A DNA stretch of 64,000 bases from a virus: the IMG/VR virus record IMGVR_UViG_3300000976_000009, positions 205,151 to 269,150 of that record; one strand, written 5' to 3'. Of this stretch, positions 1 through 64,000 are shown in pieces. Numbering within the stretch: the stretch's first letter is position 1; each line of letters begins with the position of its first letter. The notes beneath the pieces are model-generated. The model did no database searches. It was not told the DNA's origin and worked only from the letters and a program-made list of their open reading frames with translations. The position numbers and the translations under genes are program-made.

Positions 1-60
1 AGACCTAAAGGTCCAACAATCCGTAAAGGTAAGAGGATTAGGTTAGAAAGTGAGGATGGT

Positions 61-531
61 ATGCCAATTGATTTGGGTAACCTACCTAAAGATTTACCAC
101 CAGAAATAATTGATTTGATTAAATCAATATCAGAAATTAAAGAAAGGGGTGCTAGTGTTGAGGATGAATTTAATTTAGGTGAACCAGATGAACATGAATC
201 TCATGATGAGGATGGTAATACTATTGATAAGAGTACTTGGAATACAGACTTTGGCTCAATCACTAGAATATCAATAGGGGGCGAATTCCCAATGGATATG
301 GACCCTTCCGATATTATAAATTCATTAAGGAATAAGTTTGGTTCTGGGTTACCTAATACATTTACTTCTTCCCCAGAAGAAGAATTACAAATAGCTTTAG
401 AAAATGAAGATTATTTGGAAGCTGCAAGATTAAGGGATATTATTTCAGATAAAAATAAAAAATCTGAAAAGCAAGAAAACATAGATAAAAAGGGCAACAC
501 AGAGGGGTCTATTTGGGATTTATTAGATTAA
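61..531 (+). CDS. hypothetical protein with C-terminal UvrB/UvrC (UVR) coiled-coil motif; may start upstream of the window
   Basis: EEELQIALENEDYLEAARLRDII matches the UVR motif; the reading frame is open from the window start. Confidence 0.6.
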   Translation: MPIDLGNLPKDLPPEIIDLIKSISEIKERGASVEDEFNLGEPDEHESHDEDGNTIDKSTWNTDFGSITRISIGGEFPMDMDPSDIINSLRNKFGSGLPNTFTSSPEEELQIALENEDYLEAARLRDIISDKNKKSEKQENIDKKGNTEGSIWDLLD

Positions 532-555
532 TTTAAAAAAAAATTCAAAAAAAGC

Positions 556-585
556 TTGCTAATTAAAAAACTTTTAGTATCTTTG
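556..585 (+). promoter_or_regulatory. Bacteroidota-type housekeeping promoter upstream of the tRNA array
   Basis: TTG (556-558) and TAtcTTTG (578-585), the -33/-7 consensus. Confidence 0.75.
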
Positions 586-693
586 TAATAGTTATTAACA
601 GTATACGCAAGGCGTGAAGCCTAGCGGAACGGGTATGTTATATCTAAAAGGTTCAGAAGAGATAATCTAATTATTTGAACATAGAAATTTAAC

Positions 694-725
694 AAACCCG
701 ATTCGTAACTGAGTCGGGTTTTTTT
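694..725 (+). terminator. intrinsic terminator in the tRNA-array leader
   Basis: aacccgattc-gtaact-gagtcgggtt hairpin followed by a T run. Confidence 0.8.
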
Positions 726-768
726 GTGTCCATAATTTACTAAGCGGGACCTTAATAAAAGTTTAGTT

Positions 769-780
769 GTTCTTTGACAT
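769..780 (+). promoter_or_regulatory. boxA-like antitermination element
   Basis: GTTCTTTGACAT resembles rrn boxA (TGCTCTTTAACA); 10 nt before the first tRNA. Confidence 0.6.
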
Positions 781-790
781 CGTGTAATAT

Positions 791-863
791 CTAGGTATGG
801 GAAAGTTGGTAATCCGCTTGCTTTGGGAGCAAGAGACCGCTGGTTCGAGTCCAGCTACTTAGA
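791..863 (+). tRNA. tRNA-Pro(TGG)
   Basis: ctaggta/tacttag acceptor, cttgc-tttggga-gcaag anticodon arm, GGTTCGAGTCC; no encoded CCA. Confidence 0.92.
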
Positions 864-903
864 CGAATTGGGTTAACACTAAACCAGTGAGGGAAGTGTA
901 ATA

Positions 904-977
904 CGGGGAGTGACCAAGGCTTTAGGCACGGGCTGTTTGGTGCAGTCAGTTGGTCGGTTCGATTCCGACCTCCCCGA
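904..977 (+). tRNA. atypical tRNA-Pro(TGG)
   Basis: cggggag/ctccccg-A acceptor, ggctg-tttggtg-cagtc, GTTCGATTC; non-canonical D region and T at position 37. Confidence 0.7.
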
Positions 978-981
978 CAAA

Positions 982-1052
982 GCTGGTTAATTAACATCGA
1001 GACTAGAATTTGAATTGGTTCTCGCCAAGACTTATAATAGGTTAATTGCCAG
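982..1052 (+). ncRNA. structured spacer between tRNAs (candidate ncRNA)
   Basis: gctgg-ttaattaac ... gttaatt-g-ccagc outer stem with inner cgaga...tctcg hairpin. Confidence 0.3.
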
Positions 1053-1063
1053 CACTAATACTA

Positions 1064-1137
1064 CGAGTGGTGACTAAGGTTTTAAGCACGGGGGCATTGG
1101 AAGCCTCAGTTAGTGGGTTCGATTCCCACCCATTCGA
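1064..1137 (+). tRNA. atypical tRNA-Pro(TGG)
   Basis: cgagtgg/ccattcg-A acceptor, ggggc-attggaa-gcctc; same odd D region as 904-977. Confidence 0.7.
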
Positions 1138-1140
1138 CAA

Positions 1141-1212
1141 CGAGAGGTCGTCTACCAGATAAGGCACCAGTCATTGGGACTGGAAAAGAAGGTTAAAGCC
1201 CTTCCCTCTCGA
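1141..1212 (+). tRNA. tRNA-like gene with Pro-type acceptor and distorted anticodon loop
   Basis: cgagagg/cctctcg-A, ccagt-cattggg-actgg, T-loop TTAAAGC. Confidence 0.5.
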
Positions 1213-1217
1213 CAACT

Positions 1218-1302
1218 GCGGAGATAGTATAATGGGTAACATACTAGTTATAGTACGCCAGCAATCCAGCTGGAAATGTGAGTTCGAATCTCGCTCTCCG
1301 CT
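1218..1302 (+). tRNA. atypical tRNA-Gly(TCC)-like
   Basis: gcggaga/tctccgc-T acceptor, extra gtaac/gttat hairpin in the D-loop, 6-nt anticodon loop aatcca. Confidence 0.6.
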
Positions 1303-1316
1303 CTAATAATTAACAC

Positions 1317-1387
1317 TGACCTATGGTGTAATGGTAGCATAAGAGTTTTTGGCACTCTTGGTCTAGGTTCGAACCCTAGTAGGTCAA
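1317..1387 (+). tRNA. tRNA-Gln(TTG)
   Basis: tgaccta/taggtca, agagt-ttttggc-actct, GGTTCGAACCC. Confidence 0.9.
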
Positions 1388-1394
1388 CAAATAT

Positions 1395-1479
1395 TGTGGT
1401 GTATGCAAATTGGCAAGCAGCCAGACTTTGAATCTGGTGTGGTATATCCCGACTGTAGGTTCGAACCCTACCACCATAA
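1395..1479 (+). tRNA. tRNA-Gln(TTG) with long variable region
   Basis: tgtggtg/caccata, ccaga-ctttgaa-tctgg, ~17-nt variable region. Confidence 0.8.
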
Positions 1480-1545
1480 CAATTATTTAATATGATTATA
1501 TTATACTTTTAAAAAAAAGAATGTACCTTTGCAAAAATTTTAGTT

Positions 1546-1836
1546 ATGATTAAGAAAGAAATTAAAGTATTAGATACGGTAACAACACCATCAGAGATAG
1601 CCCAACACGCATTGGTTAATTTCTTATATGGTCTATTAAATGGTTTAGTTATCATTACCATGATTCTTGGTAACCCTTGGTTGATATTATGTGCCTATTA
1701 CATATTGAAACAAGTAGAGAGTAAAATTTTAAATAGGAACAAATATACCAGTAAGTTTGGAAAGAGGTATTTATTTCCAATTCCTAGTACATTAGGATTT
1801 TTATTAGGTTGGTATATTGGAACTTTCTTTAAATAG
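1546..1836 (+). CDS. small membrane protein inside the tRNA array
   Basis: hydrophobic segments; TAccTTTG promoter at 1524-1531. Confidence 0.6.
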   Translation: MIKKEIKVLDTVTTPSEIAQHALVNFLYGLLNGLVIITMILGNPWLILCAYYILKQVESKILNRNKYTSKFGKRYLFPIPSTLGFLLGWYIGTFFK

Positions 1837-1844
1837 AAAGACAA

Positions 1845-1908
1845 CGAGTAAATGATTGTGTGACCCTAATGCATTAGGAGCTATAAGGTTTGATTCCTTT
1901 CTACTCGA
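1845..1908 (+). ncRNA. D-armless tRNA-like element
   Basis: cgagta/tactcg-A acceptor, cctaat-gc-attagg palindromic hairpin, aagg-tttgatt-cctt T-like arm. Confidence 0.45.
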
Positions 1909-1911
1909 CAA

Positions 1912-1976
1912 AGAATGATTACAGCAAATGTAACAACGACCAAACTTTTAATTTGATAAACGTAAAAAATCATTCT
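1912..1976 (+). ncRNA. stem-enclosed element presenting a Lys(TTT)-like anticodon loop
   Basis: agaatgatt/aatcattct closing stem, ACAGCAA, caaa-cttttaa-tttg hairpin. Confidence 0.45.
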
Positions 1977-1982
1977 GTATTT

Positions 1983-2064
1983 GGGTGTCTATGCAAATGG
2001 CGAAGCAAGCGAGTTGTAACCTCGTGACATAGAAACATTGGGGGTTCGAATCCCTCGGCACCCA
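1983..2064 (+). tRNA. tRNA-Tyr(GTA)
   Basis: gggtgtc/ggcaccc-A, gcgag-ttgtaac-ctcgt, long variable arm. Confidence 0.9.
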
Positions 2065-2109
2065 CACAATTTGGTTAGCACTAGACAAAATGAACTAGGA
2101 AGTGCAATT

Positions 2110-2191
2110 GGGGGTATTGAGCAATTGGCTGCTCAGCAGACTGTAAATCTGTCGCTTCACGGCATTGGGGGTTCGAATCCCTCTACCCCCA
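2110..2191 (+). tRNA. tRNA-Tyr(GTA)
   Basis: gggggta/taccccc-A, gcaga-ctgtaaa-tctgt, long variable arm. Confidence 0.93.
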
Positions 2192-2196
2192 CAATA

Positions 2197-2295
2197 AGTG
2201 GGATATACATGCAGCAATGTTTGGATTACGCCTAGTACAGATTAATTATCTGTTGATGAAAGGATATAAACGAGAGGTTCCTTTTAAGTCCCACT
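2197..2295 (+). ncRNA. candidate structured RNA
   Basis: agtggga/tcccact closing stem, GCAGCAA near the 5' end, acagat/atctgt and aaagga/tccttt hairpins. Confidence 0.35.
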
Positions 2296-2308
2296 GACGT
2301 TATTATAT

Positions 2309-2393
2309 GCCTATGTCCCATAGTGGTCGATTGGAACGGTTTTGTAAGCCGTAGGTGAAATTCCCACCGTTGGTTCGAATCCAACCATAGGCT
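2309..2393 (+). tRNA. tRNA-Thr(TGT) with long variable arm
   Basis: gcctatg/cataggc, acggt-tttgtaa-gccgt, ggtg...cacc variable stem. Confidence 0.85.
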
Positions 2394-2399
2394 CAAAAT

Positions 2400-2471
2400 G
2401 CTCTTTTAGTATAATGGCTATTATACGTCCTTGGTAGGGATGGGATTCCAGTTCGATTCTGGGAAAGAGCT
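2400..2471 (+). tRNA. tRNA-Thr(GGT)
   Basis: gctcttt/aaagagc, cgtcc-ttggtag-ggatg. Confidence 0.9.
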
Positions 2472-2479
2472 CAAAATTT

Positions 2480-2551
2480 GCCACCTAAGCATTTAGGGAT
2501 GATGTATGCTCTTGTAAAGCATGGAACGCAGTTCGATTCTGCGATGTGGCT
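2480..2551 (+). tRNA. tRNA-Thr(TGT)
   Basis: gccacct/atgtggc, atgct-cttgtaa-agcat, GTTCGATTC. Confidence 0.8.
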
Positions 2552-2561
2552 CAAATAAAAT

Positions 2562-2634
2562 GCGAGATGTAGCTTAATGGCTGAAAGCGTCTGCCTTCCA
2601 AGCAGAAGACGGGGTTCGATTCCCACATTTCGCT
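2562..2634 (+). tRNA. tRNA-Gly(TCC)
   Basis: gcgagat/atttcgc-T, tctgc-cttccaa-gcaga. Confidence 0.92.
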
Positions 2635-2642
2635 CAATACAT

Positions 2643-2714
2643 GCAGTATTGGTGTTAACGGTAGCACATGGGCCTTCCAAGTCCGAGGTGTGGGTTCGAA
2701 TCCCATGTACTGCA
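2643..2714 (+). tRNA. tRNA-Gly(TCC), A73 discriminator
   Basis: gcagtat/gtactgc-A, tgggc-cttccaa-gtccg. Confidence 0.85.
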
Positions 2715-2718
2715 CATA

Positions 2719-2803
2719 CTGGTTTTCGTCACCGATTTACCGTTAGGACCCATCGTGGGTTAACAGAATACAAATGAGGTGTGACAGGTGTGGAGAGACA
2801 CAC
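2719..2803 (+). ncRNA. candidate structured RNA between Gly tRNAs
   Basis: gtcac...gtgac pairing, accca-tcg-tgggt hairpin, gtgtg-gagaga-cacac hairpin. Confidence 0.35.
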
Positions 2804-2808
2804 AAAAT

Positions 2809-2880
2809 GCAGTAGTCGTATAGTGGCTATTACACCGCATTACCAATGCGGAGACGACAGTTCGATTCTGTTCTACTGCT
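2809..2880 (+). tRNA. tRNA-Gly(ACC)
   Basis: gcagtag/ctactgc-T, ccgca-ttaccaa-tgcgg. Confidence 0.88.
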
Positions 2881-2945
2881 CAAACTATTTTAGACTATAA
2901 CACACCCTTTACCTTGGTCTATGATATTTATTAATAAATGAAAAT

Positions 2946-3326
2946 ATGGGATTAACAAATATAAAGGGTGATATCGCTGAACTAGCGGTGGCAAAACGAT
3001 TTTTAGAATTAGGATATTGGGTTTCATTACCTTTTGGTGATGATGCACCTTATGATTTAATTATTGATAAAAATGGTGTATTTAAACGAGTACAAGTTAA
3101 ATATATTAAACCATATAATGATACTATTAAATTTAGAATGCTATCAAATAGTGGTAGGGATTATAGAAAAACAGTTGATATTATGGTTGGATATAATAGT
3201 GATAATGGTGATTGTTATCTAATAGATATGTCGGATGATATATCGGAGACATTATCATTAAAACTAAATAAACCAAAAAATAATCAGACTAAAGGAATTA
3301 ATTTAGCTGAAAATTATAAATTATAA
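2946..3326 (+). mobile_element. PD-(D/E)XK homing endonuclease (group I intron-associated family), apparently free-standing
   Basis: KGDIAE...PYDLIID...RVQVK motif. Confidence 0.85.
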
Positions 3327-3328
3327 AT

Positions 3329-3498
3329 GAGTATGCTTGCCCTTGTAGTGAAAGGGTAGCCCCACGTAAGGGGTGTGCTAATAAAGCTGAGGACTGAAAA
3401 GCAAAAATCTACTAAGTACGTATTAGGTAGGTTGGATTAAATTAGGTGACAGATGCCGATTTCCATCGGGTCTTGAGGTGCAAATCCCCACATGCTCA
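3329..3498 (+). ncRNA. ~170-nt RNA with tRNA-like acceptor and T-arm and a multi-hairpin interior
   Basis: gagtatg/catgctc-A stem, tgagg-tgcaaat-cccca T-like arm, four internal hairpins. Confidence 0.55.
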
Positions 3499-3502
3499 CT
3501 AT

Positions 3503-3612
3503 GGCTAAAACAAGTCGGTTGTATTTTATATTATGGTATATAATATAAAGTGATAGAATGATATGGGTGTTACAGTATCAACTATTATGGGGTTCGACTC
3601 CCCGCTTAGCCA
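3503..3612 (+). ncRNA. ~110-nt tRNA-like RNA lacking canonical D and anticodon arms
   Basis: ggctaa/ttagcc-A stem, gggg-TTCGACT-cccc T-arm, two AT-rich internal hairpins. Confidence 0.6.
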
Positions 3613-3648
3613 CTAAAATAAAATTATAAACAATTAAAAATAAAAACG

Positions 3649-3690
3649 ATGAAAACTTTATTGAAACTTAAACACAAGTGTAAACAGTAA
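3649..3690 (+). other. Lys-rich 13-codon mini-ORF MKTLLKLKHKCKQ followed by a hairpin
   Basis: A-rich initiation region, ATG..TAA, then agcattcg/cggatgct stem at 3691-3719. Confidence 0.4.
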
Positions 3691-3733
3691 AGCATTCGGC
3701 TCATAGAGTTACGGATGCTAATAAGAAAATTAT

Positions 3734-3809
3734 GCCTCCGTAGCTCAACTGGTTTTAGAGCACTCGACTTTTAATCGAGGGGTTCTGGGTTCGAGTCCCA
3801 GCGGGGGTA
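3734..3809 (+). tRNA. tRNA-Lys(TTT)
   Basis: canonical cloverleaf, ctcga-cttttaa-tcgag. Confidence 0.95.
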
Positions 3810-3815
3810 CTAATT

Positions 3816-3889
3816 GCACCTCTAGCAATCGTGGGATAGCAACTGGCTTTTAACCAGTACGGAGAAGGGTTCGACTCCCTTGGGGTGCA
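3816..3889 (+). tRNA. tRNA-Lys(TTT)
   Basis: gcacctc/ggggtgc-A, actgg-cttttaa-ccagt; weak D stem. Confidence 0.85.
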
Positions 3890-3895
3890 CAATAT

Positions 3896-3969
3896 GCCTT
3901 CGTAGCAATTGTGGAAAAGCGACTGACTCTTAATCAGTATGGAAATGGGTTCGACTCCCATCGGGGGTA
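3896..3969 (+). tRNA. tRNA-Lys(CTT)
   Basis: gccttcg/cgggggt-A, actga-ctcttaa-tcagt; weak D stem. Confidence 0.85.
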
Positions 3970-4333
3970 CTAATTAAAACCTAGTACTATGAATATAAGA
4001 AATATAGAAAGAAGATTATTAGAAGCGTATTCTGATGATTATAGAAGAATCTGGGTACAATACACCCAACTCAGCAAAAGAAGGTCTGAGTACAGAGTTT
4101 GCCTAACTCTATTCCCAATTACGGGACAATACACGATGTTATTTAGCGGAACTATTAATACAATAGATTACGATACTGTTTCAAAAGTAATTGAAAACAG
4201 TAGGGGCTCTTAATTTAAATTATTTTTTAGATAGTGGTTAAAAATTAAATGAATTATTATAAATAAAAAAATATTCATACTAATTATATGAATTATTAAT
4301 TTAATTTACTATCTTTGTAAAAAAAAGATAAAT

Positions 4334-4882
4334 ATGAGTACTAAAGACAAACTTAGAAAAGGATTAATTTCAGAAGAAGTTGAAACAACCAATATTGCGA
4401 AAATCGGTGATTACATTGTTAAAAATCCGACTGGTGAAGAATATGTTTTAACTAAGGATAAATTCATTAAAAATTATATTAATGAACCATTTAATTCAGA
4501 AGATGATAATGGTTATTGTGAATATAAAAATAAGGCAGAAACTAGAAATATTGTTATAATTGATGAAAAAATTTCATCTGAATTATTAGTGAAATTTGGT
4601 GATAAAACTCCATCTCAGTCAACTTTCTTTGACTTTATGTCAAAGTATGATACAATTAAGGCAGAAAAAGATGTGATAGTAAAGGCAAGGGTTGCTAAAG
4701 TTGAGGAAACTGTAATTACAAAAACTAGAAAAGAAAATGATTCTGGTATAATTATTAAATTTGGTGCACCTTGGGGTGGTGATATGATTTTGAAAAAAAA
4801 TGATATCATTGTTATAATGAGTGATGAGGTTTACAGAATTGGTAAGTATGAATTTGATAACACATACGTAATAAAAAAATAA
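4334..4882 (+). CDS. PGDYG-like domain protein
   Basis: AKIGDYIVKNPTGEEY and APWGGDM...EVYRI...F motifs. Confidence 0.45.
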   Translation: MSTKDKLRKGLISEEVETTNIAKIGDYIVKNPTGEEYVLTKDKFIKNYINEPFNSEDDNGYCEYKNKAETRNIVIIDEKISSELLVKFGDKTPSQSTFFDFMSKYDTIKAEKDVIVKARVAKVEETVITKTRKENDSGIIIKFGAPWGGDMILKKNDIIVIMSDEVYRIGKYEFDNTYVIKK

Positions 4883-5831
4883 TATTTTACGTTTATATAA
4901 ACCAGCATTGGGTTTAATTTTTAAGACACATTATAATTATGAAAGATTTTATAGATGGATAAATTTGAAGGTGAATCATATTGGCTTGATAAGTTAAGTG
5001 ATATTGAAAGAGAAGAATTAATTTCAATATGTGGATTAGATTCACGTAATGTACACCATGATTCATTCGCTTCTTATATTGTGTTTAAATTTAAGCATCT
5101 AAATAATATCCCACAAGGTGCTTTGATGAAGTGGACCAATATTATTGAACGAATATCAGCTAACTTAAATAAAGATTATAATACTGAAATTGAATATAAA
5201 ATTAAATCAGCATCATTTGATAATTCGGTAGATTATAAACCAATGGTTGATACATTAGAACCTAATAAATATTTTGAGATAGGATATTATAGGGGTCAAA
5301 AAGATTTAATTAAAATACTTTTAGATAGTGGTTTAATTAGTGGTGAAAAATTAAATGAATTATTGTGAAAAAGAAATTAGTTGAAATATTTATTGCAATT
5401 GATGGTACAAAGTTTTTTAATTCTGATTCATGTATCTTATATGAAAACAAATTAAAAACAGAATTAGAAAATAAATTAGCTGATACTATAATAATTGAGC
5501 AAGTAAATCTTCTTAGTTCTAAGATAAGTTTGATTAAAGATATTGAATACTTTAAAGATATTGATGAGATTAATGGTTTTATTATTAACTTAAATAAAGT
5601 TTCAGCGTTAATACATAAAAAAGGTGGATTAAATGGTGGTGCAAATATTATTATATATCCAGAAAATAAAAATCATTTAATATTAGGTTTACCTAATACT
5701 AGATATAAATGCATATCTTTTAATAAAACATTGGATGATAAATACATTTATATCCTTAATAGTAATTTACTGAATATTGAAACACCAAAAAAGAAAGACT
5801 TAAACATGATTGGTTTAATCAAATTATAGTT

Positions 5832-7424
5832 ATGGAGGATTTTATTGATGAAATGGTAAACGATGGTGATAAAGTTATTACCCGTTTCCCACCAGAACCA
5901 AACGGTTACCTCCATTTAGGACATGTTAAGTCCATAGTGAAGAATTTTGGTATGGCAGAAAAATACGGTGGTACATGTAATCTTAGATTTGATGATACAA
6001 ATCCAACAGCTGAAAAGACGGAATATGTAGAAGCTATTAAGAATGATTTGGCTTGGCTTGGGTATACACCATCCGAAACTAATTATACTTCAAACTATTT
6101 CAATTTTTTATATAAAATAGCATTAACATTGATAGATGAAGGGTTAGCTTACGTTTGTGAATTAACTCCAGAAGAAATTGCTATTAATATTGGTACAACC
6201 ACTAAAGTTGGGGTAAATAGCCCATATAGAAATAGAAGTGTGGAAGAAAACCATGAGTTATTTCACAATATGTTTAAAGGTTATGTAAATGAAGGTGAAA
6301 TGACACTAAGGGCTAAAATAGATATGTCACATCCAAACATGCATATGCGTGACCCAATAATATATAGAATATGTTGGGATAAACACCATAATACGGGTTA
6401 CGATTGGGGGATATATCCAATGTATGATTTTGCACATGTGTTTTCTGATTATATTGAAGGTATTACACACTCATTATGTACACTTGAATTTGAAGTGCAT
6501 AGACCATTATACAATTGGTTCTTAGAACACATTGATTTAGAAGGTATGAATGTACCAAGACAAATTGAGTTCGCAAGACTTAACTTATCTCACACAATTA
6601 TGAGTAAGCGTAAGTTAAAGACTCTTGTTGACGAAGGTATTGTAGATGGTTGGGATGACCCAAGATTACCAACAATAGCTGGTATGAGAAATAGAGGGAT
6701 TCCAGCAGAAGCATTAAGAGATTTTTGTGAGATGATTGGGGTGTCAAAACGTGAAAGTCTTATTGAGATTTCAATGCTTGATAAATGTACTAGAGATGTT
6801 CTTAATAGAACTTCAAACAGACGTATGGTTGTGTTCGACCCAATTAAGGTAACAATTACCAATTGGGAAGGTAATGAAGAGTGGCTAACAGCTGACGTTA
6901 ACCCAGAGAATAAAGATGCTGGTGTTAGGATGGTTAATTTTGGTAAGAATCTTTTAATTGAAAGAGAAGATTTTATGGAAGATGCCCCAAAGAAGTTCTT
7001 TAGGCTATCTTTAGGTAAAGAAGTTAGATTCAAATATGGATATTATGTTACTTGTCATGAGGTGATTAAGGATGCTGATGGAAATGTAATTGAATTACTT
7101 TGTACTTACGACCCAGAAACTAGGGGTGGGTGGATTGAAGGTAGAAAGGTAAAAGGTACAATTCATTGGGTCAATGCTGATAATAACCACCCAGTTAAAA
7201 CATATCTTTACGATAGGTTATTTACTACAGAAGTACCAACAGATGATTTCTTAAATGAAATTAATCCTAATTCAATTAGTGAATCTTTTGGTTATATGGA
7301 AGCTGCTGGACCACATGCTTTAGATAAGTCCTTACAATTCGAAAGAAATGGATATTACCATATGGATAGTAATGGTGACTGGAACCGAACTCTTCCAATG
7401 AGAGATGGTTATAAAAAGAAATAA
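5832..7424 (+). CDS. glnS: glutaminyl-tRNA synthetase
   Basis: TRFPPEPNGYLHLGH, RFDDTNP, YPMYDFAH, THSLCTLEF, MSKRK. Confidence 0.97.
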   Translation: MEDFIDEMVNDGDKVITRFPPEPNGYLHLGHVKSIVKNFGMAEKYGGTCNLRFDDTNPTAEKTEYVEAIKNDLAWLGYTPSETNYTSNYFNFLYKIALTLIDEGLAYVCELTPEEIAINIGTTTKVGVNSPYRNRSVEENHELFHNMFKGYVNEGEMTLRAKIDMSHPNMHMRDPIIYRICWDKHHNTGYDWGIYPMYDFAHVFSDYIEGITHSLCTLEFEVHRPLYNWFLEHIDLEGMNVPRQIEFARLNLSHTIMSKRKLKTLVDEGIVDGWDDPRLPTIAGMRNRGIPAEALRDFCEMIGVSKRESLIEISMLDKCTRDVLNRTSNRRMVVFDPIKVTITNWEGNEEWLTADVNPENKDAGVRMVNFGKNLLIEREDFMEDAPKKFFRLSLGKEVRFKYGYYVTCHEVIKDADGNVIELLCTYDPETRGGWIEGRKVKGTIHWVNADNNHPVKTYLYDRLFTTEVPTDDFLNEINPNSISESFGYMEAAGPHALDKSLQFERNGYYHMDSNGDWNRTLPMRDGYKKK

Positions 7425-7872
7425 TTATGGGGTTTAAATTGAGTAAAAATATTAGGAAATCTATTGATAATAATGGTAAAGAAAGTAATCGTTGGATTGG
7501 TGAACTATTATTGAATAATAAAATAATTAGTACAACCAGTGATTATGATTCACCAAGTGGTGCTGAGTGGATTATAGATAATCAATTAATTAAAGATTTG
7601 CAAAAAAGTATTAGTATTTTTTATTTTAAAAATGAATTAAATAATTAATATGTTATCATTAAATGGTGGATATAGTAAGTCATTACATAATGAAGTTATG
7701 ATTTATTGTAATAATAATAATTTAAGTGTTGATTATTTATCATATTTAGGTGATTCATATCATTTCAATATTAGTGGAGAATTTGATAATATTGGGGCAT
7801 TAGCAAATTACATCCATAAGTTAGAGTGGAAACGAATAGACTATAGAAAGTCCAAAAGTTTTTGGTGGAGAA

Positions 7873-7904
7873 TTTGGAATTAATGAATTATTTAAGTATA
7901 TTTG
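7873..7904 (+). promoter_or_regulatory. promoter of the RNase P RNA
   Basis: TTTGG (7873-7877) and TAtaTTTG (7897-7904); predicted start coincides with helix P1. Confidence 0.75.
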
Positions 7905-7907
7905 TAC

Positions 7908-8224
7908 TTGACGAACCAGAGAACGTATCGCTGCGTTGGTACTTGATATCAAGGTAGAGGAACTTCGAGGCAACTTTGCTTAAGGTAGGAGATAACAGCA
8001 ACCCCGCAAATAACGGGGGAACGAAAGTGTAACGTGCAATCGCTTTGACTACTGAGGTTGCAACACATACAGACTTGAGCGGGTGAGCAACGCAATGATA
8101 GTCGGGTAGTGGCACCCACTGAAATGTGGGATGTAGTAATTAACTACATAGATAAATGATACGATGGTATATTGACTGGTTACCTATATACTTAACAGAA
8201 CTTCGGGCAAGCTCAGTTCGTCAA
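7908..8224 (+). ncRNA. rnpB: RNase P RNA (divergent, phage-encoded)
   Basis: P1 ttgacgaac/gttcgtcaa; CR-I-like GAGGAACTTCGAGG; TAGATAAATGAT; CR-V-like ACAGAACTTCGGGC. Confidence 0.85.
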
Positions 8225-8293
8225 CCATTTAGATGATTAAATAAAACTTTAAATTAAAGTTTTATTTTTTCATTTATCTCTATATTTATTAAT

Positions 8294-8875
8294 ATGGAGA
8301 ATAAATTTTATGTATACCAATTAAGGACATCTGATGATGAAATAATTTATATTGGTAAAGGTAGTGGCGATAGAATGAATAAGCATGTTAAAATTGCTAA
8401 TCATAATTCTAAGAATAGGAATAAAAACCCTAAACTTTATAATAAAATATCATCAATTATAAAAAATGGTGGCTATGTGATACCAGAGATATTATTTGAA
8501 AGCGAATCTGAGGAATTGTGTTTAACTAAAGAAGTTGAGTTAATTAAAGAGATTGGGTTAGAAAATCTTTGTAATTTAACTGAGGGTGGTGAAGGAACTA
8601 GTGGTTACAAGTTATCAGAAGAGACAAAAAAGAAAATGTCCGAGGCTAAAAAAGGTAAAAAACGAATTTTTAGTGAGGAACATAAAAAAAATATTTCTAA
8701 AGGTAAGATAGGTCATAAGGGATATTGGGAAGGTAAAGAATTATCTGAGGAAACTAGGGCTAAAATGTCTGCGGCAAAGAAAGGTAAAAAGAAAGGTCCT
8801 ATTTCTGAAAAAAGAAGACAAGCAATTATTAATGGTATTAAAAATAAAAAAAGAAAAAATGAAAACAGGTATTGA
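8294..8875 (+). mobile_element. GIY-YIG homing endonuclease with NUMOD3 repeats
   Basis: FYVY...[14 protein letters not shown], repeated [14 protein letters not shown]. Confidence 0.88.
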
Positions 8876-9158
8876 ATTAATTTCAGAAGAAAGAGAAAGA
8901 CAAATTAATGTTAAGGGTTGGACTAAAGAAAATGATGCATTATATATGGATGAATCAATGGCATTAGCTGCTGCAACATATGCAATTCCAGAATCAGAAA
9001 GGAGTGGTACACTAATTAATGATAAATTATATCCAGATTTATGGCCAGAGAATTGGTCAGATGAATGGTGGAAACCATCACCAGAAAATAGAATTAAAGA
9101 ATTGCAAAAAGCTGGTGCACTAATTGCTGCTGAAATTGATAGGTTACAAAATAAATAA
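8859..9158 (+). CDS. conserved phage protein of unknown function
   Basis: ERERQI...WP..W...WWKP...[15 protein letters not shown]; start moved to the downstream ATG. Confidence 0.6.
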
Positions 9159-9194
9159 TAAAATGACGTTCGGGCAAGCTCAGTTCGTCAACAT

Positions 9195-9385
9195 GGAGAG
9201 GTAGCTTAACGGGAAGAACGATTCCAAACTCAACTACATTTAAAGGGTTGCAAACCTTTAAACAAGTGTGATAGGGTAATATGAAATATACTGAGGCTAG
9301 GTATGTGGATTTGATTCTGGAGTGTAGATAGTGAGAGCAACATTGTAATAGATGGAAGGTCGGGGTTCGAGACCCCGCCTCTACA
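9195..9385 (+). ncRNA. tRNA-like RNA with a 126-nt structured insert in place of the anticodon loop
   Basis: ggagagg/cctctac-A, TAGCTTAACGGG D-arm, ttcca/tggaa anticodon stem, cgggg-TTCGAGA-ccccg T-arm. Confidence 0.7.
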
Positions 9386-9895
9386 CATGATAAATATAAT
9401 TGAAAAAACTCTTAGTGATTGTATTTCTATAACAGATATTGGCATTAAGTATGTTAAAGTAATTAACGATAAAATATTTGAAGAAATTGATGAAATATTT
9501 GATATAAATAGCGATTCATTAAAATTATTATCAGATAAATACGGTCCAATGTTTTTATTAGAAGATAAATATGGTCGTCATTTTTATAATGATGGTACTT
9601 GGTATTTTAATTTCGGACCTAAAATAGAAATGTTAAATATTAATTCATCTAATTTATATAATAGGAATGGCTTAAAAGAACTCAATAAAAACAGTATCTT
9701 AAAAAATGGTTCTATTTTAAAATTAACACCCTTTGATTTTAAAAATAAATCATTTGTTTTTAGAAAAATTAGAGGTAATAAATTTCATGTAGTTTTAGTA
9801 CCAAACAATTTAAAGGACAAATTTGATAGTGATACTAATAAAATTAGGAGCAATATTCTCATTACCAATCCAAAAGTAATAATTACATATTATTA

Positions 9896-10333
9896 ATGAT
9901 TTCTTTACGACCACAAATAAAAAGTGATGCCGAAGATATGTTTAATATTTTAGGTAATAATAAATTTGAGTACCTTGGGGTTGATTGTACTAGTGTCAGT
10001 AAGACTAGACGTTGGATATCCAACAATATCCAACTAAAGAAACGAAATATCAAATTCACATATAGTATAATATTAAACAACGCTATTGTTGGTTTCATTG
10101 ATATATCATACAATGGTGAAATTGGTTATTGTGTTGGTGAAAAGTATTGGGGTCAAGGGATTGCAACTGAATCAGTTAAATTAATTGAAAAAATGATAGA
10201 TATACCGATTACTTCATTTTATATCATAACAGATGTTAATAACATTGGTAGTTGTAAAGTGGCTGAAAAATCTGGTTATACTAAATTAGGTATGGAATCT
10301 AAAAACATCATATACACAAAAGATAATATATGA
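9896..10333 (+). CDS. GNAT acetyltransferase (RimJ/RimL-like)
   Basis: EIGY...YWGQGIATE, NIGSCKVAEKSGY. Confidence 0.85.
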   Translation: MISLRPQIKSDAEDMFNILGNNKFEYLGVDCTSVSKTRRWISNNIQLKKRNIKFTYSIILNNAIVGFIDISYNGEIGYCVGEKYWGQGIATESVKLIEKMIDIPITSFYIITDVNNIGSCKVAEKSGYTKLGMESKNIIYTKDNI

Positions 10334-11016
10334 AAGTACTAATATTAGGTGATGGTCTATTGGGGTCTGAACTTAAGAAACAAAACCCAAAATGGGGTGT
10401 CCTTAGTAGGAAACAAGGTGAATTAGATATTACAACATTTCACTGGGTGGATATAATCAAAGATTATGATGTAGTTATCAATTGTATTGCATATACAAAT
10501 ACTTACGATAACAATAGAATTAAACATTGGGATACTAATTACGTTTGGGTGGATAAATTAATTGGTGGATGTAATTCGCATGGTGTTAAACTAGTTCATA
10601 TATCTAGTGATTACTTATATGCTAATTCTGTTTCAAATGCATCCGAAGAATGTGTTCCAGTTCATCATAATTCATGGTACGGATATACTAAACTATTAAG
10701 TGATGGCTTAGTACAACTTAATTCACATAATTATCTTTTAATTAGATGTGGTTTTAAACCTATACCATTTCCTTATGATAAAGCTCCAACAACAATTATT
10801 GGTAATTTTACATATTTAGATAAAATTGCTTTTGAAATATCTAAGATGATTGGTGATAATCGTGAAGGGTTATTTAATGTTGGTGATGAAACCAAAACAA
10901 TGTATGAGTTAGCATTGGAAACAAATAAAAATATCCAACCAATATCAAATATTCCAATTGATGGTATGCCAACTAATGTTACTATGGATTTAAGTAAATC
11001 AAAAAAATATCATTAA
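10330..11016 (+). CDS. RmlD-like NAD(P)-dependent sugar-nucleotide reductase
   Basis: GDGLLG, VVINCIAYT, HISSDY, YGYTK. Confidence 0.8.
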   Translation: MKVLILGDGLLGSELKKQNPKWGVLSRKQGELDITTFHWVDIIKDYDVVINCIAYTNTYDNNRIKHWDTNYVWVDKLIGGCNSHGVKLVHISSDYLYANSVSNASEECVPVHHNSWYGYTKLLSDGLVQLNSHNYLLIRCGFKPIPFPYDKAPTTIIGNFTYLDKIAFEISKMIGDNREGLFNVGDETKTMYELALETNKNIQPISNIPIDGMPTNVTMDLSKSKKYH

Positions 11017-11571
11017 TTTTTAGTTTTATTCGATTATTATCCTTATATTTGGTGTATGATTGGGGACTCTATTGAATATAATATGATTAAGACTGAATAT
11101 GGTGATAAAATTACCAAAAGGTCTGATGTTAAATTAATAAATCATATTGATGAGGGATTAATCATACTAGATAAAATTAATGCTAAAGAATTAGCGAAAA
11201 AAGCATATTGTATACACCCAATATTTCAAGGGGATAGAGAACTTAGTATAGTATATGATATTGGTGAGGTAGCTATCTCACCAATAGTTTGTATATTAGT
11301 TATGGAATATCGTTCTATCGCTAATGCATATCTTTCTAAAAGAAAAATTAATAGCATTAATGAAATTAAATTATCACCTATTAAGGATGTTAATGATATG
11401 TTAATCGCTGACAAAATTCAAAACTATAAAGACTTTATGTTGTATCATTTCGATACACACCCAAGGTCAAAAGAGCTATATGAATATTTTCATAATTGGT
11501 TTATTAGGTTAGGTTTAAATTTGATACAAGTTGATGAATTAGTGAAATTAATTTCATAAAAAATAAATTAG

Positions 11572-12156
11572 ATGAATAAAGAAAAAAATATATGGTTTAC
11601 ATCAGACACACATTTTGGTCATAAGAACATAATTAAATTCTCCAACCGACCTTTTGATGATGAAAATCACATGAACGAAGAAATGATTAGTTCGTGGAAT
11701 AGTGTTGTTGGAGAGAATGATATAGTATACCATATGGGTGATTTTTCACTTACCAGCCCTAATAAGACTAAAGACATACTAGACAGACTAAATGGTGATA
11801 TAGTTTTAATTATAGGTAACCATGAAAAGTCAGTTATGAGAAAAGAAAGTGTTAGAGCTAGATTTTTAGCTATTGAAGATAAACATGAGGTAACACTAAA
11901 TGACCAATTTATAGTAATGTGTCATTATGGGATGAGAGTTTGGAATAAGTCACACCACGGTAGTTGGATGTTGTACGGTCATTCACATGATTCAATGGAA
12001 CATGAAGTTTGGGGTAGAAGTATGGATGTTGGTGTTGATTCAGCATACCGAATTCTAGGTGAATATAGACCATTTTCATTTGATGAGATTAAAACAATTA
12101 TGGATAATCGTGAGGACAACCCAGTTGACCACCATGTGGCAAAACGAAAAAATTAA
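11572..12156 (+). CDS. calcineurin-like metallophosphoesterase
   Basis: SDTHFGH, GD, GNHE, GHSH, DVGVD. Confidence 0.9.
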   Translation: MNKEKNIWFTSDTHFGHKNIIKFSNRPFDDENHMNEEMISSWNSVVGENDIVYHMGDFSLTSPNKTKDILDRLNGDIVLIIGNHEKSVMRKESVRARFLAIEDKHEVTLNDQFIVMCHYGMRVWNKSHHGSWMLYGHSHDSMEHEVWGRSMDVGVDSAYRILGEYRPFSFDEIKTIMDNREDNPVDHHVAKRKN

Positions 12157-13022
12157 ATTATGAATAAAGAAAATAATCAAATGGAATATAAATTGGTGTG
12201 GTTGAAAAGCATCAATTTAGATGGATATCTAAAAGAATTACATTCTGGTAGATTCACAATTACATGGAAATATATTGATTCACAATATAGATTTTTTCTT
12301 CAATATAATGGAGAAGAGATATATCACATAGATACAAATGAAACGTCACAAAGAAAGGCTTGGATTATTGGTGGTGAAGCATGTAAATTGAAAGCTTTCA
12401 GCTTATGTGAGAAATACGATATTATGAAAATAGAAATAGATGATAACAACTAAGTTAATAATCATTAGGATAATTGTTGACTACCACGTAGTAAAGTAAA
12501 ATAAAAAAACTAAATTATATGGAATTTAAAGTACTTAATACCGAAGAAAAATATGGTGAAGATTGGGGTGATGGACCTTCAATGTCAGCTGATATAGTTG
12601 AAGTAACATATGGTGATAAAAAATCTAAATATACTGTTAAAGAAGATGAACCAGAAGATATGATTTTTGGTAGAAGTTTAGAAGATTGTGGTTCAATAAT
12701 TGAGATGATTAAAATGGCACATGAAGCTGGAAAAAATGGTCATGAATTAATTATTGATTATGTCGAAGAAAAATAAACACCCAAAGAATGTTGGTGAGTA
12801 CACTGACATGGAACAATTAGCAAATGATATCGGTAATCTACATTATGAGACAATGTATGAATTACTAGGCAAACTATCTAAAAAATTAGGTCACGATTGC
12901 TTAAATGACCAAAATGCTGGTAGACAAAAATTAGCTAATGAATTGGCTGATGCATCGAATGCAATTAGTGATGCATCATGTTATATTGGGACAGCTTGGG
13001 AGATATCAAAACCATATATGTA

Positions 13023-13496
13023 ATGAAAATTTTTGATAATGGAATTCTTTGTTTAACAGAAGTTCATGAATTAATGAATAACCCTAGAGACTTAAGTAAG
13101 GAACAGTTTAATTTATTATGTTGGTTTACTAATACTGGTCCAAAGGATTTGTTATTTTGTAGTAAGACATTTACTGCGGCAATACATTGTGGTATTGCCG
13201 CATCAAATAGTGATGTTAGGCGAATGATTAAAGGGAATGCACTTGGGGTGGGTAAACGTAAAGTCACAAATTTTAATGATGAATTATCTATTGATGAGTT
13301 TTTTGAAACTGGATATGATGAGGTCAAATGGACAACAATTAAAAATGGTAAGAAGAATAACAAGATAATTCTAATACGAAAATGTGATGGTACGGTATAT
13401 CCAGATGACCCTTGGTTTGGAATGGAATATGAACAATGGAAAGATGATGCTTACGTGAAGCATATGATTCAACAAAATTCAAATGATGGAAAATGA
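13023..13496 (+). CDS. stand-alone S4-like domain resembling the TyrRS C-terminus
   Basis: GIAASNSDVRRMIKGNAL...IKNGKKN; start moved to the ATG overlapping the upstream TAA. Confidence 0.55.
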   Translation: MKIFDNGILCLTEVHELMNNPRDLSKEQFNLLCWFTNTGPKDLLFCSKTFTAAIHCGIAASNSDVRRMIKGNALGVGKRKVTNFNDELSIDEFFETGYDEVKWTTIKNGKKNNKIILIRKCDGTVYPDDPWFGMEYEQWKDDAYVKHMIQQNSNDGK

Positions 13497-14337
13497 AGTT
13501 AAACGCTCACATTGTGAGAAAATTATTGTAGTTGATGGTATAAAAACTATTAAGAAAAAAGTCCCGTATGATACACTAGAAGAGGCTATTGCCCAATGTA
13601 AATTTGTAAACATACAACCTAAAGTGACTGAAAAAAATGTACCATATAAGTGTACAGTATGTCACAAGTACCATGTTGGTAGAAATGGGAAACCTATCAC
13701 TGAAAAATATAGAAACAAATTAAAAGATGAAGCTAAAGATAAATCTTGGCAAAAAAAAAGGGATAGACTTAAAAATGCTACCTTTAAAATAGTTGGTAAA
13801 ATTGATTTAAGTAAAATACCTAAGAAATAACTTGCTATTTAATAAAAGTTTAGTATCTTTGTAAAAATTAGAAACAATGCAAATTAAAAAAGGAACCGTA
13901 TTCATACGATTGTCTATGCTTTAAGTATAGACATAAATTTGAATACATATGAAAAAGAAAGACGTAATTTTTGATAGGAAAGAATTCCTTAATCTTGCTG
14001 GACACAACGGCATGGCAAACATCGTAGCCCAAATAATTGGTAGCGATTATACTAAAGATGACGAAACATACAGACACACATACTGTAAATTAGATTTTGC
14101 TGATTGTAGTAGGGTGATAAGTATGGATATTGACTTAGATGATGATTATTCTAGAGAGAATGCATTGTTTAAGATAGATACTATGCTTGATGTTTTAACA
14201 GAGTATCGTGATGCTATTGAAAGAGAGGCTAAATACCAAAAAAGACTTGAGAAAAAAAGAGCTAGAATTGAGGCTGAAAAAAAGTCTCAATAGCTCTTTT
14301 TTTGACTTTAATAGATATTTATTACTAAAACAATAGT

Positions 14338-15492
14338 ATGTCTATAAAGAGTTTATTAAATGAATCATTAATTAGTGTTTACAATGTTAGTCTAATTAAT
14401 GAAGTTGATTGGGATGATAAGTTTTCGGATACCAAGGCTTCTTGTGTAACACCAGAATCACTTGCAAAAGAAATGAATGCTGAATTAGCTAGAATTAATA
14501 CACCAGCTAAAGATAGAGAAAAACGTGGGGTTGGTAAAGTTATCCACACAAGAGGTAATATAGAAAAATCAATGACTGGGGGTAAATTAGATGTCAATAA
14601 ATTTAAGAAAATGATTACATCTAAGCCTAAGACAATCTTTGACCAAAATCCAAAGATGGAAAAGACTGATGGTGGTGGTGCACAAATCACAGTGAATACT
14701 GGTCTTCCAGCAATTTTAGGTATTATATATGATGAAGAAAAAGGTGAGTTTTTCAAAATAAATACCTGTCCAGGTGCTGGTTCTTGTAAATTGGTTTGTT
14801 ACGCTAGAAAAGGATTCTACGGAATGAATGATGGTAAATCCATGAAGCTAATCCAAAGACTCAATCTATTAATGAATAATCCAGATGAGTATTACCATAT
14901 GATTATGGATGAATTAGAACCAGCAGCAGTATTAGCTAAAAGAAAAGGCAGAAGAGAAGGTCACCCAATACAATTAGTTATTAGATGGAACGATGCTGGA
15001 GATTTCTTCTCAGATACATACTATAAGATAGCACAGAAAGTCACAGCTGATTTATTAGCTGATGGATATAATGTTAAATCATATGCTTATACTAAACAAG
15101 GTAAATATATGGATTTAACAAATAGTGATTTCATTATGAATTTTTCCAGAGGTGCAAACAAAAGAGAAATGGATAAAGTTGATATCGAAAAAGTCAAACA
15201 ATCCGTAATCGTACCAAGAGAAGCATTTGGTGATATATTCATTAAGAAAGGTCCACACTATGAAAAAGATGAAAATGGGTTACCTAAATTTGTCCAAGGT
15301 GGTGCTGATGAACTTAAAAAGAGATTATCCAAAGAATATAAAGTGCCATTTGAAACAATGAAGTACCTAAATGAATTACCACCGCAACAAATGGAGCCAT
15401 TAAGTATAAACGCCATAGTTCTACCAAGTGGTGATGGTGACATTGCGGCTCAAAGAGAAGACGTGAAAATCACATTTTTATTAATACATTAA
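14338..15492 (+). CDS. Gp88-like protein (Cys cluster, radical-SAM-like)
   Basis: TCPGAGSCKLVCYARKG, RWNDAGDF, YAYTK. Confidence 0.7.
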   Translation: MSIKSLLNESLISVYNVSLINEVDWDDKFSDTKASCVTPESLAKEMNAELARINTPAKDREKRGVGKVIHTRGNIEKSMTGGKLDVNKFKKMITSKPKTIFDQNPKMEKTDGGGAQITVNTGLPAILGIIYDEEKGEFFKINTCPGAGSCKLVCYARKGFYGMNDGKSMKLIQRLNLLMNNPDEYYHMIMDELEPAAVLAKRKGRREGHPIQLVIRWNDAGDFFSDTYYKIAQKVTADLLADGYNVKSYAYTKQGKYMDLTNSDFIMNFSRGANKREMDKVDIEKVKQSVIVPREAFGDIFIKKGPHYEKDENGLPKFVQGGADELKKRLSKEYKVPFETMKYLNELPPQQMEPLSINAIVLPSGDGDIAAQREDVKITFLLIH

Positions 15493-15494
15493 AC

Positions 15495-15522
15495 AAGGGA
15501 GAGCAGATTGCTCTCTTTTTTT
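15495..15522 (+). terminator. intrinsic terminator
   Basis: gagagca-gat-tgctctc followed by a T run. Confidence 0.75.
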
Positions 15523-15881
15523 ATTGTGGGTTACAACAAAATATCCTAATTTTGTGATATGAAGAATATTATAATCGTAGATGTGGATACTGATAGAACA
15601 CCAGCAATCCAAATAGGTAAGATGGAAGGGTCTGACTTACCAAAGAATCAAGAAGAAGCAAAAGATGTCATTATTAAGGATATGGCATGTCTAACTGAGG
15701 CATTATGTACATTAATTAATGCTGCTGACCAAAGTAACATTAAAACAATCAAAGAATCAATGCAAGATGTTATGACACATCTTGAACGTGGGACTAGTGA
15801 TGAAGAATATGGTGCTGAAATCAAGGTTACCGAAAAGTCTGAATCTATTGACAACGAAGAAGAATAAACTATATTTGTAAA

Positions 15882-16181
15882 ATGGAAGAAGATAATAACA
15901 TATGTTGTGAAATGTGTAAGCGGGATTTACCGACTACATCTCATCACTTAATCCCCCAACAAGTTCACACTAAAAACTGGTGTAAGAAAATGTTCACTAA
16001 GGAAGAGAGAAAGAATCGTAGGGCAGACTTATGTAGAGATTGTCACCCTTATTTGCATAAAAAATTCACACATGCTGAGTTAGCTAGAGAATATAATACA
16101 GTTGAATTGATATTAGCTAATGAAGAAGTTGCTAAACATATGGTATGGCTTAAGAAACAAAGAAAAAAAGCAAAAAGATGA
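15882..16181 (+). CDS. small HNH-like zinc-binding protein (YisB-like)
   Basis: CEMC, HHLIP, LCRDCH. Confidence 0.7.
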   Translation: MEEDNNICCEMCKRDLPTTSHHLIPQQVHTKNWCKKMFTKEERKNRRADLCRDCHPYLHKKFTHAELAREYNTVELILANEEVAKHMVWLKKQRKKAKR

Positions 16182-16304
16182 TTGAAACTATAAAATTAGA
16201 TAAAAATAATCGAATGCTTAGAATTGGCTTTGGTAAGAATAAAGGTAATTGGTTTTTCCGAATTGATTTGTGGTGGAGAGGTTATCGTTTTAAAAAAATA
16301 ATAA

Positions 16305-16757
16305 ATGAAAACATATAAAGGGTTTATTGGTTCATTGGAAGAACACCAAGTATTTGTTTTTGGTTCGAATCCAGAAGGTAGGCATGGTGCTGGAACCGCA
16401 AAGATAGCAATGGACCACCTAGGGGCTAAATGGGGTGTTGGTAGAGGACTTATGGGTCAAACATATGGTCTTATCACAAAAAACCTTAGACCGTTCTTCT
16501 ATGAGAAGGAAACTGGGTTGGAGTACGTGAAGGCTGGAAATCGAAGTGTATCTCCAGAAAGAATTAAAGAGAATATAATTGAATTATATCAATTTGCTAT
16601 TGATAATCCAGAGATGGAATTTTTTGTGGCATATACACCATATGGTAAATTACTAAATGGTTATACAATAAATGAGATGGCTGAAATGTTTTGTGTTAAA
16701 GCCATACCAAATAATATAATATTTAATGAAGATTTTGTAAAATTATTAGAGATATGA
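16305..16757 (+). CDS. conserved phage protein, possible macrodomain-like fold
   Basis: VFVFGSNPEGRHGAGTA motif. Confidence 0.55.
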   Translation: MKTYKGFIGSLEEHQVFVFGSNPEGRHGAGTAKIAMDHLGAKWGVGRGLMGQTYGLITKNLRPFFYEKETGLEYVKAGNRSVSPERIKENIIELYQFAIDNPEMEFFVAYTPYGKLLNGYTINEMAEMFCVKAIPNNIIFNEDFVKLLEI

Positions 16758-17314
16758 AAATAGGAGATAAATTTAAAGAAGTACTCAATGAAGCGGCTGG
16801 ACATAAGTATGGTTGTGTAATGTTGTTTTTAGAAGCCCCAAAAGGATGGTGGAATGATAGATTAGACGTAATCGATGAAGAAGATGTATATACTCCAGAA
16901 GGTGAAAGGGATTATGGTAAACAAGCTGCATCTGAATCACATGTAACTATTTTATATGGGCTACATTCAGATATTCCAGATGAAGAGATTGAGGCTTTAA
17001 TTGATAATATGACAGCACCAGAGGTTACGTTGAAAAATATCACAATGTTTGACAATGCTGATAAAGGGTTTGATGTTGTTAAGTTTGATGTTGAAGGTAA
17101 AGAGTTATTTGACATGAATAAAGCATTTGCTGAGAAGCCACATACAACTGATTATCCAGATTATCACCCACATTGTACTATTGCGTATGTTAATGCTGGT
17201 ACTGGGAAAAAGTATACTGAAATATTATCTAAGGATGATGAAATAACTCTTAAGCCTACTAAAGTTGTTTATTCAAAAGCAAACGGAGAAAAGAAAGAAT
17301 ATAAATTTAAGTAA
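16754..17314 (+). CDS. 2H phosphoesterase, Acb1/T4 gp57B-like
   Basis: HVTILYG and DYPDYHPHCTIAY. Confidence 0.75.
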   Translation: MKIGDKFKEVLNEAAGHKYGCVMLFLEAPKGWWNDRLDVIDEEDVYTPEGERDYGKQAASESHVTILYGLHSDIPDEEIEALIDNMTAPEVTLKNITMFDNADKGFDVVKFDVEGKELFDMNKAFAEKPHTTDYPDYHPHCTIAYVNAGTGKKYTEILSKDDEITLKPTKVVYSKANGEKKEYKFK

Positions 17315-17497
17315 TATGGTTTTTGAAACAGACGAAAAAGGAAATGTTATATTAAAAGAAGTATATAATGATGTCACATTAAAAAGTAATGCTGGTGAGA
17401 AATTAAGTATATGTATGAGGGATTCTGGATTTGAATTCACATATGAAGGTCAAAAATATGAGGCAAAAAATGGTCAATTAAAATTGGTCGTAACAAA

Positions 17498-17707
17498 ATG
17501 ACATATTATTGTGATAATATGAGGCATTTAGTATGTGTACCTTATAGTATTGACAATCTACATAAAATGGCTAAAGACTTGAATATCAAAAGGTGTTGGT
17601 TCCATAAAGACCATTACGATATACCAAAAAGAAGGATAAAAGAAATTCAAGATAAGTGTGTTGTAGTTAGTCCTAAAGATATCGTTAATATAATTAAAGA
17701 AGACTGA
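17498..17707 (+). CDS. DUF4031-like protein
   Basis: LHKMAKDLNIKRCWFHKDHYDI. Confidence 0.65.
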   Translation: MTYYCDNMRHLVCVPYSIDNLHKMAKDLNIKRCWFHKDHYDIPKRRIKEIQDKCVVVSPKDIVNIIKED

Positions 17708-17757
17708 ATATCCCACACCATTAACAAGTTGACTAAAAATGGTGATACTTATATAGT

Positions 17758-18534
17758 ATGGGATTAAACATTATTATATTATCGTTGTTACCAGCAATTA
17801 TCTACATTTTGATAATTTATGTAACTGTACCTTACAAGAAAATTAACCTTAGCACTGGGTTCATGTACCTATTTATTGGATTCATGTCAGTTGGTGTATT
17901 AAAGTGGATATGGTTAGCATTTCCTAGCACAACCACTTTAGCCGATAATTTTGTTAATTATTATGATGACCCATTTAAGTACTTTCATTACTTTTACTTT
18001 GGACAAGTTGCATTTTTAGAAGAATTATCTAAGTTGATTATATTTTTAATAGTTGGATTATATCGCAGAAAAACAAGTAATATGAAAGACCACCCAATGG
18101 CAACAATGTTCTATATGGGGATGGTATCATTAGGTTTTGCTGTAATCGAAAATATACAATATGGACAAAATTATGGTGATTCGGTATTATATTGGAGAGC
18201 AATAACCGCAGTAATTGGACATATGGTGTTTGGATTATTCATGGGTTACTGGATAGCAATGGGTAAAATGGGTACTAGATTATATGATAGGTCTTTATTT
18301 GATTTAACAATAAATAAGAATAAGAAAGTTAGAAATGTGTTATTCACATTTATTGGTTTAAGTGCAGCAACAATTATACATGGTATATATGATTTACATT
18401 TGGAGTTTAATGGTCAAACTGGTATAACTGGTATTTACATGTTATTAATTTTTTCAGTAATAGGTGCTTATTGGTGTTTTCAGAATCTTATGAAGCTTTA
18501 TAAGAAAAAACAAGAACATTTAAAAAATAAATAA
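17758..18534 (+). CDS. PrsW-family intramembrane protease
   Basis: multi-TM; EELSK, GFAVIEN, GHM, HGIYD. Confidence 0.85.
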   Translation: MGLNIIILSLLPAIIYILIIYVTVPYKKINLSTGFMYLFIGFMSVGVLKWIWLAFPSTTTLADNFVNYYDDPFKYFHYFYFGQVAFLEELSKLIIFLIVGLYRRKTSNMKDHPMATMFYMGMVSLGFAVIENIQYGQNYGDSVLYWRAITAVIGHMVFGLFMGYWIAMGKMGTRLYDRSLFDLTINKNKKVRNVLFTFIGLSAATIIHGIYDLHLEFNGQTGITGIYMLLIFSVIGAYWCFQNLMKLYKKKQEHLKNK

Positions 18535-18546
18535 AATTCAAAAAAA

Positions 18547-18981
18547 GTGATAACAAATAAATTAGAGGCAGTACACTCATTTACTGTGATGATTAAAGAT
18601 TGTAATTTTAATCGTGATGAAAATAATGAGATAGGTATATTATTTGGTGGTAAGCTAATGTATGAAATTGATTATGCTGGTGCTAAAATAGCTAGGAGAG
18701 CAACATATGGGGTGAATTGTGATATGGTAGTGACTGCATCAATGGATAAAATTGATTTTAATGCACCAGCAATTGTTGGTGATATTATTACTATGACTGC
18801 TAAAATTAAATCATTAGGTAGAAGTTCAATACAGATACGTGTGACAATAACTCGTGAAAGTTTAAAGGGTGATGTTGAACATATTAGTTCAGCAAATATG
18901 ACATTTGTTACAGTAAAAGGTGGTAAAGCATTTCCACATAATTTAACTTTTGAGAAATTAGAAAAAGATAGTGAAATATGA
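18547..18981 (+). CDS. hotdog-fold acyl-CoA thioesterase
   Basis: LFGGKLM..ID, VTASMDKIDF, GRSSI, TFVTV. Confidence 0.85.
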   Translation: MITNKLEAVHSFTVMIKDCNFNRDENNEIGILFGGKLMYEIDYAGAKIARRATYGVNCDMVVTASMDKIDFNAPAIVGDIITMTAKIKSLGRSSIQIRVTITRESLKGDVEHISSANMTFVTVKGGKAFPHNLTFEKLEKDSEI

Positions 18982-19517
18982 GTGTAAAATTAAGTGATAT
19001 TATTATTATTGTAGCCGCTTCAACCAATAATGTAATTGGAAAAGATGGCGACCTACCTTGGAATTTACCAAGTGACCTTAAAATGTTTAAGGAAGTTACT
19101 ACAGACCATGTGGTTGTAATGGGTAGAAAGTGTTGGGAATCAATTCCAGAAAAATATAGACCATTACCTAATAGAACTAATATAGTTTTAAGTAGAAATC
19201 CAGATTATAAGGCTGATGGGGCTGAGGTTAGGTCTGATTTACAAAATTCTTTAGAAGAATTTATGTATGATGGTAAAGATATTTTTGTTATTGGTGGTGC
19301 TGAAATATATAAAGAAGCCTTTCAATACGCAAATAAACTCTATATGACTAGAGTTGTTGCAGAAATAGAGGGTGACACATATCTAGAGGGATTAGTTGGT
19401 TCTGATTGGCATTTAGTCGAATTTGAAGGACCATTTAATGAGGATGAATTAGATTTTAGATTTGAGAAATACAGAAGAAATGAAGGAAATAGTAAAACAA
19501 ATAATAGCGAAGGATAA
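18978..19517 (+). CDS. folA: dihydrofolate reductase
   Basis: VIGKDGDLPW, MGRK, RPLPNR, IGGAEIY, GDTY. Confidence 0.97.
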   Translation: MSVKLSDIIIIVAASTNNVIGKDGDLPWNLPSDLKMFKEVTTDHVVVMGRKCWESIPEKYRPLPNRTNIVLSRNPDYKADGAEVRSDLQNSLEEFMYDGKDIFVIGGAEIYKEAFQYANKLYMTRVVAEIEGDTYLEGLVGSDWHLVEFEGPFNEDELDFRFEKYRRNEGNSKTNNSEG

Positions 19518-19670
19518 AGCAAGTGCCGTTATTCATTCATGTGAAAATTGTTTTCATTATGAAGTGGCTGAAAATTATATTAATAGATATAGAATTGTTT
19601 TCAATGATTTACTTGGTTGGACTGAATTGAAGGGAGAACTTAAGAAGGTTAGATTAAAAAATTTAGGTGT

Positions 19671-20243
19671 ATGAAAATTGGTGTAATTGGTAGTAGAAGT
19701 TATGATGACTATGAAGAACTAAAAAAAGTTCTTGATTCATTTGATAACATCACATTAATTATATCTGGTGGTGCTAATGGTGCTGATAAATTAGGTGAAA
19801 AATATGCTGATGATAATAATATTGAAAAACTAATTCACTATCCAGATTGGGATGAACATGGTAAAATGGCTGGTTTTGTTAGAAATACAGATATTGTTAA
19901 TGATTCAGATATGGTTGTAGCATTTTGGGATGGTAAATCAAGAGGTACTAAAGATTCAATAACAAAAGCATTTAAGGGTCATACCCCAATATTAACGATA
20001 CATTTTAAACCAATTGATTATGGTGAATGGTGGAATTCATTCAAAGACCATAATGAAAGGGTTGATTTTATAGAAAGTAAGTGGAAAGAATATAGGGATA
20101 TGGGTTATGAAGTTAGTCATTTTAGAAGTGCTTCTTCTATAGGTTGGGCTAGTGGTCATCATATCACAAATAAAGGTTTATATCATGAATTAATGACTAT
20201 ACATACAATGGATAAATGGATTAAAAATCAAAAAAATGAGTAG
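19671..20243 (+). CDS. SLOG-family (YspA/DUF2493-like) protein
   Basis: GSR, SGGANGAD, AGFVRN, FWDGKSRGT. Confidence 0.85.
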   Translation: MKIGVIGSRSYDDYEELKKVLDSFDNITLIISGGANGADKLGEKYADDNNIEKLIHYPDWDEHGKMAGFVRNTDIVNDSDMVVAFWDGKSRGTKDSITKAFKGHTPILTIHFKPIDYGEWWNSFKDHNERVDFIESKWKEYRDMGYEVSHFRSASSIGWASGHHITNKGLYHELMTIHTMDKWIKNQKNE

Positions 20244-20720
20244 ATATTACGTTGAGATTAGTCGAGAAAGTAAAGATGGGTATTATGAATTTTCACATTC
20301 ATTACCAATATCGGAAGAAGAAATGCCATATAGTTTAAAAAGAGGGGTAAACTCAAATGGTTGGTGGGTATTAGGTTATAATGATTATATTGGAACATTA
20401 TTATTTGGCTCAGATACTACTTTAAGTGAAGAACAAATGGTGGGAAGAAAAAATATTATGAAAGAACCTAGGTTTGGTGTTAAATATGATATTATGAAAT
20501 TTATCGATACGGAACAATATAAAAGTGATATTAAAATGAGAGAAGATATTAAATACAAGAAAGGTGTTACTTACGAAGGTCTTGGTAAGTATATTGGTGT
20601 GGTAACAGTTTATCCTTGGGGTGTTAATTACAAATATACTGAACATCAGTTTACTGAGGGTATTATTGATAATATTAAGGTTGCAAAAATTAATAAAATA
20701 TTCATTGAAAAATTACCAAA

Positions 20721-21026
20721 ATGAATAGAATAATTGAACGAGAAAAATATTGGTTAATTGAAGTACATCAAAATGGTGTGAAGAAAGCTAAGGCTTACGT
20801 TTGGAAAAATAAGGGTTTGATATCAAACCTATATGTTCGTAAAGAATATAGGGGAGACCCAATGGTTTTAAATGATTTATGGTTAGGTATTTCAAGTTTC
20901 CAAGATTTAGGTTTATATGGGTATGCATCACCCAAAGGTAGATTAGAAAAACGTGAAGCCTTGAAACGATTATATCGAAGATATGGTTTTAAAAATATAA
21001 AGGGAAATAAATTAGTAAAAATATGA
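20721..21026 (+). CDS. small GNAT-like protein
   Basis: LYVRKEYRG, LYRRYGF. Confidence 0.5.
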   Translation: MNRIIEREKYWLIEVHQNGVKKAKAYVWKNKGLISNLYVRKEYRGDPMVLNDLWLGISSFQDLGLYGYASPKGRLEKREALKRLYRRYGFKNIKGNKLVKI

Positions 21027-21589
21027 GTGAAAGAAAAACAATTGTTGTGAATCTGTTCGGAGGACCAGGTTCTGGAAAATCAACACAAGCATTAGGTGTT
21101 ACATACAAATTAAAATTAAATGGTGTTAATTGTGAATATGCTAATGAAATTGCTAAAGATTTAATGTGGCGTGAAGATTATGGGTCACTTAAAGACCAAA
21201 TTAAAATTTTTGGAAAACAAAATGGTAAAATATTTGACCTTAAAAATAAGGTTGATGTTATTATTACAGATAGTCCAGCAGTTATGGGGTTATTATATTG
21301 TGATAATAATGAAGTATCTGTTAAAGAATTGAAATCTTTGGCTATTGCTGAATTTAATAGAGATGATATTATTAATGTTAACATAATGTTGACCAGAGAT
21401 GAAAGTAGAGAGTATGACCCAAATGGGCGTTCACAAACAGAAGATGAAGCGAAACAAAAAGATAGAGATGTTCGTTCATTACTTTCTGACCTTGGGATTA
21501 GGGTTAGACATTTTGTTGGTCAAGAGGCAACAGTCGATTTTATTTATACCGATATAATGAAAAAGTTAGATAAAATTTTGGCAGATTAA
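21023..21589 (+). CDS. P-loop NTPase/kinase (NadR/AAA_28-like)
   Basis: GGPGSGKST, IITDSP, YDPNGRSQ. Confidence 0.8.
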   Translation: MSERKTIVVNLFGGPGSGKSTQALGVTYKLKLNGVNCEYANEIAKDLMWREDYGSLKDQIKIFGKQNGKIFDLKNKVDVIITDSPAVMGLLYCDNNEVSVKELKSLAIAEFNRDDIINVNIMLTRDESREYDPNGRSQTEDEAKQKDRDVRSLLSDLGIRVRHFVGQEATVDFIYTDIMKKLDKILAD

Positions 21590-21649
21590 TTTATTATTCT
21601 TATATTTGTACAGCCTTGACATTTACGTAGTTTTTACTACATTAATGCT

Positions 21650-22078
21650 ATGGCAAAGAGAGTAAGGAAAAAAACAAATAAAGAGGATGCACCAACTAAG
21701 AAGACGACAACCACGAGGAAGAAATCCCCACCAAAAGCTAAGGTAACTACGACTAAAAAGAAAACAATTGTTAAAAAGTCAATAACTAAAAAGGCTCCAG
21801 TTAGGAAAACTAAAGCAGAACCTAAAAAGCCAACTCCAACGAAAAAGGCACCAAGTAAAAAAGGTCCAGTTTCAAAGGACATACCAAAGCCAACAACAAC
21901 TAGACGTAAACCACTTAGAAATAAAAAATCTGAAAAAAAGTTCATTAGATTGAGGTCTGATGCTGGGTCAGATAAATTTAATGAAATGGGTCAACGTCTT
22001 CAAAGAGGTGAAGTCACTTGGGCTTACTATGCTGTCGATGGTAATTTCCATTACCATTATTATTTGATAAAGAATTAA
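21650..22078 (+). CDS. histone H1-like Lys/Thr/Pro-rich protein
   Basis: low-complexity basic N-terminus of about 95 aa. Confidence 0.5.
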   Translation: MAKRVRKKTNKEDAPTKKTTTTRKKSPPKAKVTTTKKKTIVKKSITKKAPVRKTKAEPKKPTPTKKAPSKKGPVSKDIPKPTTTRRKPLRNKKSEKKFIRLRSDAGSDKFNEMGQRLQRGEVTWAYYAVDGNFHYHYYLIKN

Positions 22079-22079
22079 A

Positions 22080-22583
22080 ATGATTAGAGAATTAAAAGCA
22101 TTAATAAAATCAGACGAATTTAAGACTTGGTTATCTAATCCCCAGTTGTGGGAGACATTAGATATTGATTATCACCCACCAAGGGTAGAAAGAGTCTGGA
22201 TGCCTTTTGATGATAAAAGAGTATCACTACATGTGATTCACCCATGTCATAAAGATGATGCATTGTTACATCTACACCCTTGGGAATCAGCAGTATATAT
22301 TTTACCAATTGGTGGAAGATATGAACATGGTGTGGGATATATTATGGGTAATAAAGTAAATATTGTTTGTACACAAGAATTTAGAGGTGATGTTTACTAT
22401 GAGATGCTTAACGAGAATGGAGCTCATTACGTTAGACCTTATGGTTTGCCAGTCTTCACGGTAATGATATCGGGTCCCAAAATTTGGGAGAACAATGGAA
22501 CTAAAGTTGATAAGAAGTTAGAACCATTAAGTGAAGAAAGAAAGATAGAAATTTTAGAAACATTTAAACACTATTTCGAATGA
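22080..22583 (+). CDS. cupin-fold protein
   Basis: HLHPW...HYV metal-binding pattern. Confidence 0.5.
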   Translation: MIRELKALIKSDEFKTWLSNPQLWETLDIDYHPPRVERVWMPFDDKRVSLHVIHPCHKDDALLHLHPWESAVYILPIGGRYEHGVGYIMGNKVNIVCTQEFRGDVYYEMLNENGAHYVRPYGLPVFTVMISGPKIWENNGTKVDKKLEPLSEERKIEILETFKHYFE

Positions 22584-22990
22584 AATTAATTGAAAAAATT
22601 AATGCAGATTTTATTACTGCATTTAAAGCTAGTAAAGGAAACGAAGCTAAAAAATTAGAGAAAGATTTTTTAGGTCTTTTAAAGAGTGAATTCACAAAGG
22701 AGTCTAAAGACCCAGAAGATGTATTTATTGTAAGTAAGATTAAAGCTATGATTAAGAATGCGGCTGCAACTAATAGTCTGACTGATGCAGAATTAAATAT
22801 ACTTAATGGTTACTTACCAACACAGTTGACTGAGGAACAATTAATTAATATTTTGACTAATGAAGCCAAAGATAAGGGTTATAAGATGATGGGTGACATG
22901 GGTAAAATGATGTCATTTCTTAAAAACAATTATGGTGGTCAATATGATGGAAAAATGGCTTCAACACTTGTTAGAACATTACTTAAATAA
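22580..22990 (+). CDS. GatB/YqeY domain protein
   Basis: YLPTQLTEEQL, DMGKMM, YGGQYDGK. Confidence 0.88.
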   Translation: MKLIEKINADFITAFKASKGNEAKKLEKDFLGLLKSEFTKESKDPEDVFIVSKIKAMIKNAAATNSLTDAELNILNGYLPTQLTEEQLINILTNEAKDKGYKMMGDMGKMMSFLKNNYGGQYDGKMASTLVRTLLK

Positions 22991-23422
22991 TGCTGTACCA
23001 TTTAGTTGCAATATTGGTGATACATTATCTTGGTGATACATTATCTAGGTGACTTCATTTTCCAAACTAGGACTATGGGTCTTAGAAAAGGTAAGAGTAT
23101 AATGTGGTTAAGTATGCATGTTGGTGTATACTTAATTGCATTACTTATTTTCGGTATTACATTTGGTAGTTATGTCGTTGATGATGGTAATTTAATGCCA
23201 GTAGTTGAATGGTGTTTATTAAATGCTGTTATTCATTGGATAACTGATTTTTTAACTAGTAGAGCTAGTGGGTTCTGTTATTTAAAGATGACAAAAGCGG
23301 AAGCTGATGGTAATGAAAAGAAGAAGCACTTATGGCAATACCATTTTTGGTCAGTGATAGGTTTTGACCAACTTTTACATGCTTCAACATTGTTAATAAC
23401 TTATTATTATTTCTTTGTATGA
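22990..23422 (+). pseudogene. DUF3307 membrane protein frameshifted by a 16-nt tandem duplication
   Basis: HYLGDFIFQ, HWITD, GFDQLLH; ttggtgatacattatc repeated at 23014-23045. Confidence 0.65.
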
Positions 23423-23622
23423 TATACGTAATTTTATTTTTTGCACACATATACATGACTTTCAAATTATTAGATGCTTGTGAACAAAAAGGTGAGAAAG
23501 AATTCATAAAAAAATACAAAATAGTATTGTGGATTCCAATTATAAATTATATATTTGCATTAACATTAGAGACAAGGGCTTGGCTTAAGTCTTATATTAA
23601 AAATTTCAAAACACTTTAATAA

Positions 23623-24225
23623 ATGGAGAAAAATAGAATCCAGAAAAAGCTAGATGAGCTTTTTGAGAACCCAAAATCAAAAAATTTCTTAAATCACTTA
23701 ATCAGAGCTTATTTACCAATTGGTAAAGCCGTTAAAGTTTGGGATAAGCCAGAGAAGAAATTCAGATGTGTGTTAACTAATGCACCATTAATTAGTATTG
23801 GCGAAGCCCTTGATGGTATGCAAACCGAAGAATTCAAAGCTGATTTCCATACACACCTTAAAGCTTGGGTAAATGGTAATCAAGAGGTTCAATCTCCAAT
23901 GGTTAAAATGTTAAATGGTAAAGTTTTAGGTTTTACTGGTGATGATACTACGACATATATGTCTCAAGAAGCATATCAAGAATTTTATAATTGGGTGGTA
24001 TCTAAAATGTTATCTGGTGATAAACATATCAATTGGTTAATTAATTCAATGCAAAAAGACCAATTTGTTAAAAGAGCTGAATCAGTAGCTAGTGATGATG
24101 TACAAAAGAAGGCATTAAAGGCAATCAAAAAAAGTATTAAAAATCATAAGAGAGCAACAACTACATTGGGTGACTTAGGTGTCCTTCAAGAATTGAAAGC
24201 GAAGCTTGAATCAAACGGAGAATAA
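23623..24225 (+). CDS. hypothetical protein
   Basis: 200-aa ORF collinear with its neighbours. Confidence 0.6.
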   Translation: MEKNRIQKKLDELFENPKSKNFLNHLIRAYLPIGKAVKVWDKPEKKFRCVLTNAPLISIGEALDGMQTEEFKADFHTHLKAWVNGNQEVQSPMVKMLNGKVLGFTGDDTTTYMSQEAYQEFYNWVVSKMLSGDKHINWLINSMQKDQFVKRAESVASDDVQKKALKAIKKSIKNHKRATTTLGDLGVLQELKAKLESNGE

Positions 24226-24605
24226 TGGGTTACTCAATTGGGAATATTGTGTATGGTATATCACCAAATATAGAAATGCGTGAACTTATTGATAAACATG
24301 AGTTAGTTGATTTTGATGGGTTTACCACATATTATTCTGGTCATAACCCAACACCCATTATGATTGGTTCATTTATTAAAAGCATTAATGAATGTAATGA
24401 TGTGGATTTAACCATATTATTGGTTTAATTAAATGATAATAAATTAGAACATATTAATGAATTCAAAACCCAAAGAAAGTTAGCCATAGAATCATTAATC
24501 GATGCATCTGATGCATATGGTATTGATGAATCAATTATAAGTGAAATAACTGATTGGATTAATAACACACAACCAAGCTTTAAAATTGTTTGGTCAACAT
24601 CATAA
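24225..24605 (+). pseudogene. hypothetical gene with one in-frame TAA (24426-24428)
   Basis: frame stays open for 58 codons after the stop and ends 3 nt before the next ATG. Confidence 0.55.
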
Positions 24606-24608
24606 ATT

Positions 24609-26558
24609 ATGAGTAAAAAAAACAAATTAGATTTAGTAACAATTGAAAAAAGAGAGGCTAAACTTGAAGAAGCAAGGAAATCACTTAAATCACAATTTAT
24701 TGGTATTGATGAAATTATAGATAAGTTTATTGATAGTGTTAAACTTTGGTATGTTATACCAGAGATTCAATCTAGACCATTAATAATTAATCTTTGGGGT
24801 ATTACAGGTGTTGGTAAAACAGACCTAGTTAGAAAATTTATCAAAGCTATTGAGTTTACTGATAAATTTACTGAGATTCAAATGGATTCTAAAGATGGTT
24901 CTGCGACTATTGAGGATTATTTAGAAAATACTTTTGAATCAGCTGAAACACAAGGGGTTTTATTATTAGATGAAATCCAAAGATTTAGAACAATTAAAGA
25001 TGATGGTTCTGAGAATTCATCATCTAAGTTTCAAGATTTATGGATGTTATTATCAGATGGGACATTCCAATCTAATTCTAAAATTAAACAAGAATTATTA
25101 AGAATGATTCTTGAAGAAGATTATTGGTCTGAAAGAGGTGAGGATGAAGATGATGAAGATGGGATTGAAGTAAGTAATGGAAAAGCTGAAAGTAGTAAGA
25201 AGAATAAACCTAGTAAGTTGAAATATATGACTTCTTATTGGGAAGCTTCAAGAATGAAAAAATTACTCAAGCTTACCGAACCTATGTCAGAAATCATGAA
25301 ATGGGATAAGCTAAAAAAAATGGAGCTTATTAAAAATAGATTAAGTAGTAATGAAACTTATGAAGGTAAGAAGTATACAAAACTACTAATAATTATTTCT
25401 GGTAATTTAGATGAGGCATTCAGAATGGCTGATAATGTAAATGATGCTGATAGAGATGCTGATGTATATCATGAATACTCTAAATCAATTGATATTATAA
25501 AAATTAAAGGTGCTTTAAGGTATAGGTTTAAACCAGAACAAATTGCTAGGTTAGGTAACATGCATATGATTTACCCAATACCAAGTAAAGCAGCTTACTA
25601 TGGTATTATTGAGCAAAAAGTTAATAATATTATTGCGACAGTTAAAAATAATAATGGAATCAACATTACTGTAGACCAATCAGTATTAGATGTAATTTAT
25701 AATAATGGTGTATTCCCAACACAAGGGGTTAGACCAGTTTTAAGTACTGTTTCATCAATAATTGAGAACTCATTACCTAAATTTTTATTCGAAATGCTTA
25801 AAGCTGAGGTGAACCAAACAATTGCATTATCATATAAAGATGGTAATATTACCTCTAAAATAGGTGAAAAAATTGTGAAGTATCCAATTCCTACAGTATT
25901 AGATGATATTAAGGATAAACAAAGTGATGATAATAAAGCATTAGTGGCAGTACATGAAGCTGGACACGCAATTTTATATGCATTATTATTTGAAACAGTA
26001 CCTACTCAAATAGTTGCAACAACATCTGATGAAGATACTGGTGGATTTGTTGGGACACACCCAACAATTGGTGCTAAAAATCAAATACTTAATGATGCAG
26101 TAGTATCATTGGGTGGTAGAGTTGCTGAGGAAGAAATTTTCGGTAAAGAATATATATCAAATGGTGCATCAAGTGATTTATCACATGTTACTGGTCGTAT
26201 ATCACATTATGTTAGGAGTTGGGCTTTAGATATGCATGATGGTTCAAAAATTGGTGTTGCCGTACCACCAGCCATTAATAAGGGTAGTTTTTTATTTAGA
26301 ATTGAAGAAACTGATGACAGAATAGAAGAAATTTTAAGAAAACAGTATAATAAGGCTCTTGAATTAATTAAAGAAAATATGGATTTCTTATTAGAGGTAG
26401 CCAATGAATTAATGCTTAAGTCAGCATTAACACAAGAAGAATTCCAAGTCATAGCTAAAAAACATATGGGTAAAACAATATCTATTGTCAATGCTGGTGA
26501 TACGGTTGATGTTGATTATAAAAATCGACTAGACAATAAATTAAAAAATAATAAATAA
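24609..26558 (+). CDS. soluble AAA+ ATPase fused to M41 (FtsH-type) metallopeptidase
   Basis: GITGVGKT, LLLDE, HEAGH, LGGRVAEE, GASSDL; no TM segment. Confidence 0.88.
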   Translation: MSKKNKLDLVTIEKREAKLEEARKSLKSQFIGIDEIIDKFIDSVKLWYVIPEIQSRPLIINLWGITGVGKTDLVRKFIKAIEFTDKFTEIQMDSKDGSATIEDYLENTFESAETQGVLLLDEIQRFRTIKDDGSENSSSKFQDLWMLLSDGTFQSNSKIKQELLRMILEEDYWSERGEDEDDEDGIEVSNGKAESSKKNKPSKLKYMTSYWEASRMKKLLKLTEPMSEIMKWDKLKKMELIKNRLSSNETYEGKKYTKLLIIISGNLDEAFRMADNVNDADRDADVYHEYSKSIDIIKIKGALRYRFKPEQIARLGNMHMIYPIPSKAAYYGIIEQKVNNIIATVKNNNGINITVDQSVLDVIYNNGVFPTQGVRPVLSTVSSIIENSLPKFLFEMLKAEVNQTIALSYKDGNITSKIGEKIVKYPIPTVLDDIKDKQSDDNKALVAVHEAGHAILYALLFETVPTQIVATTSDEDTGGFVGTHPTIGAKNQILNDAVVSLGGRVAEEEIFGKEYISNGASSDLSHVTGRISHYVRSWALDMHDGSKIGVAVPPAINKGSFLFRIEETDDRIEEILRKQYNKALELIKENMDFLLEVANELMLKSALTQEEFQVIAKKHMGKTISIVNAGDTVDVDYKNRLDNKLKNNK

Positions 26559-26561
26559 ATT

Positions 26562-26589
26562 AAAAGGGAAAGTAAAATTTCCCTTTTTT
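26562..26589 (+). terminator. intrinsic terminator
   Basis: aaagggaaa/tttcccttt followed by a T run. Confidence 0.7.
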
Positions 26590-26640
26590 ATTTGGAATTG
26601 GTAAAAAGTTTTGTATCTTTGTAACAACAAATAGATTAAT

Positions 26641-27630
26641 ATGATAGAATCAACAATTGAATTAAAGATACCTAAAGTAGTCCAACCAGAAGATTATGAG
26701 ATAGGTGTTATTGTGGCTAGATTTCAAGTTCCAGAACTTCATTCAGCACATATAAAATTATTGGATACTGTTACTGGATACCATAAAAAAGTAATTGTCT
26801 TTTTAGGTATTCCACCAATAGATAGTTTAAACAAAAAGAACCCTCTTGATTTCGCTTCAAGAAAAGCAATGATTCAAGCAGATTACCCAACTGTTACTAT
26901 TCTCCCATTGAGAGACCAAAGAACAAATGGGTTATGGTCAGCAATTCTAGACCAAAAAATTAAAGAACCTTTTAGGAGCACTAGCGCACTACTTTATGGT
27001 GGTCGTGAGTCATTTATTCCTTATTATGAGGGTAAATACACCACAGTTGAATTAGTTAGTAATAGCTATGATATGAGTGGAACACAAATTAGAGATGCGG
27101 TTGCTAAAGAAGTACCAAATTCTATTGATTTTAGAAAAGGTGTAGTTCATGCTAGTTATGTTGGTTACCCAGCAATTTACCCATGTGTTGATATTATTTC
27201 TCATAATGAAAATGACAATACAATTTTATTGGGTAGGAAAGAAAATGAAGATAAATTTAGATTTGTAGGTGGTCATGTTGACCTAAGTGATGATACATTA
27301 GAGTCAGCAGCAATGAGAGAATTTCGTGAAGAAACTAGAGGTGCTGAGATTTCTGAATTAAAATATGTTGGTTCAGCTAAGATAAATGATTGGAGACACG
27401 ATAATGTGAACTCTGGGATTATTAGTACTCTATTTATAGGTAAACACCTTTGGGGTAAGGCTGAGGCTTCTGATGATATTATTGCTTGTGAGTGGTTCAA
27501 TATGGAAAAACTTATTGAGGGTGATAACTACAAGTCTGAGATTGTTTCTGAACACATTGAGTTGTTCGAGAAATTTATTGAATATTATAATACTAATATT
27601 AAAAAATTACAGAATGAACCAGAACACTAG
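26641..27630 (+). CDS. bifunctional NMN adenylyltransferase / Nudix ADP-ribose pyrophosphatase (NadM-Nudix, NatV-like)
   Basis: ARFQVPELHSAH, KNPL, SGTQIR, Nudix box GGHVD...AMREFREET. Confidence 0.9.
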   Translation: MIESTIELKIPKVVQPEDYEIGVIVARFQVPELHSAHIKLLDTVTGYHKKVIVFLGIPPIDSLNKKNPLDFASRKAMIQADYPTVTILPLRDQRTNGLWSAILDQKIKEPFRSTSALLYGGRESFIPYYEGKYTTVELVSNSYDMSGTQIRDAVAKEVPNSIDFRKGVVHASYVGYPAIYPCVDIISHNENDNTILLGRKENEDKFRFVGGHVDLSDDTLESAAMREFREETRGAEISELKYVGSAKINDWRHDNVNSGIISTLFIGKHLWGKAEASDDIIACEWFNMEKLIEGDNYKSEIVSEHIELFEKFIEYYNTNIKKLQNEPEH

Positions 27631-28003
27631 AATTGGATTAGATGACACATTGATGAGTTCAATGGTGAAATTGTCAGAAGGAAACCCAGGTGCTTTAAAT
27701 GTATTATTACAATTAAGTTCACAGAATGCTGAGATTGACCCACATGATTTTGCGGGTGCATTAGGGAGTATTTTGTCACTTGATTCACATGCAATTTATG
27801 GTCCACGTATTTGGATGCTTTTTAAAGATGTTTGTGGTGAGAATATAACAAAAGTGGTTGTATGTTTAAGAGCAGTACAACTAGGTTTTATTTCTGAGGA
27901 AAAATTAGCCCATGCTATTGATAATAGAGGTGCTGGAATTGATGTGAATGAATTGCACAATAAAGTTTGTGCACAATTAGATAATTTTAAAAAACCAAAT
28001 TAA
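27614..28003 (+). CDS. conserved phage protein of unknown function
   Basis: LSEGNPGAL, IYGPRIWML; start moved to the ATG at 27614. Confidence 0.55.
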   Translation: MNQNTRIGLDDTLMSSMVKLSEGNPGALNVLLQLSSQNAEIDPHDFAGALGSILSLDSHAIYGPRIWMLFKDVCGENITKVVVCLRAVQLGFISEEKLAHAIDNRGAGIDVNELHNKVCAQLDNFKKPN

Positions 28004-28006
28004 TAT

Positions 28007-29656
28007 ATGGAAACGAAAACAGAAAAACAAAAAGTAGTTTTACCAGCACGTAAAATTCACAAAACACCTAGATTACTTTTAGGTGATGCTTATACAATTG
28101 GGTCTGACAAATTTGAAAGTCCAGAAGCTAAAGAAAAGTCGGTTTATTACGTCACTTTTAGAAGAGAACTAAACAAGATTAACCCAATTATTTTCAATGA
28201 GGGAGATAATAGAATTGTATTTGTAGGTTTACAAAGAATTCTAGAAGAGTTATTCTATGAGCCAATTACTCATTCTGAGATTGATGAAACTAAACGTTTC
28301 TTAGCTAAAGCTAAAGTAACTACTCAAGGATTTCAAGAGTATGAATTCCCAGAAGAAAAATGGAGAAGAGTTGTTGATGAATTTAACGGAAGACCACCAA
28401 TTCAGATTAGAGCAGTTAAAGAAGGTTCGGTTGTTTACCCAAATGAACCAGCAATTGAAATTACCTCAGCAGTAGATGGTTTAGGTGTACTAGGTGCTTG
28501 GTTTGAGTCTAAAATATTACAAGTTTGGTCTAAGACTGAAAGGGTTACTCAAGATGAACATTTTTTGAATAGAATTAAGGAGAGAATTTTAAGAGTAGAC
28601 CCAGAAATGGATGAAACTAACCTTAATTTTTACGCCTCTATTATGATTACTGATTTTGGTGATAGAGCTGGAATGACTTCTCATGAGTCAGAAGAATTAG
28701 GTATGGTTCATTTGTATACATTTGGTGGAACAGACACTTTCTCTGGGGCATACCAAGCTTGGAAAAACGCTGGTGAAGTTGAGGGGGTTTTCTCTTCTGT
28801 AAATGCATTGGCGCACCGAAATGTTCAGTCTTTTGAAAAAGAATATGACTGTTACCAAGCTATTTATGATAGTTGTGGTGATAATGAAATAATTTCAATG
28901 GTTGATGATTGTTATGATGCAAAAAATGCAGTTAGAAACATGTTATTACCATTAGCTGTTAAAAGTAAGATTGAAGGGACAAATAAAGTTGTTGTGGCTA
29001 GACCAGATTCTTCTAAAGAAGGGTATACAACTAAAGACCAGATTCTAGAAATTTGTGATATTGCAGTTGAAGCTGGTTTGTATACTGAAATGACAACAAG
29101 TACTGGTACTTGGAAGTGTGGTACATTATTACATTTCCTAGATGGGGATGGTAAAAATTTTGAAGACATTTTAGATGAGATGGATTTTCTTATTGATAAT
29201 GGATATGCATTCTGGACTTGGGGATTGTTTGGTCAAGGTGGTGGATTACGTAATGATTTAAAACGTGATAACCTTTCAGCTAAGTACGCACTATCTGCGG
29301 TCGGTGCTGAGGACAAACCAGTTGTTAAGTTTAGTGAAAATTTAGGTAAAGGAACATTACCAGGACCCTTTAAATTATTAAGAGACCCACAAGCATTAGC
29401 AAATAAAACAACAATTGTCTTTAACCATGAATTAGGTGAGGATGTATTAGTTGAGTATTTTAATGGTGAAAACATTTACAAACCATTTGGTGAGGGTCAA
29501 GATGATAATTTTCTTGAGATTAGGACTAGGATTAAAGAACAAATGGCTACAATGCCATTAACTCTTAAAACTGTTGATAACCACAACTACCCAGCTAGTG
29601 GTGAAGTTCAAGAGACAAAGTTAGGGTTGTTACACAAATATGCTCCAAATAAATAA
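28007..29656 (+). CDS. nicotinamide phosphoribosyltransferase-like (NadV/NAMPT), divergent
   Basis: DFGDR, GTDT, RPDS, GGGL, RD...K motifs; adjacent to NadM-Nudix. Confidence 0.85.
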   Translation: METKTEKQKVVLPARKIHKTPRLLLGDAYTIGSDKFESPEAKEKSVYYVTFRRELNKINPIIFNEGDNRIVFVGLQRILEELFYEPITHSEIDETKRFLAKAKVTTQGFQEYEFPEEKWRRVVDEFNGRPPIQIRAVKEGSVVYPNEPAIEITSAVDGLGVLGAWFESKILQVWSKTERVTQDEHFLNRIKERILRVDPEMDETNLNFYASIMITDFGDRAGMTSHESEELGMVHLYTFGGTDTFSGAYQAWKNAGEVEGVFSSVNALAHRNVQSFEKEYDCYQAIYDSCGDNEIISMVDDCYDAKNAVRNMLLPLAVKSKIEGTNKVVVARPDSSKEGYTTKDQILEICDIAVEAGLYTEMTTSTGTWKCGTLLHFLDGDGKNFEDILDEMDFLIDNGYAFWTWGLFGQGGGLRNDLKRDNLSAKYALSAVGAEDKPVVKFSENLGKGTLPGPFKLLRDPQALANKTTIVFNHELGEDVLVEYFNGENIYKPFGEGQDDNFLEIRTRIKEQMATMPLTLKTVDNHNYPASGEVQETKLGLLHKYAPNK

Positions 29657-29683
29657 AAAAGCGACCTTCGGGTCGCTTTTTTT
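29655..29683 (+). terminator. intrinsic terminator, probably bidirectional
   Basis: aaaaaagcgacc-ttcg-ggtcgctttttt. Confidence 0.9.
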
Positions 29684-29731
29684 ATCATTATTAGTCTTGC
29701 TTTATCGAATATTTTTCCGTATATTTGCAGT

Positions 29732-30226
29732 ATGAAAACAGTATTTTTAGATATTGATGGGGTAATTGCAGTTGGTAGAATTGTTAGGAAAGAAACTAAG
29801 TGGGGAAAGATTTATCGGTTTGATAGGAAAGCAGTTAATTTATTCAATGAATTTTTAGAAGCAACAGATGCTGAAATAGTATTATCATCAGATTGGGGTA
29901 AACAACATTCACTTCAAGATATGCGAGAAATATTTGAATGGAATGGGATAATCAAAGGACCAATTAGTTTTACTGTTAACTCACCATTATATGAAAATGC
30001 TGAAACAGCTGAATGGCAAGCTGGTGGTCGTGCATGGGAAATTAAAGAATACGTTGATAGGCATAGATTAACCAATTGGATTGCACTAGATGATTTACCA
30101 ATACACCATTCGGGACATGCTGACTTCTTTGAAGGACATTTTGTTTACTGTGGTAAGCAAATGGAAGGTGTTAAACAAACAAGTTTAAAAGAAAAAGCAA
30201 TTAAATTATTAAATGGGGATGTGTAA
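29732..30226 (+). CDS. HAD domain protein (Swiss-Army-knife RNA repair-like)
   Basis: FLDIDGV, IVLSSDW, WIALDD. Confidence 0.8.
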   Translation: MKTVFLDIDGVIAVGRIVRKETKWGKIYRFDRKAVNLFNEFLEATDAEIVLSSDWGKQHSLQDMREIFEWNGIIKGPISFTVNSPLYENAETAEWQAGGRAWEIKEYVDRHRLTNWIALDDLPIHHSGHADFFEGHFVYCGKQMEGVKQTSLKEKAIKLLNGDV

Positions 30227-30674
30227 AAGTAAAAGAAATTGGGATAAGCAATTCATGGATTTAACTGAACATTATGCTAGTTGGTCTAAGGATAGAAGCA
30301 CAGGTGTTGGTGCAGTTATAGTTAATGCAGAAAACACTGATATCATCAAAGGTTATAATGGATTCCCAAGAGGGGCAAACGATGATATCGATGAACGCCA
30401 CGATAGACCAACAAAATATATTTGGACTGAACACGCAGAACGTAATGCCATATATAAAGCAGCTAGAGAAGGGGTTTCCACTAATGGTTGCAAAATGTAT
30501 GTTAACTATTTTCCATGTGTTGAATGTTCGAGAGCAATAATACAAGCGGGAATTAAGGAAGTCATTGCTCCAAAACCAGATTTAGAGCATCATAAATGGG
30601 GTGAATCTTGGAGAATAGCAATTGAAATGCTTGAGGAATGTGGAGTTAATATTAATTTTTACAAAAATGAGTAA
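30213..30674 (+). CDS. dCMP deaminase
   Basis: GYNGFPRG, HAERNAI, PCVEC. Confidence 0.93.
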   Translation: MGMCKSKRNWDKQFMDLTEHYASWSKDRSTGVGAVIVNAENTDIIKGYNGFPRGANDDIDERHDRPTKYIWTEHAERNAIYKAAREGVSTNGCKMYVNYFPCVECSRAIIQAGIKEVIAPKPDLEHHKWGESWRIAIEMLEECGVNINFYKNE

Positions 30675-30848
30675 AGTAGAAAGAGTTAGTGTTGCTTTTG
30701 CTAACCAACAACCTCAAAGATTAGAGGTTAGTGTAATTAGTAAATGGGAACCAAAGAATATCAATAAAACTAGTGGTCATGTTTTTTTTAGTGTTGACGG
30801 ACAATACGTCTCAATGAAACTTACAGACTATAAGAAAATTTTTGAATT

Positions 30849-31310
30849 ATGAAAAGATTAAGAGGCGTAATAAGGTCTATTGAAGTAAACCATTTTCAAG
30901 GAATGGAAAATAAAGGTTGGGATAAAACATATTGGTTTTTTGATTTACACTCAACAGTTATTAAACCTAACTATGAGTATGGTAATATCCCAAAGGAGTT
31001 TTACCCACATGCTAAAGAAGTATTACAAATGCTTAGTGATAGAGATGATGTGTGTATGGCAATATATACTTGCTCACACCCACATGAAGTTGAACAATAT
31101 AAAGCATATTTTGAGGAACAAGGTATTAAGTTTCAATTCGTCAATAAAAACCCAGAGGTTACTAGTGTTGAAGGTGGGTATGGATACTATGAAGATAAAC
31201 CTTACATGAATGTTTTATTTGAAGATAAAGCTGGTTTTGACCCAGAACACGAATGGGAAGAAGTAAGGGAGTATTTAACGGAAAAATATGGCAGCACAGC
31301 GAATGAATAA
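30849..31310 (+). CDS. HAD-like protein
   Basis: FDLHSTV, YTCS, KPY..VLFEDKAGF. Confidence 0.65.
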   Translation: MKRLRGVIRSIEVNHFQGMENKGWDKTYWFFDLHSTVIKPNYEYGNIPKEFYPHAKEVLQMLSDRDDVCMAIYTCSHPHEVEQYKAYFEEQGIKFQFVNKNPEVTSVEGGYGYYEDKPYMNVLFEDKAGFDPEHEWEEVREYLTEKYGSTANE

Positions 31311-31697
31311 AATTCCAAGAAGTTGGATTGAAAATAATGATGCAGTTTATGATGATATAAGTAATGACATTATTAATGGTAATGTTATAAGAGTTAATAA
31401 TGATAAAGGTGAGACACTTCTATTAAAAAAACATGAAATTGCTGATGTATTAGAGAGTATATTAGATAAGGTTATTGAGCAGAAGGACATCGATTTGTAT
31501 CGTAAAATCAATACAGACCTTAGAAAGCATATTAATACTAATATAGAAATCTTAGATACGGAGACTAAAAAGTACTTTCATGATAAGATTGATAAAGTTG
31601 CTGAGAACATTGCTGTAAGCATGATTGATTCTGAAATTGAAAGACAAGTGAGGGAGAGAGTCGAAGCAAAGATAGAGGAAATGAGAAAATTGCTATA

Positions 31698-32579
31698 ATG
31701 GATATTGAAAGACTTAAAGGTTATAACAAAGACCATTGTTGGCAATATGATATAAGGTTAAATAATTATGAGGAAGATTTAGTTAAGGCTGGATTAACCG
31801 ATGATTATGTTAAGAAATTAAAGGTGTCTGATTTCGAGTTCAAAGTTGTTGAAGATAAAGATGAAAGACTAAAAATGAGGGATTTCATTGAACGTCACGA
31901 ATGGCTTGGAAATTTATCCCAATATACAACACAATGGTTTGCTTGTTATCACAAAGATATACTCGCTGGTGTAATACTATTTAATATGCCTAATGCATTC
32001 TCAAAAATGCTTGGTGAGGACACACCACAACTTGAACGCTTGATTTCTCGTGGTGCTTGCATTTCTTGGTCACCAAAGAACCTAGCAAGTTCTTTATTAA
32101 TGTGGTCAATTAAATGGATGGTTGAGAACACACAATATAGATTGTTCACAGCATATTCAGACCCAACAGCAAGAGAGATAGGTACGATTTATCAAGCCTG
32201 TAACTTTTACTACTTAGGTCAAAAGTCGGGAACAACTAAACGATACATCAACCCATATACTGGTAAGATGGTATCTGATAGATATTTCAGACAAAAGACT
32301 GCATATAGAAAATACGCAAAGGAGTTAGGAATTGAATGGCAAAAAGATTGGCACCACCCAACAGGTATGTGTTGGCATAATATACCCGATGAAATAGAGG
32401 CTGTGCTTAGAGCATTTTCTAAACAAAAGCAAGTAGAGTCAAAGGTATTTCATTTTCCTCAGAAACATAAGTATGCTTATATTCTGGGTAGAGATAAACG
32501 GGAAACGAAACAACTAAAGAAGGTGTTCGAAAATAAAATAAAAACATATCCTTATCCAAAGGATAGAAATAAAGATTAA
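31698..32579 (+). CDS. Mom-like GNAT DNA-modification protein
   Basis: AYSDP...GTIYQACNFYYLG, KHKY. Confidence 0.7.
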   Translation: MDIERLKGYNKDHCWQYDIRLNNYEEDLVKAGLTDDYVKKLKVSDFEFKVVEDKDERLKMRDFIERHEWLGNLSQYTTQWFACYHKDILAGVILFNMPNAFSKMLGEDTPQLERLISRGACISWSPKNLASSLLMWSIKWMVENTQYRLFTAYSDPTAREIGTIYQACNFYYLGQKSGTTKRYINPYTGKMVSDRYFRQKTAYRKYAKELGIEWQKDWHHPTGMCWHNIPDEIEAVLRAFSKQKQVESKVFHFPQKHKYAYILGRDKRETKQLKKVFENKIKTYPYPKDRNKD

Positions 32580-32580
32580 A

Positions 32581-32862
32581 ATGAGAAATATATTATTACT
32601 ATTAGGAGCATTATTACTGTTAACTGGGTGTGCAGATGTATCACACGTTCAAGAATGTTTACCAGAGGCAGAACACACTTATGGGTTCTGGGGTGGAACA
32701 TGGCACGGTATGATTACGTTCCTATCATTTATAGGTAGTATAATCTGGGATGATGTCGCAGTATATGCAGTAAATAATAATGGTGGTTGGTATAATTTCG
32801 GATTCGTTGGTGGATTATTTTTTATATTAAAAATCATTGGATTATTGTTGAAAAATGATTAA
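32581..32862 (+). CDS. lipoprotein / membrane protein
   Basis: LTGC lipobox, GFWGGTWHG, NNGGWYNFGF. Confidence 0.7.
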   Translation: MRNILLLLGALLLLTGCADVSHVQECLPEAEHTYGFWGGTWHGMITFLSFIGSIIWDDVAVYAVNNNGGWYNFGFVGGLFFILKIIGLLLKND

Positions 32863-33595
32863 GATGAAGAAGATTACAATATTTAGTGGTGCTGGAATCA
32901 GCGAAGAAAGTGGGGTACCAACATTTCGTTCTGGTGAAACAGCATTATGGGCTGGAGTTCCTGTTGGAGATGTGGCAACACCAGCTGGTTGGAAGAAGGA
33001 CCGTGAGAATGTGCTGGACTTCTATAATGCACGTAGAAAACAATTAACAGAGGTTACACCAAATGCAGCACATGAAGCATTAGCTAAACTTGAAGAAAAA
33101 TATGATGTAACAATAGTTACTCAAAATGTTGATGATTTACATGAGAGAGGTGGCTCAACTAATGTATTACACTTACATGGTGAATTGACCAAAGCTAGGG
33201 GTTGTATGTATGACCATAAGACTTCACCAGTAGATAATGTATATGATATTGGATATAATGATATCAATATTGGTGATAAGTGTAATGTGAGTGGTTCACA
33301 GTTACGACCACACATTGTGTGGTTTGGTGAAATGCCATTTAATGTTGAAGAGTCAATGCTTGCAATTGAAGAAGCAGATATCATAATGATAATTGGAACA
33401 AGCTTACAAATTGGATATACAATACCACTACTTGGTAATGGGGCACATAGTGCTGATGAGGTTTATTATATTGACCCAAAACCAGCAAATTATTTGGATG
33501 CGTATAGCTTGCCAATAACATATATTAAAAATAAAGCTGTTGAGGGTGTTACTGATTTGGTTAATATCTTAATGGCTAGAAACAACGAAAAATAA
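32855..33595 (+). CDS. cobB: Sir2/CobB NAD-dependent deacylase
   Basis: GAGISEESGVPTFR, TQNVDDLHE, HLHG, RPHIVWFGE, GTSL. Confidence 0.93.
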   Translation: MIKMKKITIFSGAGISEESGVPTFRSGETALWAGVPVGDVATPAGWKKDRENVLDFYNARRKQLTEVTPNAAHEALAKLEEKYDVTIVTQNVDDLHERGGSTNVLHLHGELTKARGCMYDHKTSPVDNVYDIGYNDINIGDKCNVSGSQLRPHIVWFGEMPFNVEESMLAIEEADIIMIIGTSLQIGYTIPLLGNGAHSADEVYYIDPKPANYLDAYSLPITYIKNKAVEGVTDLVNILMARNNEK

Positions 33596-34714
33596 AGTAT
33601 AGTATGAGTGTAATTAAATTTGAATTAACAGAGCAACATATTGCTTTAGCTAAGAATTTAAACTTTGAACTTTTGTTCTCATTAGCACAAGATAATAAAT
33701 TTGAAGAAGGTAACCTATTTGGTTATTCAGATGATACATTTGATGATGTTGGCTTAATTATTTATGGGATGCCAGATGGTGAATTTGACCCACTTGGTTC
33801 AGATGTTATTAGTTATACCGAAAACCAAAAGAATGAAATGGGTAGATTAATAGGAGAACTACCAATAGCAATGCAGATAATGATGCAAACTGGCACATTT
33901 GTAACTGGTAAGTATAAAACAAAACATCATGATATTAATTGGAAAAAAGTTGGATAATGTTTAAATTTGATAAAAGAGAAGATAATGATTATAGGGCACA
34001 TTTTGCTAATGACATATTAGAAATGGTTTATATAAAATATAATGGTAATTTAGATTTAGCCTTAAATGAGGTTGAAAAATTTGATGCATATTTAGATTCT
34101 CATGTGAGGAATATTTATGAAACAATAGATAGTCAAATACCGTTAATTGCATATTTAAATTTGAAAAAAGATGGTGCTGATAATTGGGGGTTTACTAATG
34201 ACGAATATCAAGCTGCAATAGATAGAACTATTAATGCTTGTCATGAATATTATAAAAAAGAATAATATGGAAATTAAATATACAAAGGATGGTGTAATTT
34301 TTAATAATGAATTTATTTCATTAGCGGAAATTATAAAAAATGTTAATGCAGTAGAAATAAATGATGATAAGTTAGCTATGATGACTATGACTTGGGGATA
34401 TAGTCGTAATTTTGATGGGGTTTGTGAAACAATTGTATTACCAATTAATCGATTAAATAATATTAAAGAAATTATTAGTGGTAAAATGATTTATTTTGGT
34501 GAAATAAATGGTAAACATTCTGATATTCATGGTGTATTAGAGGAAAATGAAATCAAAATAAGTACAAATAAAAATGAAATTAATAAATTTTTAACCACTA
34601 ACCCTTCTGGTCATAATTATGACCATTCATTTTTAGATACTTTTTATAATTATTTACTTGATGGACAATATGATATTTCTGATGAAGACATTAAAAAATT
34701 TAAAATAAATTATT

Positions 34715-34933
34715 GTGGAATGGATTAGTGTTGAAAATAGATTACCAGAGAAAGATGGTAATTCTAGTATATATTGCATAGTATATGACACATATGATGG
34801 TGTAGTAGTTAGACCGTATAATGAATATCATAAATGTTGGGATTTAGAAGATGGTGATGATTATCACTGTGATGCAATTGGTGGGAAGATAACCCATTGG
34901 ATGCCAATACCAGATGAACCTAAAAAAGAATAA
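34715..34933 (+). CDS. DUF551-like protein
   Basis: WISVENRLP...ITHWMPIP. Confidence 0.75.
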   Translation: MEWISVENRLPEKDGNSSIYCIVYDTYDGVVVRPYNEYHKCWDLEDGDDYHCDAIGGKITHWMPIPDEPKKE

Positions 34934-35162
34934 TATGGGGATGGATTTAGACGCAGTATTTTCAAAAACTGCATTGGATAATATCAGAGAAATGATAAGT
35001 AAAACACCACATGGTGAACGTGAAAAAATTGCTGATGATATAATTGCATTTGAAAAAATGTTATGTGAGAAATATAACTTCAAATCAGCATTTAAAGAAA
35101 ATAAATCAGAAAGTTAGGTTAATAGATTAATTATTTGTATATTTGTACCAAATAATTTACAT

Positions 35163-36179
35163 ATGGATTCAATTATATTTTCAGTAGACGGTAGAGAAGA
35201 CTTATTAGAAAATATTTCTAAAGAGTTATGGGACTTAACACAACACGATAGTCATAAAGTAGAAATTGGTGTAACTAATGCCCAGAAATTCTCAGATGGT
35301 GAAGTTTGTGTAGATTTTAACGATAGTGTTAGGGGTAAAAGGGTTTATCTTTTATGTTCACCTAATGATTCAGATAAAATATTACAACTTAATTTCGCAA
35401 TAGATGCAGCAAAAAGGGCAGCAGCTAAAGAAATTATTCCAATTATACCTTATTTTCCTTATGCAAGGCAAGATAAGAAAGACCAAACTCGTGGTCCAAT
35501 TGGTGCAAAGGTTATGGCTGAAATGCTTGAGAACCGTGGTGCAACCCAAGTGATTACATTTGACCTTCATGCAGACCAAATTCAAGGTTTTTTCAATATT
35601 CCAGTAACACATATGGAAGGTAAATATGTTTTTGATGAATATATTAAGAAAGTTTGTGTTAATGATGGTGATGTAATTTTATGTTCACCAGATGCTGGTG
35701 CAGCAAAAAGAACTTCCCATTACGTAAAACGTATGAAAAAGTACGATATTGAATTAGATATGGTATTAATTAATAAAACTAGAGTTGAAGCAAATAAAGT
35801 TGACTCTATGGTATTGATTGGTGATGTTAAAGGTAAGAATGTCATTATTATAGATGATATGTGTGATACAGGTGGTACATTATGTAAGGCTGCTGAGTAT
35901 TTGATAGAAGAAGGTGCTAAAACTGTAAGAGCAGTAGTAACACATGGCGTATTAAGTGGTCCAGCATTTGAAAGAATAGCTAATTCAAAACTACATAATT
36001 TTGTATGTTCAGATACATTACCAATTCCAAAGATGGTTCAACTTGATAGAAATGGTGGTAGATATATGGTTGATACTGAGGAAGTAGTATATGTAATTGG
36101 TTGTGCTAAACAAGTAGCTAAAGCAATTACTGCAATAAATAACGATATTAGTGTTGAAGAACTTAAACTTAGAAATTAA
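35163..36179 (+). CDS. prs: ribose-phosphate pyrophosphokinase
   Basis: FSDGE, PYARQDK, DLHADQIQGFF, SPDAG, DDMCDTGGT. Confidence 0.95.
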   Translation: MDSIIFSVDGREDLLENISKELWDLTQHDSHKVEIGVTNAQKFSDGEVCVDFNDSVRGKRVYLLCSPNDSDKILQLNFAIDAAKRAAAKEIIPIIPYFPYARQDKKDQTRGPIGAKVMAEMLENRGATQVITFDLHADQIQGFFNIPVTHMEGKYVFDEYIKKVCVNDGDVILCSPDAGAAKRTSHYVKRMKKYDIELDMVLINKTRVEANKVDSMVLIGDVKGKNVIIIDDMCDTGGTLCKAAEYLIEEGAKTVRAVVTHGVLSGPAFERIANSKLHNFVCSDTLPIPKMVQLDRNGGRYMVDTEEVVYVIGCAKQVAKAITAINNDISVEELKLRN

Positions 36180-36658
36180 TGGAAATTGAAAACAAAATTA
36201 CTGACCCATTTATTAGTGACTATAAAGCAATTGAGCGTTTAGTTATGGATTATATGAAACATGGTAAATTAATAATTGCATATGATTATGATAGTACCGT
36301 ATTTGACTTCCATAAGAAAGGTCACACATTTGATTTGGTTATGAAATTGTTGAGAGAATGTAGAGATTATGCACAATTTATTGTTTATACACATTCTAAT
36401 GATGATAGGCATGGTGAAATAATTGAATATCTTGATGAGCATAACTTACCTTGGGATACCATTAATGAAGGTATTGTTTGGGCTAATGGAAAAGCAGAGG
36501 GTAAATTATTTTACAGCCACTTTCTAGATGATAGAGCTGGATTAAGAAGTGCTTATATTATTTTAGATAAAGCACTTGATATTATTAAACGTAACCCTAA
36601 TAATATTGAAGAAGCTTGTAAGTTGTTAAAAGAAAGAGGTATTACTTGTGGGGGTTGA
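36179..36658 (+). CDS. HAD-like protein
   Basis: AYDYDSTV, FLDDRAGL. Confidence 0.65.
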   Translation: MEIENKITDPFISDYKAIERLVMDYMKHGKLIIAYDYDSTVFDFHKKGHTFDLVMKLLRECRDYAQFIVYTHSNDDRHGEIIEYLDEHNLPWDTINEGIVWANGKAEGKLFYSHFLDDRAGLRSAYIILDKALDIIKRNPNNIEEACKLLKERGITCGG

Positions 36659-36895
36659 TTTAAGAATATGTGAAAAAGGTGATATCCTAATAACAGTACA
36701 TGGACTTATGTTAAAGTATGTTGGACCATTACCAGAGGAAAATTATTTTGACCACGAAGTGGAGTACCCAGAGGAAAATGTTGGTTATGGTACTCGTACA
36801 CATGAAGGTTATGTTTTTAGGAAAAAAAGATTACCAGAAGACCAAGATATAGCTAAAATTATTAAGAAAAAAGATTGGAAAAAAATATTTGAATA

Positions 36896-37693
36896 ATGAA
36901 AAGTTTAGGTGATAGAATGAAACACTACGAGGCGTGCTACAGTACAATGATTCCCCCTCGTACATATACAGTAGTTAGGGTAGATGGTAGAGGCTTCTCT
37001 AAGTTCACTAAGAAAATGGATAAACCATTTGATGACCAATTCTCAGAGGCAATGAATTTCGCTGCAATTGAGATGTGTAAAAAGTTTAACCCAGCATTTG
37101 CATATACACAGTCAGATGAAATTACACTTGTCTTTACCGATTTCGGTGAGAATGAAGAAGCTATGTTTAAAGGTAAGGTTCAAAAGATTTGTTCTTTGAC
37201 TGCGGCTAGAGTAACAGCATCTTTCAATAAGAAGATGTTGATGATTGATGCAGCTAGAATGATTACGTTTCCAGAATTTGATATTGCTGAATTTGGGATG
37301 GGCATTGAAAGTGGTGAATTAATTTATGATGTTGAATTTGATTCAAGGGTGTATGTGATTCCAGCGATTAAGGAAGTTGCGAACTGTTTAGTTTGGAGAC
37401 AACAAGATGCAAGACGTAATTCTGTTAGTATGGCTGCTGATGCATTATACTCTCACAATGAGTTAACGGGTAAGTCTTCTAGTGACAAGCAAGAGATGAT
37501 GTTCGATAAGGGTGTAAACTGGAATGACTATGCTGTGAAATACAAGCGTGGGGTTGTCATTAAGAAGGTTGAATTAGAAGGACCACATGGGGCACTTAGG
37601 AAGAGATGGGAAGTTGATAATGAAACACCGATATTTACACAAGATTGGAAATATCTATATGATTTAATACCTAGTATTTGTGATGAATTTTAA
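36896..37693 (+). CDS. tRNA-His guanylyltransferase Thg1-like (3'-5' polymerase)
   Basis: RVDGRGFSKFT, YTQSDEI, FDSRV, WRQQDARRNS. Confidence 0.93.
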   Translation: MKSLGDRMKHYEACYSTMIPPRTYTVVRVDGRGFSKFTKKMDKPFDDQFSEAMNFAAIEMCKKFNPAFAYTQSDEITLVFTDFGENEEAMFKGKVQKICSLTAARVTASFNKKMLMIDAARMITFPEFDIAEFGMGIESGELIYDVEFDSRVYVIPAIKEVANCLVWRQQDARRNSVSMAADALYSHNELTGKSSSDKQEMMFDKGVNWNDYAVKYKRGVVIKKVELEGPHGALRKRWEVDNETPIFTQDWKYLYDLIPSICDEF

Positions 37694-37695
37694 AG

Positions 37696-37732
37696 AAAAA
37701 TGCCAATTTACCTTGTGAGTTGGCATTTTTTT
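37696..37732 (+). terminator. intrinsic terminator overlapping the next promoter
   Basis: aaaaatgccaat...gttggcattttt; TAagTTTG at 37736-37743. Confidence 0.7.
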
Positions 37733-37774
37733 GTATAAGTTTGCCGTATCATAATAAAGACCAAAATAAACCAA

Positions 37775-39361
37775 ATGAAGTTTAAAAAATTAACTGATGC
37801 ACAAAAGCAAAGGATAACTGAAATTTATACTAGTAAGGAAATCTCTTGGGATGATAAAGAGAAAACATTAGCCAAGTATATTGGTAAATCAACAAGAACT
37901 GCTAGAAAATGGTGTGCCGATTTAGGGTTAACAAAGCCATCGGAATCAGATTCACCTCAATATGAAGCTGCTAAGCTAAAAGAAATTGACAAGAACAGGA
38001 AAGTCTATTTAATTACCTCAGCCCAATCTAATACTGGAATTAACACTAAAATGTTAGATAGTATGGAATTATATGCTAAAGAGCATAATGCTGAAATCTT
38101 AATTATTCCATTAAAATATACTGTTGATATGAGTTGGGTTAAGAGTCATACGTGGGCTAAACGAACAATACCATATCTTAATGCAAGTAATCATGATTTA
38201 TGTGATACACTAACTTATCGTGGAGATGTTAAAATTTTACCAACAGTAAAATGGCCTCTATCAGCAAAAGCATCATTAAGTGGGTTAAATTCAGCAATAT
38301 ATGGGTCAGCAAAGATTCATCAAGAATCACAACCAACATTACAGGGGGATGCATCTAAGATATTAGCCACTACTGGGTCATTAACTAAACCAAATTATAC
38401 TGATACTAATGCTGGTAAACATGGTGAACATTATCATCAATATGGTTTTGTTGTTGTCGAAATTCAAGATGATAAGATTTTTCACTTAAGACAAGTTGAA
38501 GTAAATAAAAATGGTTCATTTGATGATTTATTCTATCATGTTGAAAAAGGTGAGATAAGTAGGAATACTGAAATTGAGGGAATTGTTTTAGGTGATGTTC
38601 ACTTTGCAACGGTTGATGAAGTTGCTTTAGACACTACTTTTGATTTAATGACTAAGTTAAAACCTAAGCACGTTATTTTAGAGGATGTGTTTGATGGTGA
38701 GTCGATTAATCCACACAATTTAGATGACCCATTCCATCAAGCTAAATTAGAATATCAAGGGAAGAATGATTTACAAGCTGAGCTGGATGATATGATGGAT
38801 AAACTTGGGCGATTTGATAAGTTTGATAATGTAGTTATCGTTAGGAGTAACCATGATATATTTTTAGAGAGATTTTTAAAACGTGATTGGCGTAAGTTAC
38901 CTACAATGAAAAATGGTTTACCATATATGGAGTTAGGTGCGATGATGTTAAGAGCGTATAAGAGTGGTAAAGAATTTAAAGGGGTAATACCAACCCTAAT
39001 TAAAAATAGGTATCCTAAGTATCATGCTTTGGGATATGATGAATTATATTATATTAAGCATTTCGCAGTATTTAATCATGGTGAAAAAGGTTCAAATGGT
39101 TCTAGAGGTGGTGGAGCCAAAAATTGGAGTAAATTTACTAGTGGTGTTGATGGTCATAAAGAAAGAGGTATTATAACTGCACATACACATACACCATCAA
39201 GATATGGTAATTCGATTTGTGTTGGTCATATTTTATTACCTCAAGACTATACAATTGGTTCACCTTCTAGCTGGATGCAAAGTAATGCTATAGTACATAA
39301 GAGCGGTAAAGCTCAACAAATTCATATTATTGATGGTAAACATTATACAACTTTTAAATAA
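37775..39361 (+). CDS. T5 A1-like protein (HTH plus metallophosphoesterase-fold nuclease)
   Basis: ITSAQSNT, TTGSLTKPNY, GDVH, SNHD, HGEKGSNGSRG, HTHTP. Confidence 0.65.
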   Translation: MKFKKLTDAQKQRITEIYTSKEISWDDKEKTLAKYIGKSTRTARKWCADLGLTKPSESDSPQYEAAKLKEIDKNRKVYLITSAQSNTGINTKMLDSMELYAKEHNAEILIIPLKYTVDMSWVKSHTWAKRTIPYLNASNHDLCDTLTYRGDVKILPTVKWPLSAKASLSGLNSAIYGSAKIHQESQPTLQGDASKILATTGSLTKPNYTDTNAGKHGEHYHQYGFVVVEIQDDKIFHLRQVEVNKNGSFDDLFYHVEKGEISRNTEIEGIVLGDVHFATVDEVALDTTFDLMTKLKPKHVILEDVFDGESINPHNLDDPFHQAKLEYQGKNDLQAELDDMMDKLGRFDKFDNVVIVRSNHDIFLERFLKRDWRKLPTMKNGLPYMELGAMMLRAYKSGKEFKGVIPTLIKNRYPKYHALGYDELYYIKHFAVFNHGEKGSNGSRGGGAKNWSKFTSGVDGHKERGIITAHTHTPSRYGNSICVGHILLPQDYTIGSPSSWMQSNAIVHKSGKAQQIHIIDGKHYTTFK

Positions 39362-39669
39362 ATAAAAAATGAAATACATATACTTTGAACTAAATAAAAT
39401 TAATGGTTATAACGAAACAGAAATAACTATTGAAAATCCTAATATCTTAATGATAGAACCTAATACTAATTCAGATGGTTTTTGGGGGTTTACAAATATA
39501 ACAGAAAGACATGGTTTCCCAACTGAATCAAGTGTTATTGTTAACCAAAATTGGGTAAATTTAGATAAATATGATTTGAATAAATACACAAATCCAAAGC
39601 ATCCGTTTTATAAATTGGATAAACACATAAAAGAATGTATTGAAATTCTTAAAACAAAATTAGAAACAA

Positions 39670-40344
39670 GTGAGTAAATTAGTTTTATGTATAGACTTTG
39701 ATGGGACATGCACTACGCATGAGTATCCAAGAGTCGGTAGAGAAATAGGGGCAGCTCCAGTTTTAAAAAGATTGGTTGAAGCTGGACACAAATTAGTCTT
39801 ATTTACTATGAGGTCTGGTAAAGAACAGAATGATGCAGAAAAATGGTTTGCATCACATGGTTTACCATTATATGGTTCTAACACAAATCCGACCCAAAAA
39901 CATTGGACTGCTTCACCAAAGGCTTATGGTCAAATTTATATTGATGATGCAGCATTAGGTTGTCCATTAATTATAAATGGTAAAGATAGACCATATGTTG
40001 ATTGGATTAAAGTTGAAAAACAGTTAGAGGAAAGAGGTGTTTTAGAAACTAATAACCCTATTGATGTTAATACCTTCAAACAAATTTTTTATGATGCAAC
40101 ACTTGATTTAATGAATGGGGAGGAAGCAGTTAATGTTGAAATATCAACTACTGATGGTCAGACTAGAATTAACTATGTTGTTGATGCTGGAAGAAGGGGT
40201 ACAATGACTTATGACAAATCTTATGTGATAATTGATAATGGTGAAGTTAAGTGTAAAACTTGTGAACTATTAGAGGGTTGTGGGATTGAAGAAATTATTG
40301 AAGAAAAAATTAAAGAGTATATATATGGAAACGCAAGAAATTAA
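39670..40344 (+). CDS. HAD phosphatase (BT0820-like)
   Basis: IDFDGT, LFTMR, YIDDAALG. Confidence 0.8.
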   Translation: MSKLVLCIDFDGTCTTHEYPRVGREIGAAPVLKRLVEAGHKLVLFTMRSGKEQNDAEKWFASHGLPLYGSNTNPTQKHWTASPKAYGQIYIDDAALGCPLIINGKDRPYVDWIKVEKQLEERGVLETNNPIDVNTFKQIFYDATLDLMNGEEAVNVEISTTDGQTRINYVVDAGRRGTMTYDKSYVIIDNGEVKCKTCELLEGCGIEEIIEEKIKEYIYGNARN

Positions 40345-40871
40345 GCAATATCTACACGATTGGTGGAATAAAGAACATAATACTACTGACGAATTTAATG
40401 AGAGTGGTTGTTTAGAAATTTTAATTGAAGCTGGTAGGAATGAAATTGAAGTTGATAGAGACTCACATAGGTGGTGGGATGAAGTAACTAAGATAGCTCA
40501 GTTTGGTGATAAATATTTTAGATATACTTGGGCTACAGCAAACAGAGATGAGAGTGTTCAAGATTTAGGTTGGGATTTTAGTTGGTCAAGTGTTAGTGAA
40601 GTAGAACCTTATATGGAAACGGTTGTTGTCACAAAATGGAGGAATGTTTAATATGAAAAATTTTGATAAAATACCATTAGATGCTTATGATTTAGAAGTG
40701 TTTGCAATTAAAGATTGTAAAGAATCACCGACTGGTAAACAAGCGTTTATTGGTTTTAAAATACCTAATGGTAATTTTCATTTCATTGGTGTACCATATA
40801 CTGAACCAATAAACAATAAATAAAACTGATAAAATCTTGTTAGTTTTATTTATTTATCATATCTTTGTATT

Positions 40872-41348
40872 ATGGCTATAGTAGAAACCGCTGGAATATT
40901 TTTTATCAACAATGACAATATGTTATTAGTTGGACACCCAACTGGACATGAGTATTGGTCAATACCAAAGGGTAAGTTAGAGAAAGGTGAAACCTCATAT
41001 GAGGCAGCATTAAGAGAGACTTGGGAAGAAACTAATGTCAATTTGGAGTTAGTAAATTCCCATTACGAATTGGACTGTATTCGATATAAGCATGGAAAAA
41101 AGAAGCTTAAACCATTTATTATATTTGAGTCTGAAAACCGTAGAATTGACTCTAAAGAATTTAGTTTCAAATGTAATTCATTTGTTAGTAAAGATTCCAA
41201 ATGGAATGCTGGTTTACCAGAAATGGATGATTTTAAATGGGTAAGTCTTGAGGAAGCAAAAAACATATTGCATTATACTCAAGTTCAATGCCTAGAATTT
41301 ATAACACAATTAATACAAGAAAAAGATGGCGAAACGTCACAGAGGTAA
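40872..41348 (+). CDS. Nudix hydrolase
   Basis: PKGKLEKGETSYEAALRETWEET. Confidence 0.9.
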   Translation: MAIVETAGIFFINNDNMLLVGHPTGHEYWSIPKGKLEKGETSYEAALRETWEETNVNLELVNSHYELDCIRYKHGKKKLKPFIIFESENRRIDSKEFSFKCNSFVSKDSKWNAGLPEMDDFKWVSLEEAKNILHYTQVQCLEFITQLIQEKDGETSQR

Positions 41349-41868
41349 AAAACCTATGAGGGTGGTTAAAAAAAATCCTCACCTAATTAACCGAGAAATT
41401 AAAGCACATGATGTTAAACTTGTCCGAGAAGGTCAAGAACCAAAGATTATGTCTTTAAATGAAGCATTAAAAATTGCTGATAGTGAAGAAAAAGATTTGG
41501 TCTTGATGGGACCCAAAGCTACTCCACCAGTTGTTAAGTTAATGGATTACTCTAAATACTTGTATGAATTGAGTAAGAAGAAACCACAACAAAAACCAAA
41601 GCCTATGAAGGAGATTAGGTTCACACCAAATACTGATGATAACGATTTAGAATTTAAGACTAAACATATTATTAATTTTCTTGGTAAAGGACATAAAGTT
41701 AAGGTATTTGTATTCTTTAGAGGTCGTGAAATGGCATTCAAAGATAGGGGTGAAAAACTACTTCTTAAGTTAGCACTTTCATTAGAAGAGTATGCAGTGG
41801 TTGAAAACATGCCAAAAATGGAGGGTAGAAAGATGAACATGTTTTTGAAACCTAAAACAAAAAAATAA
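41326..41868 (+). CDS. infC: translation initiation factor IF-3
   Basis: INREI, PPVVKLMDYSKY, KEIRF, FRGRE. Confidence 0.95.
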   Translation: MAKRHRGKKPMRVVKKNPHLINREIKAHDVKLVREGQEPKIMSLNEALKIADSEEKDLVLMGPKATPPVVKLMDYSKYLYELSKKKPQQKPKPMKEIRFTPNTDDNDLEFKTKHIINFLGKGHKVKVFVFFRGREMAFKDRGEKLLLKLALSLEEYAVVENMPKMEGRKMNMFLKPKTKK

Positions 41869-43306
41869 TATTATGGATTTAATTAATGTTACAACTGTTG
41901 ATTTTTGTGGTAATGGTGATGGTATAACCGCAATTTACCTAAATGGTAAATTGCATAAATATGGTGATTATTATCATAATAAAATTAAAGAAACTGATAA
42001 CCAAGTTAGATTTCAAACTAATAATTCAGTGTATCAATTATCAATCAATGTTTTTTCAGATATTGACTAATTCAAAAATTATACATATACTTGTGTATGT
42101 ATGAATTAGTTATAAAATATCTATCTACACAATATTGGGTGGATTCTTATAGTGATACCGTTTATGACTCACAGGTTAAGGTTTATGGGGAACAATTAAG
42201 GAATGATATTGTTGACATGTTTGATGTTAGTGATGTTATTGCGACAGCTTGTATTGAAATATGGTTATATGATGAATCAGTAACATTTGATACTAATAAA
42301 TTTTGGGAAGATATAATTAATCCTTGGAATATTGGGAATGGTGGTATTAGAGGTTCAATAGATTTAGAATACATGAATAATATCGCAGAATCACAAAGAC
42401 AAATTGGTAGATTGATGGGTGTTTCATCTGAAATGTTCGGTGAATCTTTACAACAACTTGGTGATACAACATCTAGAACTGAATTGGCTCTTAATAATTG
42501 GCGAAATGTTAGTATAAAGTACCCAGTGGAAACAATAAATATTATTCCAACTATACTCCCTTAGTATCATCCAAAAGTATTTATTATCATACCCGACAAG
42601 GTTTAAACAATAAAAATACAATTTAATTAGGATAATCAAAAGTTATATTGTATATTTGCATTAACTTATTAAGATAAATGTTTGACAAATTCAAAACAAG
42701 AAAAGGGAGATTAGAGAATAAAATCAAAACAGAACTGGATAAAGAATTTCCAAAGTATGATAAGATTATATCAGCTATTGACACCTACGAAAAAGATAAT
42801 ACCGATACAATTGAGAAATTGAAAAAGGTAAAAAAAGCTGACATGAATAAAATAAATGGGGCTTTAAAACAAACGATTCATGCACATGGACCAATAACTA
42901 AACAGCTAATTGGTTCAGCTGGTAAAAGAATTTATGGTTCATTAATATTGAATCCAAACCAATTAGAAAAGAAAAAAGTGAAAGTTTCAGTTAGAGATGT
43001 ATGTTTAGGGTTTCTTATTGGAGTTATTTTTATAATAATCACACAAATTATTTAGATATATGGGAAAAAAATCTATATTATTAATTTCAGTTGGAGTATT
43101 AAATTTCATACATGGTTTAACACATATCATCCAATTCATCCAATCGGTTGTTTTGGTTAGTTCATCATTACATGAACATTGTGATGATGATTCTTGGTTT
43201 AATGAATTAATGCATAATCCAATTATTGCAATTATATGGGCATTAATTGGTATATTAACATTAATAATTGGTATAAAGGATTATAAACACCATAAAAAAA
43301 AGAATA

Positions 43307-43654
43307 ATGGAAAAAGATAAAATTAATTTCAAAGAATTTCTTGAAATTGCAAATAAATTGGAAATTAAAGTTGGTATGGTTGTCGCAGCTAAGCGTGTAC
43401 CAAAAAAAGATAAGTTATTAGAACTTAGAGTTGCTTTTGGATATGGTTCAGACAGTAATGTCAGTTGTGTCACGAATCTTGGTGAAATACATGAGCCAGA
43501 GGATTTTGTTGGTAATAAATTACCTTTTATAATGAACTTAGAGCCAGCTAAAATGGGCGGTGTATTAAGTGAAGTTATGCTAATGGTTAGTGACTTAAAT
43601 GGTGGTATTGATATTAATATGGCTGATTTCTCAGTTGGTGGTAAATTAATGTAA
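43307..43654 (+). CDS. tRNA-binding OB domain (Trbp111/CsaA-like)
   Basis: LEIKVG, DKLL, NLEPAKMGGVLSEVML. Confidence 0.85.
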   Translation: MEKDKINFKEFLEIANKLEIKVGMVVAAKRVPKKDKLLELRVAFGYGSDSNVSCVTNLGEIHEPEDFVGNKLPFIMNLEPAKMGGVLSEVMLMVSDLNGGIDINMADFSVGGKLM

Positions 43655-43864
43655 TATGAATTCAACATTAACTAATTTCGCACGAAATACATTGAAAGAA
43701 GATTTGAGTCAATGTACTGATAGTCAACTATTATTATTCAAAAGAATGTATTCATCGCAAGATTTAACTAAAGAGATTAATTTAGTTATTGATGATATGA
43801 GTGATGGTGATTTAGATTGGGCTATGGTACAAGTTAAAAATACATTAGAAAAAAATAAAAAATT

Positions 43865-44401
43865 ATGAAAAAGACAAAACTAAAAATATGGGATTTTGAT
43901 GGTACACTATGTGATACCCCATTACCAGAGGTTGGTAAACCAATTTGGAAAGAAGCAACAGGTAAAGAGTGGGAACATGTCGGATGGTGGTCAAAAGCTG
44001 AGTCTTTGAATTTAGAAATTTTTGAACACCCAACACTACCAAGTGTAATGACTGATTTTGATAAATACAAAGATGCCGAAGATTGCATGAATGTAATGTT
44101 AACTGGTCGTAGAGCTAAGAAACCTTTGGAGGATGCAGTTAAGGCGATTCTTGATTCTCACGGATTGAAATTCGATATGTACTTCCATAATAACGGTGGT
44201 GAGACTGGTGAGAATAAAATGTATAGAATTGAGAAGTTGTTGAAACAATTCCCAGAACTTGATTCAGTTGAAATGTGGGATGACAGGACTTTACATATTC
44301 CAAGATTCCAAGAATGGGGAGATAAGTTGGTTGAAGAAGGTAGGATAAAGGAATTCAAAATTAACCACGTCATTGGTGATAACCATGCGTTAACTCCATA
44401 G
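43865..44401 (+). CDS. HAD domain protein (Swiss-Army-knife RNA repair-like)
   Basis: DFDGTL, LTGR, MWDDR. Confidence 0.8.
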   Translation: MKKTKLKIWDFDGTLCDTPLPEVGKPIWKEATGKEWEHVGWWSKAESLNLEIFEHPTLPSVMTDFDKYKDAEDCMNVMLTGRRAKKPLEDAVKAILDSHGLKFDMYFHNNGGETGENKMYRIEKLLKQFPELDSVEMWDDRTLHIPRFQEWGDKLVEEGRIKEFKINHVIGDNHALTP

Positions 44402-45010
44402 GTCTCTTTTTATATCTCTATTAACCTTACTACATAATGGTTGTAAGTTAGTGAAGTGGTTCAATTGAATCGCTTCATTTTCATTTACAGCAGATGATGA
44501 AGGTTTAATATGGTCTATATCCCATCCGTAACCATACTCTCCATTATACTTACCATAATTATCCCACGTCATCCAATCTTCCCATTGGGATTCGATATAT
44601 TGTTTGAATTCTATAAATGAACACCCAAGTATATCATAAGTTCTAGACCTTTTGGTATAACCATTCCTTTTGATTGATTGTCTAATTAAACAACCAATAT
44701 GGTGTTTAAGTTTATACAGTGGGTCTTCACCTATTCTTTTTTTAACATAGTCTGCTTTAGCTTTTTTCACCTTATCTGGGTTAACCTTAGCCCAAGCTTT
44801 TTTTATCTTATTAACTTTATCTTTATTAGCCTCAGCGTATTTTTTATCACTAATCTTTTTACCTTCTTTATTTCTTTCACGACTAGCCTTAACTTTTTCT
44901 GGATTTGCTTTAGCCCAAGCTTTTTGTTGTTGTTTTCTTTTCTCTTTATTGTTTTTACGATATTCAATATCATACAATCTTTTAGCTTCTTTTTTTTCTT
45001 CTGATGTCAT
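44390..45010 (-). mobile_element. HNH-type homing endonuclease
   Basis: basic repeats followed by LGCS, WDIDHIKP, HFTNLQPL. Confidence 0.8.
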
Positions 45011-45116
45011 AAGTTTATTTTATTATAAATATCAGTAATTTATGAAAAGGATGACCGATATGAACACTTTATGGGGATTATTTGCAAAGTTAAATAATTT
45101 TATGTATCTTTGTTAC

Positions 45117-45650
45117 ATGAAAGATATTAAAGATAAAATTTTAGATAAGGGATATACATTAGTTTATGAAAATTAGTTTGGTTCTTCATTTGTTAATGAA
45201 GAAGTTAAGATGTGTGTTATATTCTTAAATAAGTATGATGAAAAATTAACATATAGTAATTCTGAATTAAGGAAACCTTTAGAAGAAAAGTATAACTTTG
45301 CAACCAAAGGAACTATATGTGTTTTTAATATATATGATGGTGATTTAGATGAACTTGAGCGTGATGAATACCATGCGATTAAAATACACTCAAATAAGTT
45401 AGATATATTACCTAGTAAGCTTAATAAACAATTAACAATTACTTTTAAACCAACAATTGAGGGTGGTGACAAAGGTGATTATGTTATAAATCCATTTGTC
45501 AAAATGGATGGGAAAGCTAATATTAGTTTTTATGAATTTTTGTCAACTGTTGACAAAAATTCTGTGGTGAATTACCCTATGATTATAGATGGTATGTATT
45601 TGTCTTGGTTTAGGTATGTTTCTAATAAAATATATAATGTAGAATTATGA
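45117..45650 (+). pseudogene. hypothetical gene with an in-frame TAG (45174-45176)
   Basis: promoter-linked ATG at 45117 is in frame with ORF 45210..45650. Confidence 0.5.
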
Positions 45651-47773
45651 GTGATTATAAACATAACAAAGTTGTTAGGTTACCATTCCCTAAAGAAATT
45701 CTTGAAAAATGTAATACATCTGATGCATATGAATGTGAATTATATTTAAGAGAGTTATTGGGTGAATTATGGGATAATAATGATAAAAATAGTTTTAAAT
45801 TAGATTGTTCTGATAAAAGAGCTTATATTGATTGGGTTTATTATTCAACATATGGTGAAGAATCTGGAGATTGGGGTAATGCACGTTTATTGACACAAAA
45901 AGAACTTGACACTATTAAACCATTTTTTAATAAAATTGGTATACCATATGGTGATACTGACTTAAGGGTTGTCGATTTTTGTTACTATAATGCTTGTGAG
46001 CCACCAGATTATTATGATATTGTTAATGAAGATACTGACCATTCTGGCTTATTTATAAATTAAAATAATAAATAATGAAAAGAACTAAATGTCAAAAGCT
46101 AAAGATTATGAAATTTCCTTATTATGAATTTAATAAGGAAGGAGATATCACATATTATGAAAATGATAAAAATATTTGGTATAAGTTTTTTTATAATATA
46201 GATAATCAAATGACCCATAGAAAAACATCTTTTGGTTTCACAAAAAAATGGTTTTATAATTCTGATGGTAAATTCATCAAATATGAAGATAATTATGGGA
46301 ATTATTATGAAAATACAAATAAAATGATTCCTTTTTTTATTAATAATCCCCATAATTTTCATGGGTGGGATAAGATAGGTTATGATATAAATAGAAATAG
46401 AATTATTAAAGTTGACCCATTTAATAATTCTATTCAAAAACATTACCATTATAATGGTTGGTCTTCTATTGAAAAGTATAATAACAAAAAGTTAGTTATT
46501 AAAGAAAATACAAATGGTTATTGGGAAATCACTAATTATGATGATAATATGAATTTAATTAAATATTTGTGTTCAGATGGGAATTGGTGGGATATTAATT
46601 ATTTTTCAAACAATATTTGTCCATTTATTTGAAAAATAATAATGTATTTAGATAATAAATACATTATTATTTCCTATCTTTGTAGTATGAAAAATAATAA
46701 TTGTCCAGAATGTAATTATCATAGCGATGCTGCTACAGCATTAGATGGAGACTATAAACCCTCAGATGGAGACATATCACTTTGTTTCAATTGTGGTGCT
46801 ATTAATCAATTTGATAGTGAACTTAATATTATACCATTACCAGATATTGTATTGGCTAGTATTAAAGAGCATGAACCAGAAACACACGAACAATTAATGG
46901 ATGCGGTTATATCGATTAAGGCAAATAACATGAGATTGAATTAAGAATGAATGAAGTTAGTTGATGAAGGATTAAAAGATATTTTTGATAAAGCAAATAT
47001 AACTGATGTAATCAAAGCATATGGTTATCTTAGGAATAGTGGGTGTTATTCTCGTGCGGCATCAATGAGTAATGCGTTATATTATTTTGACAAGGAAACG
47101 TTAAATGAATATGACCTAATAATAAGGCGAGAATATAGAGATGAATCAGTATGTTTAGAATTCTATAAATTAGTTGGTGAACCACATATTCATGACTATA
47201 TTTCATATTGTTTAACACACAAGAATAATGATGTGCATGAAGATGCATATGAATTGGTTGTTGAATTTGAAGAAGCTTCTCAGTTAGATTCACAATATTT
47301 GATACAAGGCTTTAAAGGGATTCATATTAATAAAATAGAAGAATCTAATAAACATCAAATTATTGATGGGGTTATTCATGATGGGGTTATTCATGATGGG
47401 GATGATGATATGCTTAGACCAGCACAAGGGGAAATGCTAATGGCAGAACCCATAGCATTTGGTGATGATAATGCATTTGGTAATATAGCCCCAAATGATG
47501 GTGTAGTTGAAGAAGATGGTGTTTATGAAGCTGATGGAACTCGTATTGGTAATGTATATGTACCAGAACCAGATAATAGACCATATAGTGGACCAGATAA
47601 TATGACTATTGAAGAATTGACGAGGATGATTCAGCGTAATGCTAGGCAAATGGAAAGATATGAGGGTGATTTAGGTGATGATGATATGACTGTTCGTTTA
47701 GCTAGACGTAGGAGAGATGAATTAATGGAAAACATTGATAGGGTTAGGAGGATATTAGAAAATAGATAAAAGT

Positions 47774-49705
47774 ATGATTAAAATAAAAGATATATTAGAA
47801 GGTAAACTAAGCATGAATGCCAGCGGTTCTGGTTACCTTACTTCGAATGATTTGCCGAAAGACATTTACATTCACAAAAAAAATATGAACAAAGCATTAC
47901 ATCTTGATAATATTAAAATTGAGGTGATTGAAGGTAAAGGTAGACCACTTGAAGGTAAAGTAGTCGATATTATTGAGAGATTCAAAGATACATTTGTTGG
48001 TACATTACAAGTTTCAGATAGATATGCTTTTTTAGTCCCAGATAGTAACAAAATGCCAGTTGATATTTTCATCCCACTTAACCAACTTAAAGGTGGGACT
48101 GATGGTCAAAAAGCTGTTGGGAGAATAACTAATTGGAAAGATGATGCTAAATCACCTAATGGTGTGATAGATGAGGTTCTAGGTAATGCTGGTGAGAATG
48201 AAGCAGAAATTCACTCAATACTACATGAATATGATTTACCATATAATTTTGATGAAGATGTTGAGGCGGAAGCAAATGCAATCCCAATTGAAATTCCAGA
48301 GTCTGAAATTATTAAGCGTAGAGATATGCGTAATATTCTAACATTTACGATTGACCCATTAACTGCTAAAGATTTCGATGATGCACTTTCTGTAGAATGG
48401 GTAAATGGTAAAATGGTTGTTGGTATCCATATTGCAGATGTAAGTCACTATGTTAGACCAGATACAGATTTGGATAAAGAAGCATATAAGAGAGGAACCT
48501 CAGTTTATTTAGTAGATAGAGTTGTACCGATGCTTCCAGAGAGATTATCTAATGGTTTATGTAGTCTGAGACCACATGAAGATAAATTATGTTTCTCAGC
48601 GGTATTCACATTAGACCATAATGGTCATGTTATTGATGAATGGTTTGGTAAGACTGTTATTCATTCTGATATGAGGTTCACTTATGAGGAAGCTCAAGAA
48701 GTAATTGAAAATGGTTGTGTGGAAAGTTGGGATATGGGTAATTTACAAACTATGGGTCAAAATTTAATTGATGCAGTACTTGCACTTGATAAGACAGCAA
48801 AGAGAATGCGTAAGAAGAGATTCACTAGAGGGTCAATTTCATTTGACAAACGTGAGGTTTCTTTTAAATTAGATGAAAACAATAACCCAATAGGTATTAA
48901 TTTTAAGGTCTCAAAGGATTCTAATAAATTAATTGAGGAATATATGTTACTTGCTAATAGACGTGTTGCACAATTTCTTAAGTCTAAAGGTCCATGTGTG
49001 AATAGAGCACATGATGAACCAGACCCAGCCAAGTTAGAGAATCTAAAAGTGTTTTTAGAACCATTGGGGTATAAAATTAAAACTGGTAATCCAGTTGAAA
49101 TTACTAATACATTAAACCAATTATTGTTAGATGTTAAAGGTACACCAGAAGAAAATATGGTTAGTAGTTTAGTTGTTAGAACAATGATGAAAGCTGTCTA
49201 TACTACTGACAATGTTGGTCATTATGGTTTAGGTTTTGACCATTACTCACATTTTACAAGTCCGATTAGAAGATACCCAGATGTGATTATTCACAGAATG
49301 CTTGGTAGATACTTAGAGGACAAGACTGTTACTAATAAGACTAAGTTAGAGGGTAGGTGTGTTCACTTATCTGAAAGGGAGAGGAAAGCACAGAAAGCTT
49401 CTAGGGATTCCGTTAAGTACATGCAATGTAAGTACATGATTGATAAAATCGGTAAGATTTATAAAGGTGTTGTCGGTTCAATAACTGATTATGGGATGTT
49501 TGTAGAGATGCCAGAGGTTGGTTGTGAAGGGATGGTTAGGATTTCAGAGATAGGTGGTGACACTTATGTAGCTGATACTCAAAACCATTGTATAAAAGGG
49601 TATAACACTGGTGATGTTGTCAGAATGGGAGATGAAGTTAATATTATTGTGAAAGCAGTTGATGTTGAAAGAAAGACTATTGATTTAATGATTGTAAGAT
49701 TGTAA
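47774..49705 (+). CDS. rnr: ribonuclease R
   Basis: TIDPLTAKDFDDALS, HIADVSHYV, HFTSPIRRYPD, C-terminal S1 domain. Confidence 0.96.
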   Translation: MIKIKDILEGKLSMNASGSGYLTSNDLPKDIYIHKKNMNKALHLDNIKIEVIEGKGRPLEGKVVDIIERFKDTFVGTLQVSDRYAFLVPDSNKMPVDIFIPLNQLKGGTDGQKAVGRITNWKDDAKSPNGVIDEVLGNAGENEAEIHSILHEYDLPYNFDEDVEAEANAIPIEIPESEIIKRRDMRNILTFTIDPLTAKDFDDALSVEWVNGKMVVGIHIADVSHYVRPDTDLDKEAYKRGTSVYLVDRVVPMLPERLSNGLCSLRPHEDKLCFSAVFTLDHNGHVIDEWFGKTVIHSDMRFTYEEAQEVIENGCVESWDMGNLQTMGQNLIDAVLALDKTAKRMRKKRFTRGSISFDKREVSFKLDENNNPIGINFKVSKDSNKLIEEYMLLANRRVAQFLKSKGPCVNRAHDEPDPAKLENLKVFLEPLGYKIKTGNPVEITNTLNQLLLDVKGTPEENMVSSLVVRTMMKAVYTTDNVGHYGLGFDHYSHFTSPIRRYPDVIIHRMLGRYLEDKTVTNKTKLEGRCVHLSERERKAQKASRDSVKYMQCKYMIDKIGKIYKGVVGSITDYGMFVEMPEVGCEGMVRISEIGGDTYVADTQNHCIKGYNTGDVVRMGDEVNIIVKAVDVERKTIDLMIVRL

Positions 49706-50005
49706 TGAAATATCAAGAGCGTGATACTGTTTGTATAATTCGTAGAAATTTTTTTGAAGATGCACCAATTAATGGTATGCGTGGGTTTATAGACCATGTG
49801 CATGGAGATGGTTATTATACATTTGTTGCACTTACAGAAAGAGATGGTATAATTAAAGGTCGTAAAGTTGGTGAAGGTGGTTGTCATGAGAAATATCTTA
49901 AACCAGATAATGGTGAGGATTTAATTGATGCTATGAATACTCTACTATATGAACGTGAGTTACAATATAATAAATTAATGGGTGGATATTACCTAAGAAA
50001 GATAA

Positions 50006-50782
50006 TTGAAGAAGATGACTAAAGGATTTACAGTAATAGGGGACACACATGGTAATCACAAGTTGATTGCACATCGTATTAAATCACTAAAATTGGAGAA
50101 TGAAATACTTTTGCATGTTGGTGATTTTGGTGTTGGATTTGCTAAAAGTGAACATGAAGATATTGAGAAAATGGCTTATTTGAATAAGACTTTAAAGAAA
50201 TTCAATAGTCATTGTTATGTTATACGTGGTAATCACGATAACCCAACATTCTTTCAAGGTAATCACAATTATTCTAATCTTCACCTAATCCCAGACTACT
50301 CAGTAATAGAGGTTAATGGTGAAAAGGTATTAATGGTTGGTGGTGCAATTAGTGTTGACAGACAACCACGTAAAGACGATATGCGTAAATGGGCAATAAA
50401 GGGTAGTGACTATGCAACTTATTGGTACGATGAGGGATTCGTATTAGATAAAGAGAAGCTTGAAGCTATGACTAATATTGATTATGTTATAACACATAGT
50501 TCACCTAAATTTGTATTCCCAATAAATGATTTTTCTAATATTGTTGATAGTCATGGACCATTTGTCCAACGTTTTGCTTGGAATGATTATAGTCTTAAAG
50601 ATGATTTAAATAAAGAACGAATTGAACTTGCAGAGATGTATGACATTTTAATTAAGAATAATTCAATTAAGAAATGGTTTTATGGTCATTTCCATACTAG
50701 TAAAGAAGAATTGGTCGGTGAAACTAATTTTGTATTATTAAATTGTGATGAATTTTACAATGTAATTCAAAAAACAACTTAA
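50006..50782 (+). CDS. metallophosphoesterase
   Basis: GDTHG, GDFG, RGNHD, GGAISVD, GHFH. Confidence 0.9.
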   Translation: MKKMTKGFTVIGDTHGNHKLIAHRIKSLKLENEILLHVGDFGVGFAKSEHEDIEKMAYLNKTLKKFNSHCYVIRGNHDNPTFFQGNHNYSNLHLIPDYSVIEVNGEKVLMVGGAISVDRQPRKDDMRKWAIKGSDYATYWYDEGFVLDKEKLEAMTNIDYVITHSSPKFVFPINDFSNIVDSHGPFVQRFAWNDYSLKDDLNKERIELAEMYDILIKNNSIKKWFYGHFHTSKEELVGETNFVLLNCDEFYNVIQKTT

Positions 50783-51407
50783 GATGAATAATTTAACATT
50801 AATACGTAGGTATATAAGCCAAAATTATGAACTATATGTTGACAATAGTGTTAAGATATTGGATAAGTTTACAGGTGGTAATATAAGAATTAACCATTTA
50901 GTCGATGAAACAAATCAAATCTTTGATTTTGATTGTACAAAAATTTGTAATAAATGGTATGACACATGTTTTAATCGGGAAACTAAAGATATACAAAATT
51001 ATTTATCAAACTATAGAGTTAGACTAGGTAGTCGTAATTGGGAGACGTTAGATAAAGATAATAATTTCTTTGAAATTAGAGAAATGGTTAAACATTTTTC
51101 TGATAAATACCACGAAAAATTTATTAGGGAAACCCATAATAATTGGTATCTAAAAAAAATTCAGAAAGAAGTTGAAAAAATAATTAAAATTAATGATTTA
51201 TATTAGAATATTTCAAATATTTTTATTATATTTGTAATGTAACAACCAAGCTATGTTTAAAGGAAATAAATTAACTATATTATTATTGATTATCATGGTG
51301 ATAATTTTCGGATTCTTTTTTTGGAAGATGTTTTTAGGACTAATATTATTTGTTACAATATTATTTTTAGGATATAAAGTAATTTCCAATCGTAAAAAAA
51401 GATAATA

Positions 51408-51851
51408 ATGAAATTATTACAAAAAAATCGTAAAGCACTATATGAGTATGCACCTATAGATAAGTACATAGCTGGTATTAAATTATTGGGGTCTGAAATT
51501 AAATCTATCCGAGAGGGTGATGTTAATATTAAGGCTGCACATTGTATCTTTAAAGATGGTGAATTATTTATTAAAGGTATGCATATAGCTGAATACAAGC
51601 AAAGTGGTATCCACCAGAACCATGACCCATTAAGAGAACGCAAATTACTCCTTCATAAAAAGGAACTAGAAAAGCTCTTTAAAGGTGTGAGTACTAAAGG
51701 TGTAACCATAGTTCCGATTGCCCTACTATTGTCCAAGGGTGGTTATGTTAAGTTAGAAATAGCATTAGCCAAGGGAAAAAAACTTCATGATAAAAGAGAG
51801 GATATTAAGAAGAAGGACATTGAGCGAGAAACGCAAAGAAAATTTAAGTAA
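51408..51851 (+). CDS. smpB: SsrA-binding protein SmpB
   Basis: NRKA, AGIKLLGSEIKSIR, RKLLLHKKE, AKGKKLHDKR. Confidence 0.96.
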   Translation: MKLLQKNRKALYEYAPIDKYIAGIKLLGSEIKSIREGDVNIKAAHCIFKDGELFIKGMHIAEYKQSGIHQNHDPLRERKLLLHKKELEKLFKGVSTKGVTIVPIALLLSKGGYVKLEIALAKGKKLHDKREDIKKKDIERETQRKFK

Positions 51852-51880
51852 TAACCCATAAAAACCATAAAACTATATAT

Positions 51881-52777
51881 ATGAGTATGAGACCATTGGT
51901 TATCACTGAGAGGATAACAAAGAGAGAGACCGAATCTTTTAAGAAATATCTACAAGAGGTAGACAGCATTCCAAGAATCTCACCAGATGAGGAATTTGAG
52001 ATATCAATAAAAGCACACGGTGGTGATGAGGAAGCACGTAATGAATTAGTTAGAGCGAATCTAAGATTTGTTATTAGTGTTGCAAAACAATATGCAAATA
52101 ACAAGGTTAGTCTTGAAGACCTTGTGAATGAAGGTAATGTTGGACTAATTGAAGCTTCTAAAAGATTCGACCCATCAACTGGATTTAAGTTTATATCATA
52201 TGCAGTATGGTGGATTAGACGTTGTATTATGGAATTCTTAACAAAGTGTTCTAGAACAATCAGAATCCCAAGTAATCAAGCTGCTAATATAACTAAGTTA
52301 ACCGATATTATTGGTGAATTAGAGCAGAGCTTAGAACGTAAGGCTACTCATGATGAAATCATGTCTTATCAAGCAATCATTGATGGTGCTTTTAGTGAGA
52401 AAGATATTAAGTTTTTTACTAATATTTCAGTCACAAATACTGCATCATTAGATAAGCCATTTGGTGATGATAGTGATGCGAGCACATTAATGGAAACTAT
52501 TGAATCAAATATGTTTGAGGCTACAGATGAAAAGGTGAATAGAGAAGGTGATAAGCTTAATGCAGACATCCTAATCAATTTACTTTCAAAACCAATGCAA
52601 AGACATGTAATCACTAGATTGTTCGGATTAGATGGTGATGAAACACAAGATTTGAGACAAATTGCTGATGACCTTAGTATATCTCGTGAGAGGGCTAGGC
52701 AAATCAAAGATACGGCACTTAGAATTCTAAAAGAGAAAAGTAGCCGTAATCAACTTAAATGGATGTTAACAAAATGA
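51881..52777 (+). CDS. sigma70-family RNA polymerase sigma factor (RpoD/SigA-like, Bacteroidota type)
   Basis: ANLRFVISVAKQY, GFKFISYAVWWIR, SRERARQI. Confidence 0.95.
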   Translation: MSMRPLVITERITKRETESFKKYLQEVDSIPRISPDEEFEISIKAHGGDEEARNELVRANLRFVISVAKQYANNKVSLEDLVNEGNVGLIEASKRFDPSTGFKFISYAVWWIRRCIMEFLTKCSRTIRIPSNQAANITKLTDIIGELEQSLERKATHDEIMSYQAIIDGAFSEKDIKFFTNISVTNTASLDKPFGDDSDASTLMETIESNMFEATDEKVNREGDKLNADILINLLSKPMQRHVITRLFGLDGDETQDLRQIADDLSISRERARQIKDTALRILKEKSSRNQLKWMLTK

Positions 52778-54059
52778 TAACAAGATTCTATGATGAAAGG
52801 GCACGATTGAAATATTGTGTCAGATTATTAAACACTAGATATGCACTAATTGAAAGAACCTATATGGGTACTTCTTATAGTGAGTGGAAGACTCGTGGGT
52901 ATCATAGTGAAGAAGATGGTGCCAATTCATTACTTAGACAAATTAAGGATAAATATACTTATGAGTTTAATGAACAAGGTGAACAAATTTATTGTAAAAA
53001 TAATGAAAATGGTAGTTGGTTCAGAAAAACTTTTGATGGATTTGGTAATTGGGTTGGATTCGAAAGGTCATCTGGTATTTCTAAATCTTTTGGTAATGAT
53101 TATAGTTATGATATTAGATTTTGGAAAATAACTTATAAGAATGGTATCTTAATGACATATGAGGATTCAGATGGTAATTGGTGGGATAAGAATGTCCTAC
53201 CAATGGATTCACCACCATATGAACCAATTCGAATTGGTAATGGTAACCAATTATGGTTTCCAGAACCACCAAATGAAGGTACACAATTAAAATTAGATTT
53301 AGAATTTTCTTAAAATATTCTTTACATTGAAGGTGCTTAAAGTATCTTCTTTGTATGAATAATACTATTAAAGAATTAGTACATCAATATCTAGATAACA
53401 CATATAAATTAGAAATTGCAACACTTTCTGATTATATGGTGATATTAAAATTTAGTAATAGGCGTGTTCCTATTACTACAATGTATGAAGATATTATTGA
53501 AATATTTAATCTTCATCCATACAACTGTCGTGAGTATTTTAATACATGGATTGATTCAGCTTCATTAAAGTTAAACAATGATTCAGTTGATGACTTATAT
53601 GAAAAATATGCTAAATCTAGGGGTTTAACAATTTTACATAATGGATAAGGATATGTTTGATATAGTATATCGTTATTTAGATGTTGAGTACAATATAAAT
53701 TTCCCAAACCTTGAAGGGTTATATGATTCTAGGAACTCGATTCAAAAAGATAAAATAATTACATCTAGTTCTGGTGAAGAACAATTGTCTGAATTAATCT
53801 TAGAAATTGAACTTGGATTTAATATTTCCAGAGATGATGCCTTTTGGGTAATGCATGATTGGTTAATTACTAAAATAAATAAACACATTAATAGTGGTGG
53901 TAATGATGTTGCTGAATCTAATTTAAAATATTTACTTGGGTGGTTCACTCAAATGGTATAATCACAGGTACACATTTGTGTATACAGTCTTTTTTCATTG
54001 TAGTTTTGGTTGTATTTTATTAAGTTTCTATATATTTATAGTATATAAGAATTGAAGTT

Positions 54060-54389
54060 ATGAAAGATTTTATAAAGAATAAATTAGCAGAGGCAAGAGA
54101 CTCTAAACCTAAAGAGACTGAGGCACCAGATAGTGGTGGGTCTCAATATGATAAGATTCAAGCATTACTTGGTAATGAAATCTTTAATCATTCTGAAATA
54201 ATCAGAAAACTTTGGAAGAAGGATGATGCAACTGCTAGGTCTCTTTTTAAAAAGAAACTTGATAGAGCAACCAATGATACTGGAAGTGTCTATTCTTTTG
54301 ATGAAGGTGAACTAACCAGAATCGCAACAATACTTATGAACACCTCTACCGAGATACGTAAACAAATTGGTAAACAAGGTAAAGGGTAA
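54060..54389 (+). CDS. hypothetical protein
   Basis: ORF preceded by ATATTTAT and followed by a terminator at 54403-54428. Confidence 0.6.
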   Translation: MKDFIKNKLAEARDSKPKETEAPDSGGSQYDKIQALLGNEIFNHSEIIRKLWKKDDATARSLFKKKLDRATNDTGSVYSFDEGELTRIATILMNTSTEIRKQIGKQGKG

Positions 54390-54519
54390 ACACATTAATA
54401 ATAAAGCTTCCACAAGGAGGCTTTTTTTGTGTAATACCATTACACAAAAGCGTAACCTACAAAGGTATGAATTATTTGTGTGAATTCCTAATTTATTATA
54501 AATTATTTTACTTAAGTTA

Positions 54520-54864
54520 TTAACAATCGCTATGTTCTTCACAATGGCAATTAGCACACAGTAAGATACATTTAGTTAATTCCTCTTTCATTCTCACCCA
54601 ACTAATGTCTTTAAATTTTTTATTATAAAAATCTTTATCCTTTTCTTTTGGGTCAATGTGATGGAATTGTAATGCTCCGTAACACTTATCATATCCACAA
54701 TGTTGACAACAACCACCCATATGTTCAATGGCTCTAATCCTTTTATTTTGTCTATGTCTAACAACATTATTACTCCTACATTCTTTACAAATCCATTTAC
54801 CTTGTGAATTCAATAAATATTCAGTTTCACCATGTTTTTTACACTCTTTAATTTTTGTTTCCAT
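54520..54864 (-). mobile_element. HNH endonuclease
   Basis: CQHCGY, LQFHHIDP, LLCANCH; ATG at 54864 follows the ATATTTAT motif. Confidence 0.85.
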
Positions 54865-55183
54865 ATTAATAAATATATGGTTATTACAAAAAGTGTTAAT
54901 AACTTTCACGATTAGGTATATTTCTCCCTATTCAAAAATATCATATTTTCAAACAGCATAATTTTGTGGAACGCACAAAACCCCATACTAGGCTAATACC
55001 TTGCATGAGGTTACATCATTGTTTTGTGGTCTATGGTTAGTAGACCTAGTTTATTGGTTTGGTACAAATATAAGTATAATAATTCATTCCACCAAATAAA
55101 ATATGAAAATAAAGTTTTTTTAATAAATTAGGAATAACCAAATAAATATATTATATTTGCTATATCATTAAAAACCAACTCTT

Positions 55184-55867
55184 ATGATTAAAGATAGAGC
55201 ATTAAAAGCTTTAAATTTAGAGCAATACAAAGACACTAATAGACCAGAATGGGTCGGGGAGATAGATTTGAAGCTACCTAGTGAAAGGCAATACATATTA
55301 CGTATGCTAATTAAAAGACCGTTTGGTGAGTGTAAATTACCCAAAGAATTGGAATGGTGTAAGCCAATGGTTGATAAAGCTTTTAATACTCAATTAAAAA
55401 TGGGTATAAGACAACCATTTTGTTATCTAACAATAAGGAATGGGTTGGTTGATAGTGAAACTGATGACGAATGGCACGTTGATGGTTTTAGTCAGACAAT
55501 TACACATTTACCAGAACAAAATTATATTTGGGTAGATAATAATCCTACTGAGTTTATTGTTAAAGAAATTGATATTCCATACGATTTCGATTCTTCTAAA
55601 CACAACATTCATTATTTTATTGATGATAACATAACAGAAAATGATGTTGTTAAAACAATGAATGAGAAGACAATTTATTGTTTAGACCCATATGTTATTC
55701 ATAGGAGACCTAAATTGACAAAAGGCACACAAAGATGTTTTATTAGGGTGTCCTTTACTCCAATTGAGATTGAAGATTGTAATAACACAATTAACCCATT
55801 GATTTCAACAAACTATAAGAGAGATGGTGTTAAGTCATTTAGAAAAAACTTAATTCAATATAAATAA
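55184..55867 (+). CDS. putative 2OG-Fe(II) dioxygenase-like protein
   Basis: WHVDG...HRRP...RCFIRVSF (HxD...H...R pattern). Confidence 0.55.
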   Translation: MIKDRALKALNLEQYKDTNRPEWVGEIDLKLPSERQYILRMLIKRPFGECKLPKELEWCKPMVDKAFNTQLKMGIRQPFCYLTIRNGLVDSETDDEWHVDGFSQTITHLPEQNYIWVDNNPTEFIVKEIDIPYDFDSSKHNIHYFIDDNITENDVVKTMNEKTIYCLDPYVIHRRPKLTKGTQRCFIRVSFTPIEIEDCNNTINPLISTNYKRDGVKSFRKNLIQYK

Positions 55868-55901
55868 TTGATAAATTATTTGGTCAATCCAAATAAATGT
55901 A

Positions 55902-55934
55902 TTATATTTGTATCAGTCATTAATTAAAACCAAA
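55902..55934 (+). repeat. 33-nt promoter/5'UTR module, identical copy at 63753-63785
   Basis: ttatatttgtatcagtcattaattaaaaccaaa. Confidence 0.9.
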
Positions 55935-55938
55935 TATT

Positions 55939-56400
55939 ATGAGAGGAATGTCAGAAGCTAATAAAGCAAATTACAAGAGTAAATGTCAAAAGATTAAAGT
56001 AGTTGTTTATGATATGGATAAAGTAGTTGCTGATTTAACAAAGCAACTAAATGAAATGCCAGAACATAAAGATAAAGAATTTCAACTTAGAGATAACAAA
56101 TTAGCTCGTGTTGTTGGTCAAGATATGATTACTGACAATGAGTGTTGTTATTATGATAAGATTGATAAAGGCTTTGAACTTGATGTATACCGTAAGTCTA
56201 AAGAAAAGGTTGACCCAGAAACTGGGAAAAAAACTACTTCATTTTATATGTACCCAACTTGTACAGTAACACTTTCTGAGTCAGATTTGAAAGAGTACAT
56301 TAAAGAAGAAACAACATTAGATGTTTTTATGGGTAGTAGATTTATTTACAACCAAAGAATTGTTGGGAATATTGATTTCATGATTTCAAACATTAAATAA
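55939..56400 (+). CDS. hypothetical protein, first gene of the SufC operon
   Basis: ORF directly after a TAnnTTTG promoter; 1 nt from the next gene. Confidence 0.65.
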   Translation: MRGMSEANKANYKSKCQKIKVVVYDMDKVVADLTKQLNEMPEHKDKEFQLRDNKLARVVGQDMITDNECCYYDKIDKGFELDVYRKSKEKVDPETGKKTTSFYMYPTCTVTLSESDLKEYIKEETTLDVFMGSRFIYNQRIVGNIDFMISNIK

Positions 56401-56401
56401 G

Positions 56402-57331
56402 ATGGGAATATTTGAAGGATTTAATTTATTTAAAAAACGTAATTTGGAATCTGAATATATGCCAGATTCAAAAGATATTGATTTTTTAAATAAGGTTGTA
56501 AAGTTTAATAAGAAAAAAGACCTTAGTACAGAAAACCTTGATAGGTTAGCTGAAATAGAAGGTAATGTGAATGAAATATTAGAATATAATTCTAATATTT
56601 ATGACGAATTTGATTGTAAAGATGATGATTATCGTCTAATTAGATTACCAGATACAATAACTGATTTACTTAAAGAAGCACAAGATTCAGTTGGTGTTTT
56701 AATTGAAGGTGGTGTTAGGAATTACCGAAAGAAAATGATTGTTGAGGGGATGTCTAGGTCACCATTTCATAATTTCGTTAATAGTCAGTCTGAATTAATG
56801 TTGTATTTTCCAGAAGACTATAACCGAAAGCTTAAACCAAAAGGCAATTGGATTATGATTACTGAGGACATTGCTGTAGTATCTGCACCAAAAAAATATG
56901 ATATACATTTTGCTACCCCAGTAGCAAAAGACTGTATTGCATTTGGTTATAAGGTAAAGAGATGGTATGCTAGTATTCTCGTTAATAATAAAGAAGTTTT
57001 AATTGAACCTAGAGAATATACACCAATTTATGATGCTAATGCATTATTACAAGCTGTTGATAAAGGTATTACATTAGTTGAGGGTTCAAGTTCAGCTAGA
57101 TTAGATAAAAATAAAGTATTTTATTTGAAGTCTAGAGGATTCTCCCAAACTGAAATATACCAAATTCTATTTAAGTCAATTACTAATAAAGGGTTTTGTC
57201 ACTTTAGATGTGACCCAGAGTATGCAAATGCATTTGATAGGGTGAAAATGGGTTTCAAACCAGAATTAGCTTTTAAGATTGAAGAGCATTTAAATAATTT
57301 ACCAAACTTCAAATTTCAAAAACCATGTTAA
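56402..57331 (+). CDS. protein with SufB/SufD-like C-terminal helices and an unrecognised N-terminus
   Basis: GSSSARLDKNKVFYLKSRGFSQTEIYQIL resembles the SufB/D LFYLxSRG motif. Confidence 0.6.
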   Translation: MGIFEGFNLFKKRNLESEYMPDSKDIDFLNKVVKFNKKKDLSTENLDRLAEIEGNVNEILEYNSNIYDEFDCKDDDYRLIRLPDTITDLLKEAQDSVGVLIEGGVRNYRKKMIVEGMSRSPFHNFVNSQSELMLYFPEDYNRKLKPKGNWIMITEDIAVVSAPKKYDIHFATPVAKDCIAFGYKVKRWYASILVNNKEVLIEPREYTPIYDANALLQAVDKGITLVEGSSSARLDKNKVFYLKSRGFSQTEIYQILFKSITNKGFCHFRCDPEYANAFDRVKMGFKPELAFKIEEHLNNLPNFKFQKPC

Positions 57332-58053
57332 GTATAAAAAATTTACATACTAGTGTTAAAAAAGAAGCCATTTTAAAAGGCATTGACCTTGAAGTTGGTG
57401 GTGGAGAAGTTCATGCAATTATGGGAAAAAATGGTTGTGGTAAGTCAACACTACTTAGTTCAATTATGGGTTCTGAAATATACAAGACTAAAGGTAGTAT
57501 AGTATTTAATGGTGATGAAATACAAAATATGGATACAACATTAAGAGCTAGGCAAGGTATTTTTCTAACATTTCAAACCCCATATGAGTTTTTTGAAGCT
57601 AGAACTATTGATATTCTAACTAGAGTATGGAATATTAATAAAAAAACAAAAGGAACACCAGAAGAATTTTACGAAGCCCATAAAGATTTATTAACTCTTT
57701 TGGATATTGATATGGAAATGCTAAAACGTGAATTTAATGTTGGGTTTTCTGGTGGGCAGCGTAAACGATTAGAAGTTTTACAACTACTTTTGACTGAACC
57801 TAAATTAATTCTACTAGATGAGATTGATACTGGGCTAGATGTTGATAGTGTAATTGCCATTGGTAAGACACTAGCGAAGTACCAAAAAGAAAAGAATGCA
57901 ACAGTTCTAATTGTCACCCATTTGTCTACATTCCTAAAATACTTAGCACCAGATAAAGTTCATGTGATTGATGATGGAAAAGTTGTTAAGTCGGGAGATG
58001 GAACGTTAGCAAAAAAGATTACAGAAGAAGGTTATTCATTTATATTGAAATAA
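57325..58053 (+). CDS. sufC: SufC-like ABC ATPase
   Basis: GEVHAIMGKNGCGKST, NVGFSGGQRKR, LDEIDTGLDVD, PDKVHV. Confidence 0.9.
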   Translation: MLSIKNLHTSVKKEAILKGIDLEVGGGEVHAIMGKNGCGKSTLLSSIMGSEIYKTKGSIVFNGDEIQNMDTTLRARQGIFLTFQTPYEFFEARTIDILTRVWNINKKTKGTPEEFYEAHKDLLTLLDIDMEMLKREFNVGFSGGQRKRLEVLQLLLTEPKLILLDEIDTGLDVDSVIAIGKTLAKYQKEKNATVLIVTHLSTFLKYLAPDKVHVIDDGKVVKSGDGTLAKKITEEGYSFILK

Positions 58054-58340
58054 TGCCTAAGAAAGTGGTACATGAGATTGATGAGACAATAACATTTGCC
58101 TTACCAATTTACCCCCAACAATAATAAAATAACTTGAAACTGAATTTAAAAAACGTGAAGCTAAAATTAAAGCCGATTAGTAGCTGAACTCTTTTTAGAA
58201 AATTATTCAGAAGAGCTACACGTTCATCATATTAACGGCATTATAGATGATAATAGGGTCGATAATTTAGCTTGTATTACACCCGAAGAAAATATGAGAG
58301 CCAGATGTTGGCTCTCATTTAATTTAGAGGTGATTAAATA
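58053..58340 (+). pseudogene. decayed HNH endonuclease
   Basis: fragment reading ELHVHHINGIIDDNRVDNLACITPEEN near 58210-58293, with stops upstream. Confidence 0.7.
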
Positions 58341-60024
58341 GTGATGGTTTATCACCCGAAGAAATTTTTATCCAAATTAGAGAAAACTTATGATTTATTT
58401 GGATAATCCAAACCTTTTTTGTATATTTGTAGAATAAATTAATAAAAATACAATTCGATTAAATCATGCACATTTTTTTACCATTATTATTTCTAACACT
58501 AGCCATTTGGGGGGTTGTGTTAGGTATCAAAGGAGCTAACAAAGTCCAAGATGACGATTCAGCACTTAATTCATTACGTAAGAAATATGACCTTATTAGG
58601 AATGAGAACCTATTATCTGTTGATGCATTCAATAGATGGTTCAACGCACCCAAACCAAAACATATTTATGCTCATAGTGGTATTTTTGGTAGAACTGATA
58701 AACTAAGTGGTAGTCATTTTGTTGATTATGTGGCTAGTTTCGGATTACTACCATTAGAAGCACAAGCTTTTTATGATGAAAATTATAAAATATTTGTTAA
58801 ATTCCACAGAGAAGTAGAACAAGATTGGTTAACTAGAAATTAAGCGGATGTATAAGGGTAAAGTCGGTCAAATGACAATATTCGGTGAAGTTGAATTTAT
58901 TGATACCGAGACATACACTAAGAAGAATAGTAAACGTGACGAGTACATTTATGTAAGTGGTAAATATAAGGTAGTTGGTAATGAAGATATTATCGATTTA
59001 ACTCTGGAATTCTTCAATAAAGATTTAGCCAGACATAAAATTAATTAAAAAAACGAGACTATTATTTGGTAGTACCATAAATGTTTCTTATATTTGAGAT
59101 ATGAAATTAAACTTAAAAAACGCACTCATACCTTATAAGGTAGCTATTACAATTTTATTATTAGTAGTATTTGGATTATTGTACATAATTTTATTTAGTG
59201 AATCCAATAAACCGATACTAACCCCAACAGAAAATACTAGGGCAGAATTTAACGATACCACGTTCTTAATGCAAACTAGGTCTGCTGATGCAGTCATAAT
59301 GCAATTTGAGGTTACAGCAAAATTAACTGATGACCGAGATTTATTCAATGTTAAGAACATGATATATGAGGCAAGTATAATGAATAATGTCTTATATTTC
59401 TATAATGCAACAGTTGATGGTACAATAAATGACAAAGTTTGGCTACCCAACGCAACTATTAATAGTATGGCATTCGAACAGATGTTTATGGATTTAGTCG
59501 CTAAGAGAGATTCATTAAATGGATTTCCACTAGTTGGTAGTCAATTACCTGTTAATATTATAAAATAAACATGAAAATGTTTGGATAATTAATATATTGT
59601 TTTTATATTTGTACCATGAGCAAGAGTAAGAACCCAAAATATATAGCCGAAGGCAAAAGACGTATGAAAGTACGTAAAGATGCACGTAATGGTAATTACC
59701 GTAAATTATGTGCGGAAGCTAGTGAATTGGGTTGTACCTTAAGTGGTGTTAAATATGGTTATTGGGCTGACCCAAACAGTCCAACAGGTTATTCACAAAA
59801 ATGCTCTTACGAGGCTTATGGTACATGCCAATCACCTTGTAATGGTGATTGCTAATAAAATAAATATGACTAATAAATGCCCATTTTTATTACAAACGGC
59901 TAGAGATTATGATATGGAGTATCATGATGTAGAGAGAATTTATAAATTCTGGAATGATGAAGGTCTATTTTATGATAAACTTGAAGAGTTTATTAAAGAC
60001 AGACGTAATTCACATTAATTATAT

Positions 60025-60081
60025 TGCGTGGTAGCTTAGTGGTAGAGCTTTTTGCGAGTGGTTCGATTCCCTCCTACGCAA
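60025..60081 (+). ncRNA. 57-nt tRNA-like RNA with no anticodon arm
   Basis: tgcgtgg/ctacgca-A acceptor, TAGCTTAGTGGTAGAGC D-arm, 7-nt linker, GGTTCGATTCC T-loop. Confidence 0.75.
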
Positions 60082-60814
60082 CTAAAAACTAAATTATGAA
60101 ACAATTATTATTTGCTATTTTATTAACATTTGGATTAACAGCGATTGCTCAAGACACAATTAATCTTAGACCAAATACAGAACGTATTGCAATTCTTAAT
60201 GATACTAAAGATACACTTTATGTTGTATCTGAAATGTATGAAATGGTATTGGTTATGTGGGAATACCCAAAATATGATTTGGAACGCCCAACTATTGTTC
60301 CAGTTATTTCATTAACAGCATATAGGAAAGAATATTAATGTATCAGCCACAACTAAAACATAAGGCGACTCATGGAGGTTATCGTAAGAAACCAACTAAA
60401 GGACAAGTTAGTAGTTTAATGGATATGTACCAAGCTATAAGTAATATTAAACCAAAGCCTATTAAGAAACAAGTTTTAGTGCAACTAAAGTTGAATTTTT
60501 GATGAAACAATTAAAAGAACTATATAATAATATTAACAAAACTGATAAGTTAAAACTTAATCAAGCATTCAATATGAATGGTTGGGTTGTTATATTAAAT
60601 TATTTTGATGGTAGAATTGAAGTTGGAACTCATACTGATAAGCAATCGATTAATTCAACTAGTTGGAAAGGCTTTAAATTATCTAATATAAGATATGAGG
60701 ACATTGAAGAGTATGTCCATAAATGTACAAAAGGTGAATTGAAAAATAATTCACAAAAAATTCACAGAAGTCAGTATTTATTATTATCTTAGTGGTCAGT
60801 TAAAACATCAAAAT

Positions 60815-61537
60815 ATGATTATGAATCCAAATGAGTTAACACCCTTTAAATTTATATTATGGCGTATTAAAGATGAAATTAGAGAAATAAAGTTACGTTT
60901 AGATAATAAGTCATTTAAGAAAATTGCACCCAAAATTACAAAACCAAAAACAACTGTAGAATGCCTACAACAGTATGCTGAGAAGGTGGTCTTAGATTCA
61001 AATTTAAACCTAGAAAATGTTTTAGTACATAATGAAGGACAATTTGGTTTAGCGGGTCGTTCATATTCAACCATGACTGATACCATGAATGATGGTATTA
61101 AGTATGATTTCGAAACAACCCATGCATTTACACCATATATTATAGTACCCGAAATAACTGGTTGGTGGGAATTTCGAGCTTGGTTACATGAAGTAGGACA
61201 CCACAAGAATAAACATTACCGTGAGGTAATTAAGCCAATCTATATTCAAGAATATGAGGCTGAAATATATTGTATTAAAATGGCTAAATATTGTCCATAT
61301 GTTGATGAAATAATGCTTAAGAAAATTATTGATTCAGCTAAATGTTACTTATTTTCACATATGGAAACAGCTGTGGAAGATGGGGTAATTACAAAGTACA
61401 ATAAGATTCCTAAAAAAGTGCGTAAATTCATTGAAGAGAATACTGATGCTAAAGAAATATTACATAAAAAGTTAGTTGAAAAAGCACAGCGTGATTTGAA
61501 TAATTTTGGTAAAATATATGAGCAAATATTTGTATGA
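60815..61537 (+). CDS. HExxH zinc metallopeptidase-like protein
   Basis: WLHEVGHH...EYEAE. Confidence 0.6.
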   Translation: MIMNPNELTPFKFILWRIKDEIREIKLRLDNKSFKKIAPKITKPKTTVECLQQYAEKVVLDSNLNLENVLVHNEGQFGLAGRSYSTMTDTMNDGIKYDFETTHAFTPYIIVPEITGWWEFRAWLHEVGHHKNKHYREVIKPIYIQEYEAEIYCIKMAKYCPYVDEIMLKKIIDSAKCYLFSHMETAVEDGVITKYNKIPKKVRKFIEENTDAKEILHKKLVEKAQRDLNNFGKIYEQIFV

Positions 61538-62044
61538 GTAAAAACTGGACGAAAAATTGAGTTATGTTAGATAAGATAAAAAGATGGTTAGCGATTGAAA
61601 ACAAAAAACCATCAAATAGTGTATTATTTTGGAATGCAATGTATTATGTTACGTTAGGTATTAGTGCATTATTTAGTTTAGATTTGTTTTGGTTGTTATA
61701 TGGTATTAGCTCATTTTTAGCTATAGGTATATTATTTGATAACGATGAAAGTTTAAAAATTAACTATTGGGTTATGACCTCAATGCCAATACTATTCTTA
61801 GGTTTTGTGGGTGGAATTGCATTTATCATAATTTATCCATTTTATAAATTAGTGACTTGGATAAATAAATTACTTAATGGAAAAACTTGTTTAAGACATG
61901 ATTATAAAAGGATAACCGAAACACCACCAATGAGGGATTCAGATAATACAATTTGTTCTTTCGAAGTCACATATGAATGTCGGAAATGTAATAAAGAAAA
62001 GAAGGGTTGGTCTGATATGTATTTGGGTATGGAAATAATAATAG

Positions 62045-62341
62045 ATGAAGATGAAAAAGATTAAATATTGTATAGTATTAATTTTAGGATTAGTGTTAGT
62101 TGGATGTGGGTCTGATATGGAATACACCTACGATTTAACATACACAGATGGTACAGAAGAAACTGTAGTAACTAAAAGTAAGATGGACTTTGAGAGTGGT
62201 ACTGATTGCATTATAAGTACTGGTTGTGGTTGCGGTGGGACAGATGATAAGTATTGTGGTGTTCGAGCATTCAACCTAATTGGTGAACGTGAAGTTGGTA
62301 GTAAGACTGTTACTAAGTCCTATAAACCAGATGATTTTTAA
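62045..62341 (+). CDS. lipoprotein
   Basis: LVGC lipobox. Confidence 0.6.
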   Translation: MKMKKIKYCIVLILGLVLVGCGSDMEYTYDLTYTDGTEETVVTKSKMDFESGTDCIISTGCGCGGTDDKYCGVRAFNLIGEREVGSKTVTKSYKPDDF

Positions 62342-62898
62342 TGAAAACTGAAATAACATACACGTTGCATGGTACTAGAGATGGTGAACATTGGTTTCAA
62401 TTGGGTAAGGAACTTAAATCTAAGAAATTAGTTTTAGGGGCTTTAAAAAAAACCACATACCCACCAAACTATTCAGAATTTATTGAATTGAAATGGGTGA
62501 AGAATGTTAAGACCATTATGTCAAATGATGAAGAATTTACTGAGTATGAATAGACGAGATGCAAGGTTAGTGAGTGAAAATAATGACTTCACTAGGGGAG
62601 AACTACAAGATATGTTAGTCAAAGCCCTAGAGGTTATGCCTAAATCCTTTTGGAAGAAACCTTCACCCAATAAGTCATTTGATAATGGTTTCTATTTTAA
62701 TTTAGTATTATCTTGGGTTAATTATACCGAAGAAACTAAAGACGATAAAATGAGTTCAATTACTTCATTTAGAGTACTTCATAAATTTGGTGAAATGTCA
62801 CCTAGATATCCATTTGGATTGGTGAAGAAAACTAAATCTACTAGCATATTACATTCAGAAGAACCAAGTCTAATACTCAAAGATAAATACAAGAAAAA

Positions 62899-63372
62899 AT
62901 GAAACTGATTGAAATCGATGGTCTATTAAAAAGACCTATAGATATACAAGATGGTTATGCTGATGATAATAATATTAAATCATTTAAAGGTCGAACAATT
63001 GAAACAGATAAACCAATTGATGTATATCGTAACCTAAACAGAAAGGGTCAAATTTATTCAATTCGTCAAAGTGGTAAGGTTGTTGCCCATACGACTGCTA
63101 TTTGTATAAGACAAGCAGAATTTATTGTTAATAGTAGTGGTAAGGCTAGAGCCATAAAAACTATGCAAAGGAATGTACATGCATTCATTCGTGGTTTTTA
63201 TGATACAGATGGTATGGGAACAACAGCTAAAAGAAATGACTTACCAGTTATATTGACATATTCACCATTTTTAACAAAAGGGTTTCATAATAAGATTAGT
63301 GGTAATGAATTAAATGGTGCATTATTCTGTATTATTAATAGTGAGGGGGTTAAAGCTAGTTATACACATTAA
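62899..63372 (+). CDS. conserved phage protein of unknown function
   Basis: VYRNLN...YSIRQ.GKVVAH, RNVHAFIRG. Confidence 0.6.
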   Translation: MKLIEIDGLLKRPIDIQDGYADDNNIKSFKGRTIETDKPIDVYRNLNRKGQIYSIRQSGKVVAHTTAICIRQAEFIVNSSGKARAIKTMQRNVHAFIRGFYDTDGMGTTAKRNDLPVILTYSPFLTKGFHNKISGNELNGALFCIINSEGVKASYTH

Positions 63373-63789
63373 AAATAAGTAATATGTTTGAAGAAAAACA
63401 AGAAATTTGTAGAGCCTGTGGAGACAAATGGTATTCAAAATGGTACAAGGATGGTTTTTGCAATAAATGTCAAGAAGATGGTACTTATGACGAATATTTA
63501 TACCAATTAAGTATTAGTAAATTAGTCAATAAAATTTTCACATATTTAGTGATTGGTTTATTAGCTACTGGCTTAATATTATTTTTCACATAATGGCAGA
63601 ACTAATTGTTGGTTTAATAGAATTATTTTTAGAGTTTGGTTTAATGTCCAAATCTGTTGGTGGGTGCTTATTTTGGTTATCTGGAATAATTGGTGTTATC
63701 GTAATCACTTATTTTTTATGGTGCTAAAATTTGGTGGATTCAAATATTATCCTTATATTTGTATCAGTCATTAATTAAAACCAAACATT

Positions 63790-64000
63790 ATGTCACAAGA
63801 AATTAAATTAACAGAAGACGAAAAAGCACAAATTTTAGCAATTAGAAAAGAGAAAAAAGCTAAAGGTCAACTAAGACAAGAAGCTTATGATAAAAATATT
63901 ATTTCTCAAACTGAATATAAACAAAAATGTATTGAGAAAAAAGTTAAGGAAAACCAAGCATTAGTTAATGCTTATGAAAAATATTATTCCCAATTACTTC
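63790..64000 (+). CDS. hypothetical protein, truncated by the window end
   Basis: ATG after the repeated promoter module; frame open to the end. Confidence 0.6.
   Translation, partial: MSQEIKLTEDEKAQILAIRKEKKAKGQLRQEAYDKNIISQTEYKQKCIEKKVKENQALVNAYEKYYSQLL

Follow-up and report, generated by a model that had tools for sequence, protein, structure and literature searches.

The window analysed here is a 64,000-nucleotide stretch of a complete virus record (353,143 bases with terminal repeats). On its plus strand, to which all window coordinates below refer, we identified a 317-nt gene for a predicted RNase P RNA at 7908..8224, supported by a family-specific model, an Rfam match in E-value mode and base pairing. 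The gene occupies a G+C-rich gap between an open reading frame that ends at 7883 and one that starts at 8294. A glutaminyl-tRNA synthetase (GlnRS)-like gene lies upstream (5832..7424) and a GIY-YIG/NUMOD3 endonuclease gene directly downstream (8294..8875). An A/T-rich inverted repeat followed by a T run (8230..8276; fold -16.7 kcal/mol) forms a possible terminator, which a terminator scan that requires G+C did not call. Further upstream, an array of 15 tRNA genes (791..3970) represents part of the likely substrate pool of the RNA.

The genome as a whole has 65 tRNA calls and a tmRNA, and it also encodes a CCA-adding-type nucleotidyltransferase. Its capsid protein is T4-like, with 38-43% identity to capsid proteins of Microcystis, Flavobacterium and uncultured phages over about half its length. 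The phage tmRNA (G000:C1:142604-142968) has an unusually long, 31-residue tag and a Bacteroidota-type promoter in front of it.

The initial annotation had given the RNA gene its own promoter, and we found a predicted one of the Bacteroidota rather than the sigma-70 type at 7873..7904. It comprises a -33 TTTG (7873-7876), a 20-nt spacer and a -7 TATATTTG (7897-7904) – a full match to the Bacteroidetes -33/-7 consensus as set out in part of PMC6847099 – and its predicted +1 near 7909 coincides with the start of the P1 helix. Genome-wide, TTTG-N20-TATATTTG occurs at 62 plus-strand sites, 55 of them outside long open reading frames, compared to 2-13 in 10 shuffles; a sigma-70 promoter scan stayed at chance level, with 6 sites found and 5.6 expected. 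The excess over shuffles suggests that the phage host is likely a Bacteroidota bacterium. Across the RNA family described below, a -7 box precedes just 13 loci out of 100 (5 on the opposite strand), and most loci sit inside tRNA operons.

A family of phage RNase P RNA candidates

The locus had initially been read as a phage-encoded RNase P RNA, with an Rfam search proposed as a check. That check gave a divided answer: at gathering level Rfam matched only tRNAs in the window and no RNase P RNA, but in E-value mode the RNA matched RF00011 with 29.9 bits (E 1.5e-6; gathering score 97). The RF00010 gathering score of 100 bits was likewise not reached by the window RNA, and two other members of its family scored 41 and 54.7 bits with this model. 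Single-sequence folding of the window RNA is weak (z -1.5) because two of its helices are pseudoknots.

The GlnRS-like gene led us to a 362-kb relative (G001) that has a homologous RNA at the same position, again 3' of a GlnRS-like gene. Its P4 helix is fully paired, and four of the eight pairs are altered on both sides. With motifs common to the two RNAs as scan patterns, viral contigs yielded 43 and 53 loci, metagenomes at least 119 (with an estimate of ~270) and species genomes 5. Among the matches listed, 184 pattern heads yielded 144 complete loci and at least 111 distinct cores with a first parser that required P4 complementarity; the 40 heads it dropped comprise chance matches, truncated contigs, interrupted copies and missed variants. 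A second parser, which set the 3' strand of P4 by position alone, gave at least 103 distinct cores, among which a few mis-parses remain. A model built from 46 members, the window RNA among them, scores the window RNA at 98.4 bits. Together with covarying helices and the anatomy of the catalytic domain, this model upholds the original identification.

Other searches were less productive. Viral-contig scans with exact 3' motifs (13 loci) returned chance matches only, as did scans with the window P4 14-mer (at least 120 loci) among the matches listed, and blastn with the window RNA as query gave no genuine match among GenBank phages. One of the five species-genome matches is real (L319:1438-1594). 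It lies on a 10.6-kb contig on which no core bacterial gene is apparent; the Deltaproteobacteria assembly to which the contig belongs contains a normal rnpB as well, and this member is probably a binned phage fragment. A search of 141 sampled bacterial genomes with model R1, in which 20 candidates were scored per genome in a set without a positive control, found no member.

Searches with minimal members as queries located the family in huge phages from GenBank and also in Stenotrophomonas phage vB_SmaS-DLP_6 (DLP6), a cultured T4-like phage. The DLP6 member (KU682439.2 ~105,774-106,022; L529:2303-2551) scores 63.3 bits with the family model and 54.7 bits with RF00010; it is unannotated and lies inside a tRNA array. 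No RnpA was found in the DLP6 genome, and the main text of the DLP6 genome paper (PMC5349666) makes no mention of RNase P.

Several family loci have unusual neighbours or interruptions. Homologues of the GIY-YIG/NUMOD3 endonuclease occur near three other family loci, and a free-standing gene of this type adjoins the RNA in the window (8294-8875), L296, L367 and L394. In four further loci (L277, L376, L400 and L417), ~700 bases with endonuclease-like coding sequence interrupt the RNA gene after the J5/15 motif; these interruptions have no Rfam intron match. In the L315:2500 region and in L378, the 5' part of the RNA runs directly into a tRNA gene, and the 3' part was not found nearby. We observed no recurrent neighbour protein beside the family RNA, the largest cluster covering 6 of 79 loci.

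A type A-like catalytic domain with a specificity stub

The window RNA folds as a complete catalytic domain of bacterial type A, with P4 and its bulged U, P6, an A248 equivalent and L15 GGU. Helix and residue names follow the cited papers. The two P4-region motifs named in the initial annotation are present, GAGGAACUUCGAGG from 7957 and ACAGAACUUCGGGCA from 8195. The first covers CR-I and the 5' strand of P4 (7957..7970; P4 7962-7970) with the bulged U7965, which is the equivalent of E. coli U69. The second belongs to a region (8150..8209) that comprises CR-IV (8150-8157), the 3' strand of P2, a weak P19-like hairpin (8166-8192) and CR-V with the 3' strand of P4 (8195-8209). The P4 pseudoknot of CR-I and CR-V with a bulged U, as expected of an RNase P RNA, is thus present.

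Pairing in the window P4 consists of C7963-G8207, U7964:G8206, C7966-G8205, G7967-C8204, A7968-U8203, G7969:U8202 and G7970-C8201, with U7965 bulged. The departures from the usual P4 sequence had been called compensatory, and the pairing agrees. The pairs originally listed are right; that list omitted a mismatch at the first position (A7962/C8208), so that seven of the eight positions are paired. This first pair is A-U in 99 of 103 family cores, including the closest relative (L394), and A/C in the window RNA alone.

With the 3' strand placed by position alone, 92-102 of the 103 cores are paired at each of the eight positions, and P4 is 98.7% paired across the family. Its first three bases take eight forms: the bacterial AAG is found in 7 of 103 cores and the form of the window in 18. 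Canonical P4 ends occur in 31 of 32 bacterial loci, which are top matches mostly from one phylum and include one mis-parse. The P4 sequence of the family is free while its pairing is kept. In the Thermotoga maritima RNA, A50 and G51 coordinate metal by way of their phosphate oxygens (PMC4919922), and it is these two bases of P4 that are changed in the phage RNA.

Covariation supports the remaining helices. We aligned 56 sequences, picked for low redundancy and short inserts, over 43 pairs in nine helices; 96.3% of cells are paired, compared to 73.4 +/- 0.6% in shuffled alignments and 27-43% with slid partners, and 30 of the 43 pairs show two-sided changes – all counted on the same sequences from which the structure was derived. 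The search patterns themselves fixed the bulged U as well as the P5 and P6 5' strands, and that these do not vary in the main set is therefore no evidence. Independent support comes from three members, reached through RnpA rather than through motif patterns, whose wholly rewritten P5 and P6 helices still pair at 4/4 and 5/5 positions.

In the window RNA, P1 is formed by 7908-7916 with 8216-8224 and 7919-7921 with 8212-8214. The 5' strand of P2 and the P3 hairpin span 7924..7957: P2 pairs 7924-7930 with 8157-8163 (7/7), and the P3 hairpin (7931-7957) has a z of -3.1. P2 is 95% paired in the family, with two-sided changes at six of seven pairs, and CR-IV with P2 (8150-8163), another hallmark of RNase P RNA, is accordingly in place. 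P5 (7971-7974 with 8057-8060), the P6 pseudoknot (7977-7982 with 8084-8089) and P7 (7984-7988 with 8049-8053) are each supported by pairing and covariation. The following segment (8061..8111) holds J5/15 CAA, whose A8062 is the A248 equivalent, P15 (8064-8066 with 8109-8111) and L15 GGU (8105-8107). It also holds P16 (8072-8075 with 8100-8103), P17 (8079-8081 with 8091-8093) and L17 (8082-8090). Apart from P4, the helices of the window RNA are intact (P2 7/7, P5 4/4, P6 6/6, P7 5/5, P15-P17 full), and the window RNA has both type A features of this region: a P6 pseudoknot with P16/P17, and an A248 equivalent with L15 GGU. L15 GGU occurs in 110 of 111 family cores (102 by parser and, by eye, 8 of the remaining 9). 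The A248 equivalent is a G in two members, L488 and L323.

The loop between P16 and P17 (8076-8078 with 8094-8099) is k-turn-like by sequence fit. The pattern – a bulge of 3 nt and then G.A and A.G pairs – is matched by the window RNA and, on a crude parse, strictly by 18 and loosely by 51 of 103 cores. A k-turn can substitute for the P16/P17 kink, according to PMC3672288. We had considered GCAACACAUACAGAC and GGUGAGCA as degenerate CR-II and CR-III; covariation instead places them in J5/15-P15-L15 and L17, and we rejected that assignment.

Two hairpins occupy the P18 position (8115..8149), at 8115-8130 (z -4.5) and 8131-8149 (z -3.9). They show compensatory changes in the closest complete relative, the 362-kb phage, and are absent from most family members; 87 of 103 cores have at most 7 nt here. 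With its long P3, these two hairpins and a weak P19, the window RNA is a large member of the family.

A reduced specificity domain lacking CR-II and CR-III had been proposed from the first, and our analysis agrees. The remnant between the P7 strands is 60 nt long (7989..8048). A stem of 3 bp (7991-7993 with 8039-8041) closes it, and one hairpin in it is clear; its inner fold (z -0.9) could not be fixed from three relatives. We did not find P10-P12, CR-II or CR-III in this stub, so the window RNA departs from type A in its specificity domain. The family median between the P7 strands is 22 nt. Both CR-II- and CR-III-like motifs are present in 1 of 37 family stubs of at least 40 nt, compared to 29 of 32 bacterial loci, in which the search took in the entire span. 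The window RNA measures 253 nt from CR-I to CR-V, and the family median is 170, against at least 285 in bacterial controls. Two members (L275 and L370) carry ~400 nt where the stub would be. CR-II and CR-III read the D and T loops of tRNA, as stated in the consulted part of PMC4919922.

Substrates, protein partner and likely role

tRNA genes are present at 34 of the 47 family loci of at least 3 kb. Within the 353-kb genome, neighbouring tRNA genes are separated by no more than 15 nt in 35 of 68 gaps. Among the 58 tRNAs scored, 49 have U-1, all have C74 and two have an encoded CCA; one of the three pairs with L15 would therefore be missing until CCA is added. The tRNA genes of this genome (G000), like those of G009, G013 and G022, almost never encode CCA and always have C74, mostly with AA next. 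We rejected the C74-without-CCA pattern (58/58) as a co-adaptation to the RNA. The family model has no match in four complete phages that are related by their capsid and have 3-26 tRNA genes each, and these show the same U-1 and C74 pattern (46 tRNAs; C74 without CCA in 46/46). The U-1/C74 signature is thus not specific to the RNA, which is dispensable, and in those four phages the host enzyme evidently suffices.

The arrays also speak to the initial suggestion that specificity has shifted towards atypical tRNAs. A standard T loop is present in 61 of 67 tRNA-like genes and the D-loop GG in 65 of 67, the rewritten P4 is a family-wide trait, and the bulged U, A248 equivalent and L15 GGU are intact, all of which gives such a shift little support. 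Several tRNA-like genes do look odd, having additional arms, mismatched anticodons or T loops that are broken (867-1303, 1395-1480 and 2309-2394 in the window; G000:C1:184050-195517), and a stop anticodon was called in one (G000:C1:188241-188313).

We detected no RnpA, L7Ae or PIN_5/HARP-type protein in the 353-kb genome, which makes host RnpA the likely partner of the window RNA. RnpA was found in 1 of 17 carriers examined and is absent from 8 of 10 near-complete carriers, the 353-kb phage included. Carriers that have one encode a short form of 92-102 aa with an RNR motif and nearest named relatives in Bacteroidota; this phage clade includes L442:1501-1794, L476-L485, LR756502 and LR745206. 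Four of ten viral records with the short RnpA also carry the RNA, including both of those at least 90% complete (one classed as a provirus), and the GenBank huge phages LR756502 and LR745206 have RNA and short RnpA together. Both are absent from all four complete capsid-related phages, which were picked regardless of the RNA. These counts, though small, point to RnpA as the partner of the family.

We consider it fairly probable that the phage RNA, a type A catalytic domain with a specificity stub, is a ribozyme that cuts the leaders of phage pre-tRNAs with host RnpA. Transcribed early by the Bacteroidota host RNA polymerase from ~7909, it would bind metal through the P4 backbone and bulged U. 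It would hold its substrate at the acceptor end, with the A248 equivalent at N-1 and L15 GGU at N73/C74. RnpA would grip the leader, the T-loop contact at the elbow being absent, and the 5' leaders of polycistronic phage tRNA precursors would be cut with the host protein. The RNA would supplement host RNase P, and replacement need not be assumed. The passages of PMC11143913 that we draw on place U69, A248 and G292-U294 in contact with metal, N-1 and the 3' end, respectively. The E. coli catalytic domain alone cuts, ~500-fold slower, and needs P6 and P15-17 while P18 is dispensable (PMC5839562, in part). The family keeps P6 and P15-17 and drops P18, in line with that dependence, which supports an active ribozyme as the likeliest reading.

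Loss of the elbow-reading motifs also fits an active ribozyme whose main targets are hairpin-like substrates other than standard pre-tRNAs – atypical tRNAs, pre-tmRNA, or host or phage mRNAs. The phage has a tmRNA, 6 of 67 tRNA-like genes lack a standard T loop and several have extra arms, and non-tRNA substrates of bacterial RNase P exist (PMC4919922, in the part seen). We regard this as unlikely, since the elbow is normal in most tRNAs of the phage, the gene goes along with tRNA arrays and no other substrate was identified. Still less probable is that the family is otherwise functional but the window copy is in decay or has weak activity. Its A7962/C8208 mismatch is unique in 103 cores and is A-U in the closest relative, and an endonuclease gene adjoins it while some family copies are interrupted. 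However, the other helices are intact with lineage-specific compensatory changes, the promoter is a full consensus, and the mismatch could be an assembly error.

Two further possibilities concern the protein, and we hold each to be very improbable. The RNA might lack catalysis and serve as a decoy, binding host RnpA and so throttling host RNase P: what remains is the protein-binding catalytic domain, and the 353-kb phage lacks RnpA. This sponge idea, raised in the initial annotation, looks weak given the conserved L15 GGU and the conserved substrate-positioning P6/P16/P17 frame; moreover, phage arrays need 5' cutting, and phages with their own RnpA still keep the RNA. Alternatively, the RNA could act with an unrecognised phage protein, or with none, in place of host RnpA. 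The genome has no detected RnpA, L7Ae or HARP-type protein, the k-turn-like loop could bind a protein, and the extra hairpins may stabilise the window copy; against this, no protein recurs beside the RNA, and RnpA is the sole RNase P protein found in carriers.

Beyond the ribozyme reading that we favour, we tentatively raise a broader idea, which we think possible but rather doubtful: that large phages encode a complete mini RNase P. This would be an elbow-blind ribozyme of ~200-320 nt, in some lineages with a 92-102 aa RnpA, maturing tRNAs without need of the host RNase P RNA and accepting substrates that the host enzyme rejects. If so, the phage could still supply itself with tRNAs once host RNAs have been destroyed.

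Relation to known RNase P RNAs

The usual view of RNase P RNA is of a ribozyme of cells, built of two domains and with a P4 that hardly varies; a widespread viral form that retains the catalytic domain alone departs from this view. We found no description of a virus-encoded RNase P RNA in a literature search that covered few subscription journals, and none is mentioned in the main texts of PMC7162821, PMC10690425, PMC7191817, PMC12974513, PMC8172020 or bioRxiv 10.64898/2026.10.21.760802; candidate tables of PMC10690425 and the bioRxiv study could contain unlabelled pieces of the family RNA. The family escapes Rfam cut-offs, and it can be tested in vitro and, through cultured DLP6, in vivo. More than 100 natural variants with a free P4 amount to an experiment of nature that asks what bases catalysis requires and what purpose the specificity domain serves, and tRNA 5' maturation would add a missing step to the translation toolkit of huge phages.

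The phage RNA resembles bacterial type A (RF00010; E. coli M1 RNA and T. maritima P RNA), with the same P1-P7 and P15-P17 topology and the bulged U of P4. Further shared features are a P6 formed from L17, the J5/15 adenosine, L15 GGU, CR-IV, CR-V and a putatively kinked P16/P17 loop. It differs in lacking P10-P14, CR-II and CR-III, in its free P4 sequence, in falling below the Rfam cut-off and in being viral. We therefore describe it as type A-like, and as outside type A in specificity domain, P4 sequence and Rfam score. Type B (RF00011) gives the window RNA its best Rfam score, and two hairpins between P15 and CR-IV are common to both. Type B, however, has no P6 and instead a P5.1/P15.1 contact; since P6, P16 and P17 of the phage RNA are supported by covariation, the RF00011 match is superficial. 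The diverged RNase P RNAs of CPR bacteria (Lui et al. 2021, PMC8172020) also fall under Rfam cut-offs, and some lack P12. Those RNAs are chromosomal, though, and many lack the L15 GG motif and P16/P17, both of which the phage family keeps.

Two reduced forms are also close in architecture. The engineered catalytic-domain RNA of E. coli (Eco CP RPR), as far as it is described in the part of PMC5839562 consulted, retains the same parts, needs a P6-like contact and can dispense with P18; it is artificial, whereas in the phage RNA a genuine P6 remains, along with P7 and a hairpin stub that varies. Type T RNase P RNA shares a type A-like catalytic domain, a largely lost specificity domain and a kept P6, and P18 is absent in most phage members. 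The type T RNA described in the relevant portion of PMC3579882 has a 3-bp P2 and a 2-nt P5/P15 linker, compared to a 7-bp P2 and a 3-nt linker in the phage RNA. Furthermore, phage carriers with a protein have a bacterial-type RnpA, and the phage RNA is found in phages of bacteria. We infer that its likeness to type T most likely reflects convergent loss.
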